Source of the DNA: an uncultured bacterium
GTDB taxonomy: Bacteria; AUK180
Assembly: GCA_937863565.1 (NCBI GenBank)
Contig: CALMGJ010000014.1
Coordinates: forward strand, 23,817-87,816
Reading direction: 5' to 3'
Length of the DNA: 64,000 nucleotides
The notes under the pieces were generated by a model that was given only the letters and a program-made list of their open reading frames with translations, was not told the DNA's origin and did no database searches. Positions 1 to 64,000 of this stretch are shown here, piece by piece. Numbering within the stretch: position 1 is the stretch's first letter; each line of letters begins with the position of its first letter. Made by a program: the position numbers and the translations under genes.

Positions 1-2
1 CG

Positions 3-1082
3 ATGGTCCTTGCGGAACTGATGCGGATAAAGGACGGTATTGCGATCGCCGGCTCGCACGGCAAATCCACCACTACGGCCATATGCGGAAAGGTCTTTAT
101 AGATTCAGGTGCGGACCCTACCGTAATAATCGGCGGAAGGTTCGATTATATCAAGGGTAATGCCCAGCTTGGGAAGGGGGATTTCCTCATCGCTGAAGCC
201 GACGAATCCGACAGATCATTTTTGCACCTTTCCCCCGTGATAAATATCGTCACTTCCATCGACAATGATCATCTCGATACGTACGGCACGCTGGCGGATC
301 TGAAAAGAAGTTTTGCCGAATTTATGAACAAAGTGCCTTTCTTCGGTTTCAATATAGTGAATGCGGATGACGATAATATCAAAAGCATCCTTTCGGCCGT
401 TACGGCAAGGTACCTCACTTATGGTCTGGATCCGGGAGCAGATTATAGAGCGGAGGATATTTCGTTCAAGGGAAGAGGGATGGAATTCCGAGCCGTGAAA
501 CGCGGCGCCGACCTTGGCGTTTTCTCCATCCCATATCCCGGTGAACATTATGTGGCCAATGCCCTTTCCGTGATAGCGCTTACCGATATGCTGTCGATGG
601 ACCAGGAACCCGTAAGACGCTCTTTGAGCTCCTATTCGGGATTGAGCCGGAGGATGGAGTACATGGGAACTTATAACGGCGCAGCTGTCTACAACGATTA
701 CGGGCACCATCCCACGGAGATAAAATGCACGCTCGGCTCTTTCGTAAAACTTAAGAAAAACAGGCTTATAACCGTTTTCCAACCGCACCGGTTCACGAGG
801 ACGAAAATGCTTTTCAAGGAATTCTCCCGTTGTTTCGATGATACGGACCTGTTGTTCATCGCCGACATCTATGCCGCTTCGGAAGATCCCATCCCGGGGA
901 TAAATTCGAAGGTCCTTGCCGAAAAAATAGGCAAGAGGAAAAGAAACGGCATTATATATCTCGGCAATACGGACATTAAAAACGCACTTGAGGGGATTCG
1001 GCCGGCCGCCGGAGACATCATTCTTTTCCTCGGGGCGGGGAACTATTTCGAGAACGCCCGCAGGCTGGTGAATGAAGATTAA
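3..1082 (+). CDS. murC: UDP-N-acetylmuramate--L-alanine ligase MurC, C-terminal ~360 aa; the 5' end lies outside the window
   Basis: Mur-ligase motifs GSHGKSTTT (P-loop), EADESDRSF and NDYGHHPTEI. It is the first gene of a murC-murB-ddl-ftsQ-ftsA-ftsZ run. Confidence 0.9.
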   Translation: MVLAELMRIKDGIAIAGSHGKSTTTAICGKVFIDSGADPTVIIGGRFDYIKGNAQLGKGDFLIAEADESDRSFLHLSPVINIVTSIDNDHLDTYGTLADLKRSFAEFMNKVPFFGFNIVNADDDNIKSILSAVTARYLTYGLDPGADYRAEDISFKGRGMEFRAVKRGADLGVFSIPYPGEHYVANALSVIALTDMLSMDQEPVRRSLSSYSGLSRRMEYMGTYNGAAVYNDYGHHPTEIKCTLGSFVKLKKNRLITVFQPHRFTRTKMLFKEFSRCFDDTDLLFIADIYAASEDPIPGINSKVLAEKIGKRKRNGIIYLGNTDIKNALEGIRPAAGDIILFLGAGNYFENARRLVNED

Positions 1083-1899
1083 AAGGAATGTCCCCCTTAA
1101 CAGAATGGCATATATCGGGATCGGCGGTTCTGCCGAGACCGTATTCTTTCCGGAGAACAGAGATGAGGCGGCGGAACTCATTTTGAAATTCGGCCGCGGA
1201 TTGAACATAGTCGGAGGATGTTCCAACTGCATATTCGAGGACGGAACGCATACGCGGCCTTTTCTTTCCACGGTATTCCTGAAAAAACTGAGGTACGGTG
1301 CGTTCATAGAAGCGGAATGCGGACTGCCGTCCCAGGCCCTGAACGCGTTCGCCCGTAAAAAGGGTTTGAGGGGATTCACGGCGCTAACCGGAATACCCGG
1401 TACGCTCGGCGGCGCCCTGAACGGCAATGCCACGGCATCTTCGGATTCCATCTTTGATATTTTAACAAAAGCTGAAGTGATCGGACTAGACGGAAAAGTC
1501 CGGTCATTAACGCATTTTTCACCCGGATACCGCACCGGTAATATAGAAGGCTTCATATATTCGGCAATGTTCCGTATTGTTCAGTGCGACAGGTCTTCCC
1601 TTGACACAATGATAAAGGACATACTCAGAAAACGGCGGACGCAACCCGGAGGAAGGACATGCGGCAGTGTGTTCAAGAACCCGCCGGGCGACCATGCGGG
1701 CCGTCTTATAGAGGTGTGCGGCCTGAAGGGCCGGAAGAGCGGGGGACTTGAGATCAGCAGGGAACACGCGAACTTCTTCGTTAACAAGGCCCGTGCCCGC
1801 TTCACTGATTTTATCGAACTTCTTGATACTGCACGGAACACCGTGAAGGAGAAATTCGGCATAGAACTCGAACCGGAGGTTAAGATAATCAGACGATGA
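1072..1899 (+). CDS. murB: UDP-N-acetylenolpyruvoylglucosamine reductase MurB
   Basis: Short-type MurB features (GIGGSAE, GSVFKNPPG, EHANFFVN). It overlaps the murC stop and shares an ATGA overlap with ddl. Confidence 0.85.
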   Translation: MKIKRNVPLNRMAYIGIGGSAETVFFPENRDEAAELILKFGRGLNIVGGCSNCIFEDGTHTRPFLSTVFLKKLRYGAFIEAECGLPSQALNAFARKKGLRGFTALTGIPGTLGGALNGNATASSDSIFDILTKAEVIGLDGKVRSLTHFSPGYRTGNIEGFIYSAMFRIVQCDRSSLDTMIKDILRKRRTQPGGRTCGSVFKNPPGDHAGRLIEVCGLKGRKSGGLEISREHANFFVNKARARFTDFIELLDTARNTVKEKFGIELEPEVKIIRR

Positions 1900-2828
1900 A
1901 ACCGAAAACGCTGGTCGTTATGGGAGGCACATCAAGGGAGAAGGACGTGTCTTTAAGAAGCGGCGAGAATATTTATCAAGCATTGAAGAAGAAGGGTTTT
2001 GAAGCCGAACGGTTCGTTTTTGACGGCACCAATACTGCCCGCTTCCTCGAAAGGGATTTCGATATAGCATTCAGCCTTATCCATGGCGGCGAAGGCGAGG
2101 ACGGCCGTCTTGCGGCTTTTTTTGAAATGAACGGCATCCGATATGTGGGGTCGTCCCCTGAAGCGCAGTCCGTCACTATGGCAAAGCATCTCTGCCAGCC
2201 CGTGATCGGCGAGTTCGGGATGCGGATCCCGGAGCATGAGACCTTTTTCACAAATTCGGAAGCAAAAGAGAGATTGCCGCAATTCTTCTCGCGCTTCAGA
2301 AAAGCCGTTGTGAAACCCTCACGCGAAGGCTCGAGCGTCGGCATCAGAATATGCTCCGATGAACATAAAGCCGTTGAAACGGTCTCGGAACTTTTAAATG
2401 AATACACCCCCGTTGTCGTCGAGCGTTTCGTTGAAGGGACCGAAATTACATGCGGGATCATAGAAATGAACGGTTCGGTAAAGGTTTTCACGCTGATGGA
2501 GATCAGGGCGAAGAACGAATTCTACGATTATCACGCCAAATATACTTCCGGTATGACAGATTTCGTCGTTCCGGCCTCGATAGAAGGGAAATCCGCCAAG
2601 GAGATAAAAGCGCAGGCGGAAACGCTGTTCCGGAAATTCGGGCTTAGGGATTTCGCGCGCCTTGACTGCATACTCGGCAAAGAAGGCATATACTGGCACG
2701 ACATCAACACCGTTCCTGGCATGACGGAACTGTCTGACCTCCCGCAGGTAGCCGCATATGACGGAATGAGATTCCCCGACCTGGCGGAAGCGATACTTTT
2801 GAACGCATATGAGAGATATGAAAAATAA
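1896..2828 (+). CDS. ddl: D-alanine--D-alanine ligase
   Basis: ATP-grasp Ddl pattern (HGGEGEDGRL, KPSREGSSVGI, NTVPGMT), in dcw cluster context. Confidence 0.9.
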   Translation: MKPKTLVVMGGTSREKDVSLRSGENIYQALKKKGFEAERFVFDGTNTARFLERDFDIAFSLIHGGEGEDGRLAAFFEMNGIRYVGSSPEAQSVTMAKHLCQPVIGEFGMRIPEHETFFTNSEAKERLPQFFSRFRKAVVKPSREGSSVGIRICSDEHKAVETVSELLNEYTPVVVERFVEGTEITCGIIEMNGSVKVFTLMEIRAKNEFYDYHAKYTSGMTDFVVPASIEGKSAKEIKAQAETLFRKFGLRDFARLDCILGKEGIYWHDINTVPGMTELSDLPQVAAYDGMRFPDLAEAILLNAYERYEK

Positions 2829-3471
2829 ACTTGCGGTCCTTGCCGCTCTTCTTTTATTCTGCGGATGCGGGAACGATAATTTCCGTGTGAAGGACATCCG
2901 GTTTGACGGGATCGTGAACTCCGACCCGAACTGGGTGGCATCGAATTTCACCGAACTGAAAGGGAAGAACATCCTTGCCTGCGATCCGGACCCCGCTGTG
3001 GAAAAAGTGAAGAAGAACCCTTATGTAAAAGATGTCTTCTATCTGAAGGTCCTGCCTTCGACACTGGACGTCAAGATCGTTGAAAAGAATGTATCGGGCT
3101 TTACCGTGATCTCGGGAAAAGCCTGCAATATCCTCGAGGACGGTTCTATCGTCTCAGGCAGCAATAAAGAGGGCATAGAGTTCAATTTTAATATGGAAGT
3201 AAAACGGGAATACACCGCCTATGTTCTCAGGAAGATCTCGGAAAGCGGCCTTAATCCCGTCCGTTGCGTAATAGAGGAGAATGAAGTCGACATTGTTCTG
3301 AACGACGGTTTCACTGTCAAGCTGGATAAGGGAATGAAGGAGATAGAGAAAACGGGGCATCTTGATATCATCAGGAACGAGATAACCCCGAAAGAGGGAA
3401 GAACGATAACCGGATTGGACTTGAGATTCAAGGATCTGGGTATATTGATATCGGGAGGTGGCAATGAGTAA
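2809..3471 (+). CDS. ftsQ: FtsQ-like cell-division protein (POTRA domain), short form with a lipoprotein-like N-terminus
   Basis: Sits between ddl and ftsA. A hydrophobic N-terminus (LLLFCGCG) is followed by a POTRA-like segment (VKDIRFDG...VKDVFYLKVLPSTLDVKIVEK). Confidence 0.6.
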   Translation: MRDMKNKLAVLAALLLFCGCGNDNFRVKDIRFDGIVNSDPNWVASNFTELKGKNILACDPDPAVEKVKKNPYVKDVFYLKVLPSTLDVKIVEKNVSGFTVISGKACNILEDGSIVSGSNKEGIEFNFNMEVKREYTAYVLRKISESGLNPVRCVIEENEVDIVLNDGFTVKLDKGMKEIEKTGHLDIIRNEITPKEGRTITGLDLRFKDLGILISGGGNE

Positions 3472-4711
3472 TCTATGCGCCATAGACATGGGCAGTTCGC
3501 AATTTAAACTGCTGATAGCTTCCTTCGCCGGCAGCAGTTCGGGAGAGCTGGAGATACTAGGAGCAGGCGCGAAAAAATGCGAAAGCGCGATCAGCGACGG
3601 AAAACCGGTCGATCACGAACTGGCAACGCAGACACTGAAGGCCGTCTATGAAGAAGTGCTGAACGTGAGCGGCGTGAAGGCCAAGGACATCGAACATTTC
3701 TTCGTGAATATCACCGGTTCCCATATCAAGGGATACGAGGGGACGCAGAACAATTTCGTTTCGATCGAACATTCCGATAGAAGGATAAGGAAATCCGATA
3801 TAGACAGGGTCATACAGAACTCCCACGCGGAAGGCCTTCTTGAGGACAGCTATATACTTGATAAAATACCACGCGGATTCAGCGTGGATAGCACGCCATT
3901 CATACGCAATCCTAAAGGGCTCGAAGGGAAAAAGCTGACGGTAAATACATATATAATTGCTACCAACAAGTACCAGATCAATAATCTCTCCAATATCCTT
4001 TCCGATGCAATGGGAGTGAAAAGGCCGATCTTCGTTTTGAATTCGATCGCTTCCTCCTTCTCGTCCGTGAACGATGATCAGAAAGAGATCGGTGTGATCG
4101 TGATAGATATAGGCGGCGGGAACGTGGATATCGCGGCATTCAATAACGGTTCCCTCCTCTTCACTCACTCTTTCCCTGGCGGAGGTAAAAGCATTAGTTT
4201 CGATATAGCGAAGGATTTTTCCATGAGCCTGGAGGACGCGGAGAAGCTGAAGGTCAATTTCGAAAAATGCCAGAATTCGGGAAAAATCAGCGTCCCCATA
4301 CGTACGATAGGCGGCTACGAGATCGAAGCGCGCATTCCCAATGTCAGAAAGGACATCTCGGAAAAGATAAATGAGATCTTCGGCAATACGTACAATAAAC
4401 TTCAGTATTACCTCGAACAGGAGCACTTTGCTGCGGGCATCGTGCTCACGGGCGGGGCATCAAAGACCTTTGATATCATGGAGACGGCCCGTGCGCATTT
4501 CCCGCTCATGGTGCAGATGGCGAATTACCATAATACGGGGATAGCGGGATGCGAACGCATTGAACAGCCGTACGAGTTCGCGACCGCGCTCGGACTTCTA
4601 AAATGGGGCCGCGAATACGTACGAAATAAAAGAGAGCACAAAGGTGTTCGCGGAAAAAGCGGGAACCTTCTTGACATGTTCAAGAAAATGTTCAACGACC
4701 TTAAAGAATAG
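3458..4711 (+). CDS. ftsA: Cell-division protein FtsA
   Basis: Actin-like ATPase motifs (AIDMGSSQFK, VIDIGGGNVDIA, VLTGGASK), immediately upstream of ftsZ. Confidence 0.9.
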   Translation: MAMSNLCAIDMGSSQFKLLIASFAGSSSGELEILGAGAKKCESAISDGKPVDHELATQTLKAVYEEVLNVSGVKAKDIEHFFVNITGSHIKGYEGTQNNFVSIEHSDRRIRKSDIDRVIQNSHAEGLLEDSYILDKIPRGFSVDSTPFIRNPKGLEGKKLTVNTYIIATNKYQINNLSNILSDAMGVKRPIFVLNSIASSFSSVNDDQKEIGVIVIDIGGGNVDIAAFNNGSLLFTHSFPGGGKSISFDIAKDFSMSLEDAEKLKVNFEKCQNSGKISVPIRTIGGYEIEARIPNVRKDISEKINEIFGNTYNKLQYYLEQEHFAAGIVLTGGASKTFDIMETARAHFPLMVQMANYHNTGIAGCERIEQPYEFATALGLLKWGREYVRNKREHKGVRGKSGNLLDMFKKMFNDLKE

Positions 4712-4720
4712 GAGGACCAT

Positions 4721-5860
4721 ATGAACGATATTTCCATCATGTTCGAAGAAATGTCGACCAAGATACATATCTTCGGTGTCGGCGGCTGCGGAGGGAACGC
4801 CCTGAACAATTTCATTAGGCAACACGGCGACTGCAGGGTTAAGACGATCGCGGTCAATACCGATAATCAGGACCTCAATAAAAGCAATGCCCAGGAAAAG
4901 ATCCTCATCGGCGAAAAAGTGACGAAGGGCCGCGGGACAGGTGCTCATCCTGACCTGGCGGAGAAGATAGCCGAGCAGGAGATGGAGATCATAGACGCGT
5001 CCGTGAAGAACGCCGATATGGCCATCATCTGCTGTGGTCTCGGCGGCGGTACAGGCAGCGGTGTAAGTCCTGTAATAGCAAGGGCTGCCAAGAAGAACGA
5101 TGCCCTTACATTGGCGATTGCCACAGTCCCCTTTAAATTCGAAGGCGGTGCGAAGATCAAGATCGCGAAGGAGTATCTTACAAAATTGAAGGAGATCGCG
5201 GATGCCGTTATAGTGGTGCCCAATACGCGCCTGATCAAGGGCTCGGGAATAACGATGCAGCGCGCATTCGAATGGGGCAACGAGATCCTTGGCACGGCGA
5301 TCCAGGTGATGTCCGACCTTATCAATGAGACCCAGTATATCAATGTCGACTTCGAGGATATCAAAACAGTGCTCAAAAGCAGCAAGGACGCATATATATC
5401 GATGGCGACCGTCACCGAAAAGATGATCGGGGAGAAAGGGAAAACGAAAGGAGAATTGATAGTCGACGAACTGATGAATTTCCCGCTTATCGACGCGGAA
5501 ACGATAAAGAACATCCAGAGAGCCATTCTGTATGTTGAGATGGGCCAGGAGGAGGATGTGAGCGTAATGGATGAGATCCAGACGAGAATGCTGCCGTATA
5601 TCCGACCGAACGGGAATATCATCCCTTCGATCGACCTGAAGCCCGGTTCCAAGGACATCCGGGCCACGCTTATCGCAGGGGATTTTGAAAGGGATGATAA
5701 CGAGTATTATTTCTCAGACCTTACTACGATGAACCAGCAGTTCCCGACAACTCTTTTCGGCGATGTGAGGAAAGTGAGCAATATGACGAACAGGAACGTT
5801 TCCGCCAACCCCATGGGTAATCTTGATTTTCCTCCGAGGATGGACAAGGATATCGACTGA
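4721..5860 (+). CDS. ftsZ: Cell-division GTPase FtsZ
   Basis: Tubulin signature GLGGGTGSG, IAVNTD, and a GGAGG Shine-Dalgarno sequence upstream. Confidence 0.95.
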   Translation: MNDISIMFEEMSTKIHIFGVGGCGGNALNNFIRQHGDCRVKTIAVNTDNQDLNKSNAQEKILIGEKVTKGRGTGAHPDLAEKIAEQEMEIIDASVKNADMAIICCGLGGGTGSGVSPVIARAAKKNDALTLAIATVPFKFEGGAKIKIAKEYLTKLKEIADAVIVVPNTRLIKGSGITMQRAFEWGNEILGTAIQVMSDLINETQYINVDFEDIKTVLKSSKDAYISMATVTEKMIGEKGKTKGELIVDELMNFPLIDAETIKNIQRAILYVEMGQEEDVSVMDEIQTRMLPYIRPNGNIIPSIDLKPGSKDIRATLIAGDFERDDNEYYFSDLTTMNQQFPTTLFGDVRKVSNMTNRNVSANPMGNLDFPPRMDKDID

Positions 5861-7233
5861 TGTGGAAAAGGCGGCGCGAACTGGAGGCTCGAACGGCTGT
5901 TGAAAAGCGCCTTTTTGAAAGAGGCCGCCGCCTTCGCGAAAATGCCGCGTTGATATTTCCCAACACATATTTCGCCGGTATGTCCTATCTCGGGTTTCAG
6001 CAGATCCTGAAAACGCTGAACGAGGACATTGGGCTCGATACAAGAAGGTATTTCTTCGAACATGAAAGTGACCCGATCGCCATGGAGGATTTCAAGCATC
6101 TCTCTGATTTTTCCATACTGCTCATCTCGGTCCCCTATGAGAACGATTTCGGGAATATCCCGGCCCTTCTGAGAAACGCGGGCATAGAACCGGATAAAAG
6201 GAAAAGGAAAAAAGAACCTCTGATCATCATTGGCGGCCCTGCCCTTACGATAAATCCGCATCCTCTCAGGAATGTGGCGGATATCTTCATTTTCGGCGAC
6301 GGTGAGGAAAAACTCGAGCGAATCTTTTCCGAACCGGAGCGGATAAGGGATGATGCTTATCTGGAGGCCCTTAGCGGCATAAAAGGCATAAAGACGGTTC
6401 CCGGTCCGAACGAGAATATCGGGCTTCTTGAGACATGCTACAATGAAAGGGACCGGATACCCCGTAGCGGGATCATTTCGGAGAGGACGTTTTTCGGGAA
6501 TATGTTCCTCATCGAGATCGGGAAGGGCTGTTCACAAAGATGTAAATTCTGCACGGCGAGCAGGATATATCCGCAGGTCATACACAGGGACTCAGATGAG
6601 CTTAACGCCATCATAGAAACCGGTGCGGAACAAACGAAGCGGATAGGGCTTATCTCCCCGTGCGTTCTTGATCATCCGGGGATCATCGATATACTGCGTT
6701 ACGGGGCTGAACACGGGCTCGAGATGTCGACATCATCGCTCTTCCTCGAAAAGATCGAAAGCGAGATCGTGGACCTCCTTGAAAGGAACGGCAACAAAAG
6801 CATTACGGTAGCCGTGGAATCCCTTTCGGAAAAAGCACGTTTCTTCTGCGGAAAGACTGTTCCGGACAGGGTCATCCTGGAGCGGGCGGATATGATCCTC
6901 CGGTCATCCGTTAAGATCCTGAAGGTCTATCTGATCCTTGGTCTTCCACACGAAGAAGACGGCCCGGAAGAGCAGAAAAGACTCTGGGACGGTCTGGCGG
7001 ATATATCATATTCGCGCGGCGGGGAGATCCACTTCAGCGTTAATGCTCTCGTCCCTAAAAGATACACGCCGTTCGCCGGACTCGGATTTCCCGGCAAGGA
7101 AAAGATCAGAAGATCTTATGCTGATTTCAAAAAGAGGTTCAAGGGTATGAAGGTGAAATTCGAACCCGTGAACGATATGCTGGATCAGTATTACTACTCT
7201 CGCACAATGGAGGATATTCTTGAAAAAGTATAG
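5860..7233 (+). CDS. Radical SAM protein with an N-terminal B12-binding-like domain (resembles the uncharacterised TIGR03960-type family)
   Basis: CxxxCxxC motif (GKGCSQRCKFCTAS). The N-terminal FPNTYFAGMSYLGFQQIL is typical of that family. Its start codon overlaps the ftsZ stop (TGATG). Confidence 0.75.
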   Translation: MWKRRRELEARTAVEKRLFERGRRLRENAALIFPNTYFAGMSYLGFQQILKTLNEDIGLDTRRYFFEHESDPIAMEDFKHLSDFSILLISVPYENDFGNIPALLRNAGIEPDKRKRKKEPLIIIGGPALTINPHPLRNVADIFIFGDGEEKLERIFSEPERIRDDAYLEALSGIKGIKTVPGPNENIGLLETCYNERDRIPRSGIISERTFFGNMFLIEIGKGCSQRCKFCTASRIYPQVIHRDSDELNAIIETGAEQTKRIGLISPCVLDHPGIIDILRYGAEHGLEMSTSSLFLEKIESEIVDLLERNGNKSITVAVESLSEKARFFCGKTVPDRVILERADMILRSSVKILKVYLILGLPHEEDGPEEQKRLWDGLADISYSRGGEIHFSVNALVPKRYTPFAGLGFPGKEKIRRSYADFKKRFKGMKVKFEPVNDMLDQYYYSRTMEDILEKV

Positions 7234-8053
7234 TATTTTGGTATTTCTTATCGCTGCAATGCTTTATGCGGATATCGCCCCATTTATTACCGGGGGATCC
7301 CCGATGTTCATGGATATGTACGGCGGATCCGATTTCAATCCTTCATACGCCGCATTTGAGAGCGGGTTCACGCTCACGGCTGCAAGCGATTTCATATCGG
7401 ATAAGAGATACGCATGCGATCTTTCCATGAATTTCAAGCTCTCCTCATCCGTTTCCGTTTCAGTGAAATACGGCGGTATCCTCTCCAATGCAGCACTTTT
7501 AAGATTTAACCTGAACGCAAGAATGGCAAGGAATTTTTATGCGGGTATATCAATGAACAATTTCCTCACGGGGGACAGCACATACGGTTTTGATGTGGGT
7601 TGCCTCTGGGATACCGGGGAATATCTTTACGGACTCTCGATCGTGAATCTTGGGAACATCAATGCCGGCGCCGGCCTGATAGGCATGTACGACGTGGGGC
7701 CTTTCCCGGCAACGAGGTTCCCGTTCTTGAATTTCACCGGAACCGACGGGGAGATCCTGAAAAGCGGCATGATCACGAACATCATGTTCAAGAGCGGCCG
7801 TCTCTACATGACGGCGCTTTTTGACTTCTATATCTCATCTGTTGAGGACCTGAAAGATATTTCCGCGGCGAATTTCAAATGGGGGGCTCTGTACGGCATC
7901 TCCGAAGATACGATGCTCGGTTTCGGCCAGAACTCGGAATTCAACTCCCTTGGCCTCGTATACAGGATATGGAAGATCACGGTCAAGTACGCATATCTGT
8001 GGCAGCCGAGTAAATTCTCTCACCATCTTTTCTCTTTAGCGCTTCAATTCTAA
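7220..8053 (+). CDS. Putative outer-membrane beta-barrel protein of unknown family (weak PorP/SprF-like N-terminus)
   Basis: TTG start 6 nt after GGAGG. It has a signal peptide, alternating beta-strand-like sequence and a C-terminal ...LALQF. It overlaps the radical SAM gene by 14 nt. Confidence 0.45.
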   Translation: MKKYSILVFLIAAMLYADIAPFITGGSPMFMDMYGGSDFNPSYAAFESGFTLTAASDFISDKRYACDLSMNFKLSSSVSVSVKYGGILSNAALLRFNLNARMARNFYAGISMNNFLTGDSTYGFDVGCLWDTGEYLYGLSIVNLGNINAGAGLIGMYDVGPFPATRFPFLNFTGTDGEILKSGMITNIMFKSGRLYMTALFDFYISSVEDLKDISAANFKWGALYGISEDTMLGFGQNSEFNSLGLVYRIWKITVKYAYLWQPSKFSHHLFSLALQF

Positions 8054-8087
8054 TGCCCGCAGCCGGGTCTTACCCGCTGATCCGGAT

Positions 8088-8116
8088 TTGGAATAACAGC
8101 GATTTTATGATAAAAT
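8088..8116 (+). promoter_or_regulatory. Sigma70-like promoter candidate (TTGGAA-17-TAAAAT) upstream of the M50 protease/trpS genes
   Basis: Hexamers read directly from the sequence with 17-nt spacing, 22 nt upstream of the ATG at 8138. Confidence 0.35.
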
Positions 8117-8137
8117 AATAAATTATACGGAGAATGC

Positions 8138-8758
8138 ATGAACGATTTCCTGTACCGTCTTGCGGCGGTAGGCGTAGTCATACTGTCGGCCTCGTTCCAT
8201 GAAGCCGCTCACGCTTATGCCGCGGATAAAATGGGCGATCCGACCGCCAAAATGATGGGCCGGATGACCCTGAACCCTATAAAACACATAAGTATCATCG
8301 GAAGTATAGTAGTTCCTCTCGTCCTTACGCTGATCGGAAGCAGGTTTTTATTTGCCTGGGCAGAACCGGTCCCCGTGAATCCGGGTAATTTCCATGACAG
8401 GAAAAAGGGGGAGATCGTCGTTTCCGCGGCAGGCCCTCTTGCCAATGTGGGGCTTTTCATCATTTCCGGGCTTTTTATCAGATATCTGTTCACGCTTCGG
8501 GCTCCCGATGAGACCCTCGTGCGTTTCATTTTCCTTATTTTCCAGATCAATGTCATGCTATGTTTTTTCAATCTGCTCCCGATCCCTCCGCTGGACGGTT
8601 CTCATATCCTGGAACAATTCCTGTCATACAGGGCCAAAAACATATATCATGCCATTGCGCCCTTCTCGTTCATACTGATAATCCTCCTTATTCAAGTGAT
8701 ATCTCCGTTCATATTCTTCATGATCAATTTCCTTGCCAAGATCATTATAGGTGTGTGA
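8138..8758 (+). CDS. Site-2 protease family (peptidase M50) membrane metalloprotease
   Basis: HEAAHA (HExxH) in a transmembrane segment, NLLPIPPLDGSHIL motif, and several hydrophobic helices. Confidence 0.75.
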   Translation: MNDFLYRLAAVGVVILSASFHEAAHAYAADKMGDPTAKMMGRMTLNPIKHISIIGSIVVPLVLTLIGSRFLFAWAEPVPVNPGNFHDRKKGEIVVSAAGPLANVGLFIISGLFIRYLFTLRAPDETLVRFIFLIFQINVMLCFFNLLPIPPLDGSHILEQFLSYRAKNIYHAIAPFSFILIILLIQVISPFIFFMINFLAKIIIGV

Positions 8759-9765
8759 TGAAAACGGTACTTTCCGGAACAAGACCTACGGGCAAGCTTC
8801 ATATAGGCCATCTGAAGGGGGTCGTAGAGAACTGGGTCGATCTTCAGAAGGACTACAGGACATACTATTTCATTGCGGACATACATTCTTATACGAACAA
8901 TCTTTCTTCGGACAAGAAGCAGTATGTTCTCGATATCGCAAGAGATCTTCTGGCCGCAGGCATAGATCCTTCAAAGTCGGTCCTTTTCATCCAATCCGAA
9001 GTTCGGGAACACGCGGAACTCGCGCTCTACCTCTCGATGACCACGCCCCTTTCCTGGGTGCAGAGATGCCCGACATTCAAGGAAGCGATAGCGGATATCA
9101 GGGCCGCCGCTTCTGAAAGCGGAGAGGAGATCAAAGATGAAAGCGGCATCTCAACGGGGCTTCTGAATTACCCGATACTCATGACCTCGGATATCGTGCT
9201 CTATGATGCCGATTATGTCCCTGTGGGTGAAGATCAGCTGGCGCATCTCGAGATATCAAGAGAGATCGCACGACGCTTCAATAATCTCTTTGGGGACACC
9301 CTGAAGGAACCGCAGCCCCTTCTTGCCAAATACCCCAAGATACTGGGACCGGACAGAAGGAAGATGAGTAAATCTTACGGAAACTGCATATATCTGAGCG
9401 ATACGCCCGCTGAGACCGGGGCGAAAGTGATGTCGATGATAACCGACCCGGCCAAAATAAGGCGTGCAGACCCGGGAAACCCTGACATATGCAATGTTTA
9501 CGATTATCACGGCATATTCGGTTCTTCGGGACTCGATGAAATAAAGGAAGGATGCAGAAAGGGAACGCTCGGTTGTGTCGAATGCAAGAAACGGCTGGCG
9601 GCGGAACTCACGGAAATCCTTGATGCTCATAGAATGAAAAGAGCTTCGCTCGGGACAGACGGAGATATTTCCGATATCCTCGGTGAAGGAAGGAAAAAAG
9701 CGCAAACGGTCGCCGTAGCGAAATTGAACGATGTTAAAAAGAAAATGGGAACGGGGCTTTTATGA
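8758..9765 (+). CDS. trpS: Tryptophan--tRNA ligase (with a Cys4 Fe-S-type motif)
   Basis: Class I motifs GKLHIGH (HIGH) and KMSKS. The ATG at 8758 overlaps the M50 stop (TGATG). The upstream part of the listed ORF (8560-8757) lies inside the M50 gene. Confidence 0.9.
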   Translation: MKTVLSGTRPTGKLHIGHLKGVVENWVDLQKDYRTYYFIADIHSYTNNLSSDKKQYVLDIARDLLAAGIDPSKSVLFIQSEVREHAELALYLSMTTPLSWVQRCPTFKEAIADIRAAASESGEEIKDESGISTGLLNYPILMTSDIVLYDADYVPVGEDQLAHLEISREIARRFNNLFGDTLKEPQPLLAKYPKILGPDRRKMSKSYGNCIYLSDTPAETGAKVMSMITDPAKIRRADPGNPDICNVYDYHGIFGSSGLDEIKEGCRKGTLGCVECKKRLAAELTEILDAHRMKRASLGTDGDISDILGEGRKKAQTVAVAKLNDVKKKMGTGLL

Positions 9766-10481
9766 CCACGCTTGAAGTTTTTGACGGTCCGCTGGCGCTT
9801 CTCGTTGAACTTACCAAGAAACACGAGATCAATATACTTAAGATCAGGATCGTCAAGATCATCGACGATTTCGTGACCTATGTGGAAGAAGCGAGGAAGA
9901 TCAATCTTTTCATAACGACAGAGTTCCTCTCAATGGCCACGTATCTTCTGCTTCTGAAATCCAAACTGCTCCTGCCCAAGACAGAGGAACAGGAAAAGGA
10001 GACGATCTCCGAGATCAATGAGCTTTTCGATACGATAAAAAAATATGAAATGCTCAAGGAAGCTGCCCAGGAAATGAAAACATATGCTTCGCTCCAGAGC
10101 AAGATGCATTTCCGCAATGAGCCCGACCTCTCCGGAAAACAATCGGATGAGATACCGTTCGACGAACTCGATTCATTTGTGCTGACGGAGAAACTCCTCG
10201 AGATCATAGACCGCAACAGGCGCCGCGAGGAGATAGTCAATATAGCCAGGGACCGCTTCAATCTTGACGACAAGATCAAGGAACTCGCTGAAATTTTCAA
10301 GAACACCCCGTACAGCGAATATTCCGTTCTGGCGGAAGGTAAGGAGCGCGGCGAAGCCGTAACTGTTTTCTTTGCGCTTCTCATAATGGCGAAAAGAGAG
10401 CTTCTGAACCTCATGCAGAAGGAGAATTTCGGGCCGATCTATATAAAGGCCAATATCGATGAAAAAAACTGGAAGGAATGA
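9762..10481 (+). CDS. scpA: Segregation and condensation protein A
   Basis: N-terminal FDGPLALLVELTKKHEINI pattern. ATGA overlap with trpS; followed by scpB. Confidence 0.75.
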   Translation: MTTLEVFDGPLALLVELTKKHEINILKIRIVKIIDDFVTYVEEARKINLFITTEFLSMATYLLLLKSKLLLPKTEEQEKETISEINELFDTIKKYEMLKEAAQEMKTYASLQSKMHFRNEPDLSGKQSDEIPFDELDSFVLTEKLLEIIDRNRRREEIVNIARDRFNLDDKIKELAEIFKNTPYSEYSVLAEGKERGEAVTVFFALLIMAKRELLNLMQKENFGPIYIKANIDEKNWKE

Positions 10482-10487
10482 CAATAG

Positions 10488-11072
10488 ATGAATAATGAAG
10501 ACCTCATGGGTATCAATAAAAAGAAAGTGGAGGCCATCATCTTCGTGGCGAACAAGCCCGTCGCTGCCGGAAGGATATCCAAGATCCTTGATATCCCGCC
10601 CGATGCGGTGGCCGAATGCGTGCTGAAACTCAACGAGGAGTATTTGAACTCTGACCGCAGCTTCTTCATTGAAGAGGTGGCAGAAGGATATATCTTCGCT
10701 ACTCGTCCCGAATATGACGACCCGATCCGGGCTTTCTACAATATTGTCCAGAAATATTCGTTGACGGACCTCAACCTTGAAGTGTTGGCGATAATCGCGT
10801 ACAATCAGCCCATCACGAAGATAGAGGTCGATGCGATCAGGGGCAATGTGGATTCCACTTTCCAGGTGAGAACACTCCTCGAAAAGGGTTTTATAAAGAT
10901 CACGGGGCGCAAGAAAGTCCCCGGCAGTCCCTTTCTGTACGGAACTACGAAGCAGTTCCTCACATACTTCGGGCTGAAGGAGCTGAATGACCTTCCTAAG
11001 GCCGATGAGATCAAAAAGGAATTCAAGATAGGCGGTGAGCATGAAGCTGATACGTTACCTGGCTTTGAATAA
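10488..11072 (+). CDS. scpB: Segregation and condensation protein B
   Basis: Winged-helix ScpB pattern (EAIIFVANKPV..., ITGRKKVPGSPFLYGTT). Confidence 0.8.
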   Translation: MNNEDLMGINKKKVEAIIFVANKPVAAGRISKILDIPPDAVAECVLKLNEEYLNSDRSFFIEEVAEGYIFATRPEYDDPIRAFYNIVQKYSLTDLNLEVLAIIAYNQPITKIEVDAIRGNVDSTFQVRTLLEKGFIKITGRKKVPGSPFLYGTTKQFLTYFGLKELNDLPKADEIKKEFKIGGEHEADTLPGFE

Positions 11073-11835
11073 TATAGCCGCTCGCCGGGAAGCGCTGGAA
11101 CTTATCAAAAGCGGTAAGGTCAGCGTGAACGGGAGCGCTGTTTTCGATGCGACTCTTCCGATAGACCCGGAGAAGGATATCGTGAAAGCCGGAGGAAGAA
11201 CGCTGCGCGGCACTCCTGAATTCTTCTATATACTGATGAATAAACCGGCGGGTTTCCTCACCGCCAGAAATGATGAGAAGAAAAGGCCGACGGTCTATGA
11301 TATCCTCTTCGACAAAAAACTTTTCAAGATCGCTGCAGCTGACCTTTGGCGCGGGAAGAACGAGGAGTTCATTTACAAGAAATATCTCGAGTTCAAGAAG
11401 ATGAACATAAATTATGCGGGCCGCCTCGATTTCAATACAAGCGGCGCTTTGATATTCTCCAATGACGGAGAGTTCATTCAGGATCTCATACATCCCTCGG
11501 CGGACATCCCGAAAACCTACAGAGTAAAAATATTCCGCCATCTGAACGAAAGAGAGATAGGCGTGTTCCAGAAGGCGGTTTATGTGGATATCGACGGGAA
11601 GAAGGTCAAGTTCAAGGCCGTTTTCAAACATATCCGGAAACTTCAATCCGACATGATCGTCGTGATCGACATCTTCTCGGGCGAGAACAGGATCATAAAA
11701 AGGGCTTTCCAGCAGATGGGGCATCCGGTCATTACGCTTTCACGGCTCAATATAGGGAAGATAGGGCTGAAGGGGCTTCCGCTCGGATTTTACAGGTTCC
11801 TTGAAAGACATGAGATAGCGGAGTATCTGAGATGA
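11035..11835 (+). CDS. Pseudouridine synthase, RsuA/RluB family, with an S4 domain
   Basis: S4-like N-terminus (LIRYLALNNIAARREALELIKSGKVSVNG) and catalytic motif GRLDFNTSGALIFSNDG. Confidence 0.8.
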   Translation: MSMKLIRYLALNNIAARREALELIKSGKVSVNGSAVFDATLPIDPEKDIVKAGGRTLRGTPEFFYILMNKPAGFLTARNDEKKRPTVYDILFDKKLFKIAAADLWRGKNEEFIYKKYLEFKKMNINYAGRLDFNTSGALIFSNDGEFIQDLIHPSADIPKTYRVKIFRHLNEREIGVFQKAVYVDIDGKKVKFKAVFKHIRKLQSDMIVVIDIFSGENRIIKRAFQQMGHPVITLSRLNIGKIGLKGLPLGFYRFLERHEIAEYLR

Positions 11836-12470
11836 TCGTTGCGATCGACGGACCTGCAGGCAGCGGAAAATCCACAGTGGCAAGACTCCTTGCCGCGCGT
11901 ATCGGCGTTCCTTATATCGATACCGGCGCGTATTACCGGTGTGTTACGCTTAAATATCTCGAGAACAAGGCTGCCGGGATGAGCGAACTGGCTGAGTTCG
12001 TGAAGAATTCCACAATAGAAATGCGCGGAAAGAACTTCTTCCTGAACTGCGAGGACGTAACGGAAAAGATAAGGAATAATGAGGTTTCACGGGCCACTTC
12101 CGTTGTCGCCGGCAGCAAAGAGATAAGGATCGAGATCAATAAGATACTCCGGAAAGAGGGTCTTAAGGGGGGCGCCGTTCTCGAAGGACGCGACATACAG
12201 ACGCTCGTATTCCCCGACGCGGATTTTAAATTTTTCTTGACGGCATCCGTTGAGGAAAGAACGCGGCGGCGGCAAAAAGAGCTGGAGATCAAGAATTGCC
12301 ACGTATCGCCGGACGATCTTGCCCGGGAGATCGTTGCCAGGGATAAAAATGACGAGAACCGTGATTTCGGCCCTCTGAAAAAGGCTTCAGATGCTCTGGA
12401 AATAGATACAACGGGTATGACGATCGAAGAAGTGGTTGAAAAACTGGCATCCATCGTATTAAAAAATTGA
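11832..12470 (+). CDS. cmk: Cytidylate kinase
   Basis: IVAIDGPAGSGKST P-loop with a downstream GRDIQT motif; cmk-rpsA neighbourhood. Confidence 0.9.
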   Translation: MIVAIDGPAGSGKSTVARLLAARIGVPYIDTGAYYRCVTLKYLENKAAGMSELAEFVKNSTIEMRGKNFFLNCEDVTEKIRNNEVSRATSVVAGSKEIRIEINKILRKEGLKGGAVLEGRDIQTLVFPDADFKFFLTASVEERTRRRQKELEIKNCHVSPDDLAREIVARDKNDENRDFGPLKKASDALEIDTTGMTIEEVVEKLASIVLKN

Positions 12471-12493
12471 TTTTTTTTTGTAAAGATGTTATA

Positions 12494-13129
12494 ATGAAAA
12501 GATTTAAGTATTATTTTTACCAGTTTACAGGTATTGTAATCAGGCTCTTTGTAAGAATTTTTTTGAACTTTCGGGTAATAACAAAGCACAAGCGGCTTCT
12601 GAAGCACACCGGCATACTTGTAGTGGCAAACCATCAGTCGCTGCTTGATCCCCCTCTTATAGGGGCGTATCTTTATGAGCTTTATGCTTCATACTTCGCC
12701 AAGGCCGAACTTTTCAAGGTCCCCGTTCTAAGAACAATCATAAGTCTACTAAACGCCTTTCCCGTCAAAAGAGGGGAATCGGACATTGAAAGTATCAGAA
12801 AAGCCATAGATACGCTCAATAATCGCGGCGTGCTGGTCATGTTCCCCGAAGGTACAAGAACTCTGGACGGTTCAATTCACCCATTTAAAAAAGGGGTAGG
12901 ATATTTAGTTGAGAAAACGAAATGCGCCGTTCAGCCGGTTTACATGGGCGGTTTTTTCAAGGTTTTCCCGAAATACGGAAGGAAACGGCTCAGGTATCCT
13001 TCGCGGATCGTGATAGGGCGCATGTTGAGCTACGAAGAGATCAATGCTCGTATCGGCACGGGCAACCGGCATGAAGAGATAGCTGACATCTTATTTGATG
13101 AGGTTAATAAATTAAGCTTGGAGGTTTAG
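12494..13129 (+). CDS. plsC: 1-acyl-sn-glycerol-3-phosphate acyltransferase
   Basis: Acyltransferase motifs NHQSLLDPP (HX4D) and FPEGTRT. ATG 12494 was chosen; the listed ORF begins at a TTG at 12467. Confidence 0.8.
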   Translation: MKRFKYYFYQFTGIVIRLFVRIFLNFRVITKHKRLLKHTGILVVANHQSLLDPPLIGAYLYELYASYFAKAELFKVPVLRTIISLLNAFPVKRGESDIESIRKAIDTLNNRGVLVMFPEGTRTLDGSIHPFKKGVGYLVEKTKCAVQPVYMGGFFKVFPKYGRKRLRYPSRIVIGRMLSYEEINARIGTGNRHEEIADILFDEVNKLSLEV

Positions 13130-13130
13130 T

Positions 13131-14855
13131 ATGGTAGGTGAGAGAAGCAATCCAAATCTCAAAAGAGGCAGGATCCTGGAGGTCACGGTCGTCCGCATAG
13201 CGGAAGAGTACATTTTCGTGACGAACGAGGTATCGAAATTTGACGGACAGATCGCTGTTTCGGAATTCAACGACAAAGAACTTAAAGCCCTTAAAGTTGG
13301 AACGACTCTCAAAGCGATGGTCTACGGCCGCGGTTCGGGAAGCATGGTGCTTTTTTCCAAGAAGGAAGCCGAAAAGATAGAGAACTGGACTTTAGCCAGG
13401 GATGCCTACAGGAATAAATTGTCCGTTATCGTCGAACTCTCAGAGTTCGGGAAATGTGATATTGAGGAGTTCAAGACCGGCAAAACAGTGACCGAGGAAG
13501 GTTATCTCGGAAGATACATAGATTTCGATGTCTTCATCCCCGAGCGGGAGATCTCCAGGGAACATACCGGCAAGAAAGATGTGAAAGGACTTCAGATACC
13601 CGTCAAGATCATCGGCCTGAGGGAGCGCAAGAAACTCATCATCGCATCCGAAAGACTCTATATCCACGGTGAACGCGCCAAGAAGATGAATGAACTTCTG
13701 ACGCATCTGGATATAGGTGTAGTGCTGGAAGGCAAGGTGGTGAGGATCAGCCAGAAGGACAAATTCTTCATTGTCGACCTTGAAGGGCTTAACGGCAAGC
13801 TCAAGTTCGAAAATGTTTCCTGGGACAGATATCAGAACCCCCTTGAGTTGATCAAGATAGGGAATGTGTTAAAGGTCGTTGTTATTGATTTTGACAAAGA
13901 GAGCAAAGAGATATGGCTTTCCATCAAGGACCTTTCGGACGATCCGTGGGAGAGGGTGGATGAATACTTCAAACCGGGCGATCCCGTGGGAGGCGCTGTT
14001 TACAGAATATTCGATTTCGGCGTAGTCATCGAACTGAACGAGAATTTCAGGGCCCTGATCCCGAATCAGGAATTGACGTTCACAAGGCTTAACAAGAATC
14101 CCGCTACGACGATCAAGAAAGGCGATCACCTTTCAGGCGTCATCAAGAATATCGATAAGGAGAACAGGAAGATTCTTGTTTCCATCCGGGATGAGATCCT
14201 GAAAAAATACAATATCGGCGATACGGTGAAAGGTCGTGTCGTCAAGGTCGAAAAATACGGAGCCTTCATCGAAATAGAAAAAGGTTTTACCGGTCTTCTT
14301 AAAGTGGAGGATATTTCCTGGAGCAATAAAAAGCAGGATGCCGCCTCACTTCTTGAACCGGATATGGAGATCACCGTCAAGATCCTTTCGATAGATAATG
14401 AGAAAAGACAGGTCGATTTCGGCCTGAAACAGATCGAGCCCGATCCGTGGGACACGATATCATCCAGATACCCGGAAGGGGCCAAGGTCAAAGGAACTGT
14501 TGTAAAAGTGATAGAAGCTGGTGCTTTCATTATGCTCGACGACTATGTGGACGCATTCCTCCATCTCTCCAAGATCCCGGTTTCCGAGGGTGGGGATTGG
14601 AAAGAGAAAGTAGCGCTCGATTCCGAGATCGAAGCAACGGTGATCTATGTCAATACGCGCGACAGAAAGATCCAGATATCGATGCTCGATGAAAAGATCG
14701 ATACGGATACGAAACGGCGCCGCGAAATTCCCCAGACCGAATATGTAGAGGAAAAGGAAGAATCCGTAACACTCGGCGATAACTTCTCGCCCGGTCTTCT
14801 CGAAGAGCTGAAGAAAAAAGCCGAAGAAAGGGAAAAGGACAAGAAAGAAGAATAA
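13131..14855 (+). CDS. rpsA: 30S ribosomal protein S1
   Basis: Six repeated S1/OB-fold units (e.g. GxVxxIxxxGAFIxL) and an acidic/lysine-rich C-terminal tail. The cmk-plsC-rpsA order fits. Confidence 0.9.
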   Translation: MVGERSNPNLKRGRILEVTVVRIAEEYIFVTNEVSKFDGQIAVSEFNDKELKALKVGTTLKAMVYGRGSGSMVLFSKKEAEKIENWTLARDAYRNKLSVIVELSEFGKCDIEEFKTGKTVTEEGYLGRYIDFDVFIPEREISREHTGKKDVKGLQIPVKIIGLRERKKLIIASERLYIHGERAKKMNELLTHLDIGVVLEGKVVRISQKDKFFIVDLEGLNGKLKFENVSWDRYQNPLELIKIGNVLKVVVIDFDKESKEIWLSIKDLSDDPWERVDEYFKPGDPVGGAVYRIFDFGVVIELNENFRALIPNQELTFTRLNKNPATTIKKGDHLSGVIKNIDKENRKILVSIRDEILKKYNIGDTVKGRVVKVEKYGAFIEIEKGFTGLLKVEDISWSNKKQDAASLLEPDMEITVKILSIDNEKRQVDFGLKQIEPDPWDTISSRYPEGAKVKGTVVKVIEAGAFIMLDDYVDAFLHLSKIPVSEGGDWKEKVALDSEIEATVIYVNTRDRKIQISMLDEKIDTDTKRRREIPQTEYVEEKEESVTLGDNFSPGLLEELKKKAEEREKDKKEE

Positions 14856-14861
14856 TTATCC

Positions 14862-15614
14862 ATGAAGGATGATTATATTTTAAAAGATGTAATGCTGAAC
14901 GGCAGGAACATTCTTGTCGCCGGCCTTTCAAAAACAAATCTTCCGGAAATACTCAAAGCCAAAATAGAAAGAAAAGAAGCGGTCTTCAGCGCTACTTTGA
15001 TCGACATCAACGGGGATCTGATCCTTAAGAAAAAGAAGGAGTTCGAGGACCTGGATACACATATCTCACTTCAATCCGCGGACCTGTGCGACTTGGCCTT
15101 TATGAAGGACAGCTCCTGCGACCTCATCGTGCTCGTATCAACTTTGGCCGCCCTGAACGAAAGGCCTTTAAAAGCCCTTCAGGGCATTGCCGAATCTAAA
15201 AGGGTGCTTAAACCGGAGGGAACGCTCATCATAAAAGAAAAGATATCCACTTTCGGCAATAACAGAGGCGAGTTCCTTTTCTATAACTGGTACAGGAGCA
15301 GGAAAAATATGATCTCGAACCTGTTCACGGAGAATCATAAGCTCTTCAAGGCGCATTTTTTCCTTGATGATCTGAGATTCGCGATACGGACAGTGAAGAT
15401 GAAGATCGAATCAGAAGAAATGCTGCCATCCGAACCCATTTCGGAAGCAGATAAAAAGAGGTTGCACGACGAATTCAGGAAATATCAGATCACCCGCACC
15501 CCTTTCTATGACAGCTTCATAGAGATGCTGGAGACGGAATATGACGAATTCAAGAGGAAGGAATCGTTCTATCCTCCGAATATCCTGATGAGATGCGTCC
15601 ACAACAACACCTGA
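14862..15614 (+). CDS. Hypothetical protein with a class I methyltransferase-like fold and a degenerate glycine loop
   Basis: ILVAGLSKT replaces VLDxGxGxG. DLIVLVSTL and RVLKPEGTLII resemble methyltransferase motifs II and post-II. Confidence 0.45.
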   Translation: MKDDYILKDVMLNGRNILVAGLSKTNLPEILKAKIERKEAVFSATLIDINGDLILKKKKEFEDLDTHISLQSADLCDLAFMKDSSCDLIVLVSTLAALNERPLKALQGIAESKRVLKPEGTLIIKEKISTFGNNRGEFLFYNWYRSRKNMISNLFTENHKLFKAHFFLDDLRFAIRTVKMKIESEEMLPSEPISEADKKRLHDEFRKYQITRTPFYDSFIEMLETEYDEFKRKESFYPPNILMRCVHNNT

Positions 15615-16546
15615 TAGAGATAATATCCGGTAAAGATATTCTGAAATTCTCAAAACTGTCCTCCTCTTCCGGAAAAAAGAAGATCTGCCTCATACCCTTC
15701 ATACTCAATGCCGGTCTTCCTTTCAATTATTCCGAATACCGAAAAGGCGAGAAATACGACAGGATCATCCTTTTTACCGACGGGCTGACCCCGGTTCATG
15801 CCGCCTCCTTTGCCGCCGCCCTCAAACCGGAGGGGCATCTGATATTCTGCGGCGCCATGCAGAGAAGTTACGCCCGTTCAACCGGGGGCCCTGTGATCGA
15901 GGAACTGAGAAGCATTCTTGCACAAATGTCCTTCACTTTGAAACGTTCTTATACGGGCAATGGAATTTGGGTGCTGCGTGCCACGGCCAAGAAAGAACAT
16001 ATAAAAAACGAGGACGAAAAGTATTCCGCCTTTCCATTCTCCCTCACGGACAGGGAAATTGTATCGGAGCATACGGAATTGCTGTTCGAACGCTGCGGGA
16101 TAGAAAAAACGGTAATTCTGTTCGACGGACTCCGGTTGAAAGAACGGCCGACAGTTGATCTGCGGAATATATTGGCCCTGAAAGGGGAACGCATAATGAC
16201 AGCTCCTTTTCTGGTGAACGGTCCCGAAATACACGAACTGAAAAAAGCATTCCGCATCCTTCTTGCGGGAGGCAATGAGCTCTTCATCCCCTTCATGAAG
16301 AAAAGCTATTTGAGCGCCGCGTTCGAGGGGAGATGCGTAAAGAACGGGAATGGATATCTGTATATGAGGGAATGCATTCCGGAGGAGGATGCAACGTACT
16401 GTTTCATAACAAGGAGGCAGGGAGCGAATAGTCAGCATGAAGCTGTTCTTCTGATGTATCGCCGGCCCGAAGAATTGCTGCCGCACCCCGTGCTTTTATC
16501 AGAGACCGAGTATTTCAATATATACGGCGTAAAACTCAAGGCATGA
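15593..16546 (+). CDS. Hypothetical protein with weak methyltransferase-fold-like features
   Basis: ALKPEGHLIFCG and DRIILFTDGL patterns. It overlaps the previous gene by 22 nt, and the start codon is uncertain. Confidence 0.4.
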   Translation: MRPQQHLIEIISGKDILKFSKLSSSSGKKKICLIPFILNAGLPFNYSEYRKGEKYDRIILFTDGLTPVHAASFAAALKPEGHLIFCGAMQRSYARSTGGPVIEELRSILAQMSFTLKRSYTGNGIWVLRATAKKEHIKNEDEKYSAFPFSLTDREIVSEHTELLFERCGIEKTVILFDGLRLKERPTVDLRNILALKGERIMTAPFLVNGPEIHELKKAFRILLAGGNELFIPFMKKSYLSAAFEGRCVKNGNGYLYMRECIPEEDATYCFITRRQGANSQHEAVLLMYRRPEELLPHPVLLSETEYFNIYGVKLKA

Positions 16547-16570
16547 AGCCGGGAGCCTGTTGGAAATCCA

Positions 16571-16599
16571 TTGATTTATTTCGGGAAAATATTTAAAAT
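16571..16599 (+). promoter_or_regulatory. Sigma70-like promoter candidate (TTGATT-17-TAAAAT) for the YHS-domain gene
   Basis: Hexamers read directly. GGAGG at 16608-16612 precedes the ATG at 16618. Confidence 0.4.
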
Positions 16600-16617
16600 A
16601 GCATTATGGAGGTGTTT

Positions 16618-16791
16618 ATGGCCAAGGATCCCGTCTGCAAAAAGGAAGTTAACGTAAAAGAAGCGAAATTCACAAGCCGTTATAAAGGCAGCACATACTA
16701 TTTCTGCACGGAGGAATGCAAGAAGGCATTTGACAAGGACCCGGAAAAATATCTGGCCGGCCACTGCTGCCGCTGCTGCGGCAGGCACTGA
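16618..16791 (+). CDS. YHS/TRASH-domain metal-binding protein with a Cys-rich C-terminal tail
   Basis: DPVCKKEV...YYFCTEECKKAF is the YHS pattern, and the tail is GHCCRCCGRH. ATG 16618 was preferred because the ATG at 16606 lies only 7 nt from the -10 candidate. Confidence 0.7.
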   Translation: MAKDPVCKKEVNVKEAKFTSRYKGSTYYFCTEECKKAFDKDPEKYLAGHCCRCCGRH

Positions 16792-16806
16792 AAAAAGCAT
16801 CAGAAA

Positions 16807-17304
16807 ATGGAACTACGAAAGAAGGATGTCTGGGATTTTACGGTTAAACCATTTGCCTCACTGGAAAAGCAATGGATGCTCATCGCGGCAGGCAGTAGGG
16901 GGGAGTTCAATTTTATGACGGCCGCTTGGGGCGGTTTCGGAGTACTCTGGAATCGTCCGGTCACGTATATATTCGTGCGGCCGACTCGTCATACATACGG
17001 TTTTTTGGAAAAGCATGACCGCTACAGCCTCTCGTTTTTCCAAGAGCGGCATAGAAAAGCATTGAATATCGCGGGAACGAGATCAGGAAGGGATATCGAT
17101 AAATTGAAGGCATGCGGGTTCACTGCCGCCTATCCCGATAATACACCGTCTTTCAATGAGGCATCGCTCATCATGACCAACCGGAAGATCTACTTCCAGG
17201 ATATTGACCCCGGACATTTTCTGGACAGTGCGATCGCAGACAATTATTCCCTGAAAGATTATCACCGCATGTATATAGGTGAGATCATCAGCATCTATTC
17301 ATGA
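16807..17304 (+). CDS. Flavin reductase-like (FMN-binding split-barrel) protein
   Basis: NFMTAAWGGFG motif and a size (165 aa) typical of the Flavin_Reduct family. Confidence 0.65.
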   Translation: MELRKKDVWDFTVKPFASLEKQWMLIAAGSRGEFNFMTAAWGGFGVLWNRPVTYIFVRPTRHTYGFLEKHDRYSLSFFQERHRKALNIAGTRSGRDIDKLKACGFTAAYPDNTPSFNEASLIMTNRKIYFQDIDPGHFLDSAIADNYSLKDYHRMYIGEIISIYS

Positions 17305-17320
17305 AAAGGAGGAATTGAAT

Positions 17321-17878
17321 ATGAAGATCAAGGCCATTCCCATGCTAATTGTCCTATCGGGAGCTCTCTTTCTTCTGTGCGGAAGCCGTACTGCTGCCCC
17401 TGCTTTCAGCACGCTCGAGGTTGTAAAAGATGTGGACCTGAACAGGTATCTCGGACTCTGGTACGAGATAGCCCGTCTCCCCATGTATTTTGAGAAGAAC
17501 CTTGTGGCAGTGACTGCTGAATATTCCCTGAGAAAGGATGGCAAGATCATGGTGAAGAACAGCGGCGATGTGAAGGTCATAGGCGGCAGAAGGAAGGTCG
17601 CTATCGGCCGGGCATGGGTCCCCGACCCTTCCGAATCCGCTAAATTGAAAGTATCTTTTTTCGGGCCGTTCTCGGCTGACTACTGGATCATCGAACTTGA
17701 TACGGAAGAATATTCATACGCTGTTGTCGGCGAGCCCGACAGAAAATATTTCTGGATACTGTCAAGAACGCCCGTTATGGATGAGATGCTTTATTCGGAA
17801 ATCGTTGCGCGCGCGGCGGAAAAGGGCTTTGACGTTTCCCGATTATACTGCACACCGCAGAGCGGAAAGGATGAGTAA
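17321..17878 (+). CDS. blc: Bacterial lipocalin (Blc-like outer-membrane lipoprotein)
   Basis: YLGLWYEIARLP lipocalin signature, a signal peptide with LLCGS, and AAAGGAGG upstream of ATG 17321. Confidence 0.8.
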   Translation: MKIKAIPMLIVLSGALFLLCGSRTAAPAFSTLEVVKDVDLNRYLGLWYEIARLPMYFEKNLVAVTAEYSLRKDGKIMVKNSGDVKVIGGRRKVAIGRAWVPDPSESAKLKVSFFGPFSADYWIIELDTEEYSYAVVGEPDRKYFWILSRTPVMDEMLYSEIVARAAEKGFDVSRLYCTPQSGKDE

Positions 17879-18191
17879 TACCCTGAACCTCTTCAAGGCC
17901 TTGGGAGACCAATCAAGGTTGCGGATCATCAATCTTTTGGTCCATAACAATCTGTGCGTCCACGATATTCAGTACCTTCTTAAGATGTCGCAGCCCCGCG
18001 TATCCCGGCATCTCAAGATACTCACGGCTTCCCAGGTGCTGACGAAGGTCCGTCAGGGTAAGTGGGCTTTTTTCGGGATAAACAGAAAAACGCTCAATGC
18101 TGCGATGATGAAGATCCTTGAAAAATCATTTTCTGATATCATTTACCTGAGGGACCTGGAAAATCTTGACAAGCTGCTCAAAAGCAACTGA
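17871..18191 (+). CDS. ArsR/SmtB-family transcriptional regulator
   Basis: LFKALGDQSRLRIINLL ... MSQPRVSRHLKIL helix-turn-helix. ATG 17871 overlaps the blc stop; the upstream part of the listed ORF lies inside blc. Confidence 0.8.
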   Translation: MSNTLNLFKALGDQSRLRIINLLVHNNLCVHDIQYLLKMSQPRVSRHLKILTASQVLTKVRQGKWAFFGINRKTLNAAMMKILEKSFSDIIYLRDLENLDKLLKSN

Positions 18192-18740
18192 TCAGGAGAA
18201 AAGTACCTCATAGACCGCTTTTCTGGAATTGCGGTCGTAAGTGTATGCGATGCGGGGATTCCGAGCGCTGGTCATTTCCACTATACCCATTATATAACCG
18301 GACATGCGTTCGAACAGTATGGGGAAGTTATTGATGTTCTGAATCTCGAGTATAAAATCCCCCTTATTCTGTTTGACGACTTTCATTTCACCGAAATTAT
18401 ATAGCTGGCTGTAAATGGCCGCCGCCTTCTTTACAACATATTCGGGAGTGGCCACCTTAATGAAGATCCTGTATATCGATTTCATGTTCTTTTTGGCGCC
18501 TTCTTTCGTCATATCGTACAGTATCTTGAAATTACCGCCTCCGAACATCTGAACGATCTTTTCGTTCACTTCAATGAATCCGTCAATAGGATACCAGTTC
18601 CCAGAGAAGATCGTCCCGTCCGCGATATCGTTTTTGATATCGTCCTTCATAGCCGCGACGAGTTCGCGCCATTTTTCCATGCCGTATTTCTCCACCACCC
18701 ACTCTTCCGTGTTCTTTAATAAAGTTCCCTTGACTTCCAT
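18192..18740 (-). CDS. Hypothetical 182-aa protein, H-NOX/V4R/DUF2378-like, without histidine (paralog A)
   Basis: M-VKG...EKYG...W opening as in H-NOX-type domains, and no His residue at all. It is clearly paralogous to 20479-21027 (shared WY, FG, NxPIxFER, GI, VYxVLF blocks). Confidence 0.6.
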   Translation of the reverse strand: MEVKGTLLKNTEEWVVEKYGMEKWRELVAAMKDDIKNDIADGTIFSGNWYPIDGFIEVNEKIVQMFGGGNFKILYDMTKEGAKKNMKSIYRIFIKVATPEYVVKKAAAIYSQLYNFGEMKVVKQNKGDFILEIQNINNFPILFERMSGYIMGIVEMTSARNPRIAYTYDRNSRKAVYEVLFS

Positions 18741-18756
18741 ACGTTCTCCTTGCCTG

Positions 18757-18784
18757 ATTATATATTAAAAACGCAAAAATTCAA
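18757..18784 (-). promoter_or_regulatory. Sigma70-like promoter candidate (TTGAAT-16-TATAAT on the minus strand) for paralog A
   Basis: Hexamers read on the reverse complement. AAGGAGA lies before the ATG at 18740. Confidence 0.4.
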
Positions 18785-18810
18785 AATATTATTGAATGTA
18801 TTAAAATATA

Positions 18811-19866
18811 TCATTCAAATGCCGCCGCGAATGCTCCCCAGAACGGATCGGTACTGGGATGTTCGAGCATCATCGTGCCGCCCGGCCCTTCTACTGCGAT
18901 CTCACTGCCGGAAGTGATCTTTCCGCAAACTGAAACATCTATACCGTTGGATCTGAGATGCTTCACGAGCGCTTCCGTTTTGCGGGGTCTCACTGTGATT
19001 ATGAGACTGCCTTCGCTGATAGAAATATACGGGTCCATCCCGAACTTCTCGCATATGGCCTTAACTTCGGGCCTAAGGATGATATCATCTATGTTTATCT
19101 TCATGCCGACGCCGGACGCTTTAGCAACTTCGTAAAGCCCTCCGAGCACACCTCCTTCCGTAGCATCGTGCATAGATGTAACGCCTTCTTCTCTCAAACC
19201 TATCTCGCGAGCGAGCAGGGCGTCCTTCACAACGCTCATTTCAAAAAACAGCTTATCCGCTTCTTTGAACAATTCCTCCCCGATGGCACTCCTCACCTTT
19301 TCGGGAAACGTAGCGGCGAAAAGACCGGCCGCTTCTATTGCGGCTCCTTTGGTGACGACGATATCATCACCCGGCTTCGCATCACAGGGCGTGATATATT
19401 CATTCTCTTCACCGACTGCTATCACCGTAGCCCCTCCCACCATCGGATAATTGCATCCCGTATACCTTGCAGTGTGACCGGAAATGACAGCGATCCCCAT
19501 TGAAGCGCACTCGCGGTGTATCGTATTCCACAGGAGCTTCAGTTCTTCCTTATTGATCTCCAGAGGGAGATTGAGATCGATGGAAAGGAATTTCGGCAGA
19601 AGGCCGCTCGTAACGGCATCCGATACGAGGATGTGTATGGCGAACCACCCGGCTTTCTCGAAACCGTACTCTTTCACGACAAAAACAGGATCAGTGGTCG
19701 TTGCAATGACCTTTCCGCCTATTTTAGTAATGGCGATATCCACTCCGTTGCGCGGACCGACCAGAACATCATTGCTTTTGCATCCCAATGCGGGATAGAT
19801 GATCTCTTTAAAGAGATCGGGGGTGATCTTCCCCAGCGGTAATCCTTTTTCCATATAGGCCTCCAT
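18811..19866 (-). CDS. AIR synthase-related (PurM/HypE/SelD superfamily) ATP-binding protein
   Basis: GVDIAITKIGGKVIATTTDP and SMHDATEGG patterns typical of the PurM fold. It lacks the HypE C-terminal PRIC motif and the SelD N-terminal Cys/Sec motif. Confidence 0.75.
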   Translation of the reverse strand: MEAYMEKGLPLGKITPDLFKEIIYPALGCKSNDVLVGPRNGVDIAITKIGGKVIATTTDPVFVVKEYGFEKAGWFAIHILVSDAVTSGLLPKFLSIDLNLPLEINKEELKLLWNTIHRECASMGIAVISGHTARYTGCNYPMVGGATVIAVGEENEYITPCDAKPGDDIVVTKGAAIEAAGLFAATFPEKVRSAIGEELFKEADKLFFEMSVVKDALLAREIGLREEGVTSMHDATEGGVLGGLYEVAKASGVGMKINIDDIILRPEVKAICEKFGMDPYISISEGSLIITVRPRKTEALVKHLRSNGIDVSVCGKITSGSEIAVEGPGGTMMLEHPSTDPFWGAFAAAFE

Positions 19867-19975
19867 AGGATCATCAGGAGGAGTACAAAAGCTTCCTTCG
19901 CCGGTATTGTCCGGATCAGGTTCAAAGGGTAGGCAAAAACCTTCTCAGCTTACGCACCCCTGCCTTATCTGAAGG

Positions 19976-20003
19976 ATTATATCAAAATAGCAGGAAAATT
20001 CAA
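19976..20003 (-). promoter_or_regulatory. Sigma70-like promoter candidate (TTGAAT-16-TATAAT on the minus strand), giving a ~100-nt leader before the PurM-like gene
   Basis: Hexamers read on the reverse complement of 19976-20003. Confidence 0.35.
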
Positions 20004-20015
20004 ATCGTCGGCCGG

Positions 20016-20378
20016 TCACTTCGAAAAGAAGAGTTTCATTGCGACGAGCATAAGGAAGACGGCAAAGACCTTTCTCAGAACTGTTCCCGGCAGAAAAACA
20101 GCGATCTTTGCGCCGATCAGCCCCCCGCCTACGAACCCGGCGGCAAGCAGCAGCGCGGGAAGCAGGCGTACATGGCCGGCCTTGAAATAAGTGATGGCGG
20201 CCAGGATCCCGATAGGCGGTATCATCATGGCGAGCGATGTGCCTTGAGCATCTTTCTGGGAATATCCGAAAAGGAAGATCAGTGCGGGAACGAGGAGCAC
20301 TCCGCCGCCGATGCCTATGACACCGCCGAGCACTCCAACCGCGGCGCCGAGCACGATATAGAGAACATTTAAAAGCAT
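20016..20378 (-). CDS. Half-size TauE/SafE (DUF81) family anion permease, 4 transmembrane helices
   Basis: GGVIGIGGGVLLVPALIF motif. At 120 aa it is about one of the two repeats of a normal TauE protein. Confidence 0.7.
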   Translation of the reverse strand: MLLNVLYIVLGAAVGVLGGVIGIGGGVLLVPALIFLFGYSQKDAQGTSLAMMIPPIGILAAITYFKAGHVRLLPALLLAAGFVGGGLIGAKIAVFLPGTVLRKVFAVFLMLVAMKLFFSK

Positions 20379-20478
20379 ACGATCCTCCTTTTTTGCTAAT
20401 GATAATACTTTCAGATTCTTAAGTCAATAGGAAAGGTGTTAAATCCGGTCTGAAACGAGAGCCTTTCTTGAATTCTCC

Positions 20479-21027
20479 TTAAAAAAGCACGGTATAAACA
20501 ACCTTCCGCAAAGGTTCGATATAATCGAACTTGACTTCGGCTCCGGGGGCCCCCGTATTCCTTATGATCCCTAAAAAATATGTGCAGCATCTCTCGAAGA
20601 AGATCGGATAATTATCCACATCGGAGATAATAACTGTATACATGCCGTCCGCTTCTTTCTTGCATGAAGCTTTTCCGAAGTCATAATAATATTCATAGAT
20701 CTTTGGAAGAAAGTTCATCATATTATCGGCGGTAATGTCCTTGATGAATTTGTTGAACAAGCGTTCAATATCCTCCCGTCCTCCCTCCATGGCGCTCTGA
20801 AAGATTATGGAAGCATCGCCTTTACCCAGTTTATCAGCGATCATGCGGTTGATCTTTTCATAAAGATCGAAGGAGTACCATGACTGCGGCAATGCTTTAT
20901 GGCCTTCCTCCAGCTCATCTTTTAAGATCGTTGGAATTGTGACGAAGATCTCGTTCAGCATCCTGTCACCATATTTTTTTCTTATAAATTCGATGGTGTG
21001 CATTATTGCCGCCCCTCTTACTTTCAT
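20479..21027 (-). CDS. Hypothetical 182-aa protein, H-NOX/V4R/DUF2378-like (paralog B)
   Basis: Same length as 18192-18740 and alignable with it end to end. Confidence 0.6.
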   Translation of the reverse strand: MKVRGAAIMHTIEFIRKKYGDRMLNEIFVTIPTILKDELEEGHKALPQSWYSFDLYEKINRMIADKLGKGDASIIFQSAMEGGREDIERLFNKFIKDITADNMMNFLPKIYEYYYDFGKASCKKEADGMYTVIISDVDNYPIFFERCCTYFLGIIRNTGAPGAEVKFDYIEPLRKVVYTVLF

Positions 21028-21257
21028 ATTATCCTCTCTGTATTGGGATTCTATAATGAAAAAGGGAAAAAGTCAAGATATCTGCCATTCCCTTCAGGAA
21101 TTGTAACGGGGGATCTTGCTTGTGCCGTTCCCAAAAAAATATGCTATCCTCTGCCGGTGACCGCAAAAGGTCATCCCGGAAACAATGGTTCAATAATGCG
21201 CGGCTTGTTCCCCGGAACGAAAATTCACCTTTTTCAACCAACGTCCCCCAATAAGGA

Positions 21258-21286
21258 TTTACATATCCGTCCTTTTATGCTATAAT
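21258..21286 (+). promoter_or_regulatory. Sigma70-like promoter candidate (TTTACA-17-TATAAT) for dsbD
   Basis: Hexamers read directly. The placement implies that the ATG at 21306 (preceded by AAGGGGG), not 21288, is the real start. Confidence 0.45.
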
Positions 21287-21305
21287 AATGCCAAAGGGGG
21301 CAAAG

Positions 21306-23051
21306 ATGAAAAGAAGGACGATCCTTATTTTCCTGCTTATCGCTGCGAAGATATTCTCTTTCATGGGCGACGAGAACGCCGTTGCGCGCTTCGTTACGGC
21401 TTCGCTGGTGAAGAACGAGGATTCATCCTATATCCTCACCGTTTCTTATTCGATCGAACCCGGTGCGAGGGTTTACCTGAAAAGCGATCTCGAGCTCCCG
21501 CTAGAGCTGAAATTTTCCGAAGGGCGCGAGATCATGCGCGCCGATTTTCCGCATAAAAAATTACACGGGGCCAAGGAGTATATCGAGGGGGACGGGACGA
21601 TAGTGATCATCTTCAAGGGGGACCCGGAAGGAGCCGGACTTTCCGTGCGCTGGCAGGGGTGTTCCGCGGAAAAGGGCGTTTGTTATATACCGGAAGAGAC
21701 CATAGTTTCCCTTGTGCCGGGGAAACTCGTTGCAAGAACGGCAAAACCGAAACCGGAGCAAAAACCGGTCCAGAGAACGGATAAAAAGCTCAAAGGCATT
21801 ATCGAACGCAATATCGACAGGCCGCTTCTGGCCGTGCTTTTCGTTTTTATCGCAGGGTTTTTGACCAGCCTCACACCGTGCGTTTACCCGATGATCCCGA
21901 TCACGATCTCCTATTTCGGAGGAACTGCCGAAGGGATGAAGAAGAATTTCGTTAAAAGCCTTTTCTATGTCCTCGGACTTTCGATCACGTATACTTTCAT
22001 GGGCTTAATCGCGGGCATCACGGGAACAGCATTCGGCAGTCTGACGCAGAACCCTTATGTCCTCTTCGTTTTTACGGCACTGTTCTTCATCATGGCTCTT
22101 ATGATGAGCGATTATATTGCGCTTCCGGGATTTTCCGCTTTTTCCTCCTCTCATTCGAAGATAGCGGCAAAAAGGACCGATCTGAGCGCGTTCCTTCTCG
22201 GACTTATCACGGGCCTTGTGGCATCGCCCTGCGTGGGCCCTGTTGTGCTTTTCCTGCTGACACTCATCGTTTCGAAAGGCAGCATCCTGTACGGCACCAT
22301 GCTCATGTTCTTCTTCTCTCTGGGGCTTGGCGTCATATTTGTGATATTGGGGACTTTCTCGGGACTCATCGAGAAGATCCCGCGCGCTGGAACATGGATG
22401 GAGAAGGTCAAGACGGTTTTTTCCGTTCTTATGGCGGCCGCTTCAGCCTACTTCCTCAATACGGCGCTCAAAGGGCTTATCGGCATCAAGTCGGCATATT
22501 TCGCCTGGGCATTTTTCATATTTACTTCCCTTTTCTTCCTTGATTTCTACGATCTGAAGAGATTCCAGCCTGAAGCGACTCCGCAGGGGCGTAAAAAAAG
22601 CATCGCCAGTTTTATAATGCTGCTTGCGTTCATCTGCGGTTCGGGATTATTCCTCAAAGGCATAATCCATAACGGCACCCGCCCGGCCGTGTCCGAACGG
22701 GCGTTAAAATGGCATAAAGATCTGGAATCGGGTCTGGCAGAAGCCGAAAGGACCGGCAAGTTCATATTCCTGGATTTTACGGCAACATGGTGCGTTATGT
22801 GCAGGGAGTTCGAACATGCCGCCGAAAAAGACAGCGAATTGGCCTCGGCTCTTTCGCGATTCGTTTTGATCAGATTGGATTACGATAAGAACAAGGACCT
22901 GGCGAAAGAGCTCTTCGACGTGAGAGCGTTGCCGGCTTTCATATTCCTCAATGACAAGGGAGAGATCATCGAAAGGGAATCCGGTTTCTCGGATATGAAA
23001 GGATTCAAAGCGGATTTCCTAAAAACGGCGGAAAAGTATATTACTCGATGA
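21306..23051 (+). CDS. dsbD: Thiol:disulfide interchange protein DsbD-like (N-terminal periplasmic domain, DsbD transmembrane core, C-terminal thioredoxin)
   Basis: Transmembrane cysteines in LTPCVYPMIP and ASPCVGPV, a C-terminal WCVMC thioredoxin motif, and a signal peptide. Confidence 0.8.
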   Translation: MKRRTILIFLLIAAKIFSFMGDENAVARFVTASLVKNEDSSYILTVSYSIEPGARVYLKSDLELPLELKFSEGREIMRADFPHKKLHGAKEYIEGDGTIVIIFKGDPEGAGLSVRWQGCSAEKGVCYIPEETIVSLVPGKLVARTAKPKPEQKPVQRTDKKLKGIIERNIDRPLLAVLFVFIAGFLTSLTPCVYPMIPITISYFGGTAEGMKKNFVKSLFYVLGLSITYTFMGLIAGITGTAFGSLTQNPYVLFVFTALFFIMALMMSDYIALPGFSAFSSSHSKIAAKRTDLSAFLLGLITGLVASPCVGPVVLFLLTLIVSKGSILYGTMLMFFFSLGLGVIFVILGTFSGLIEKIPRAGTWMEKVKTVFSVLMAAASAYFLNTALKGLIGIKSAYFAWAFFIFTSLFFLDFYDLKRFQPEATPQGRKKSIASFIMLLAFICGSGLFLKGIIHNGTRPAVSERALKWHKDLESGLAEAERTGKFIFLDFTATWCVMCREFEHAAEKDSELASALSRFVLIRLDYDKNKDLAKELFDVRALPAFIFLNDKGEIIERESGFSDMKGFKADFLKTAEKYITR

Positions 23052-24411
23052 CAAGCAAACCTTCTTTCATCACGACTTTGAAAGTCCTTTTTTTAGGGGC
23101 CTCTTTAAGACGGTTGACGAAGGGCACCATGATCTCGCGTTCTATGAACGAAGATATTTGATTGGGGATCTTCTTCGTTTGTTTGTAATATTCCTGGGCA
23201 AGATGTTCGATCACTTCCTGTGAGCAGGTAAGATTGTATCCTTTGCTCTTCACGATCTCCTTGAGATAAGAGAGTTTTGTTTTGAATATGGCCTTATAAT
23301 CTTCGATCGAAATATCGGAAAAGACATAAATACCGTTAAAAAGAGAAATGAACTCCTCGCCGTATTCCTTTGCGATGAGCTCCTTTATGGCGAGGTCATT
23401 ATTGTCCTCGTCCGGATTCTGGAATCCGATCTTCTTTGTCAGCGTTGAGAGGATGCTCTTGTCGATAGTGAGGATGAATATCGAGTTCTCATAACCTATC
23501 TTCTTTCCCTCGAAGAACACGTAACCCCGGGAGAAAATACTTGTAAGAAGGAAGAACAGGGGTTTGCTGATGAACTCCATGTGTTTGATCAGAAAAACCT
23601 TCCTTTTATCTTTGCCGGTCATCTGGAAAAATATATCCACTTGGGGATCGAGCGGCGGCCTTCCTTCTTCGCTTTTTGATTCCCTGTCGAACATCTCGGT
23701 ATCCGCCATCATGGAAAGTTCCATCTCGGATATGGCCTCTCTGGAACCGTAATATGTTTCCGCGATAGAATACGCCATTTCCGATTTGCCGGTGCTTTTG
23801 TTCCCTATGAACAGGAATATGCCGTTGGGAAGGTACGGTTTCAGGTCAAGATTGAGCGATTTAAGGATGAGAAAATTAGAGATCTCCTTCGTAAAATCCT
23901 TGTTGAGATAAACCTTGTCGAGAAGTTCATGTTCCAGATCGAAAGGATTGGAATGCTTATAGGTCTTTCTTGATTTTGCCGCTTTGTCGAATACGTCAAG
24001 CTCCTTCTGATCGAGGATCTGATTGATCGCCCCGCGTTCGTTCAGCGCCGCAGATGTCTCATTGAAAAGCTCCTCGGGAAAGAGTTTCTGCTGAACGCCC
24101 AGCGTGAGGGCGGAAAGGACGAAGTGATTGAGATCGACGCGGGGCGAGAGGATATTGCCCGCTATCGTATAAGCCCGGGTCATGATCAGATCGAACTCAT
24201 TTTTGTAAGTGAACTCTTCCAGGCGTTTGGAATAGATGTCGTTATACCTCTCGAAAATATCCACAACGAATTTCGCCGAAGAAGCAAGGTATTTTTTCCC
24301 GTGTTCTGTGAAGTACTGAAGCACTTTAAAAATATTCACCGCCTTCTCTTCTATATGATAATGTCCGGTCAATTCGGTGATGAAGTTGCTGAGGCTGTAT
24401 GTGAGTTCCAT
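23041..24411 (-). CDS. Clp/Hsp100-like protein: Clp_N-like N-terminus plus a single D2-type AAA+ module with a degenerate Walker B
   Basis: GIFLFIGNKSTGKS aligns with GSFLFLGPTGVGKT. VFLIKHMEFI replaces the VVLLDEIEKA Walker B, so the DE pair is lost. The C-terminal small domain resembles the ClpB D2 small domain. Confidence 0.6.
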   Translation of the reverse strand: MELTYSLSNFITELTGHYHIEEKAVNIFKVLQYFTEHGKKYLASSAKFVVDIFERYNDIYSKRLEEFTYKNEFDLIMTRAYTIAGNILSPRVDLNHFVLSALTLGVQQKLFPEELFNETSAALNERGAINQILDQKELDVFDKAAKSRKTYKHSNPFDLEHELLDKVYLNKDFTKEISNFLILKSLNLDLKPYLPNGIFLFIGNKSTGKSEMAYSIAETYYGSREAISEMELSMMADTEMFDRESKSEEGRPPLDPQVDIFFQMTGKDKRKVFLIKHMEFISKPLFFLLTSIFSRGYVFFEGKKIGYENSIFILTIDKSILSTLTKKIGFQNPDEDNNDLAIKELIAKEYGEEFISLFNGIYVFSDISIEDYKAIFKTKLSYLKEIVKSKGYNLTCSQEVIEHLAQEYYKQTKKIPNQISSFIEREIMVPFVNRLKEAPKKRTFKVVMKEGLLVIE

Positions 24412-24419
24412 ATACCGTC

Positions 24420-24857
24420 CTAATTTACGAACCCGAGGGCCCGGGGCCTGACTTCATTGTAGATATACGCAACAATATCTATAAAATACGAGAGCTCCGC
24501 GGCGAGTATTTTGGTCTCGCGCATTATGGTGAAAATGATCTCATTCCTTTTTTCGTCAATGGCGAACCTTCCGTGGGACGTATCGTAGTAGTTCAGCTGA
24601 AGAAGGCGCATGAACATGGCCCATTGTTCCTTCGGATTGTGCGGGACCTCTCCCATGTCGGCTGTAAGTTCGGAAAATTCCCCGTTCCTGCGGTCAAGTA
24701 TCTGAAGTCTGAGATTCACCACAGGGCCGTTCTTTGCGACCTTGATGTTCAAAAACCAGAGGCCCTGGGCGTTCTCGGGTTTCTGATAAGGTATCTTGAG
24801 TTTATTGAGGCTCTCTTCCAAAAGCGCGGTGTTCTTTTCCAGATTTCCTTCGGCCAT
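24420..24857 (-). CDS. Hypothetical cytoplasmic protein, YbjN/secretion-chaperone-like (tentative)
   Basis: 145 aa, with an alpha-beta pattern and a ...GRFAIDEKRNEIIF... segment reminiscent of YbjN-family proteins. It lies 8 nt upstream of the Clp-like gene. Confidence 0.4.
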   Translation of the reverse strand: MAEGNLEKNTALLEESLNKLKIPYQKPENAQGLWFLNIKVAKNGPVVNLRLQILDRRNGEFSELTADMGEVPHNPKEQWAMFMRLLQLNYYDTSHGRFAIDEKRNEIIFTIMRETKILAAELSYFIDIVAYIYNEVRPRALGFVN

Positions 24858-24931
24858 CTTTTCCTCCGTTGTATCCCTTTTATGGAATTATATCATTATG
24901 ATGAACATTTCGCAAATAGCATGCGACCCTT

Positions 24932-27900
24932 TTAAAAAACGATATTACCGCCGAACGTTATCTTGAATTCCCTGTAGTCATAACGGATCTCATCCAGATT
25001 GCGGTAGATCGTATACGATATGTTCGAATTGAACACGAAGTTCTTAGAGAACCTGTAATCGAACCCGCCGTTGACCGTATATGTATTCGATTCGGTAGCC
25101 CCGATCTTGTCTGAACGGAGCATCGACATATTGAAATCAAGTTTGGTATTGATGGCGTTCTGTATATTGAGCTTCTTTTTCAAAAAAGGCAATTTGATCC
25201 CGTACTTCAGCTGGAGACGGTAACTGAGAGAAGTGGCCAGGGAAAGCGTGCCGGAAAATGTCCTGTCATAGCCGAACCGCGTATCCGTGTTCTGGTTATA
25301 GGAAACGCGGATGGACTGCGTCAGAACATCTGAATAGCTTATCGGGAAACTCAGTGAAGGCGTGAACGTTTCATTCCGGTACAGGGCATCGGCCTTCTCG
25401 GTGAGGGAATAGTTCATGCCGAGCGTTATGGAAGTTCGCTTAAGGAACTTGAAGAGCTTATCGAGCTGAGTGATCATGGCGCTCGAGTTGACGGAATGAT
25501 TGAATTCCGTTGTCGTAGTGCCTAACTTGGAAGTATCCGACTGTCTGTAGGAATAGGAGCCTGACAGGCTGAGGAACTTGAACGGATTGTAACTTAAAGC
25601 AATATTCCAGCGCTCCTGGTCCGACTGGTTCGCATAGAGTTCAGGTGCAAGGTTGCCCGAGACGATATCAAGAGAATCGATTATACCGAACACGCCGTCG
25701 AACTCCGGTATATCGGTCGCATTAGACCGGTCATAGGAAATATTGAGATTGATCGTACTGAGGCCGAGGATTTTTACGCGTCTTAACAGCATGCCGAGCA
25801 TGAGCCTGTTCTTAAAAGACATATTGAGAGTGAATTTAGCAGAGGAATAGGCCGCTTCACTTGAAACGGCATCTCCGTAATAGACGCGGGCCAGTGTTCC
25901 GCGCAGTGTGACGGTAGGCTGTAGAATGTTCCTCAGAAGGTTCACATTCGCCGTAATGCTGTATGAAGCGTTATCGTTCTGTTTGAACCCGCTCTGATAT
26001 GATTCATTATAATCAAGAGTGTTCTGGAGATTCAGGTATTTGATCGTGAATGAAAGCGTGCCGTTATTGCGGAACGTTCTCGGATTAGAAGCGGATGTAT
26101 TGAAAAGAGGATTGTTCTCAGACAAAGTGATGTTCCGTCCCAGGGCAAGGTTCATGTTCTCTATAAGGAAGAGAATTGATTTCATGCGCATCGTCATTGT
26201 GTGTATCTCACTAAGCGTTTTTCCCTTGAGCAGTTCGTCGCCTTCATAAAGGCCGTAGCTTTTAGACCAGCTCTGTGAATAGGAGTAATTGATCGCGGGA
26301 AGGAATTTCCACAGTATCGTGCCCAGGTTCAATGTCGTGTTGAAACGGATGCTCTCGCTCAGAGACCGCGTAGTGGATGAAGTGCCCGAAAGGTCAAGAA
26401 TGTCCTTGAGTTCCGATGTGTTCCGTGAATAGGAAATATTGACCGGCAGCCATTGCAGTTTAGAGAAATTCATAGTCGCGCTGAGCGCTTCCTGATCGGT
26501 CCCCGTCCTGTTATTGCCAAGCGGGGAGAAATCGCTGCCAACACTTGAATAGTTCACCGCAACGGGCCCGAAGAAACCGAGATCGGTGCTGACATTGGCC
26601 CTGTATGCAGTGCCTTTCAGTATCTTCGGTTCTGAGAGCAGTATATTGTTGAAGAGGAATTTCCCGCTGACTACCGCCTCCGCCTCAATGCAGAGCGCCA
26701 TATATTTAACGTTCAGCGTTGACGGGTTTCCCACCGTTTCATAGGAACTCAGACCGGCTACCGGTATGCTGTTCACCACCCAATCGGAAGAGTCGTAGCC
26801 CTTCTTCACGGAAAGCGGGATCTTCCAGTAATTGTTCTCGTCGATGCCCATCTTGAGATAGACGCTGTAAGCATCGGTATCGGGCATATCGTACCCGAGA
26901 ACGGATAGTTCGAGATAACCGTAATTGGATATGTTCAGCGCTTGAGATTTCACGCTTTTCGTATATCCGGTCCTGATATCCGATGAGGTCCCGATCAGAT
27001 AGAAATCCGTCATCAGGGCCTCCTTATCCGTCTGTTCGCCGGACACGAAGAATCCGGAGAAGCTCGGATCGTCAACGGAAACGGAAGAAACGGCAAAATA
27101 CTCGCCCGCCGTACCGTTCTCGACAATGCCTTTATCCCATCGGTTCCCGGAGATCTTCAGCTCCTGCATCTTGAAGGATATGTTCGCATCGGAACCCTCG
27201 ATCCATACGCGGATGTATTTTACATTGTTCGGAGTGGGATTGCCGTACTTATCCGCTGTGCCGGCGTCGATATTGAGCGGTATTGAAATGAACTGCCAGC
27301 CGTCGTCGTCCGATTTCGTTTTCAGTATCTCGCTTTTATACGAATAATACCTGTCTATCGTGTCCAGTATGCCGTCAAAATCGAAATCTTCCGTTTGAAG
27401 ATAATTGTCGCCCGGCCCCAGCACTGCGGTAAAATAACCGTTATTGAAGATGATGCCTGTGTCCTCGTCCGTATTGAGCCTGCCGTTCAAATCAGCATCT
27501 TCGGTATCCAGCGTGCCGTCGCCGTCGGCATCCTCGGAAATGAGGCCGAGATCGATATGTATCGTAGCGTCTGCGGCATCGCCGAGGTTCTTTACCCAGA
27601 AATCGAGCGATGATTTCTGGGAGATATCGCTGATATTGGACCGTGCCGTGATCCCGCCCCATGTCCCTGCTTTTTTCAGATCGAAGAGCATTGAATAAGC
27701 GGTGAAGGTCTGATATATCTCAGTCTCGTCCGGCGTATACGGATGGCTGTCGCCGTCCTGGAAAGAATAAAACGAGAATTCATTCCCCGGGGAATGGAAT
27801 TCACTATCGCTTTCCTCCACGGAGATCGTGGCCGCTCTTGTGGACTGATCGGTAATAATGCCCGGCTTTGAACAGAGGTACCAGCTCTTGTAGGGATAGA

Positions 27901-30217
27901 GTGAAGGACCCTCGCTCTGCTTAGTTCCTTCCATGGCGTCCAGCGCCGCTTTTCCGAATTTATTGGGATTATTGTATGAATAAGCATATTCGGCCGAGAG
28001 GCTTATGTCTTTCGGCTTCAAGAAGTTGAGCCCCGGTAGGGCGAACAGCGTTTTTTGAAGGAATTCCGAAGTGATCTTGAGCGAAGTGTCAAAATCGAGA
28101 ACGAATTTACTCTGCGATTCCTCTCCCGGGTCAGGTATCTCGTCCCTTTCCATGAACTCTTCATCGATGACAGTGGAACCTATGAAGAAGTTCTTGCTGA
28201 TATTCCATTCCATGCGGTTGCCGAACACGTATTTTTGCTGGGATGAGATGAGCGGCGTATATTCGTAGTTGACCTCGATCTTGGCATCGCCGATGATAAG
28301 GTTCTCGTTGATGAAGGTGATGATGCCGGCATTATAATCTATAGTGTAATCGCGGCCTTTTTTCAGGATATTCCCGTCAACTTTAACAACTTCAGAATTC
28401 TCCTTTATGTTCATTGCGTCCAGGCTGTAGATCTTGGCAACGGAAACGTAATCGAGCGCTATGTAGAATATCGACCGCGAGGTAGTGAAAGGATCCGCCA
28501 GGGAATCGTTCTTGGCGTAAATGGGCCGGTTAGAGCATTTGGATACGATCTCGGTCAACTCCGCCCCGCTGAGGCCGAGCTCGTCAGCGACCGTTTTGAG
28601 ATATCCGGATACCGTATCGTTATCGCTCAGGTCGAAGGGCGTAGCGTCGGGAAAATATAAAATGCCGATATCCGTATCGAGATAACCCCTGTCTATCGTT
28701 CCATCGATGGGATTGAGATCGAGTCCGAAGATGGTGAGATATGAGACTTTTTTACCTTCGGAAGTCGTAAAAACGGCGGGATCATTATCGCCGTCGGAAT
28801 CATTGCGGTTCATAATGGAAACGCTTACATCATCGAACGGTATTCCAGTGATGCCCGTTTTATAGAAGTTCATGAGCGCGTTGCCGGTGTATCTGTTCTG
28901 TTCATGCTTGAGAAATCTGGCATTGCCGAAATAGGATTCGGTGTTCCCGTCCGTATCCAAGTCGTCCGTCGATGCCCCTTCATACCAGAAATCGCCGGGA
29001 TCCTCATCTATCTGGCCGTCCCCATCGTCGTCAAGACCGTCGATCGGGTCCTCGTCAACGAGTCCGTCACCGTCATCGTCCGTTCCCGCTCCCGGGTCTT
29101 CGCTTATCATCCCGTCCATATCGATATCCTTGAACGGTGCGAACGGATCCCCTATCTTCGTTTTTGTGCCCGTGACAATCTCCTCGACCTCGAAGGCCCC
29201 CGCAAGAAGGCCTGTTTCAGCAACTGTCCTATTGAGATAAAGGATGCCGTTCAGAACATCGACATAATAATCCTCTCCTCTCAGCAATTGATCGAAATTC
29301 CATATCTGGATCCCGTTCTGAAGAGGTCCGCAATTGTTTGTGGAGATCGTATTGTTCGTTGTGATCCTGTCATCGTAGAACAACGCTTCCGAATTGGCAA
29401 CGATCCTGTATTTACCGAAAAAATTAAAAATCAGGTCGTCCCATGCCGATTGCGAAGGCGCTGCACCCCGATAAAGAGCGAAAATGGAGTTTTTCGCGTA
29501 TCCCGAATCCGATATTTCCTTTCTTGTAGTGGAAGCATTCTTGGTCCATGTCTTTGCCAGCGATTGACTGTCAGAATATCCCACAATGGGATACATCTGG
29601 AGTTTGCCCGGGATAAGCGGAATGCCCTCGAAAAGGAGATGCCCCTTAATGCCGAAGAAGTTCTTGCTGTATGAAACGAATTGGGTATTGGGAACGGCAA
29701 GATTGATATTTCCCGCTTCTATGGTTTTCAGGAACTCGCCTTCCTTGCCCATGTATTTAAGGGAAATGTTCTTGTCTATGGAAAATGCGTCCTGCGAAGT
29801 ATCATCATATTTGATCAGTATATTCAGCCTCTCGCCTACGACTCCGTTGAGATTTAGCTTCATGTTCTGCTTGAGGTCGAAATTGGATACGGGATCCTTT
29901 AGAGGGTCGTTAGGATATACTTTGTTATTGAAGGAAAGTGAAACATTCTCGAGAATGTTGAGAGAGATATTCCCTATCGTCCCGAACTGAAGTTCCGGCA
30001 GTATGCTCGTTTTGCTGGATTTCAGAATAAAGGCCGGTTTGGGAAGGAAGGACTTTCTGGACCTCAGAAAAGGGTCATCACGCAAAAGCACCAGTTTTTC
30101 CCCGAAGAATGGAGGCAGGCACTGGTCCGGAGACGGTTCATCTTCGATGAGGGTTCCCTTTAGAAGAAAAAATACGGCTAAAACCGCGAGCAATAACTTG
30201 AATTTTTTCGCAAACAT
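24932..30217 (-). CDS. sprA: SprA-like giant outer-membrane protein (candidate T9SS translocon homologue) with Asp-rich calcium-binding inserts
   Basis: Signal peptide. The block NFDLKQNMKLNLNGVVGERLNILIKYDD..AFSIDKNISLKYMGKEGEFLKTIEAGNINLAVPNTQF...FFGIKG matches the SprA N-terminal signature as recalled from memory. The long C-terminal beta-barrel-like region ends in F. Confidence 0.65.
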   Translation of the reverse strand: MFAKKFKLLLAVLAVFFLLKGTLIEDEPSPDQCLPPFFGEKLVLLRDDPFLRSRKSFLPKPAFILKSSKTSILPELQFGTIGNISLNILENVSLSFNNKVYPNDPLKDPVSNFDLKQNMKLNLNGVVGERLNILIKYDDTSQDAFSIDKNISLKYMGKEGEFLKTIEAGNINLAVPNTQFVSYSKNFFGIKGHLLFEGIPLIPGKLQMYPIVGYSDSQSLAKTWTKNASTTRKEISDSGYAKNSIFALYRGAAPSQSAWDDLIFNFFGKYRIVANSEALFYDDRITTNNTISTNNCGPLQNGIQIWNFDQLLRGEDYYVDVLNGILYLNRTVAETGLLAGAFEVEEIVTGTKTKIGDPFAPFKDIDMDGMISEDPGAGTDDDGDGLVDEDPIDGLDDDGDGQIDEDPGDFWYEGASTDDLDTDGNTESYFGNARFLKHEQNRYTGNALMNFYKTGITGIPFDDVSVSIMNRNDSDGDNDPAVFTTSEGKKVSYLTIFGLDLNPIDGTIDRGYLDTDIGILYFPDATPFDLSDNDTVSGYLKTVADELGLSGAELTEIVSKCSNRPIYAKNDSLADPFTTSRSIFYIALDYVSVAKIYSLDAMNIKENSEVVKVDGNILKKGRDYTIDYNAGIITFINENLIIGDAKIEVNYEYTPLISSQQKYVFGNRMEWNISKNFFIGSTVIDEEFMERDEIPDPGEESQSKFVLDFDTSLKITSEFLQKTLFALPGLNFLKPKDISLSAEYAYSYNNPNKFGKAALDAMEGTKQSEGPSLYPYKSWYLCSKPGIITDQSTRAATISVEESDSEFHSPGNEFSFYSFQDGDSHPYTPDETEIYQTFTAYSMLFDLKKAGTWGGITARSNISDISQKSSLDFWVKNLGDAADATIHIDLGLISEDADGDGTLDTEDADLNGRLNTDEDTGIIFNNGYFTAVLGPGDNYLQTEDFDFDGILDTIDRYYSYKSEILKTKSDDDGWQFISIPLNIDAGTADKYGNPTPNNVKYIRVWIEGSDANISFKMQELKISGNRWDKGIVENGTAGEYFAVSSVSVDDPSFSGFFVSGEQTDKEALMTDFYLIGTSSDIRTGYTKSVKSQALNISNYGYLELSVLGYDMPDTDAYSVYLKMGIDENNYWKIPLSVKKGYDSSDWVVNSIPVAGLSSYETVGNPSTLNVKYMALCIEAEAVVSGKFLFNNILLSEPKILKGTAYRANVSTDLGFFGPVAVNYSSVGSDFSPLGNNRTGTDQEALSATMNFSKLQWLPVNISYSRNTSELKDILDLSGTSSTTRSLSESIRFNTTLNLGTILWKFLPAINYSYSQSWSKSYGLYEGDELLKGKTLSEIHTMTMRMKSILFLIENMNLALGRNITLSENNPLFNTSASNPRTFRNNGTLSFTIKYLNLQNTLDYNESYQSGFKQNDNASYSITANVNLLRNILQPTVTLRGTLARVYYGDAVSSEAAYSSAKFTLNMSFKNRLMLGMLLRRVKILGLSTINLNISYDRSNATDIPEFDGVFGIIDSLDIVSGNLAPELYANQSDQERWNIALSYNPFKFLSLSGSYSYRQSDTSKLGTTTTEFNHSVNSSAMITQLDKLFKFLKRTSITLGMNYSLTEKADALYRNETFTPSLSFPISYSDVLTQSIRVSYNQNTDTRFGYDRTFSGTLSLATSLSYRLQLKYGIKLPFLKKKLNIQNAINTKLDFNMSMLRSDKIGATESNTYTVNGGFDYRFSKNFVFNSNISYTIYRNLDEIRYDYREFKITFGGNIVF

Positions 30218-30226
30218 ATATATAAT
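30198..30226 (+). promoter_or_regulatory. Promoter candidate TTGAAT-17-TATAAT for the 30239 operon; the -35 lies inside the first codons of the sprA-like gene
   Basis: Hexamers read directly. The -10 ends 12 nt before the ATG at 30239, and there is no Shine-Dalgarno sequence. Confidence 0.4.
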
Positions 30227-30255
30227 ATTGTAGCAAGTATGTTGAAAAATTACAA
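30227..30255 (-). promoter_or_regulatory. Promoter candidate TTGTAA-17-TACAAT (minus strand) for the sprA-like gene; the -35 lies inside the 30239 gene
   Basis: Hexamers read on the reverse complement. The -10 ends 9 nt before the ATG at 30217. Confidence 0.35.
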
Positions 30256-31108
30256 GTATATTTTACTTTTAGTTCTCGTCTGTTCCGCATATGCCGGATG
30301 TCTGAAAACGCCTCCCGTTCTCTATGATCATTCGATCGCCTTCACAGGGAATACGAAGGGGCTTATCGAACATTGCGGCTGCAAGATCAAAAGGGGACGG
30401 ATACTTGAGCGGTCGCATCTTCTGAAAAAAATCGCCGCCGGTTCCAAAGAGACCTTCTTTTTTGACGGCGGCAACTCGATCACTTCGATCCAGCTCGGGC
30501 GTGTAAAGCTTCTCAAGGTCATGGAATACATGGGGTATTCCGCGTACTTCGTGACCGCATACGAGTACAAAGACCTTCAGCTTTTCTTCAATGATGAGAT
30601 AAAAGGGTCGTCCATCGAATTCTCTTCCGCCGTCATCGCGGATAATGAAGGCCGTCCGCTTTTGAAGCCTTTCATTGAAAGGTCTTTCGGACGTGAGAAG
30701 GCGATGTTCGTATCTGTCACGGGGCATACGAATGTGCCGGGATACTACAATGATATTAAACTGGTCTCTCCGGGCGAGGCGATCGAGGGGATCAAGATCC
30801 GCGCCGGCGAGTTCGACTGGATCTTTCTTATTACGGATTTTCCCGAAATGGACCTTTGGATCAAAGAGGCCGGCATTAAGAACGTTAGATATATCTATCA
30901 TCTGGACAAGGATTTCACGGTCGAAGAACCGTATGTTTCTGTGTCGGGCGCGCAGGTATTCACGCTCAACTCTTCGGGACAGTTCTTCTGGCAGATCGGC
31001 ATGAAATATGAAAATAGCGAAATGGTACCCCGCTATATTCTCAACGATGTGAAGATGGGCGTACCGATAGACAAGGACCTGAAAAAATATTTGGAGGAGC
31101 TTAAATGA
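30239..31108 (+). CDS. Hypothetical secreted protein or lipoprotein; possible degenerate metallophosphatase/5'-nucleotidase-like domain with an HCGC motif
   Basis: Signal peptide with ...AYAGC. IAFTGNTKGLIEHCGC sits where DxHG metal ligands would be expected. Confidence 0.5.
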   Translation: MLKNYKYILLLVLVCSAYAGCLKTPPVLYDHSIAFTGNTKGLIEHCGCKIKRGRILERSHLLKKIAAGSKETFFFDGGNSITSIQLGRVKLLKVMEYMGYSAYFVTAYEYKDLQLFFNDEIKGSSIEFSSAVIADNEGRPLLKPFIERSFGREKAMFVSVTGHTNVPGYYNDIKLVSPGEAIEGIKIRAGEFDWIFLITDFPEMDLWIKEAGIKNVRYIYHLDKDFTVEEPYVSVSGAQVFTLNSSGQFFWQIGMKYENSEMVPRYILNDVKMGVPIDKDLKKYLEELK

Positions 31109-31896
31109 GCATTCTGTACTGCACGGGCGGGGAACTCGAAGGAAGCGCTTTTCCCATCAAGAACGATCTTAAGATCGGCAGGGTACCGTCCAACGATATC
31201 GTCATCAAGGATTCTTTCGTTTCGAAGGAACATGCTTTCCTGTACGATCATTCCGGCGACATATATCTGATCGACAATGATTCGCATAACGGCCTTTATA
31301 TAAACAATATCAAATTCAAACTGAAAAGGCTCAATCAAGGCGACAGGATCAAGATCGGGAAGAATTTCTTCATATATTACGAAGGCTCCGATGACCTTTT
31401 CCAGAGAGAGTACGAGATCGTTTCCCATGACAACAAGGATGCGATCAAGGATTCGCTTCTCAAGGAAGCGGAATTTCACGAGAATTACCTGCAGATATTC
31501 TATAAGATCATTTCTCCGTATCTCCAGACCGCTGACCGCGTGAAGTTCTGGGCCGACCTGAAGAACGTGATATACAGGTTCAATATCGAGAACTTCCTTC
31601 TTCTTAAGATAGACCGCGATAATTCAATAAAGAAACTCGAAGTGCTTACATCGTATTACGACAAGATACCGCAAATAGACGAGAACATGATCACTCTTAT
31701 GAAAACGGATAATATCATCACGATGAAACGATCCGTAGAATCGATACAACTCAAAGAATACCTCGTCATGTATCCTTTCAAGAGGGCTGAAGACCATTAT
31801 ATCTGGTGTCTCGGCAGATTCGCACAGGGCGAGCTTAATAAGGACGAACTGAACCAGCTGTATTTCACCGGGCTTATCCTGTCGTTTCTGAAGTGA
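31105..31896 (+). CDS. FHA-domain protein with a C-terminal GAF-like region
   Basis: GRVPSNDIVIKDSFVSKEHAFL...NDSHNGLYINN is a canonical FHA core. ATGA overlap with the upstream gene. Confidence 0.75.
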   Translation: MSILYCTGGELEGSAFPIKNDLKIGRVPSNDIVIKDSFVSKEHAFLYDHSGDIYLIDNDSHNGLYINNIKFKLKRLNQGDRIKIGKNFFIYYEGSDDLFQREYEIVSHDNKDAIKDSLLKEAEFHENYLQIFYKIISPYLQTADRVKFWADLKNVIYRFNIENFLLLKIDRDNSIKKLEVLTSYYDKIPQIDENMITLMKTDNIITMKRSVESIQLKEYLVMYPFKRAEDHYIWCLGRFAQGELNKDELNQLYFTGLILSFLK

Positions 31897-32555
31897 ACCG
31901 GAAGAATTTCGAGATCATTGATCTGATACGCGGCGACGATATAGTCATCGCGTTCATCGACCTTTCGAACTTCACGAAGATGATCGATCTCGCTGTGCAG
32001 GTAAAGAGCGAAAAAAAGATCATCCGCATACTCAATGAATTCTACAAATACTCTTCATCCATCATTTACAAGAACAACGGCATCATAGATAAATTCCTCG
32101 GCGACGGGATCATGGCGCTGTATGGGAGCATGTTCTCTAATAACTATGACCTTACGCCGCGCGAATATCTGCTGCGCGCGGTAGAGTCCTGCCTTGACAT
32201 CCTGACCTTCATTCAGACACTGGGCGAGAACATGGGAATGAAGCTCAATATCTCATCCGGAGTCTGGAGCGGAGAGGTGTTCATGGGCTTTTCCTCGCAT
32301 GAAGAGAAGACGAGGGATATTTCCGTGATCGGAGATCCGGTGAACGTGGCCTCCCGTCTTCAGAAGATAGCGCATGACGGCGAGATGATCATCCCGTTCA
32401 TTCCCGATATCGATTTCAAAGATAATCTGGACCTCATCATCAGAAGATACGGGATGGTGAAATACTATGAGAAACTCGAAGTTAGAGGGAAGGACAAGCC
32501 TGTCAATGTCTTCAGAATAATCGGTGAAAGGGCATATGCCCGGAACCATGTTTAA
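31893..32555 (+). CDS. Stand-alone class III adenylate/guanylate cyclase catalytic domain (220 aa)
   Basis: Catalytic residues are present: AFIDLSNFT (metal Asp), KFLGDGIMALYG (Lys and Asp), IGDPVNVASRLQ (Asn and Arg). The GTG start overlaps the FHA gene stop (GTGA). Confidence 0.8.
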   Translation: MNRKNFEIIDLIRGDDIVIAFIDLSNFTKMIDLAVQVKSEKKIIRILNEFYKYSSSIIYKNNGIIDKFLGDGIMALYGSMFSNNYDLTPREYLLRAVESCLDILTFIQTLGENMGMKLNISSGVWSGEVFMGFSSHEEKTRDISVIGDPVNVASRLQKIAHDGEMIIPFIPDIDFKDNLDLIIRRYGMVKYYEKLEVRGKDKPVNVFRIIGERAYARNHV

Positions 32556-33912
32556 GCCGGATAAGCGCGCCGCCGTACTTACATTGGCGATCTTCTTCTC
32601 CGTATGCGTATCGGCAACGCTTATCGTAGATCCCGATCTCTGGTGGCATATGAATTACGGACGGTATATCCTGCACTCCGGATTTCCCGGACAGGACCCG
32701 TTCACGTTGACGCATGCCGGCCGGCCCTTCATGCATTTCTACCTTGCCCAGATCCTTTTATACCTTATCTACTCGCTTGCCGGCGCATGGGGACTTTTCC
32801 TTCTAAAGATCGCCGTTTGCACCGGTGTTTTCCTCATCCTTAAAAAATATGCCGGCATCGGCATAGCATCGTTCGGCATCATCCTGCTGTTCCTGTCGAT
32901 GCGCCTTTTCGCCCGGCCCGAACTTTTCGCCTTCATTCTCTTCTCTTTGGCCTTTCCGATATTCGCCATTAAAGACCTAAAGCGCCGGCTCATCGCGCTT
33001 TTCCTCTGCGCTCTTTTATGGAATCAGATCCATCCGAGTGTCGCGATCCTCCTCTTATTCCCTTTCTGCGCATTTATTTCGGGCCTTGTCGGGAAAAGAC
33101 CGGAATTCCCTGCGCGGCTTGCGGAATCAGCGGTGATCGCCGCGGCATTTCTTATCAATCCCACATCGGTCCTGAACCTGAAGGAATACGCGAATATCCT
33201 TATCAGGAACAATCCTGCGGCATCGATAGGCGAATGGCAGCCGTTCTTTTCCCCTGAAAACCCCGTTTCCCTTTTATATAAACTGGCATTCATTTTCACG
33301 GCAGTTCTGTGCATATCGGATCTTATCTTAAAAAGAAGAACGGAAGGCCCCTTCTGGCCGATGCCGTTCTTTCTCGGTGTGCTGACACTGTTCTCGCGGC
33401 GTTTTACGGGTTTTTGGGGCCTCTCCCTTGCCGTCTTCCTCGAGGGACTATTAACACCACATGCCGTTAGGAAAAAAGCGCTCACTGCGGTCCTTTTTAT
33501 TCTTTTCACGGCCCTTTTGATCAAGCCAACGCTCAGAATGCCTCTCGAGCGCGGCATCGGCATATCCACGTTCTACGATATGAAGATCCGGACGCTTTTT
33601 TCCGAACTGAGGCTCGACGGGCGGATACTCTCCGATTACGACATAGGCGGCTTCGTGTCATTCATACTCGGGAAAGAGGTCTTCATCTACGGGAACAATC
33701 TAAATGAAAAGGAATTCGCCGAATACAGAACGCTTGCGATGGGAAAGGGCATTCCGGATTTTATGGATAAGTACAGCATAGATATCGTGATCATGAAACC
33801 GTTCCCGCTTTATCCCGGCGGCCGGGAGCTTTATGCGTATTTCAGATCGGGGGGCTGGGAATATTTAGGCCACAGAACAAGGTATCAGATATGGAAAAGA
33901 ACAAGATCCTGA
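32524..33912 (+). CDS. Polytopic membrane protein, GT-C-fold glycosyltransferase-like
   Basis: More than 10 hydrophobic helices, with a first loop DPDLWWHMNYGRYILHSGFPGQDPFT containing acidic residues. The start is ambiguous (ATG 32524, 32536 or 32548). Confidence 0.5.
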   Translation: MKGHMPGTMFKPDKRAAVLTLAIFFSVCVSATLIVDPDLWWHMNYGRYILHSGFPGQDPFTLTHAGRPFMHFYLAQILLYLIYSLAGAWGLFLLKIAVCTGVFLILKKYAGIGIASFGIILLFLSMRLFARPELFAFILFSLAFPIFAIKDLKRRLIALFLCALLWNQIHPSVAILLLFPFCAFISGLVGKRPEFPARLAESAVIAAAFLINPTSVLNLKEYANILIRNNPAASIGEWQPFFSPENPVSLLYKLAFIFTAVLCISDLILKRRTEGPFWPMPFFLGVLTLFSRRFTGFWGLSLAVFLEGLLTPHAVRKKALTAVLFILFTALLIKPTLRMPLERGIGISTFYDMKIRTLFSELRLDGRILSDYDIGGFVSFILGKEVFIYGNNLNEKEFAEYRTLAMGKGIPDFMDKYSIDIVIMKPFPLYPGGRELYAYFRSGGWEYLGHRTRYQIWKRTRS

Positions 33913-35354
33913 AATATGCGGACGAAGCGCTCTTCTTCGTATCCACTGCCGTTCTGATATTCCATATGCTGCACTGGTTCTCTTCTCCGGGCATCGTTTC
34001 GCACGAGGGCATCCTTCTTTCAATGAGTGCTGCCGAACTTTTCAAACGAAGCGTTCTTTTACTGCCTTTCCGTCTTGCAGCCTCGGCGGTCTCTCCGGTC
34101 TACGGGCTCAGGATATTATCCCTCGGTCTTCTCATGTCCATAGTCGTTTTATCTGTTCTTCGCAAAAAAGAACGCAGTACACTGGTGGTACTTGCGGCCC
34201 TGATGTCCGCACCGCAGCTCAATGTTCATGTAAGGATATTCTCGTTCATACACCTTTCCTTTCTGTATTATCTCATTTATGATGCCGTCCGCGGAAATAC
34301 AGCAAGGAAGATCATAGCCGGATTGTCTGTGCTCGTTTCCCCGTATATGCCTTTTCTCCTTATGATGAAGGACCGCAATGCTGTTATCTATTGCGCATGC
34401 GCGGTATCTGCCGGCGCATCTGCGGTCCTCGGCAATGCAGGTATATCTCCTGCGACCGCTTCCGGTTGGCAGGTACTTTTTGCCGCAAGCCCTGCTGCGG
34501 CCGTTCTGATATTGACCATATTTTTCAGGAACAGGGGAGTACTGCCTTATATGCTTTTCGGACTTGCCGCCATTTCCCCGGCTTATCATGAACTTCCGCC
34601 GGCCTGCGCCATGCCCTTGTATTTATTCCTGTTCGCATCGCTCAAGGCCGATCTGAAAGGTGCCCCCGCAATAACACTATCAGCGGTTTCAGTGCTTTTC
34701 TTCCTTTCCGGCTTTGTTGGTTTTCCTCATTTTAATTACACATTCGATTATACGCACGGGCAATATATCACCATGAACGAACCCCAGGCAAGGTATGCGG
34801 ATATCGGGGATCTGCCGGATATCCGTGAAAGGGCAGTCTCTTCCCCTGAACTGTCTTTTCTGAAAAAGAACTATATTTCCTTTCCGGAGATGCTCGCCGG
34901 GAGCATCAATATCAATACGGTCAAATATCTTATTTTTGACGATTTCCTGCTGAAGATGCTCAATGAAGACCCTTCGCGCTTCAGGCTATTCGATAAGTTC
35001 AACCGGATAAACAATTCGGGCCGCATATACATTTACGAGAACGGGCTTTTTTTCCTGAATACGTTCGCAGACTACATCAATGACCGTCTTTCGAAGGAAA
35101 AAGCTCTCGTTGATACTATGGCTGCGGGTCTTATCAAGGGAGAATGCATCGACCTTGCGGATTTCATGGCATCGGAAAAGAATTCGGAAAAGATAACGAG
35201 GATCAAGTTCATCCTCATCGCCGATTTCATGCTGAGGGAACCGTCTCACGCGAGCGTTCTCTATGCGATAAAGGAAAGAATGGAGTATGAGAATTGGGTA
35301 AAGGAAATTTCATTGAAAGGATACACGCTCTACCGCAATCCAAGGTTCAGGTGA
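33891..35354 (+). CDS. Polytopic membrane protein with a C-terminal soluble domain (GT-C-like, uncertain)
   Basis: Multiple transmembrane helices in the first ~270 aa, followed by a hydrophilic domain. It overlaps both neighbouring genes. Confidence 0.45.
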   Translation: MEKNKILKYADEALFFVSTAVLIFHMLHWFSSPGIVSHEGILLSMSAAELFKRSVLLLPFRLAASAVSPVYGLRILSLGLLMSIVVLSVLRKKERSTLVVLAALMSAPQLNVHVRIFSFIHLSFLYYLIYDAVRGNTARKIIAGLSVLVSPYMPFLLMMKDRNAVIYCACAVSAGASAVLGNAGISPATASGWQVLFAASPAAAVLILTIFFRNRGVLPYMLFGLAAISPAYHELPPACAMPLYLFLFASLKADLKGAPAITLSAVSVLFFLSGFVGFPHFNYTFDYTHGQYITMNEPQARYADIGDLPDIRERAVSSPELSFLKKNYISFPEMLAGSININTVKYLIFDDFLLKMLNEDPSRFRLFDKFNRINNSGRIYIYENGLFFLNTFADYINDRLSKEKALVDTMAAGLIKGECIDLADFMASEKNSEKITRIKFILIADFMLREPSHASVLYAIKERMEYENWVKEISLKGYTLYRNPRFR

Positions 35355-44536: not shown

Positions 44537-46124
44537 CACGATACTGAACCAGCGTTTCCAGATTGATGGACGGTCGTGCAAAGAGATAACCCTGACCGTA
44601 TTGGATGCCGAGTTTTTTAACGACTTCCAGTTCTTCCTTCTTTTCGATGCCTTCAGCTATGATCTTGGCGTCGATGTTACGGCAGATGCTTATCAATGCC
44701 TTTACGACCGAATCCTTTATGAAATTCTTATGTATATCAGCTATCAGGCTTCTGTCTATCTTCACGAAATCGACCTCGAGCTCCACAAGGTACTGAAGAG
44801 ACGAATATCCGCTTCCGACATCGTCGAGCGCTATTTTAATACCCTCGCTTTTGATCTTTTTAAAAAGCTGAACGAATTTATGAAAATCCTGAATAAATTT
44901 TTTCTCCGTGATCTCAAGGACAATATCGAAATCGGGCCTTGATTTTTTCAACGAAGTCAATGTGCTCACTACGGATTCAAAAGCGTGAGGATGAATATTG
45001 ACAAAAAGCATCCGGTTATTCTTGATATATTTGAATTTCTCCATGCTCTTCTTAATGCAGAGAAGTTCAAGATCTTCGATCTTATCAAATTTGAAACCCA
45101 TTTCGAAAAGAAATTCAGGCGCTTGCCACATCGTATTGGCGGGGCCTCTTGAAAGGGCTTCGTATGCTATGATCTCGTATCTGTTATCGAGGTCCACGAT
45201 CGGCTGGAATTCTGTCCATACGTCCTGGTTCTTGATGATGCGGGAGAACTCCCCGATATATTTGGAGAAGCGGTTTTTCTTCGTATCCCAGATAACCTCG
45301 TAAGCTTTTTTTATCATCGAGTATATACTGAGCTCGATATTCTCGTGGGCGACCTCGAAGGAAGTATCAGAGAAACCATAGGTATAATTCTGGTTATTTG
45401 AACCGAGCTTGGGAATGATGATATCCTCGATGTCCTTGGTGAGTTCCAGGAAAATATTCTTGCTGAAAGATTCGGGGTAGAAAATAAGAAGGACGAAATC
45501 ATTCTCTGTAAAGGGGAAGATGAGGTAGCGGTTCTGAAGAGGCATCTGATTCCCCATGAACTTTTCGATCTCTCCGATGATATCGAGCATGAGCTCGTTC
45601 TTCTCAGATTTGACGGGGTTCTGGACTTCGAAAATGTAGACCCTGAGGTTCTGATAAATCTTTGAAAGCGTTGATATTTTATTGAAATTCATAAGGAAGG
45701 ACGGACTTACTTTCGAGATCATCTGAATGCCTTCATCGTTCTCGAATGCAAAGAAATTATGCGCCGAAAGCACTTCCTTTATCGAGAAGAAGACTTTATC
45801 GGAAGAGAACGGCTTCATCAGTACATAATCTGCGCCGAGGAATTTTGCTTTATGCGCCGCCTCCTCATTTGCCGCGATGAAGATCACTCCGCAGTTAGCG
45901 GTCTTGGGAGAGAATTTTATCTTCTGAATGATAGTAAAATCCTCTTCGATCGCGCCTTCGTCTATAAGGATCGTTCTAATGTTCTTGTAATTGGTGATGA
46001 AAGAGAGAAAGGAATTCTTCTCAGGTATCCAAAAGGGATTGATACCGTTACGGACAAGGTAGAGAAAGAGCTCCTGGTATTGCACTTCTTCAGGAACTAT
46101 GTACAGAATATCCGTAATATTCAT
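44529..46124 (-). CDS. Receiver-like domain / degenerate GGDEF / EAL-domain c-di-GMP phosphodiesterase
   Basis: EAL motifs are intact (YEALSRGP, VNIHP, EITE, ALDDVGSGYSSL, KIDRSL, AEGIE, GQGYLFARP). TENDF replaces GGDEF. The receiver-like N-terminus has PEE in place of DD. ATG 46124 is preferred over the TTG at 46139. Confidence 0.8.
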   Translation of the reverse strand: MNITDILYIVPEEVQYQELFLYLVRNGINPFWIPEKNSFLSFITNYKNIRTILIDEGAIEEDFTIIQKIKFSPKTANCGVIFIAANEEAAHKAKFLGADYVLMKPFSSDKVFFSIKEVLSAHNFFAFENDEGIQMISKVSPSFLMNFNKISTLSKIYQNLRVYIFEVQNPVKSEKNELMLDIIGEIEKFMGNQMPLQNRYLIFPFTENDFVLLIFYPESFSKNIFLELTKDIEDIIIPKLGSNNQNYTYGFSDTSFEVAHENIELSIYSMIKKAYEVIWDTKKNRFSKYIGEFSRIIKNQDVWTEFQPIVDLDNRYEIIAYEALSRGPANTMWQAPEFLFEMGFKFDKIEDLELLCIKKSMEKFKYIKNNRMLFVNIHPHAFESVVSTLTSLKKSRPDFDIVLEITEKKFIQDFHKFVQLFKKIKSEGIKIALDDVGSGYSSLQYLVELEVDFVKIDRSLIADIHKNFIKDSVVKALISICRNIDAKIIAEGIEKKEELEVVKKLGIQYGQGYLFARPSINLETLVQYRDD

Positions 46125-46429
46125 GTAATCATATAACAAAAAAATATTTATTTGTCAACTAATTTTTGAAAAAATTTCCATAATCCGCAAGATAGAGGAG
46201 AGAGGAACGATCGGGTACTATATCTTGAAGCGAGACCGGAACCGGGTCACGTTGAATATTCTTCTCACGATATATTCGATATAACATGAAAAATGGAATT
46301 ATAGTGGAACTATCACGGAATAAAGACGGGAAAGTGGAATATTATTCATATCGCTTTATATCATTTTCGCGTATCACTCCAATAATACAAGATTAACACG
46401 GATAATGTTCTTCAGGCGGAAAAATCAAC

Positions 46430-46457
46430 TTGAAAAAAAAATTTAATTTGTTAATAT
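46430..46457 (+). promoter_or_regulatory. Promoter candidate TTGAAA-16-TAATAT upstream of the oxidoreductase operon
   Basis: Hexamers read directly. GGGAGGA lies 4 nt before the ATG at 46490. Confidence 0.3.
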
Positions 46458-46489
46458 AAATTATCGTTATTTAATTTACGGGAGGACAT

Positions 46490-47047
46490 ATGATCGAGAT
46501 CAGACTACACGGCCGCGGCGGTCAAGGCGCGGTCAAAGCCGCCGAAATACTTGCGAAAGCGGCGTTCTATGACGGCAAGGTCGTCCAATCATTCCCATTC
46601 TTCGGCGTTGAGAGAAGGGGTGCGCCCGTTCAGGCGTTCACGAGGATCAGTGATGAGAAGATACGGATTCATTCGTACATTTACGAGCCGGATGTGCTTG
46701 TGGTTCTTGATCCGACCCTGATAGGAGCTGAAGGCGTGAATATCCTGGAAGGCCTTAGATCTGGAGGGAAGGTCATCGTGAACAGCACGAAAGAACCTTC
46801 GGCGTTCGACTTCCACGGTAAGAACGGTGTGACCGTTTATACGGTAGATGCCACTGCCATTGCTGTAAAGAATAAGCTTGGGAGTGAAAGTGCGCCCATT
46901 GTGAATACGGCCATCGTGGGCGCTATCGCGAAGGTCACCGGCCTTGTTACTATCGATTCCGTAAAAAAGGCCATTTTTGATACGATCCCCCGCAATAAAG
47001 AAGCCAACGCGGTCGCCGCGGAAGATACTTTTAAAAATGTCAAATAG
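46490..47047 (+). CDS. porG: 2-oxoacid (pyruvate-type):ferredoxin oxidoreductase, gamma subunit
   Basis: IRLHGRGGQG...ERRGAP motif and gamma-delta-alpha-beta gene order. The substrate (pyruvate, 2-ketoisovalerate or 2-oxoglutarate) cannot be fixed from sequence alone. Confidence 0.8.
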   Translation: MIEIRLHGRGGQGAVKAAEILAKAAFYDGKVVQSFPFFGVERRGAPVQAFTRISDEKIRIHSYIYEPDVLVVLDPTLIGAEGVNILEGLRSGGKVIVNSTKEPSAFDFHGKNGVTVYTVDATAIAVKNKLGSESAPIVNTAIVGAIAKVTGLVTIDSVKKAIFDTIPRNKEANAVAAEDTFKNVK

Positions 47048-47055
47048 GTGATGAA

Positions 47056-47343
47056 ATGACGGATGATAAAAAAGTCGAATTGAACAAGGTTTCCGATTAT
47101 CCCGAAATGCCCGTTTCCCTCGGTTCGATGCTCTGGAATAAAACATCGTCCTGGAGGAACTTCAAACCGGTCATTGACGGGACCAAATGCATAGGATGCG
47201 GCATATGCTGGAAGTTCTGCCCGGAACCGGCGATCTTCCCGACCAATCCGCCCACCGTGGACTACGATTTCTGCAAGGGTTGCGGCATCTGCATCTCCGA
47301 ATGCCCGACCAAAGCGATCTCGAAAGTCGACGAAACAAGGTAG
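47056..47343 (+). CDS. porD: 2-oxoacid:ferredoxin oxidoreductase, delta subunit (2x[4Fe-4S] ferredoxin)
   Basis: Two CxxCxxCxxxCP motifs (CIGCGICWKFCP and CKGCGICISECP). Confidence 0.85.
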   Translation: MTDDKKVELNKVSDYPEMPVSLGSMLWNKTSSWRNFKPVIDGTKCIGCGICWKFCPEPAIFPTNPPTVDYDFCKGCGICISECPTKAISKVDETR

Positions 47344-47352
47344 GAGAGCAGA

Positions 47353-48507
47353 ATGAAACAGGTAATGAACGGAGATTTCGCCGCCTCATACGGAGCTATG
47401 AGCGCTCTGGTGAAATATGTCGCCGCATATCCCATCACGCCGCAAACACTGGTCGTAGAGAAACTCTCGGAACTGGTCGCGGACGGAGAAATGGACGCTG
47501 TTTTTTCAAAAGTGGAATCCGAACATTCGGCAATGGCCGCCTGTATAGGCGCAGAAGCCGCGGGAATAAGAACTTTTACGGCGACCTCGTCGCAGGGTCT
47601 TCTTCTCATGTGCGAAGTGCTGCATTGGGCGGCTAGAGGACGATTGCCCATTGTTCTGGCCAATGTGAACAGGGCCGTGGCTCCCGGCTGGTCGATCTGG
47701 GCGGATGCGCAGGATTCGATCTCGCAGCGGGATACCGGCTGGATGCAGGTCTATGCCGAGGATAATCAGGAAGTATACGATTCGATAATAATGGCGTACA
47801 AGATCGCGGAAAGCCCGGATGTGCTGCTTCCCATGATGATCAATCTGGACGCTTTTTTCCTGTCACATACTTCTGAAGTAGTAGATCTCATCGATAAAAA
47901 GGACATCGAAAAATTCCTTCCTCCTTATGAACCGAAATTCAAACTCAACCCGTCAGAACCACACGCTTTCAATGCGTTGACATCGCCGGACCACTATTTC
48001 GAACTGACATACAAGATGCATCTTGCCATGGAAAAGGCGAAAAAGAGGATCACGGAAGTAGGCGTCGAGTTCGAGAAGATGTTCGGAAGGAGATACGGCC
48101 TTACGGAGTCCTACAGGATCGAGGATGCCGATACCGTGCTGGTCACTTTCGGCACGATAGCAGGGACCGCGAAGGAAACGGTAGATCTTCTGAGGAAAGA
48201 AGGTAAAAAGGTCGGGAATCTCAAGATCAGAGTGTTCAGGCCTTTCCCGCAGGAAGAAGTCTGCGAGGCCCTGAAGAACGCGAAGAAGGTCATTGTCGTG
48301 GACAGGGATTATTCTTACGGATTCGAGGGCGCCTTCTTCACTGAAGTGAAATCCGCGCTCTACAACAAGGGCGTTATGAAACCTCTTTACGGCATGATGG
48401 CCGGTATAGGCGGCCGCGATGTCTCAACGGGCACGCTCAAGGAGATAGTTGCAAAAGCCGAAGGCGAAGATCCGAAGAATCCCTATTTCATAGGAGTGAA
48501 ATTATGA
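47353..48507 (+). CDS. porA: 2-oxoacid:ferredoxin oxidoreductase, alpha subunit
   Basis: YPITPQT, SEHSAMAACIGA and TATSSQGL motifs. Confidence 0.85.
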   Translation: MKQVMNGDFAASYGAMSALVKYVAAYPITPQTLVVEKLSELVADGEMDAVFSKVESEHSAMAACIGAEAAGIRTFTATSSQGLLLMCEVLHWAARGRLPIVLANVNRAVAPGWSIWADAQDSISQRDTGWMQVYAEDNQEVYDSIIMAYKIAESPDVLLPMMINLDAFFLSHTSEVVDLIDKKDIEKFLPPYEPKFKLNPSEPHAFNALTSPDHYFELTYKMHLAMEKAKKRITEVGVEFEKMFGRRYGLTESYRIEDADTVLVTFGTIAGTAKETVDLLRKEGKKVGNLKIRVFRPFPQEEVCEALKNAKKVIVVDRDYSYGFEGAFFTEVKSALYNKGVMKPLYGMMAGIGGRDVSTGTLKEIVAKAEGEDPKNPYFIGVKL

Positions 48508-49418
48508 ACGAGAAGAAAAAAGACCTTACGCTCTCCATACCGAAAGAAGAGATCATGCAGCCCGGCCATCTCGCCTGTCAGGGATGCGGCGCTTCGCTCG
48601 CCATGAGATACGCCTTGAAAGCCCTGGGGAGGAATGTGATACTCGATATTCCCGCCTGCTGCTGGGCCGTAATAGACGGTCCTTTTCCTTATTCCGCAAC
48701 GGGCGTTCCGATCTATCATACGGCTTTTGAAACCGCGGCGGCCGTTGCATCCGGTATAAGCAACGGACTGAGATCGGTAGGGAAAAGCGGAGCCACCATC
48801 ATGGCCTGGGCCGGCGACGGCGGCACCTTCGATATCGGCATTCAGGCTCTTTCCGGCGCGGCCGAGAGAAATGACGACATCATATACACCGTTTACGACA
48901 ATGAAGCGTATATGAACACAGGTATACAGAGATCTTCAGCCACCCCTCACGGCGCCTGGACGACGACCACGCCGGTCAAACATTTCAAGAAAGGGGAGAA
49001 GAAGGACCTCGATTCGATCATGGTGGCTCACGGGATACCGTACATGGCCACAGCTTCCATTTCCCATCCCGAGGACCTAATAAAAAAATACCAGAAAGCG
49101 GCGAAGATCCGAGGCACGAAGTTCCTTCATGTATATGCGCCGTGCCCGACTGGATGGAAATCCGATCCCGCAATGACGGTCAAAGTGGCGAAGCTTGCAG
49201 TAGAAACGAACGTCTTCCCTATTTATGAGGTCGAGAACGGAAATTACAGGATCAATATAAAACCTTCAAAAAGAAAAGAAGTGAAGGAATACCTTTCCAT
49301 GCAGGGCAGGTTCAAACATCTCACAGAAGAAGATGTGAAATACATACAGGAGAATATTGACCGCAAGTGGGATACCCTTCTTAAAAAGGAGCAGTACTTT
49401 TCCTCAAAGGAGAAATAA
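48504..49418 (+). CDS. porB: 2-oxoacid:ferredoxin oxidoreductase, beta subunit (TPP-binding)
   Basis: CQGCG, GDGGTFDIG and DNEAYMNTG TPP-binding motifs. Confidence 0.85.
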   Translation: MNEKKKDLTLSIPKEEIMQPGHLACQGCGASLAMRYALKALGRNVILDIPACCWAVIDGPFPYSATGVPIYHTAFETAAAVASGISNGLRSVGKSGATIMAWAGDGGTFDIGIQALSGAAERNDDIIYTVYDNEAYMNTGIQRSSATPHGAWTTTTPVKHFKKGEKKDLDSIMVAHGIPYMATASISHPEDLIKKYQKAAKIRGTKFLHVYAPCPTGWKSDPAMTVKVAKLAVETNVFPIYEVENGNYRINIKPSKRKEVKEYLSMQGRFKHLTEEDVKYIQENIDRKWDTLLKKEQYFSSKEK

Positions 49419-50777
49419 ATGAAATTCAAGGCCGTACTTTTACTGGCACTCTGTGTCCTTGCTTCAATATCCGGCGCATCGTTTTTCAATGACGAGGAGA
49501 TCGCAGGAAGCGGACTGGACTTCTTCCTCGGCCCGAAGATCATTACCGATCCGGATGATCCTTCGAACAAGGAATACGCTTTCTTCGGATCGCTAAGCCC
49601 CGAATTCAAACTGGGACTTTTCAGCATCGGCCTGGATCTAAGATTTCAGTACAATATCTCTGAAGGAAGGTTTTATTCGGAGGACTGGAATACCGTGGCG
49701 GGCGTTCTGAGGAAAGTGCGTTTCATGAAGGTAGGCCGGAAATTCTCCAAATACTACTTCCGCTACGGGGAGATAAAGGGCGGTTTCATAACTCCGGGGG
49801 TCCTTATTTCGAACTACAACAATATGACGCTTATGGACCTTGAGAAAAGAGGTCTCGAACTGGACCTCGATTTCGGTTATGCCGGATTCGAATCGATGGT
49901 CAATGATATCTCCTCGCCTACCATGCTCGCCTTCAGGATCTTCGTCCGGCCGCTTAAAAGCCTTAAAGTGCCCCTTCTTTCCACGGCGCAGGTAGGTTTC
50001 TCCATGGCCGGCGATCTCAGGGCGCCGGCGAATGTGCAGTACGGCGAAGTCTGGAATGAAGATGCGGGAGAAACGGTAACGGCGGTTCTCAAGGATGACG
50101 AGGGGGAATTCCTCTGCGATTATAAGGTGCTGCACGGATGGTCGCTTGATGTTTTCGCCCCCATCACCAAATTCAATATCCTTACAACGGGAGTTTACGC
50201 GGGATATTCGAAGATCCCCAATGAAGGGACAAGGATCAATGCCGGAGCATATGCCCATACCGTTTTCGACATCAAGGTCAATCTTGAATACAGGAGCATG
50301 AACGGTGCAGGCGACTGGAACGTATTCGATGAGAACTATGAAGTTGATAAATGGAATTACAGAGGAAGCTATCTTTCGAAATACGATTACCTTTTAAGCG
50401 GGATATTTGAAGATAGCTGTTCGGGGATATTCGGCGGGATTTCCGGGAATATCTTCGGGAAGATACTCCTTTCCGGTAGTTATGAGGATATGGAAGGCCC
50501 CGCGAACGGAGTGCTGAGGCTGAATCTCGACCTCACACGCGTCGTGGATAAGATAAAGGCATACCTTACATATTCCAAGACGATGATCGATCATCCGGAC
50601 GATCTTTTTACTTTTGACGAGAGGAGCATTTTCATCGGGAACATCTCTTATGCGCTCACGAAGTTTTTCAATATCTCTCTTGACTACAAACGGATTTACA
50701 GGTATAATGACGAGTTCGGAATTTACGAACCTGTTGAAACATTAACGCCGGCGTTTTTGTTCAGCATCGATTTTTAA
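49419..50777 (+). CDS. Hypothetical outer-membrane beta-barrel-like protein
   Basis: Signal peptide, alternating strand pattern and a C-terminal ...FLFSIDF. Its ATG directly abuts the porB stop (TAAATG). Confidence 0.5.
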   Translation: MKFKAVLLLALCVLASISGASFFNDEEIAGSGLDFFLGPKIITDPDDPSNKEYAFFGSLSPEFKLGLFSIGLDLRFQYNISEGRFYSEDWNTVAGVLRKVRFMKVGRKFSKYYFRYGEIKGGFITPGVLISNYNNMTLMDLEKRGLELDLDFGYAGFESMVNDISSPTMLAFRIFVRPLKSLKVPLLSTAQVGFSMAGDLRAPANVQYGEVWNEDAGETVTAVLKDDEGEFLCDYKVLHGWSLDVFAPITKFNILTTGVYAGYSKIPNEGTRINAGAYAHTVFDIKVNLEYRSMNGAGDWNVFDENYEVDKWNYRGSYLSKYDYLLSGIFEDSCSGIFGGISGNIFGKILLSGSYEDMEGPANGVLRLNLDLTRVVDKIKAYLTYSKTMIDHPDDLFTFDERSIFIGNISYALTKFFNISLDYKRIYRYNDEFGIYEPVETLTPAFLFSIDF

Positions 50778-50784
50778 TACGCTC

Positions 50785-50858
50785 GGGCGGTTAGTTCAGT
50801 TGGTTAGAACGCATGCTTCACACGCATGAGGTCACTGGTTCGAGTCCGGTACCGCCCA
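50785..50858 (+). tRNA. tRNA-Val (anticodon CAC)
   Basis: Cloverleaf folded by hand. Acceptor stem GGGCGGT/ACCGCCC and D-stem GTTC/GAAC. Anticodon stem CATGC/GCATG with loop TTCACAC. T-arm ACTGG-TTCGAGT-CCGGT, discriminator A. CCA is not encoded. Confidence 0.9.
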
Positions 50859-50881
50859 TTTTCATGATCGGAGGAAAATAA

Positions 50882-52567
50882 ATGAAACGCTCGCATTTTT
50901 TCATACCCACACAAAAGGAAGTCCCTCAGGATGCGGAGATAGTTTCCCATCAGATAATGATCAAGGGAGGGTATATAAGAAAGACTGCCGCAGGCATCTA
51001 TACGCTTCTTCCCATTGCTCTCAAGATCCAAAAGAAGATCGAGAACATCATCCGGAAACACATGAACGCGGCCGGGGCATATGAGATCTATATGCCCGTC
51101 CTTTCTCCCGCAGAACTCTGGATGGAAACGGGACGCTATCAGATATACGGGAAGGAATTGATGCGGATCAAGGACCGCCATGACAGGGATTTCGTACTAG
51201 GGCCCACGCATGAGGAGATCGTGACGGATATCGTAAGGAAGAACATTAAAAGCTACAAGGAACTCCCCGTGTGCCTTTATCAGATACAGACCAAGTTCCG
51301 CGACGAGGTGCGCCCCCGCTTCGGGATCATGAGGGGAAGGGAATTCACGATGAAGGACGCTTACAGTTTCGACGCTTCTCCGGAAAAGGCCGTTGAATCG
51401 TATCTTAAGATGGAAAAGGCATATAACGATATTTTTTCCGAACTTGAACTGGAGTATTCCGAAGTAGAGGCTCAATCCGGCCCCATCGGAGGATCAACTT
51501 CGAAGGAGTTCATGGTGCACGCCAGTTCCGGAGAGGATAAGATTCTCTCCTGCGCACGCTGCGGTTATGCGGCGAACATCGAAAAGGCCGGCGCGAAATA
51601 CGATAATCCGGATGAACCGCTGAAGGAGCTTGCCGAGGCGGAGACCCGTGATAAGAAAAGCGTAGAGGATGTGGCCGCCTTTATGAACATGAAACCCGAA
51701 AAGATCATAAAGACCATAATCGCTAAGACGGAAAAGGGATTCCGCGCTCTCCTTTTAAGAGGAGACAGGGAACTTAATACGGAGAAGGCGAAAGCTGCGC
51801 TCGGACTTCTCGAGATCGTTTTCGCCACTGAAGCGGAGATAGAAAAAATAACAAAAGCGCCTCAGGGTTTTTCAGGTCCGGTTGGTTTGGAAGATATACC
51901 CGTGATCGCAGATGTTTCGCTTCAAGGCCTGAGAAATGCCGCAGCTGGCGCGAACAAGAAGGATATGCACTTTCTGAACGTGAACGCGGAGCGGGATTTC
52001 AGGGTGGAAGAGTATGCCGATATCGCTTTCGCGAAAGAGGGCGATGCCTGCGTCAAATGCGGAGGCGAGCTCAGGTCTTTCAGCGGCATCGAAGTGGGAC
52101 ATATCTTCGTTCTCGGAACGAAATATTCGAAATCCATGAGCGCCAGATTCCTGGATGAGAACGGAAAAGAACAGATCTACCATATGGGGTGCTACGGTAT
52201 CGGCGTAGGGCGGACGATGGCATCCGTGATCGAGCAGAAATATTCTCAGGATAAAGGCATGTACTGGCCCTCCTGCATCGCGCCGTTCGATGCGGAGATA
52301 CTTGTGATGAACTGCAAGAACGAGGATGCGGTAAAGGCCGGACAGGCCCTGTATGAGAAGATGAAGGCCGCGGGGCTCGATCCGGTCATCGATGAACGCA
52401 ATATCAATGCCGGCATCAAGTTCGCCGAAAGCGACCTTCTCGGAACGCCTTTCAGGATCGTTCTCGGGAACAGATTCCTGGAAACGGGGAAATACGAAGT
52501 GCTGAAAAGAAAGACCTTTGAAAAGACCGAGATGACCGAAGAAGAGGTAATGGCACTTTTCGGATGA
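50882..52567 (+). CDS. proS: Proline--tRNA ligase (bacterial type with an editing insertion)
   Basis: Class II motifs (FRDEVRPRFGIMRGREF, GCYGIGVGR) and a 561-aa length. Confidence 0.9.
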   Translation: MKRSHFFIPTQKEVPQDAEIVSHQIMIKGGYIRKTAAGIYTLLPIALKIQKKIENIIRKHMNAAGAYEIYMPVLSPAELWMETGRYQIYGKELMRIKDRHDRDFVLGPTHEEIVTDIVRKNIKSYKELPVCLYQIQTKFRDEVRPRFGIMRGREFTMKDAYSFDASPEKAVESYLKMEKAYNDIFSELELEYSEVEAQSGPIGGSTSKEFMVHASSGEDKILSCARCGYAANIEKAGAKYDNPDEPLKELAEAETRDKKSVEDVAAFMNMKPEKIIKTIIAKTEKGFRALLLRGDRELNTEKAKAALGLLEIVFATEAEIEKITKAPQGFSGPVGLEDIPVIADVSLQGLRNAAAGANKKDMHFLNVNAERDFRVEEYADIAFAKEGDACVKCGGELRSFSGIEVGHIFVLGTKYSKSMSARFLDENGKEQIYHMGCYGIGVGRTMASVIEQKYSQDKGMYWPSCIAPFDAEILVMNCKNEDAVKAGQALYEKMKAAGLDPVIDERNINAGIKFAESDLLGTPFRIVLGNRFLETGKYEVLKRKTFEKTEMTEEEVMALFG

Positions 52568-53460
52568 GAAGGATATTCTTCGTATTGTTGATCGGATTAT
52601 CCGTGCTTCCGTTCGCAAATATCGCCATGCCCGGATACTGGAGTATCGGCACGGGTTTCGATATTACTTCACCCGAAGGCGAGGCGTTGGAACATGTTTC
52701 AATGGAAAGCGAAGAGATCTATGTCCATCTGTACAGGGGTTTCGCGGTAGTACGCGCCGTTTTCCTGATGAAGAACGGGATGAAGGGCGACATCAAGAAG
52801 GCCCGTATCGGCTTTCCGAAATCGGGAAGCCTCCGCGGACAGATCTATTATCATCTCGAGATGGGGGAATCTGAGAATTTCACAGTGTATTCCAACGGGG
52901 AGCAGGTGAAAGGCATTGCAGAAGAACATTTCGAGGAAAGTTCTCCCCGGATGGATGTCTGGTATGTATGGGAGCAGGATTTCCCGGCCGCCTCATATAC
53001 TAAAATAGAGCTATTCTACGTCGTGAACACGAACTATGCGTCGATCACGAAAGGATATTCCAATATAAAGGGCATGGCATTCTCGTATATCCTTGAAACG
53101 GGGGCTTCATGGAAGGGGAATATCGGCTCCTCAATCGTTTTTATACGGCTTTGCGACGGGATCACGGTGAATGATCTCAACTCCGTTTACGATTTCAAGG
53201 CGATGAAGGTCAGGGGACCGGATGAACTCTTGTTCGAATATGCCTCGTATGAACCGAGCATTTATTCGAATATTTTCATTAACTACCTGAAGCCTGCCGA
53301 CGGTTTTGACTTTCCAAAGATACTGTCCGATACTCAGAAATATTACGAGAAGATAAGATCCGAGAGCATCGGCCGCGGAGACATCCCTGAGTTCAGGTAT
53401 TTCGGGAACAGGAAACTGATGAGGCGTTTCGAGAAATTCCTGGAGAGGACCGCTTCTTAA
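52564..53460 (+). CDS. Hypothetical secreted protein
   Basis: Signal peptide and no recognised motif. ATGA overlap with proS. Confidence 0.45.
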   Translation: MRRIFFVLLIGLSVLPFANIAMPGYWSIGTGFDITSPEGEALEHVSMESEEIYVHLYRGFAVVRAVFLMKNGMKGDIKKARIGFPKSGSLRGQIYYHLEMGESENFTVYSNGEQVKGIAEEHFEESSPRMDVWYVWEQDFPAASYTKIELFYVVNTNYASITKGYSNIKGMAFSYILETGASWKGNIGSSIVFIRLCDGITVNDLNSVYDFKAMKVRGPDELLFEYASYEPSIYSNIFINYLKPADGFDFPKILSDTQKYYEKIRSESIGRGDIPEFRYFGNRKLMRRFEKFLERTAS

Positions 53461-53461
53461 A

Positions 53462-53488
53462 AAAGGTACCTGGTCTTTACATTTTACG
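53462..53488. repeat. Left arm of a 27-bp inverted repeat (AAAGGTACCTGGTCTTTACATTTTACG)
   Basis: The reverse complement of 55221-55247 is identical except for one position (C/T). It starts 2 nt after the stop of the 52564 gene. Confidence 0.9.
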
Positions 53489-53575
53489 AAAAGATATCAG
53501 GCATCGGCATTTCCGTTTATACAAATGTTCCGGAGGACTTATTTTTCGGAATTCCGGGTCATTCAAAAAAAAAAC

Positions 53576-53603
53576 TTGACACAGAATTTTAAAGTGGTAT
53601 AAT
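53576..53603 (+). promoter_or_regulatory. Strong sigma70-like promoter candidate TTGACA-16-TATAAT, giving a ~200-240-nt leader for the DEAD-box helicase
   Basis: Both hexamers match the consensus perfectly; read directly. Confidence 0.55.
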
Positions 53604-53807
53604 CTAACGGTCTTATAAAGATCTCTGCTCTTTTCGTACGGATACATTTTTCGCATGAGAACATCTGCATGTCAGAAATAATGAATAAGTATATAGTTCA
53701 GGGTACGATAATCACCCTGAGTTCCGGGTAGTCATATAGTTCATATTACATCAAAGAAATATCGAAATATCTTGAAGATCCGGGGCTGGATCGGCTTATA
53801 GAGCAAA

Positions 53808-64000: not shown

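What the first reader, a model, noticed from the sequence alone, without database searches (positions are those of the whole stretch)
23041..30217. SprA-like translocon gene is followed by a YbjN-like protein and a Walker-B-less Clp-like AAA+ protein
Seen:
- Three co-directional minus-strand genes are separated by gaps of 74 nt and 8 nt.
- The last protein aligns by eye to the ClpB/ClpA D2 module (GIFLFIGNKSTGKS...). Its Walker B DE pair is replaced by KH (VFLIKHMEF).
- It has a Clp_N-like N-terminus.
- The middle 145-aa protein looks like a YbjN/secretion-chaperone fold.

Established knowledge: SprA is the T9SS outer-membrane translocon. T9SS is energised by the proton-motive GldLM motor, and no cytoplasmic ATPase or chaperone is part of the canonical system.

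Inference: this could be a cytoplasmic nucleotide-binding but probably non-hydrolysing Clp-like adaptor plus a small chaperone, genetically tied to a SprA homologue. That would be an unusual accessory module. The linkage could also be coincidental.
Basis: partly seen in the sequence, partly recalled or inferred. Interest (0 to 1): 0.62.

Follow-up and report, generated by a model that had tools for sequence, protein, structure and literature searches.

The report
Dead Clp-like protein keeping ClpP loop
Next to a secretion-pore gene lies a gene pair found in all nine species of one tiny uncultured bacterial phylum: a small chaperone-shaped protein and a Clp-type motor that has lost its ATP-splitting residues but keeps the loop that normally plugs into the ClpP protease, so it probably serves protein breakdown, not secretion.

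Summary
Three co-directional minus-strand genes lie 74 and 8 nt apart: a shortened SprA/Sov homologue (1761 aa), a 145-aa protein (P2) with a type III secretion chaperone/YbjN-like fold, and a 456-aa Clp/Hsp100 D2-like protein (P3) whose Walker B DE is KH.

The proposed T9SS link is weak:
- P2-P3 is a tightly coupled pair in all 9 species genomes of this small phylum.
- It follows sprA in only 3 of 6 genera. In one genus of the same family sprA and the pair lie on different contigs. In the one sister-family genome where both neighbourhoods could be read, the pair follows a small TPR gene and sprA is followed by an unrelated gene.
- The P3 family has only 3 clusters (50% identity) among 1.84 billion proteins, so it is not a general T9SS accessory.

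New result: P3 derives from a ClpC-type D2 ring.
- It lacks Walker B, the Arg finger and the pore-loop tyrosine. In this family it also lacks sensor 2.
- It keeps the P-loop.
- Its most conserved 6-residue stretch is KKIGFQ, aligned with the ClpP-docking [LIV]-G-[FL] loop of ClpC and ClpA.

Best reading (inferred): a nucleotide-binding, non-hydrolysing, non-threading protein that docks on ClpP, with P2 as its client-binding partner. No experiment or transcript data were available.

The parts
24932..30217 (-). Shortened SprA/Sov-like T9SS outer-membrane translocon homologue (1761 aa). It is a neighbour of the module, not shown to be part of it.
   Evidence: TIGR04189 at 214.9 bits against a cut-off of 200. 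The genome has at least 22 T9SS C-terminal sorting domains over the TIGR04183 cut-off.
24887..24915 (-). Promoter-like element (TTGCGA, 17-nt spacer, TG-extended TATAAT) inside the 74-nt sprA/P2 gap. It could give P2-P3 their own transcript.
   Evidence: With 10 of 12 matches it ties for the best score in 22800-30500. It is a consensus match only. In genus g4 the same gap is only 16-17 nt.
24420..24857 (-). P2: a 145-aa cytoplasmic protein with a type III secretion class I chaperone / YbjN-like fold.
   Evidence: AlphaFold pLDDT 86.8, pTM 0.81. Foldseek matches ExsC, CesT, SycE and 2plg with TM 0.6-0.7. Pfam CesT_Tir_1 E=6e-4, below cut-off. Present in 9 of 9 phylum genomes.
23041..24411 (-). 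P3: a 456-aa protein with a helical N-domain and a single ClpC-type D2 AAA+ module with degenerate catalytic motifs.
24037..24411 (-). P3 N-terminal helical domain (residues 1-125), possibly Clp_N-like.
   Evidence: The AlphaFold model has 7 helices, pLDDT mostly 84-94. hhalign against a Clp_N profile gives probability 68.5%. No significant Pfam or PDB sequence hit.
23782..23805 (-). P3 Walker A / P-loop, GNKSTGKS (residues 203-210), retained.
   Evidence: G203, G208 and K209 are invariant in 7 sequences. It aligns with GPTGVGKT of the genome's own ClpC.
23575..23598 (-). P3 degenerate Walker B, VFLIKHME (residues 272-279). Lys276 sits at the Asp position and His277 at the catalytic Glu position.
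   Evidence: K276 is invariant across both families. It aligns with ILFDEMEK of the genome's own ClpC. 145 of the 150 best library hits have DE here.
23419..23436 (-). P3 KKIGFQ loop (residues 326-331). It lies where ClpA, ClpC and ClpX carry the ClpP-docking [LIV]-G-[FL] loop.
   Evidence: It is the most conserved 6-residue window of the family (0.93). K326, I328, G329 and F330 are invariant. It aligns with KKLGFN of the genome's own ClpC and with KSIGLI of the ClpB/ClpA-loop chimera 5ofo. pLDDT is below 50 at residues 325-335, consistent with a flexible loop.

Best explanation
The 145-aa gene (P2) and the 456-aa gene (P3) form a self-contained two-gene module. It is present in all nine species genomes of a very small uncultured phylum. 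In this genus it happens to lie behind sprA.

P3 descends from a ClpC-type D2 AAA+ ring.
- Shown from sequence: it keeps the P-loop and the D2 small domain.
- Shown from sequence: it has lost the Walker B Asp-Glu (now Lys-His), the arginine finger, the pore-loop tyrosine and, in this family, sensor 2. Sensor 1 is Asp or Asn within the family.
- Shown from sequence: it keeps, as its most conserved stretch, the K-x-I-G-F loop that in ClpA, ClpC and ClpX docks into the hydrophobic pockets of ClpP.

Inferred mechanism: P3 binds nucleotide without hydrolysing it. It assembles as a static ring or cap that docks on the genome's single ClpP through the IGF-type loops, and it cannot thread substrates.

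Inferred role of P2: it is a dimer of the secretion-chaperone fold, which typically holds a partner segment in an extended state. P2 would bind the helical N-domain of P3 and bring or hold a specific client at ClpP. That client would then be degraded without ATP. Alternatively, ClpP would be kept occupied and unavailable to ClpX or ClpC.

The module is most likely not a T9SS component.
For: Pair conservation:
- P2 is found in 9 of 9 phylum genomes and P3 orthologues in all of them.
- The two genes are always adjacent, 8-18 nt apart or overlapping.

Catalytic decay and retained motifs:
- The alignment with the genome's own ClpC D2 shows each motif.
- Lys at the Walker B Asp position is invariant and unique among the 150 best library hits.

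ClpP loop:
- KKIGFQ is the top-conserved 6-residue window of the family.
- It aligns with ClpC KKLGFN.
- The best PDB match of the family profile is the ClpB chimera carrying the ClpA ClpP-loop (5ofo, 149.9 bits, against 135-137 bits for plain ClpB chains).
- 57 of the 150 best hits lack such a motif, so the D2 fold does not require it.
- IGF loops dock into the ClpP H sites (review PMC9035409).

Partners available: one ClpP with an adjacent ClpX in the phylum, and a canonical ClpC with an LGF loop.

P2 fold. No FlhA/SctV homologue in 9 of 9 genomes, so P2 is not a real T3SS chaperone.

Independence from sprA.
Against: - No binding, ATPase or expression data exist.
- The loop could be conserved for a reason other than ClpP docking.
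- Oligomeric state is unknown. Without an Arg finger and with Lys in Walker B, nucleotide-dependent ring assembly is not guaranteed.
- No interaction between P2 and P3 was computed.
- In genus g4 the sprA-P2 gap is only 16-17 nt, which suggests co-transcription with sprA there. A functional tie to envelope biogenesis in this family is therefore not excluded.
- The sister family keeps sensor 1 Asn and the sensor 2 GAR motif, so some residual nucleotide chemistry there cannot be ruled out.
Confidence: 0.45

Rival explanations
1. One reading: P2 and P3 are a cytoplasmic accessory of the SprA translocon or the T9SS. For example, they could be a holdase that keeps the 1761-aa SprA precursor, or T9SS cargo, export-competent before Sec translocation.
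For: - sprA-P2-P3 are adjacent and co-directional in 3 of 4 genera of this family.
- The sprA-P2 gap is only 16-17 nt with a Shine-Dalgarno sequence in genus g4.
- The genome has a working-looking T9SS cargo set.
- P2 has a secretion-chaperone fold.
Against: - The pair is separated from sprA in genus g3, and in the sister-family genome (G007) where both neighbourhoods could be read. P2-P3 stays intact in all of them.
- A promoter-like element lies in the 74-nt gap here.
- The P3 and P2 families are absent outside this phylum, although SprA/T9SS is widespread.
- Flanking genes (FHA and lipoprotein genes, and DsbD in genus g2) are kept alongside the trio, so the synteny is generic.
- This reading does not explain the invariant ClpP-type loop.
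Confidence: 0.12
2. A ClpP-independent module. P3 would be a static nucleotide-sensing scaffold or holdase. P2 would be a partner-switching or sequestering protein, as ExsC and CesT act in regulation. Together they would control some phylum-specific cytoplasmic process. The IGF-like loop would be re-used for another contact.
For: - T3S-chaperone-fold proteins act as regulators outside secretion: ExsC-ExsE and CesT-CsrA are among the top structural matches.
- The pore loop and all hydrolysis motifs are gone.
- In the sister family a cytoplasmic TPR protein is co-operonic, a typical scaffold partner.
Against: It gives no reason why the exact K-x-[LIV]-G-F tripeptide context of ClpC should be the most conserved stretch after the two families have diverged to about 20% identity.
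Confidence: 0.25
3. P3 is still an active ATPase or unfoldase that uses non-canonical catalytic residues, such as the invariant Glu279 three residues after the Walker B lysine, and works as a specialised ClpP-coupled unfoldase.
For: - The P-loop is intact, and K276 and E279 are invariant.
- The sister family keeps sensor 1 Asn, the sensor 2 GAR motif and a recognisable pore-loop frame, GP(M/L)MGH(L/V)GT.
Against: - Walker B Asp and Glu and the Arg finger are missing in all members.
- The pore-loop tyrosine is missing in all members. In this family the loop is replaced by an acidic, low-confidence insert.
- 145 of the 150 nearest D2 relatives keep DE.
Confidence: 0.08

Closest known systems
ClpC / ClpA / ClpE D2 ring (class I Clp/Hsp100 unfoldases that partner with ClpP)
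   Same: - D2 large and small AAA+ subdomains: profile E=1e-40 to 1e-29 against ClpC, ClpE and ClpA structures.
- P-loop.
- A helix-loop-helix carrying a [LIV]-G-[FL] tripeptide at the same position as the genome's own ClpC KKLGFN.
- Possibly a Clp_N-like N-domain.
   Different: - Single ring: no D1 and no M-domain.
- Walker B DE is replaced by K[HNS], and the Arg finger by Leu or Lys.
- The pore-loop Tyr is lost. Sensor 2 Arg is lost in this family.
- It cannot be filed as a functional Clp ATPase.
ClpB / Hsp104 D2
   Same: Comparable profile and fold similarity over D2.
   Different: In the profile alignments, plain ClpB chains scored below the chimera that carries the ClpA ClpP loop. That ClpB and Hsp104 lack the ClpP-docking loop is stated from my own knowledge. 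P3 has the loop, so P3 is ClpC/ClpA-like and not ClpB-like.
Type III secretion class I chaperones (CesT, SycE, ExsC, SicP) and the related YbjN family
   Same: The alpha-beta3-alpha-beta2-alpha fold, with Foldseek probability 1.0 and TM 0.6-0.7. A sub-threshold Pfam CesT_Tir_1 hit. NCBI names some orthologues 'type III secretion system chaperone'.
   Different: None of the 9 genomes has an FlhA/SctV export-gate homologue, so no T3SS or flagellar export apparatus was detected. The partner gene is a Clp-like protein, not an effector.
Torsin with LAP1/LULL1, and other AAA+ pseudo-ATPases (from my own knowledge, not tested here)
   Same: These are Clp-D2-related AAA+ folds in which catalytic elements are missing and function depends on partners rather than on threading.
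   Different: Torsin keeps Walker B and lacks only the Arg finger. LAP1 and LULL1 do not bind nucleotide. None carries a ClpP-docking loop.
ATP-independent protease caps (proteasome PA28/PA200, mycobacterial Bpa/PafE) and ADEP antibiotics acting on ClpP (analogy; from my own knowledge)
   Same: The concept of a non-ATPase ligand of the protease's activator pockets. ADEPs bind the same H sites as IGF loops.
   Different: I know of no natural protein ATP-independent cap described for bacterial ClpP. This is an analogy, not a membership.

Membership tests
SprA/Sov T9SS translocon (TIGR04189) | Score above the curated equivalog cut-off | tested here: met
   214.9 bits against a cut-off of 200, in 4 stretches. 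The protein is 1761 aa against a 2319-position model, so it is a shortened form.
SprA/Sov T9SS translocon (TIGR04189) | Genome encodes T9SS cargo with C-terminal sorting domains | tested here: met
   22 matches over the TIGR04183 cut-off in G000. The GldM equivalog model found nothing, but the control genomes also gave nothing, so that result is uninformative.
Clp/Hsp100 D2 AAA+ ATPase | Walker A GxxxxGK[ST] | tested here: met
   GNKSTGKS, with G203, G208 and K209 invariant.
Clp/Hsp100 D2 AAA+ ATPase | Walker B hhhhDE (Mg2+ coordination and catalytic base) | tested here: not met
   VFLIKH in this genome. K[HNS] in all 7 members. 145 of the 150 best library hits have DE.
Clp/Hsp100 D2 AAA+ ATPase | Arginine finger (the R of FLNRID) | tested here: not met
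   FISLFN in this family (Leu) and FLNKID in the sister family (Lys).
Clp/Hsp100 D2 AAA+ ATPase | Sensor 1 Asn and sensor 2 Arg (GAR motif) | tested here: not met
   In this genome: LTID (Asp) and KIPNQI (no Arg). Sensor 1 is Asp or Asn across the family. The sister family keeps TSN and GAR.
Clp/Hsp100 D2 AAA+ ATPase | Pore-1 loop aromatic residue (GYVG) | tested here: not met
   In this family it is replaced by an acidic insert with pLDDT below 50. In the sister family the Tyr is His.
ClpP-partner Clp ATPases (ClpA/ClpC/ClpE/ClpX) | [LIV]-G-[FL] ClpP-docking loop after sensor 1 | tested here: met
   KKIGF is invariant and is the most conserved 6-residue window. It aligns with the genome's own ClpC KKLGFN and with the ClpA loop in 5ofo. 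Actual binding to ClpP cannot be tested with these tools.
Clp_N (N-terminal double four-helix repeat) | Significant profile similarity to Clp_N | tested here: inconclusive
   hhalign probability 68.5%, pairwise E=4.6e-5. Pfam found no Clp_N hit. The PDB profile search gave only E=1.2 to the HSP101 N-domain. The model has 7 helices in 125 residues.
T3SS class I chaperone / YbjN-like superfamily | Fold (alpha-beta3-alpha-beta2-alpha) | tested here: met
   The dimer state was not tested.
T3SS class I chaperone / YbjN-like superfamily | Pfam family score above the gathering cut-off | tested here: not met
   CesT_Tir_1 scores 20.2 bits against a cut-off of 27. No YbjN (PF10722) hit was listed.
T3SS class I chaperone (functional sense) | A T3SS or flagellar export apparatus in the genome | tested here: not met
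   PF00771 (FlhA/SctV) is absent in 9 of 9 genomes, while it was found in 4 of the 14 control genomes.

The most novel reading that the evidence does not exclude
P3 is a natural, hydrolysis-dead, ATP-sensing cap for ClpP. A ClpC-derived ring would have given up unfolding but would still plug its IGF-type loops into ClpP. A secretion-chaperone-fold partner (P2) would feed it extended client segments. This would be a bacterial ClpP counterpart of the ATP-independent proteasome activators, and a protein equivalent of ADEP-type ClpP ligands.
Probability: 0.3. Interest if true: 0.75.

Novelty: new variant of a known kind. Interest (0 to 1): 0.5.

Why it matters
If P3 docks on ClpP without hydrolysing ATP, it would be, to my knowledge, the first natural protein that occupies or opens ClpP without energy use. 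So far that role is known only for antibiotics such as ADEPs and for engineered Walker B mutants. It would show how an unfoldase can evolve into a static regulator while keeping only its nucleotide pocket and its protease-docking loop.

It would also give a non-secretion role to the type III chaperone fold in a lineage where no T3SS or flagellar export gate was detected.

For T9SS biology the result is negative. It gives no good evidence for a cytoplasmic ATPase or chaperone attached to SprA.

Tried and rejected
- Word-indexed homologue searches found only 4 true P3 relatives and, with P2 alone, none. The P2 profile found 9 further clusters, some annotated only as '[bacterium]'.
- The genome-contig scan with the P3 profile returned only canonical Clp genes from unrelated phyla.
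- The GldM equivalog search was uninformative because it also found nothing in the control genomes.
- Pfam and PDB sequence searches with the N-domain gave nothing significant.
- The TPR gene that precedes the pair in the sister family has no clear orthologue in this genome, only generic TPR hits.
- The ABC genes upstream of the pair in the sister family are DrrA/DrrB-like, not GldA/GldF. A gliding or T9SS link through them is rejected.
- Earlier notes found by sequence: none.
- 'P2 is a true T3SS chaperone' is rejected, because no export gate gene is present.
- 'P3 is ClpB-like' is rejected in favour of ClpC/ClpA-like, because of the ClpP loop.
Full report
**1. The observation**

The three minus-strand ORFs exist exactly as described:
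- 24932-30217, 1761 aa
- 24420-24857, 145 aa (P2)
- 23041-24411, 456 aa (P3)

The gaps between them are 74 nt and 8 nt.

The large protein passes the NCBIfam equivalog model for the T9SS translocon Sov/SprA (214.9 bits, cut-off 200). It is about 550 residues shorter than the model. The genome is 2.27 Mb in 38 contigs and 95.5% complete. It carries at least 22 proteins with a T9SS C-terminal sorting domain, so a T9SS is plausibly in use.

**2. P3 is a Clp D2 derivative with dead catalytic motifs**

P3 alone gives only weak Pfam hits (AAA_2, ClpB_D2-small) and hits of about 1e-12 to D2 of ClpK, ClpB, ClpA and ClpV.
- A profile of seven family members matches D2 of solved ClpB, ClpC, ClpE, ClpA and Hsp104 structures at 1e-42 to 1e-29.
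- The AlphaFold model (pLDDT 77.6) matches the same structures in Foldseek.

I aligned the family with D2 of the genome's own canonical ClpC (822 aa, G000:C3). The motifs compare as follows:

| Motif | Own ClpC | This family (f1) | Sister family (f2) |
|---|---|---|---|
| Walker A | GPTGVGKT | GNKSTGKS (window) | GQRGVGKT |
| Pore loop | GAPPGYVGY | acidic insert, pLDDT below 50 | GP(M/L)MGH(L/V)GT |
| Walker B | ILFDEMEK | VFLIKHME (window) | (V/I)ILLKSIE |
| Sensor 1 | FTSN | LTID (Asp or Asn in the family) | TSN |
| Arg finger | FLNRID | FISLFN (window) | FLNKID |
| Sensor 2 | YGARPL | KIPNQI (window) | FGARG |

The lysine at the Walker B aspartate position is invariant.

**3. What P3 keeps**

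The most conserved 6-residue window of the whole family is KKIGFQ (residues 326-331, mean column conservation 0.93). It ranks ahead of the P-loop region. K326, I328, G329 and F330 are invariant, although the two families share only about 20% identity.
- The segment lies directly after the sensor 1 strand.
- It aligns with KKLGFN of the genome's own ClpC.
- It aligns with KSIGLI of the ClpB chimera that carries the ClpA ClpP-binding loop. That chimera (5ofo) is the best-scoring PDB entry for the profile, at 149.9 bits against 135-137 bits for plain ClpB chains.

In ClpX, ClpA and ClpC, this [LIV]-G-[FL] 'IGF loop' docks into the hydrophobic H sites of ClpP (review PMC9035409). That ClpB and Hsp104 lack the loop is from my own knowledge. 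In line with this, 57 of the 150 best hits have no such motif.

The phylum has one canonical ClpP per genome, next to clpX.

A protein that has let every hydrolysis and threading element decay, while holding its nucleotide pocket and its ClpP loop invariant, is most simply read as a nucleotide-binding, non-hydrolysing, non-threading ClpP-docking protein. This step is inference. No binding data exist.

**4. The N-domain of P3**

Residues 1-125 are predicted confidently as a seven-helix bundle.
- Sequence searches against Pfam and PDB gave nothing significant.
- A profile-profile comparison with 24 Clp N-domains gave probability 68.5%.

'Clp_N-like' is plausible but not established.

**5. P2**

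The model of P2 (pLDDT 86.8, pTM 0.81) has the alpha-beta3-alpha-beta2-alpha topology. Its Foldseek matches are type III secretion class I chaperones (ExsC, CesT, SycE, SicP, SpcU) and chain 2plg from Synechococcus.
- Pfam gives a sub-threshold CesT_Tir_1 hit.
- NCBI labels some orthologues 'type III secretion system chaperone'.
- None of the nine genomes of the phylum has an FlhA/SctV export gate.

The fold assignment therefore holds, but the functional name does not.

**6. Distribution and linkage**

The lineage is very small. The genome collection holds nine species in six genera and two families for the whole phylum.
- P2 is in 9 of 9 genomes and P3 orthologues are in all of them.
- The two genes are always adjacent, 8-18 nt apart or overlapping.
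- Outside the phylum the family is absent. An exhaustive HMM search of 1.84 billion representatives found three family clusters (660, 657 and 549 bits). The next hit, at 267 bits, is an ordinary multi-D2 Clp protein with an intact DE.

Linkage to sprA is much weaker:
- sprA-P2-P3 is kept in genera g1, g2 and g4 of this family. The upstream lipoprotein and FHA genes, and the downstream DsbD gene in g2, are kept too.
- In genus g3 the pair lies on another contig next to a UshA-like gene, and sprA is followed by a nitroreductase-like gene.
- In the sister family the pair is the end of a TPR-P2-P3 unit on all three contigs read. In G007 a DrrAB-like ABC exporter lies further upstream, and sprA there is followed by a convergent, unrelated gene.
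- In this window the 74-nt gap holds one of the two best promoter-like matches of the region, with an extended -10 element.
- Against this, genus g4 has only 16-17 nt between sprA and P2. Co-transcription there is likely.

With only two families, the ancestral arrangement cannot be polarised. Overall the rearrangements split sprA from the pair but never split the pair. P2-P3 is the functional unit, and sprA is a neighbour in part of one family.

**7. Mechanism and rivals**

*Best reading (0.45).* P3 forms a nucleotide-bound static cap on ClpP through its IGF-type loops. P2, docked on the P3 N-domain, supplies or holds a client in an extended state. The outcome is either ATP-independent degradation of that client or occupation of ClpP against ClpX and ClpC. 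Clp-ClpP complexes need bound ATP but not hydrolysis (from my own knowledge of ATPgammaS and Walker B mutant studies), which makes such a cap physically reasonable.

*Rivals:*
- A ClpP-independent scaffold or partner-switch module (0.25).
- A SprA/T9SS-dedicated accessory, as first proposed (0.12).
- A still-active non-canonical ATPase (0.08).

**8. Novelty and limits**

The pair is an undescribed, phylum-restricted family. I found no description of it in the two literature searches I ran. It is a new variant of a known kind: a Clp/Hsp100 derivative.

Everything beyond sequence, fold and synteny is inferred.

Noticed in passing
L002:1495-3636 (G000:C28:66729-68870, minus strand): This is a second degenerate Clp-like protein in the same genome, 713 aa. 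Its D1 looks intact (GRAGVGKT, ILFFDEIH). Its D2 has Walker B VFTGLE, no sensor 1 Asn, no Arg finger and no sensor 2 Arg. It still has the pore loop GSPPGYVGY and an SMGF ClpP-type loop. It shares the TGKSEM P-loop context with P3. It seems sporadic: most genomes of the same family show only P3 plus ClpC.
   Followed up: partly
G000 whole genome: Only three Clp D2-type genes were found. The canonical one has an LGF loop and a short middle region, so it is ClpC-type. No ClpB-type disaggregase was detected in this 95.5%-complete genome.
   Followed up: partly
window 27350-29130 (inside the sprA-like gene): The shortened SprA homologue contains Asp-rich DxDxDG-type repeats (for example DPGAGTDDDGDGLVDEDPIDGLDDDGDGQIDED and DADGDGTLDTEDADLNGRLNTDED) that look like calcium-binding inserts. 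An earlier first-stage note also flags them.
   Followed up: no
window 30198-30255: The start codons of sprA and of the divergent lipoprotein-FHA-cyclase operon are 21 nt apart. They have interleaved promoter-like hexamers on both strands (TTGAAT-17-TATAAT on plus, TTGTAA-17-TACAAT on minus), reproduced.
   Followed up: partly
L024:5648-6502, L025:4546-5397, L026:1280-2143: In genus g2 a 283-287-aa gene (starting MNRTARFDFPDSYFHIISRGQRK...) is inserted between DsbD and P3. Its orientation differs between genomes, which suggests a mobile element. I did not run it against any family library.
   Followed up: no
L029:809-1258, L030:2412-2858, L111:136-582: In the sister family a 148-aa TPR protein precedes P2-P3 by 9-63 nt. 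It has no obvious signal peptide and gives weak YbgF/BamD-type TPR hits. No clear orthologue exists in the window's genome.
   Followed up: partly
G000:C12:121256-122431: The clpX match starts at model position 27 and reads through one TAA (also in G001 and G004). This may mean a shortened or differently started N-terminal zinc-binding domain, or it may only reflect the overlap with clpP.
   Followed up: no
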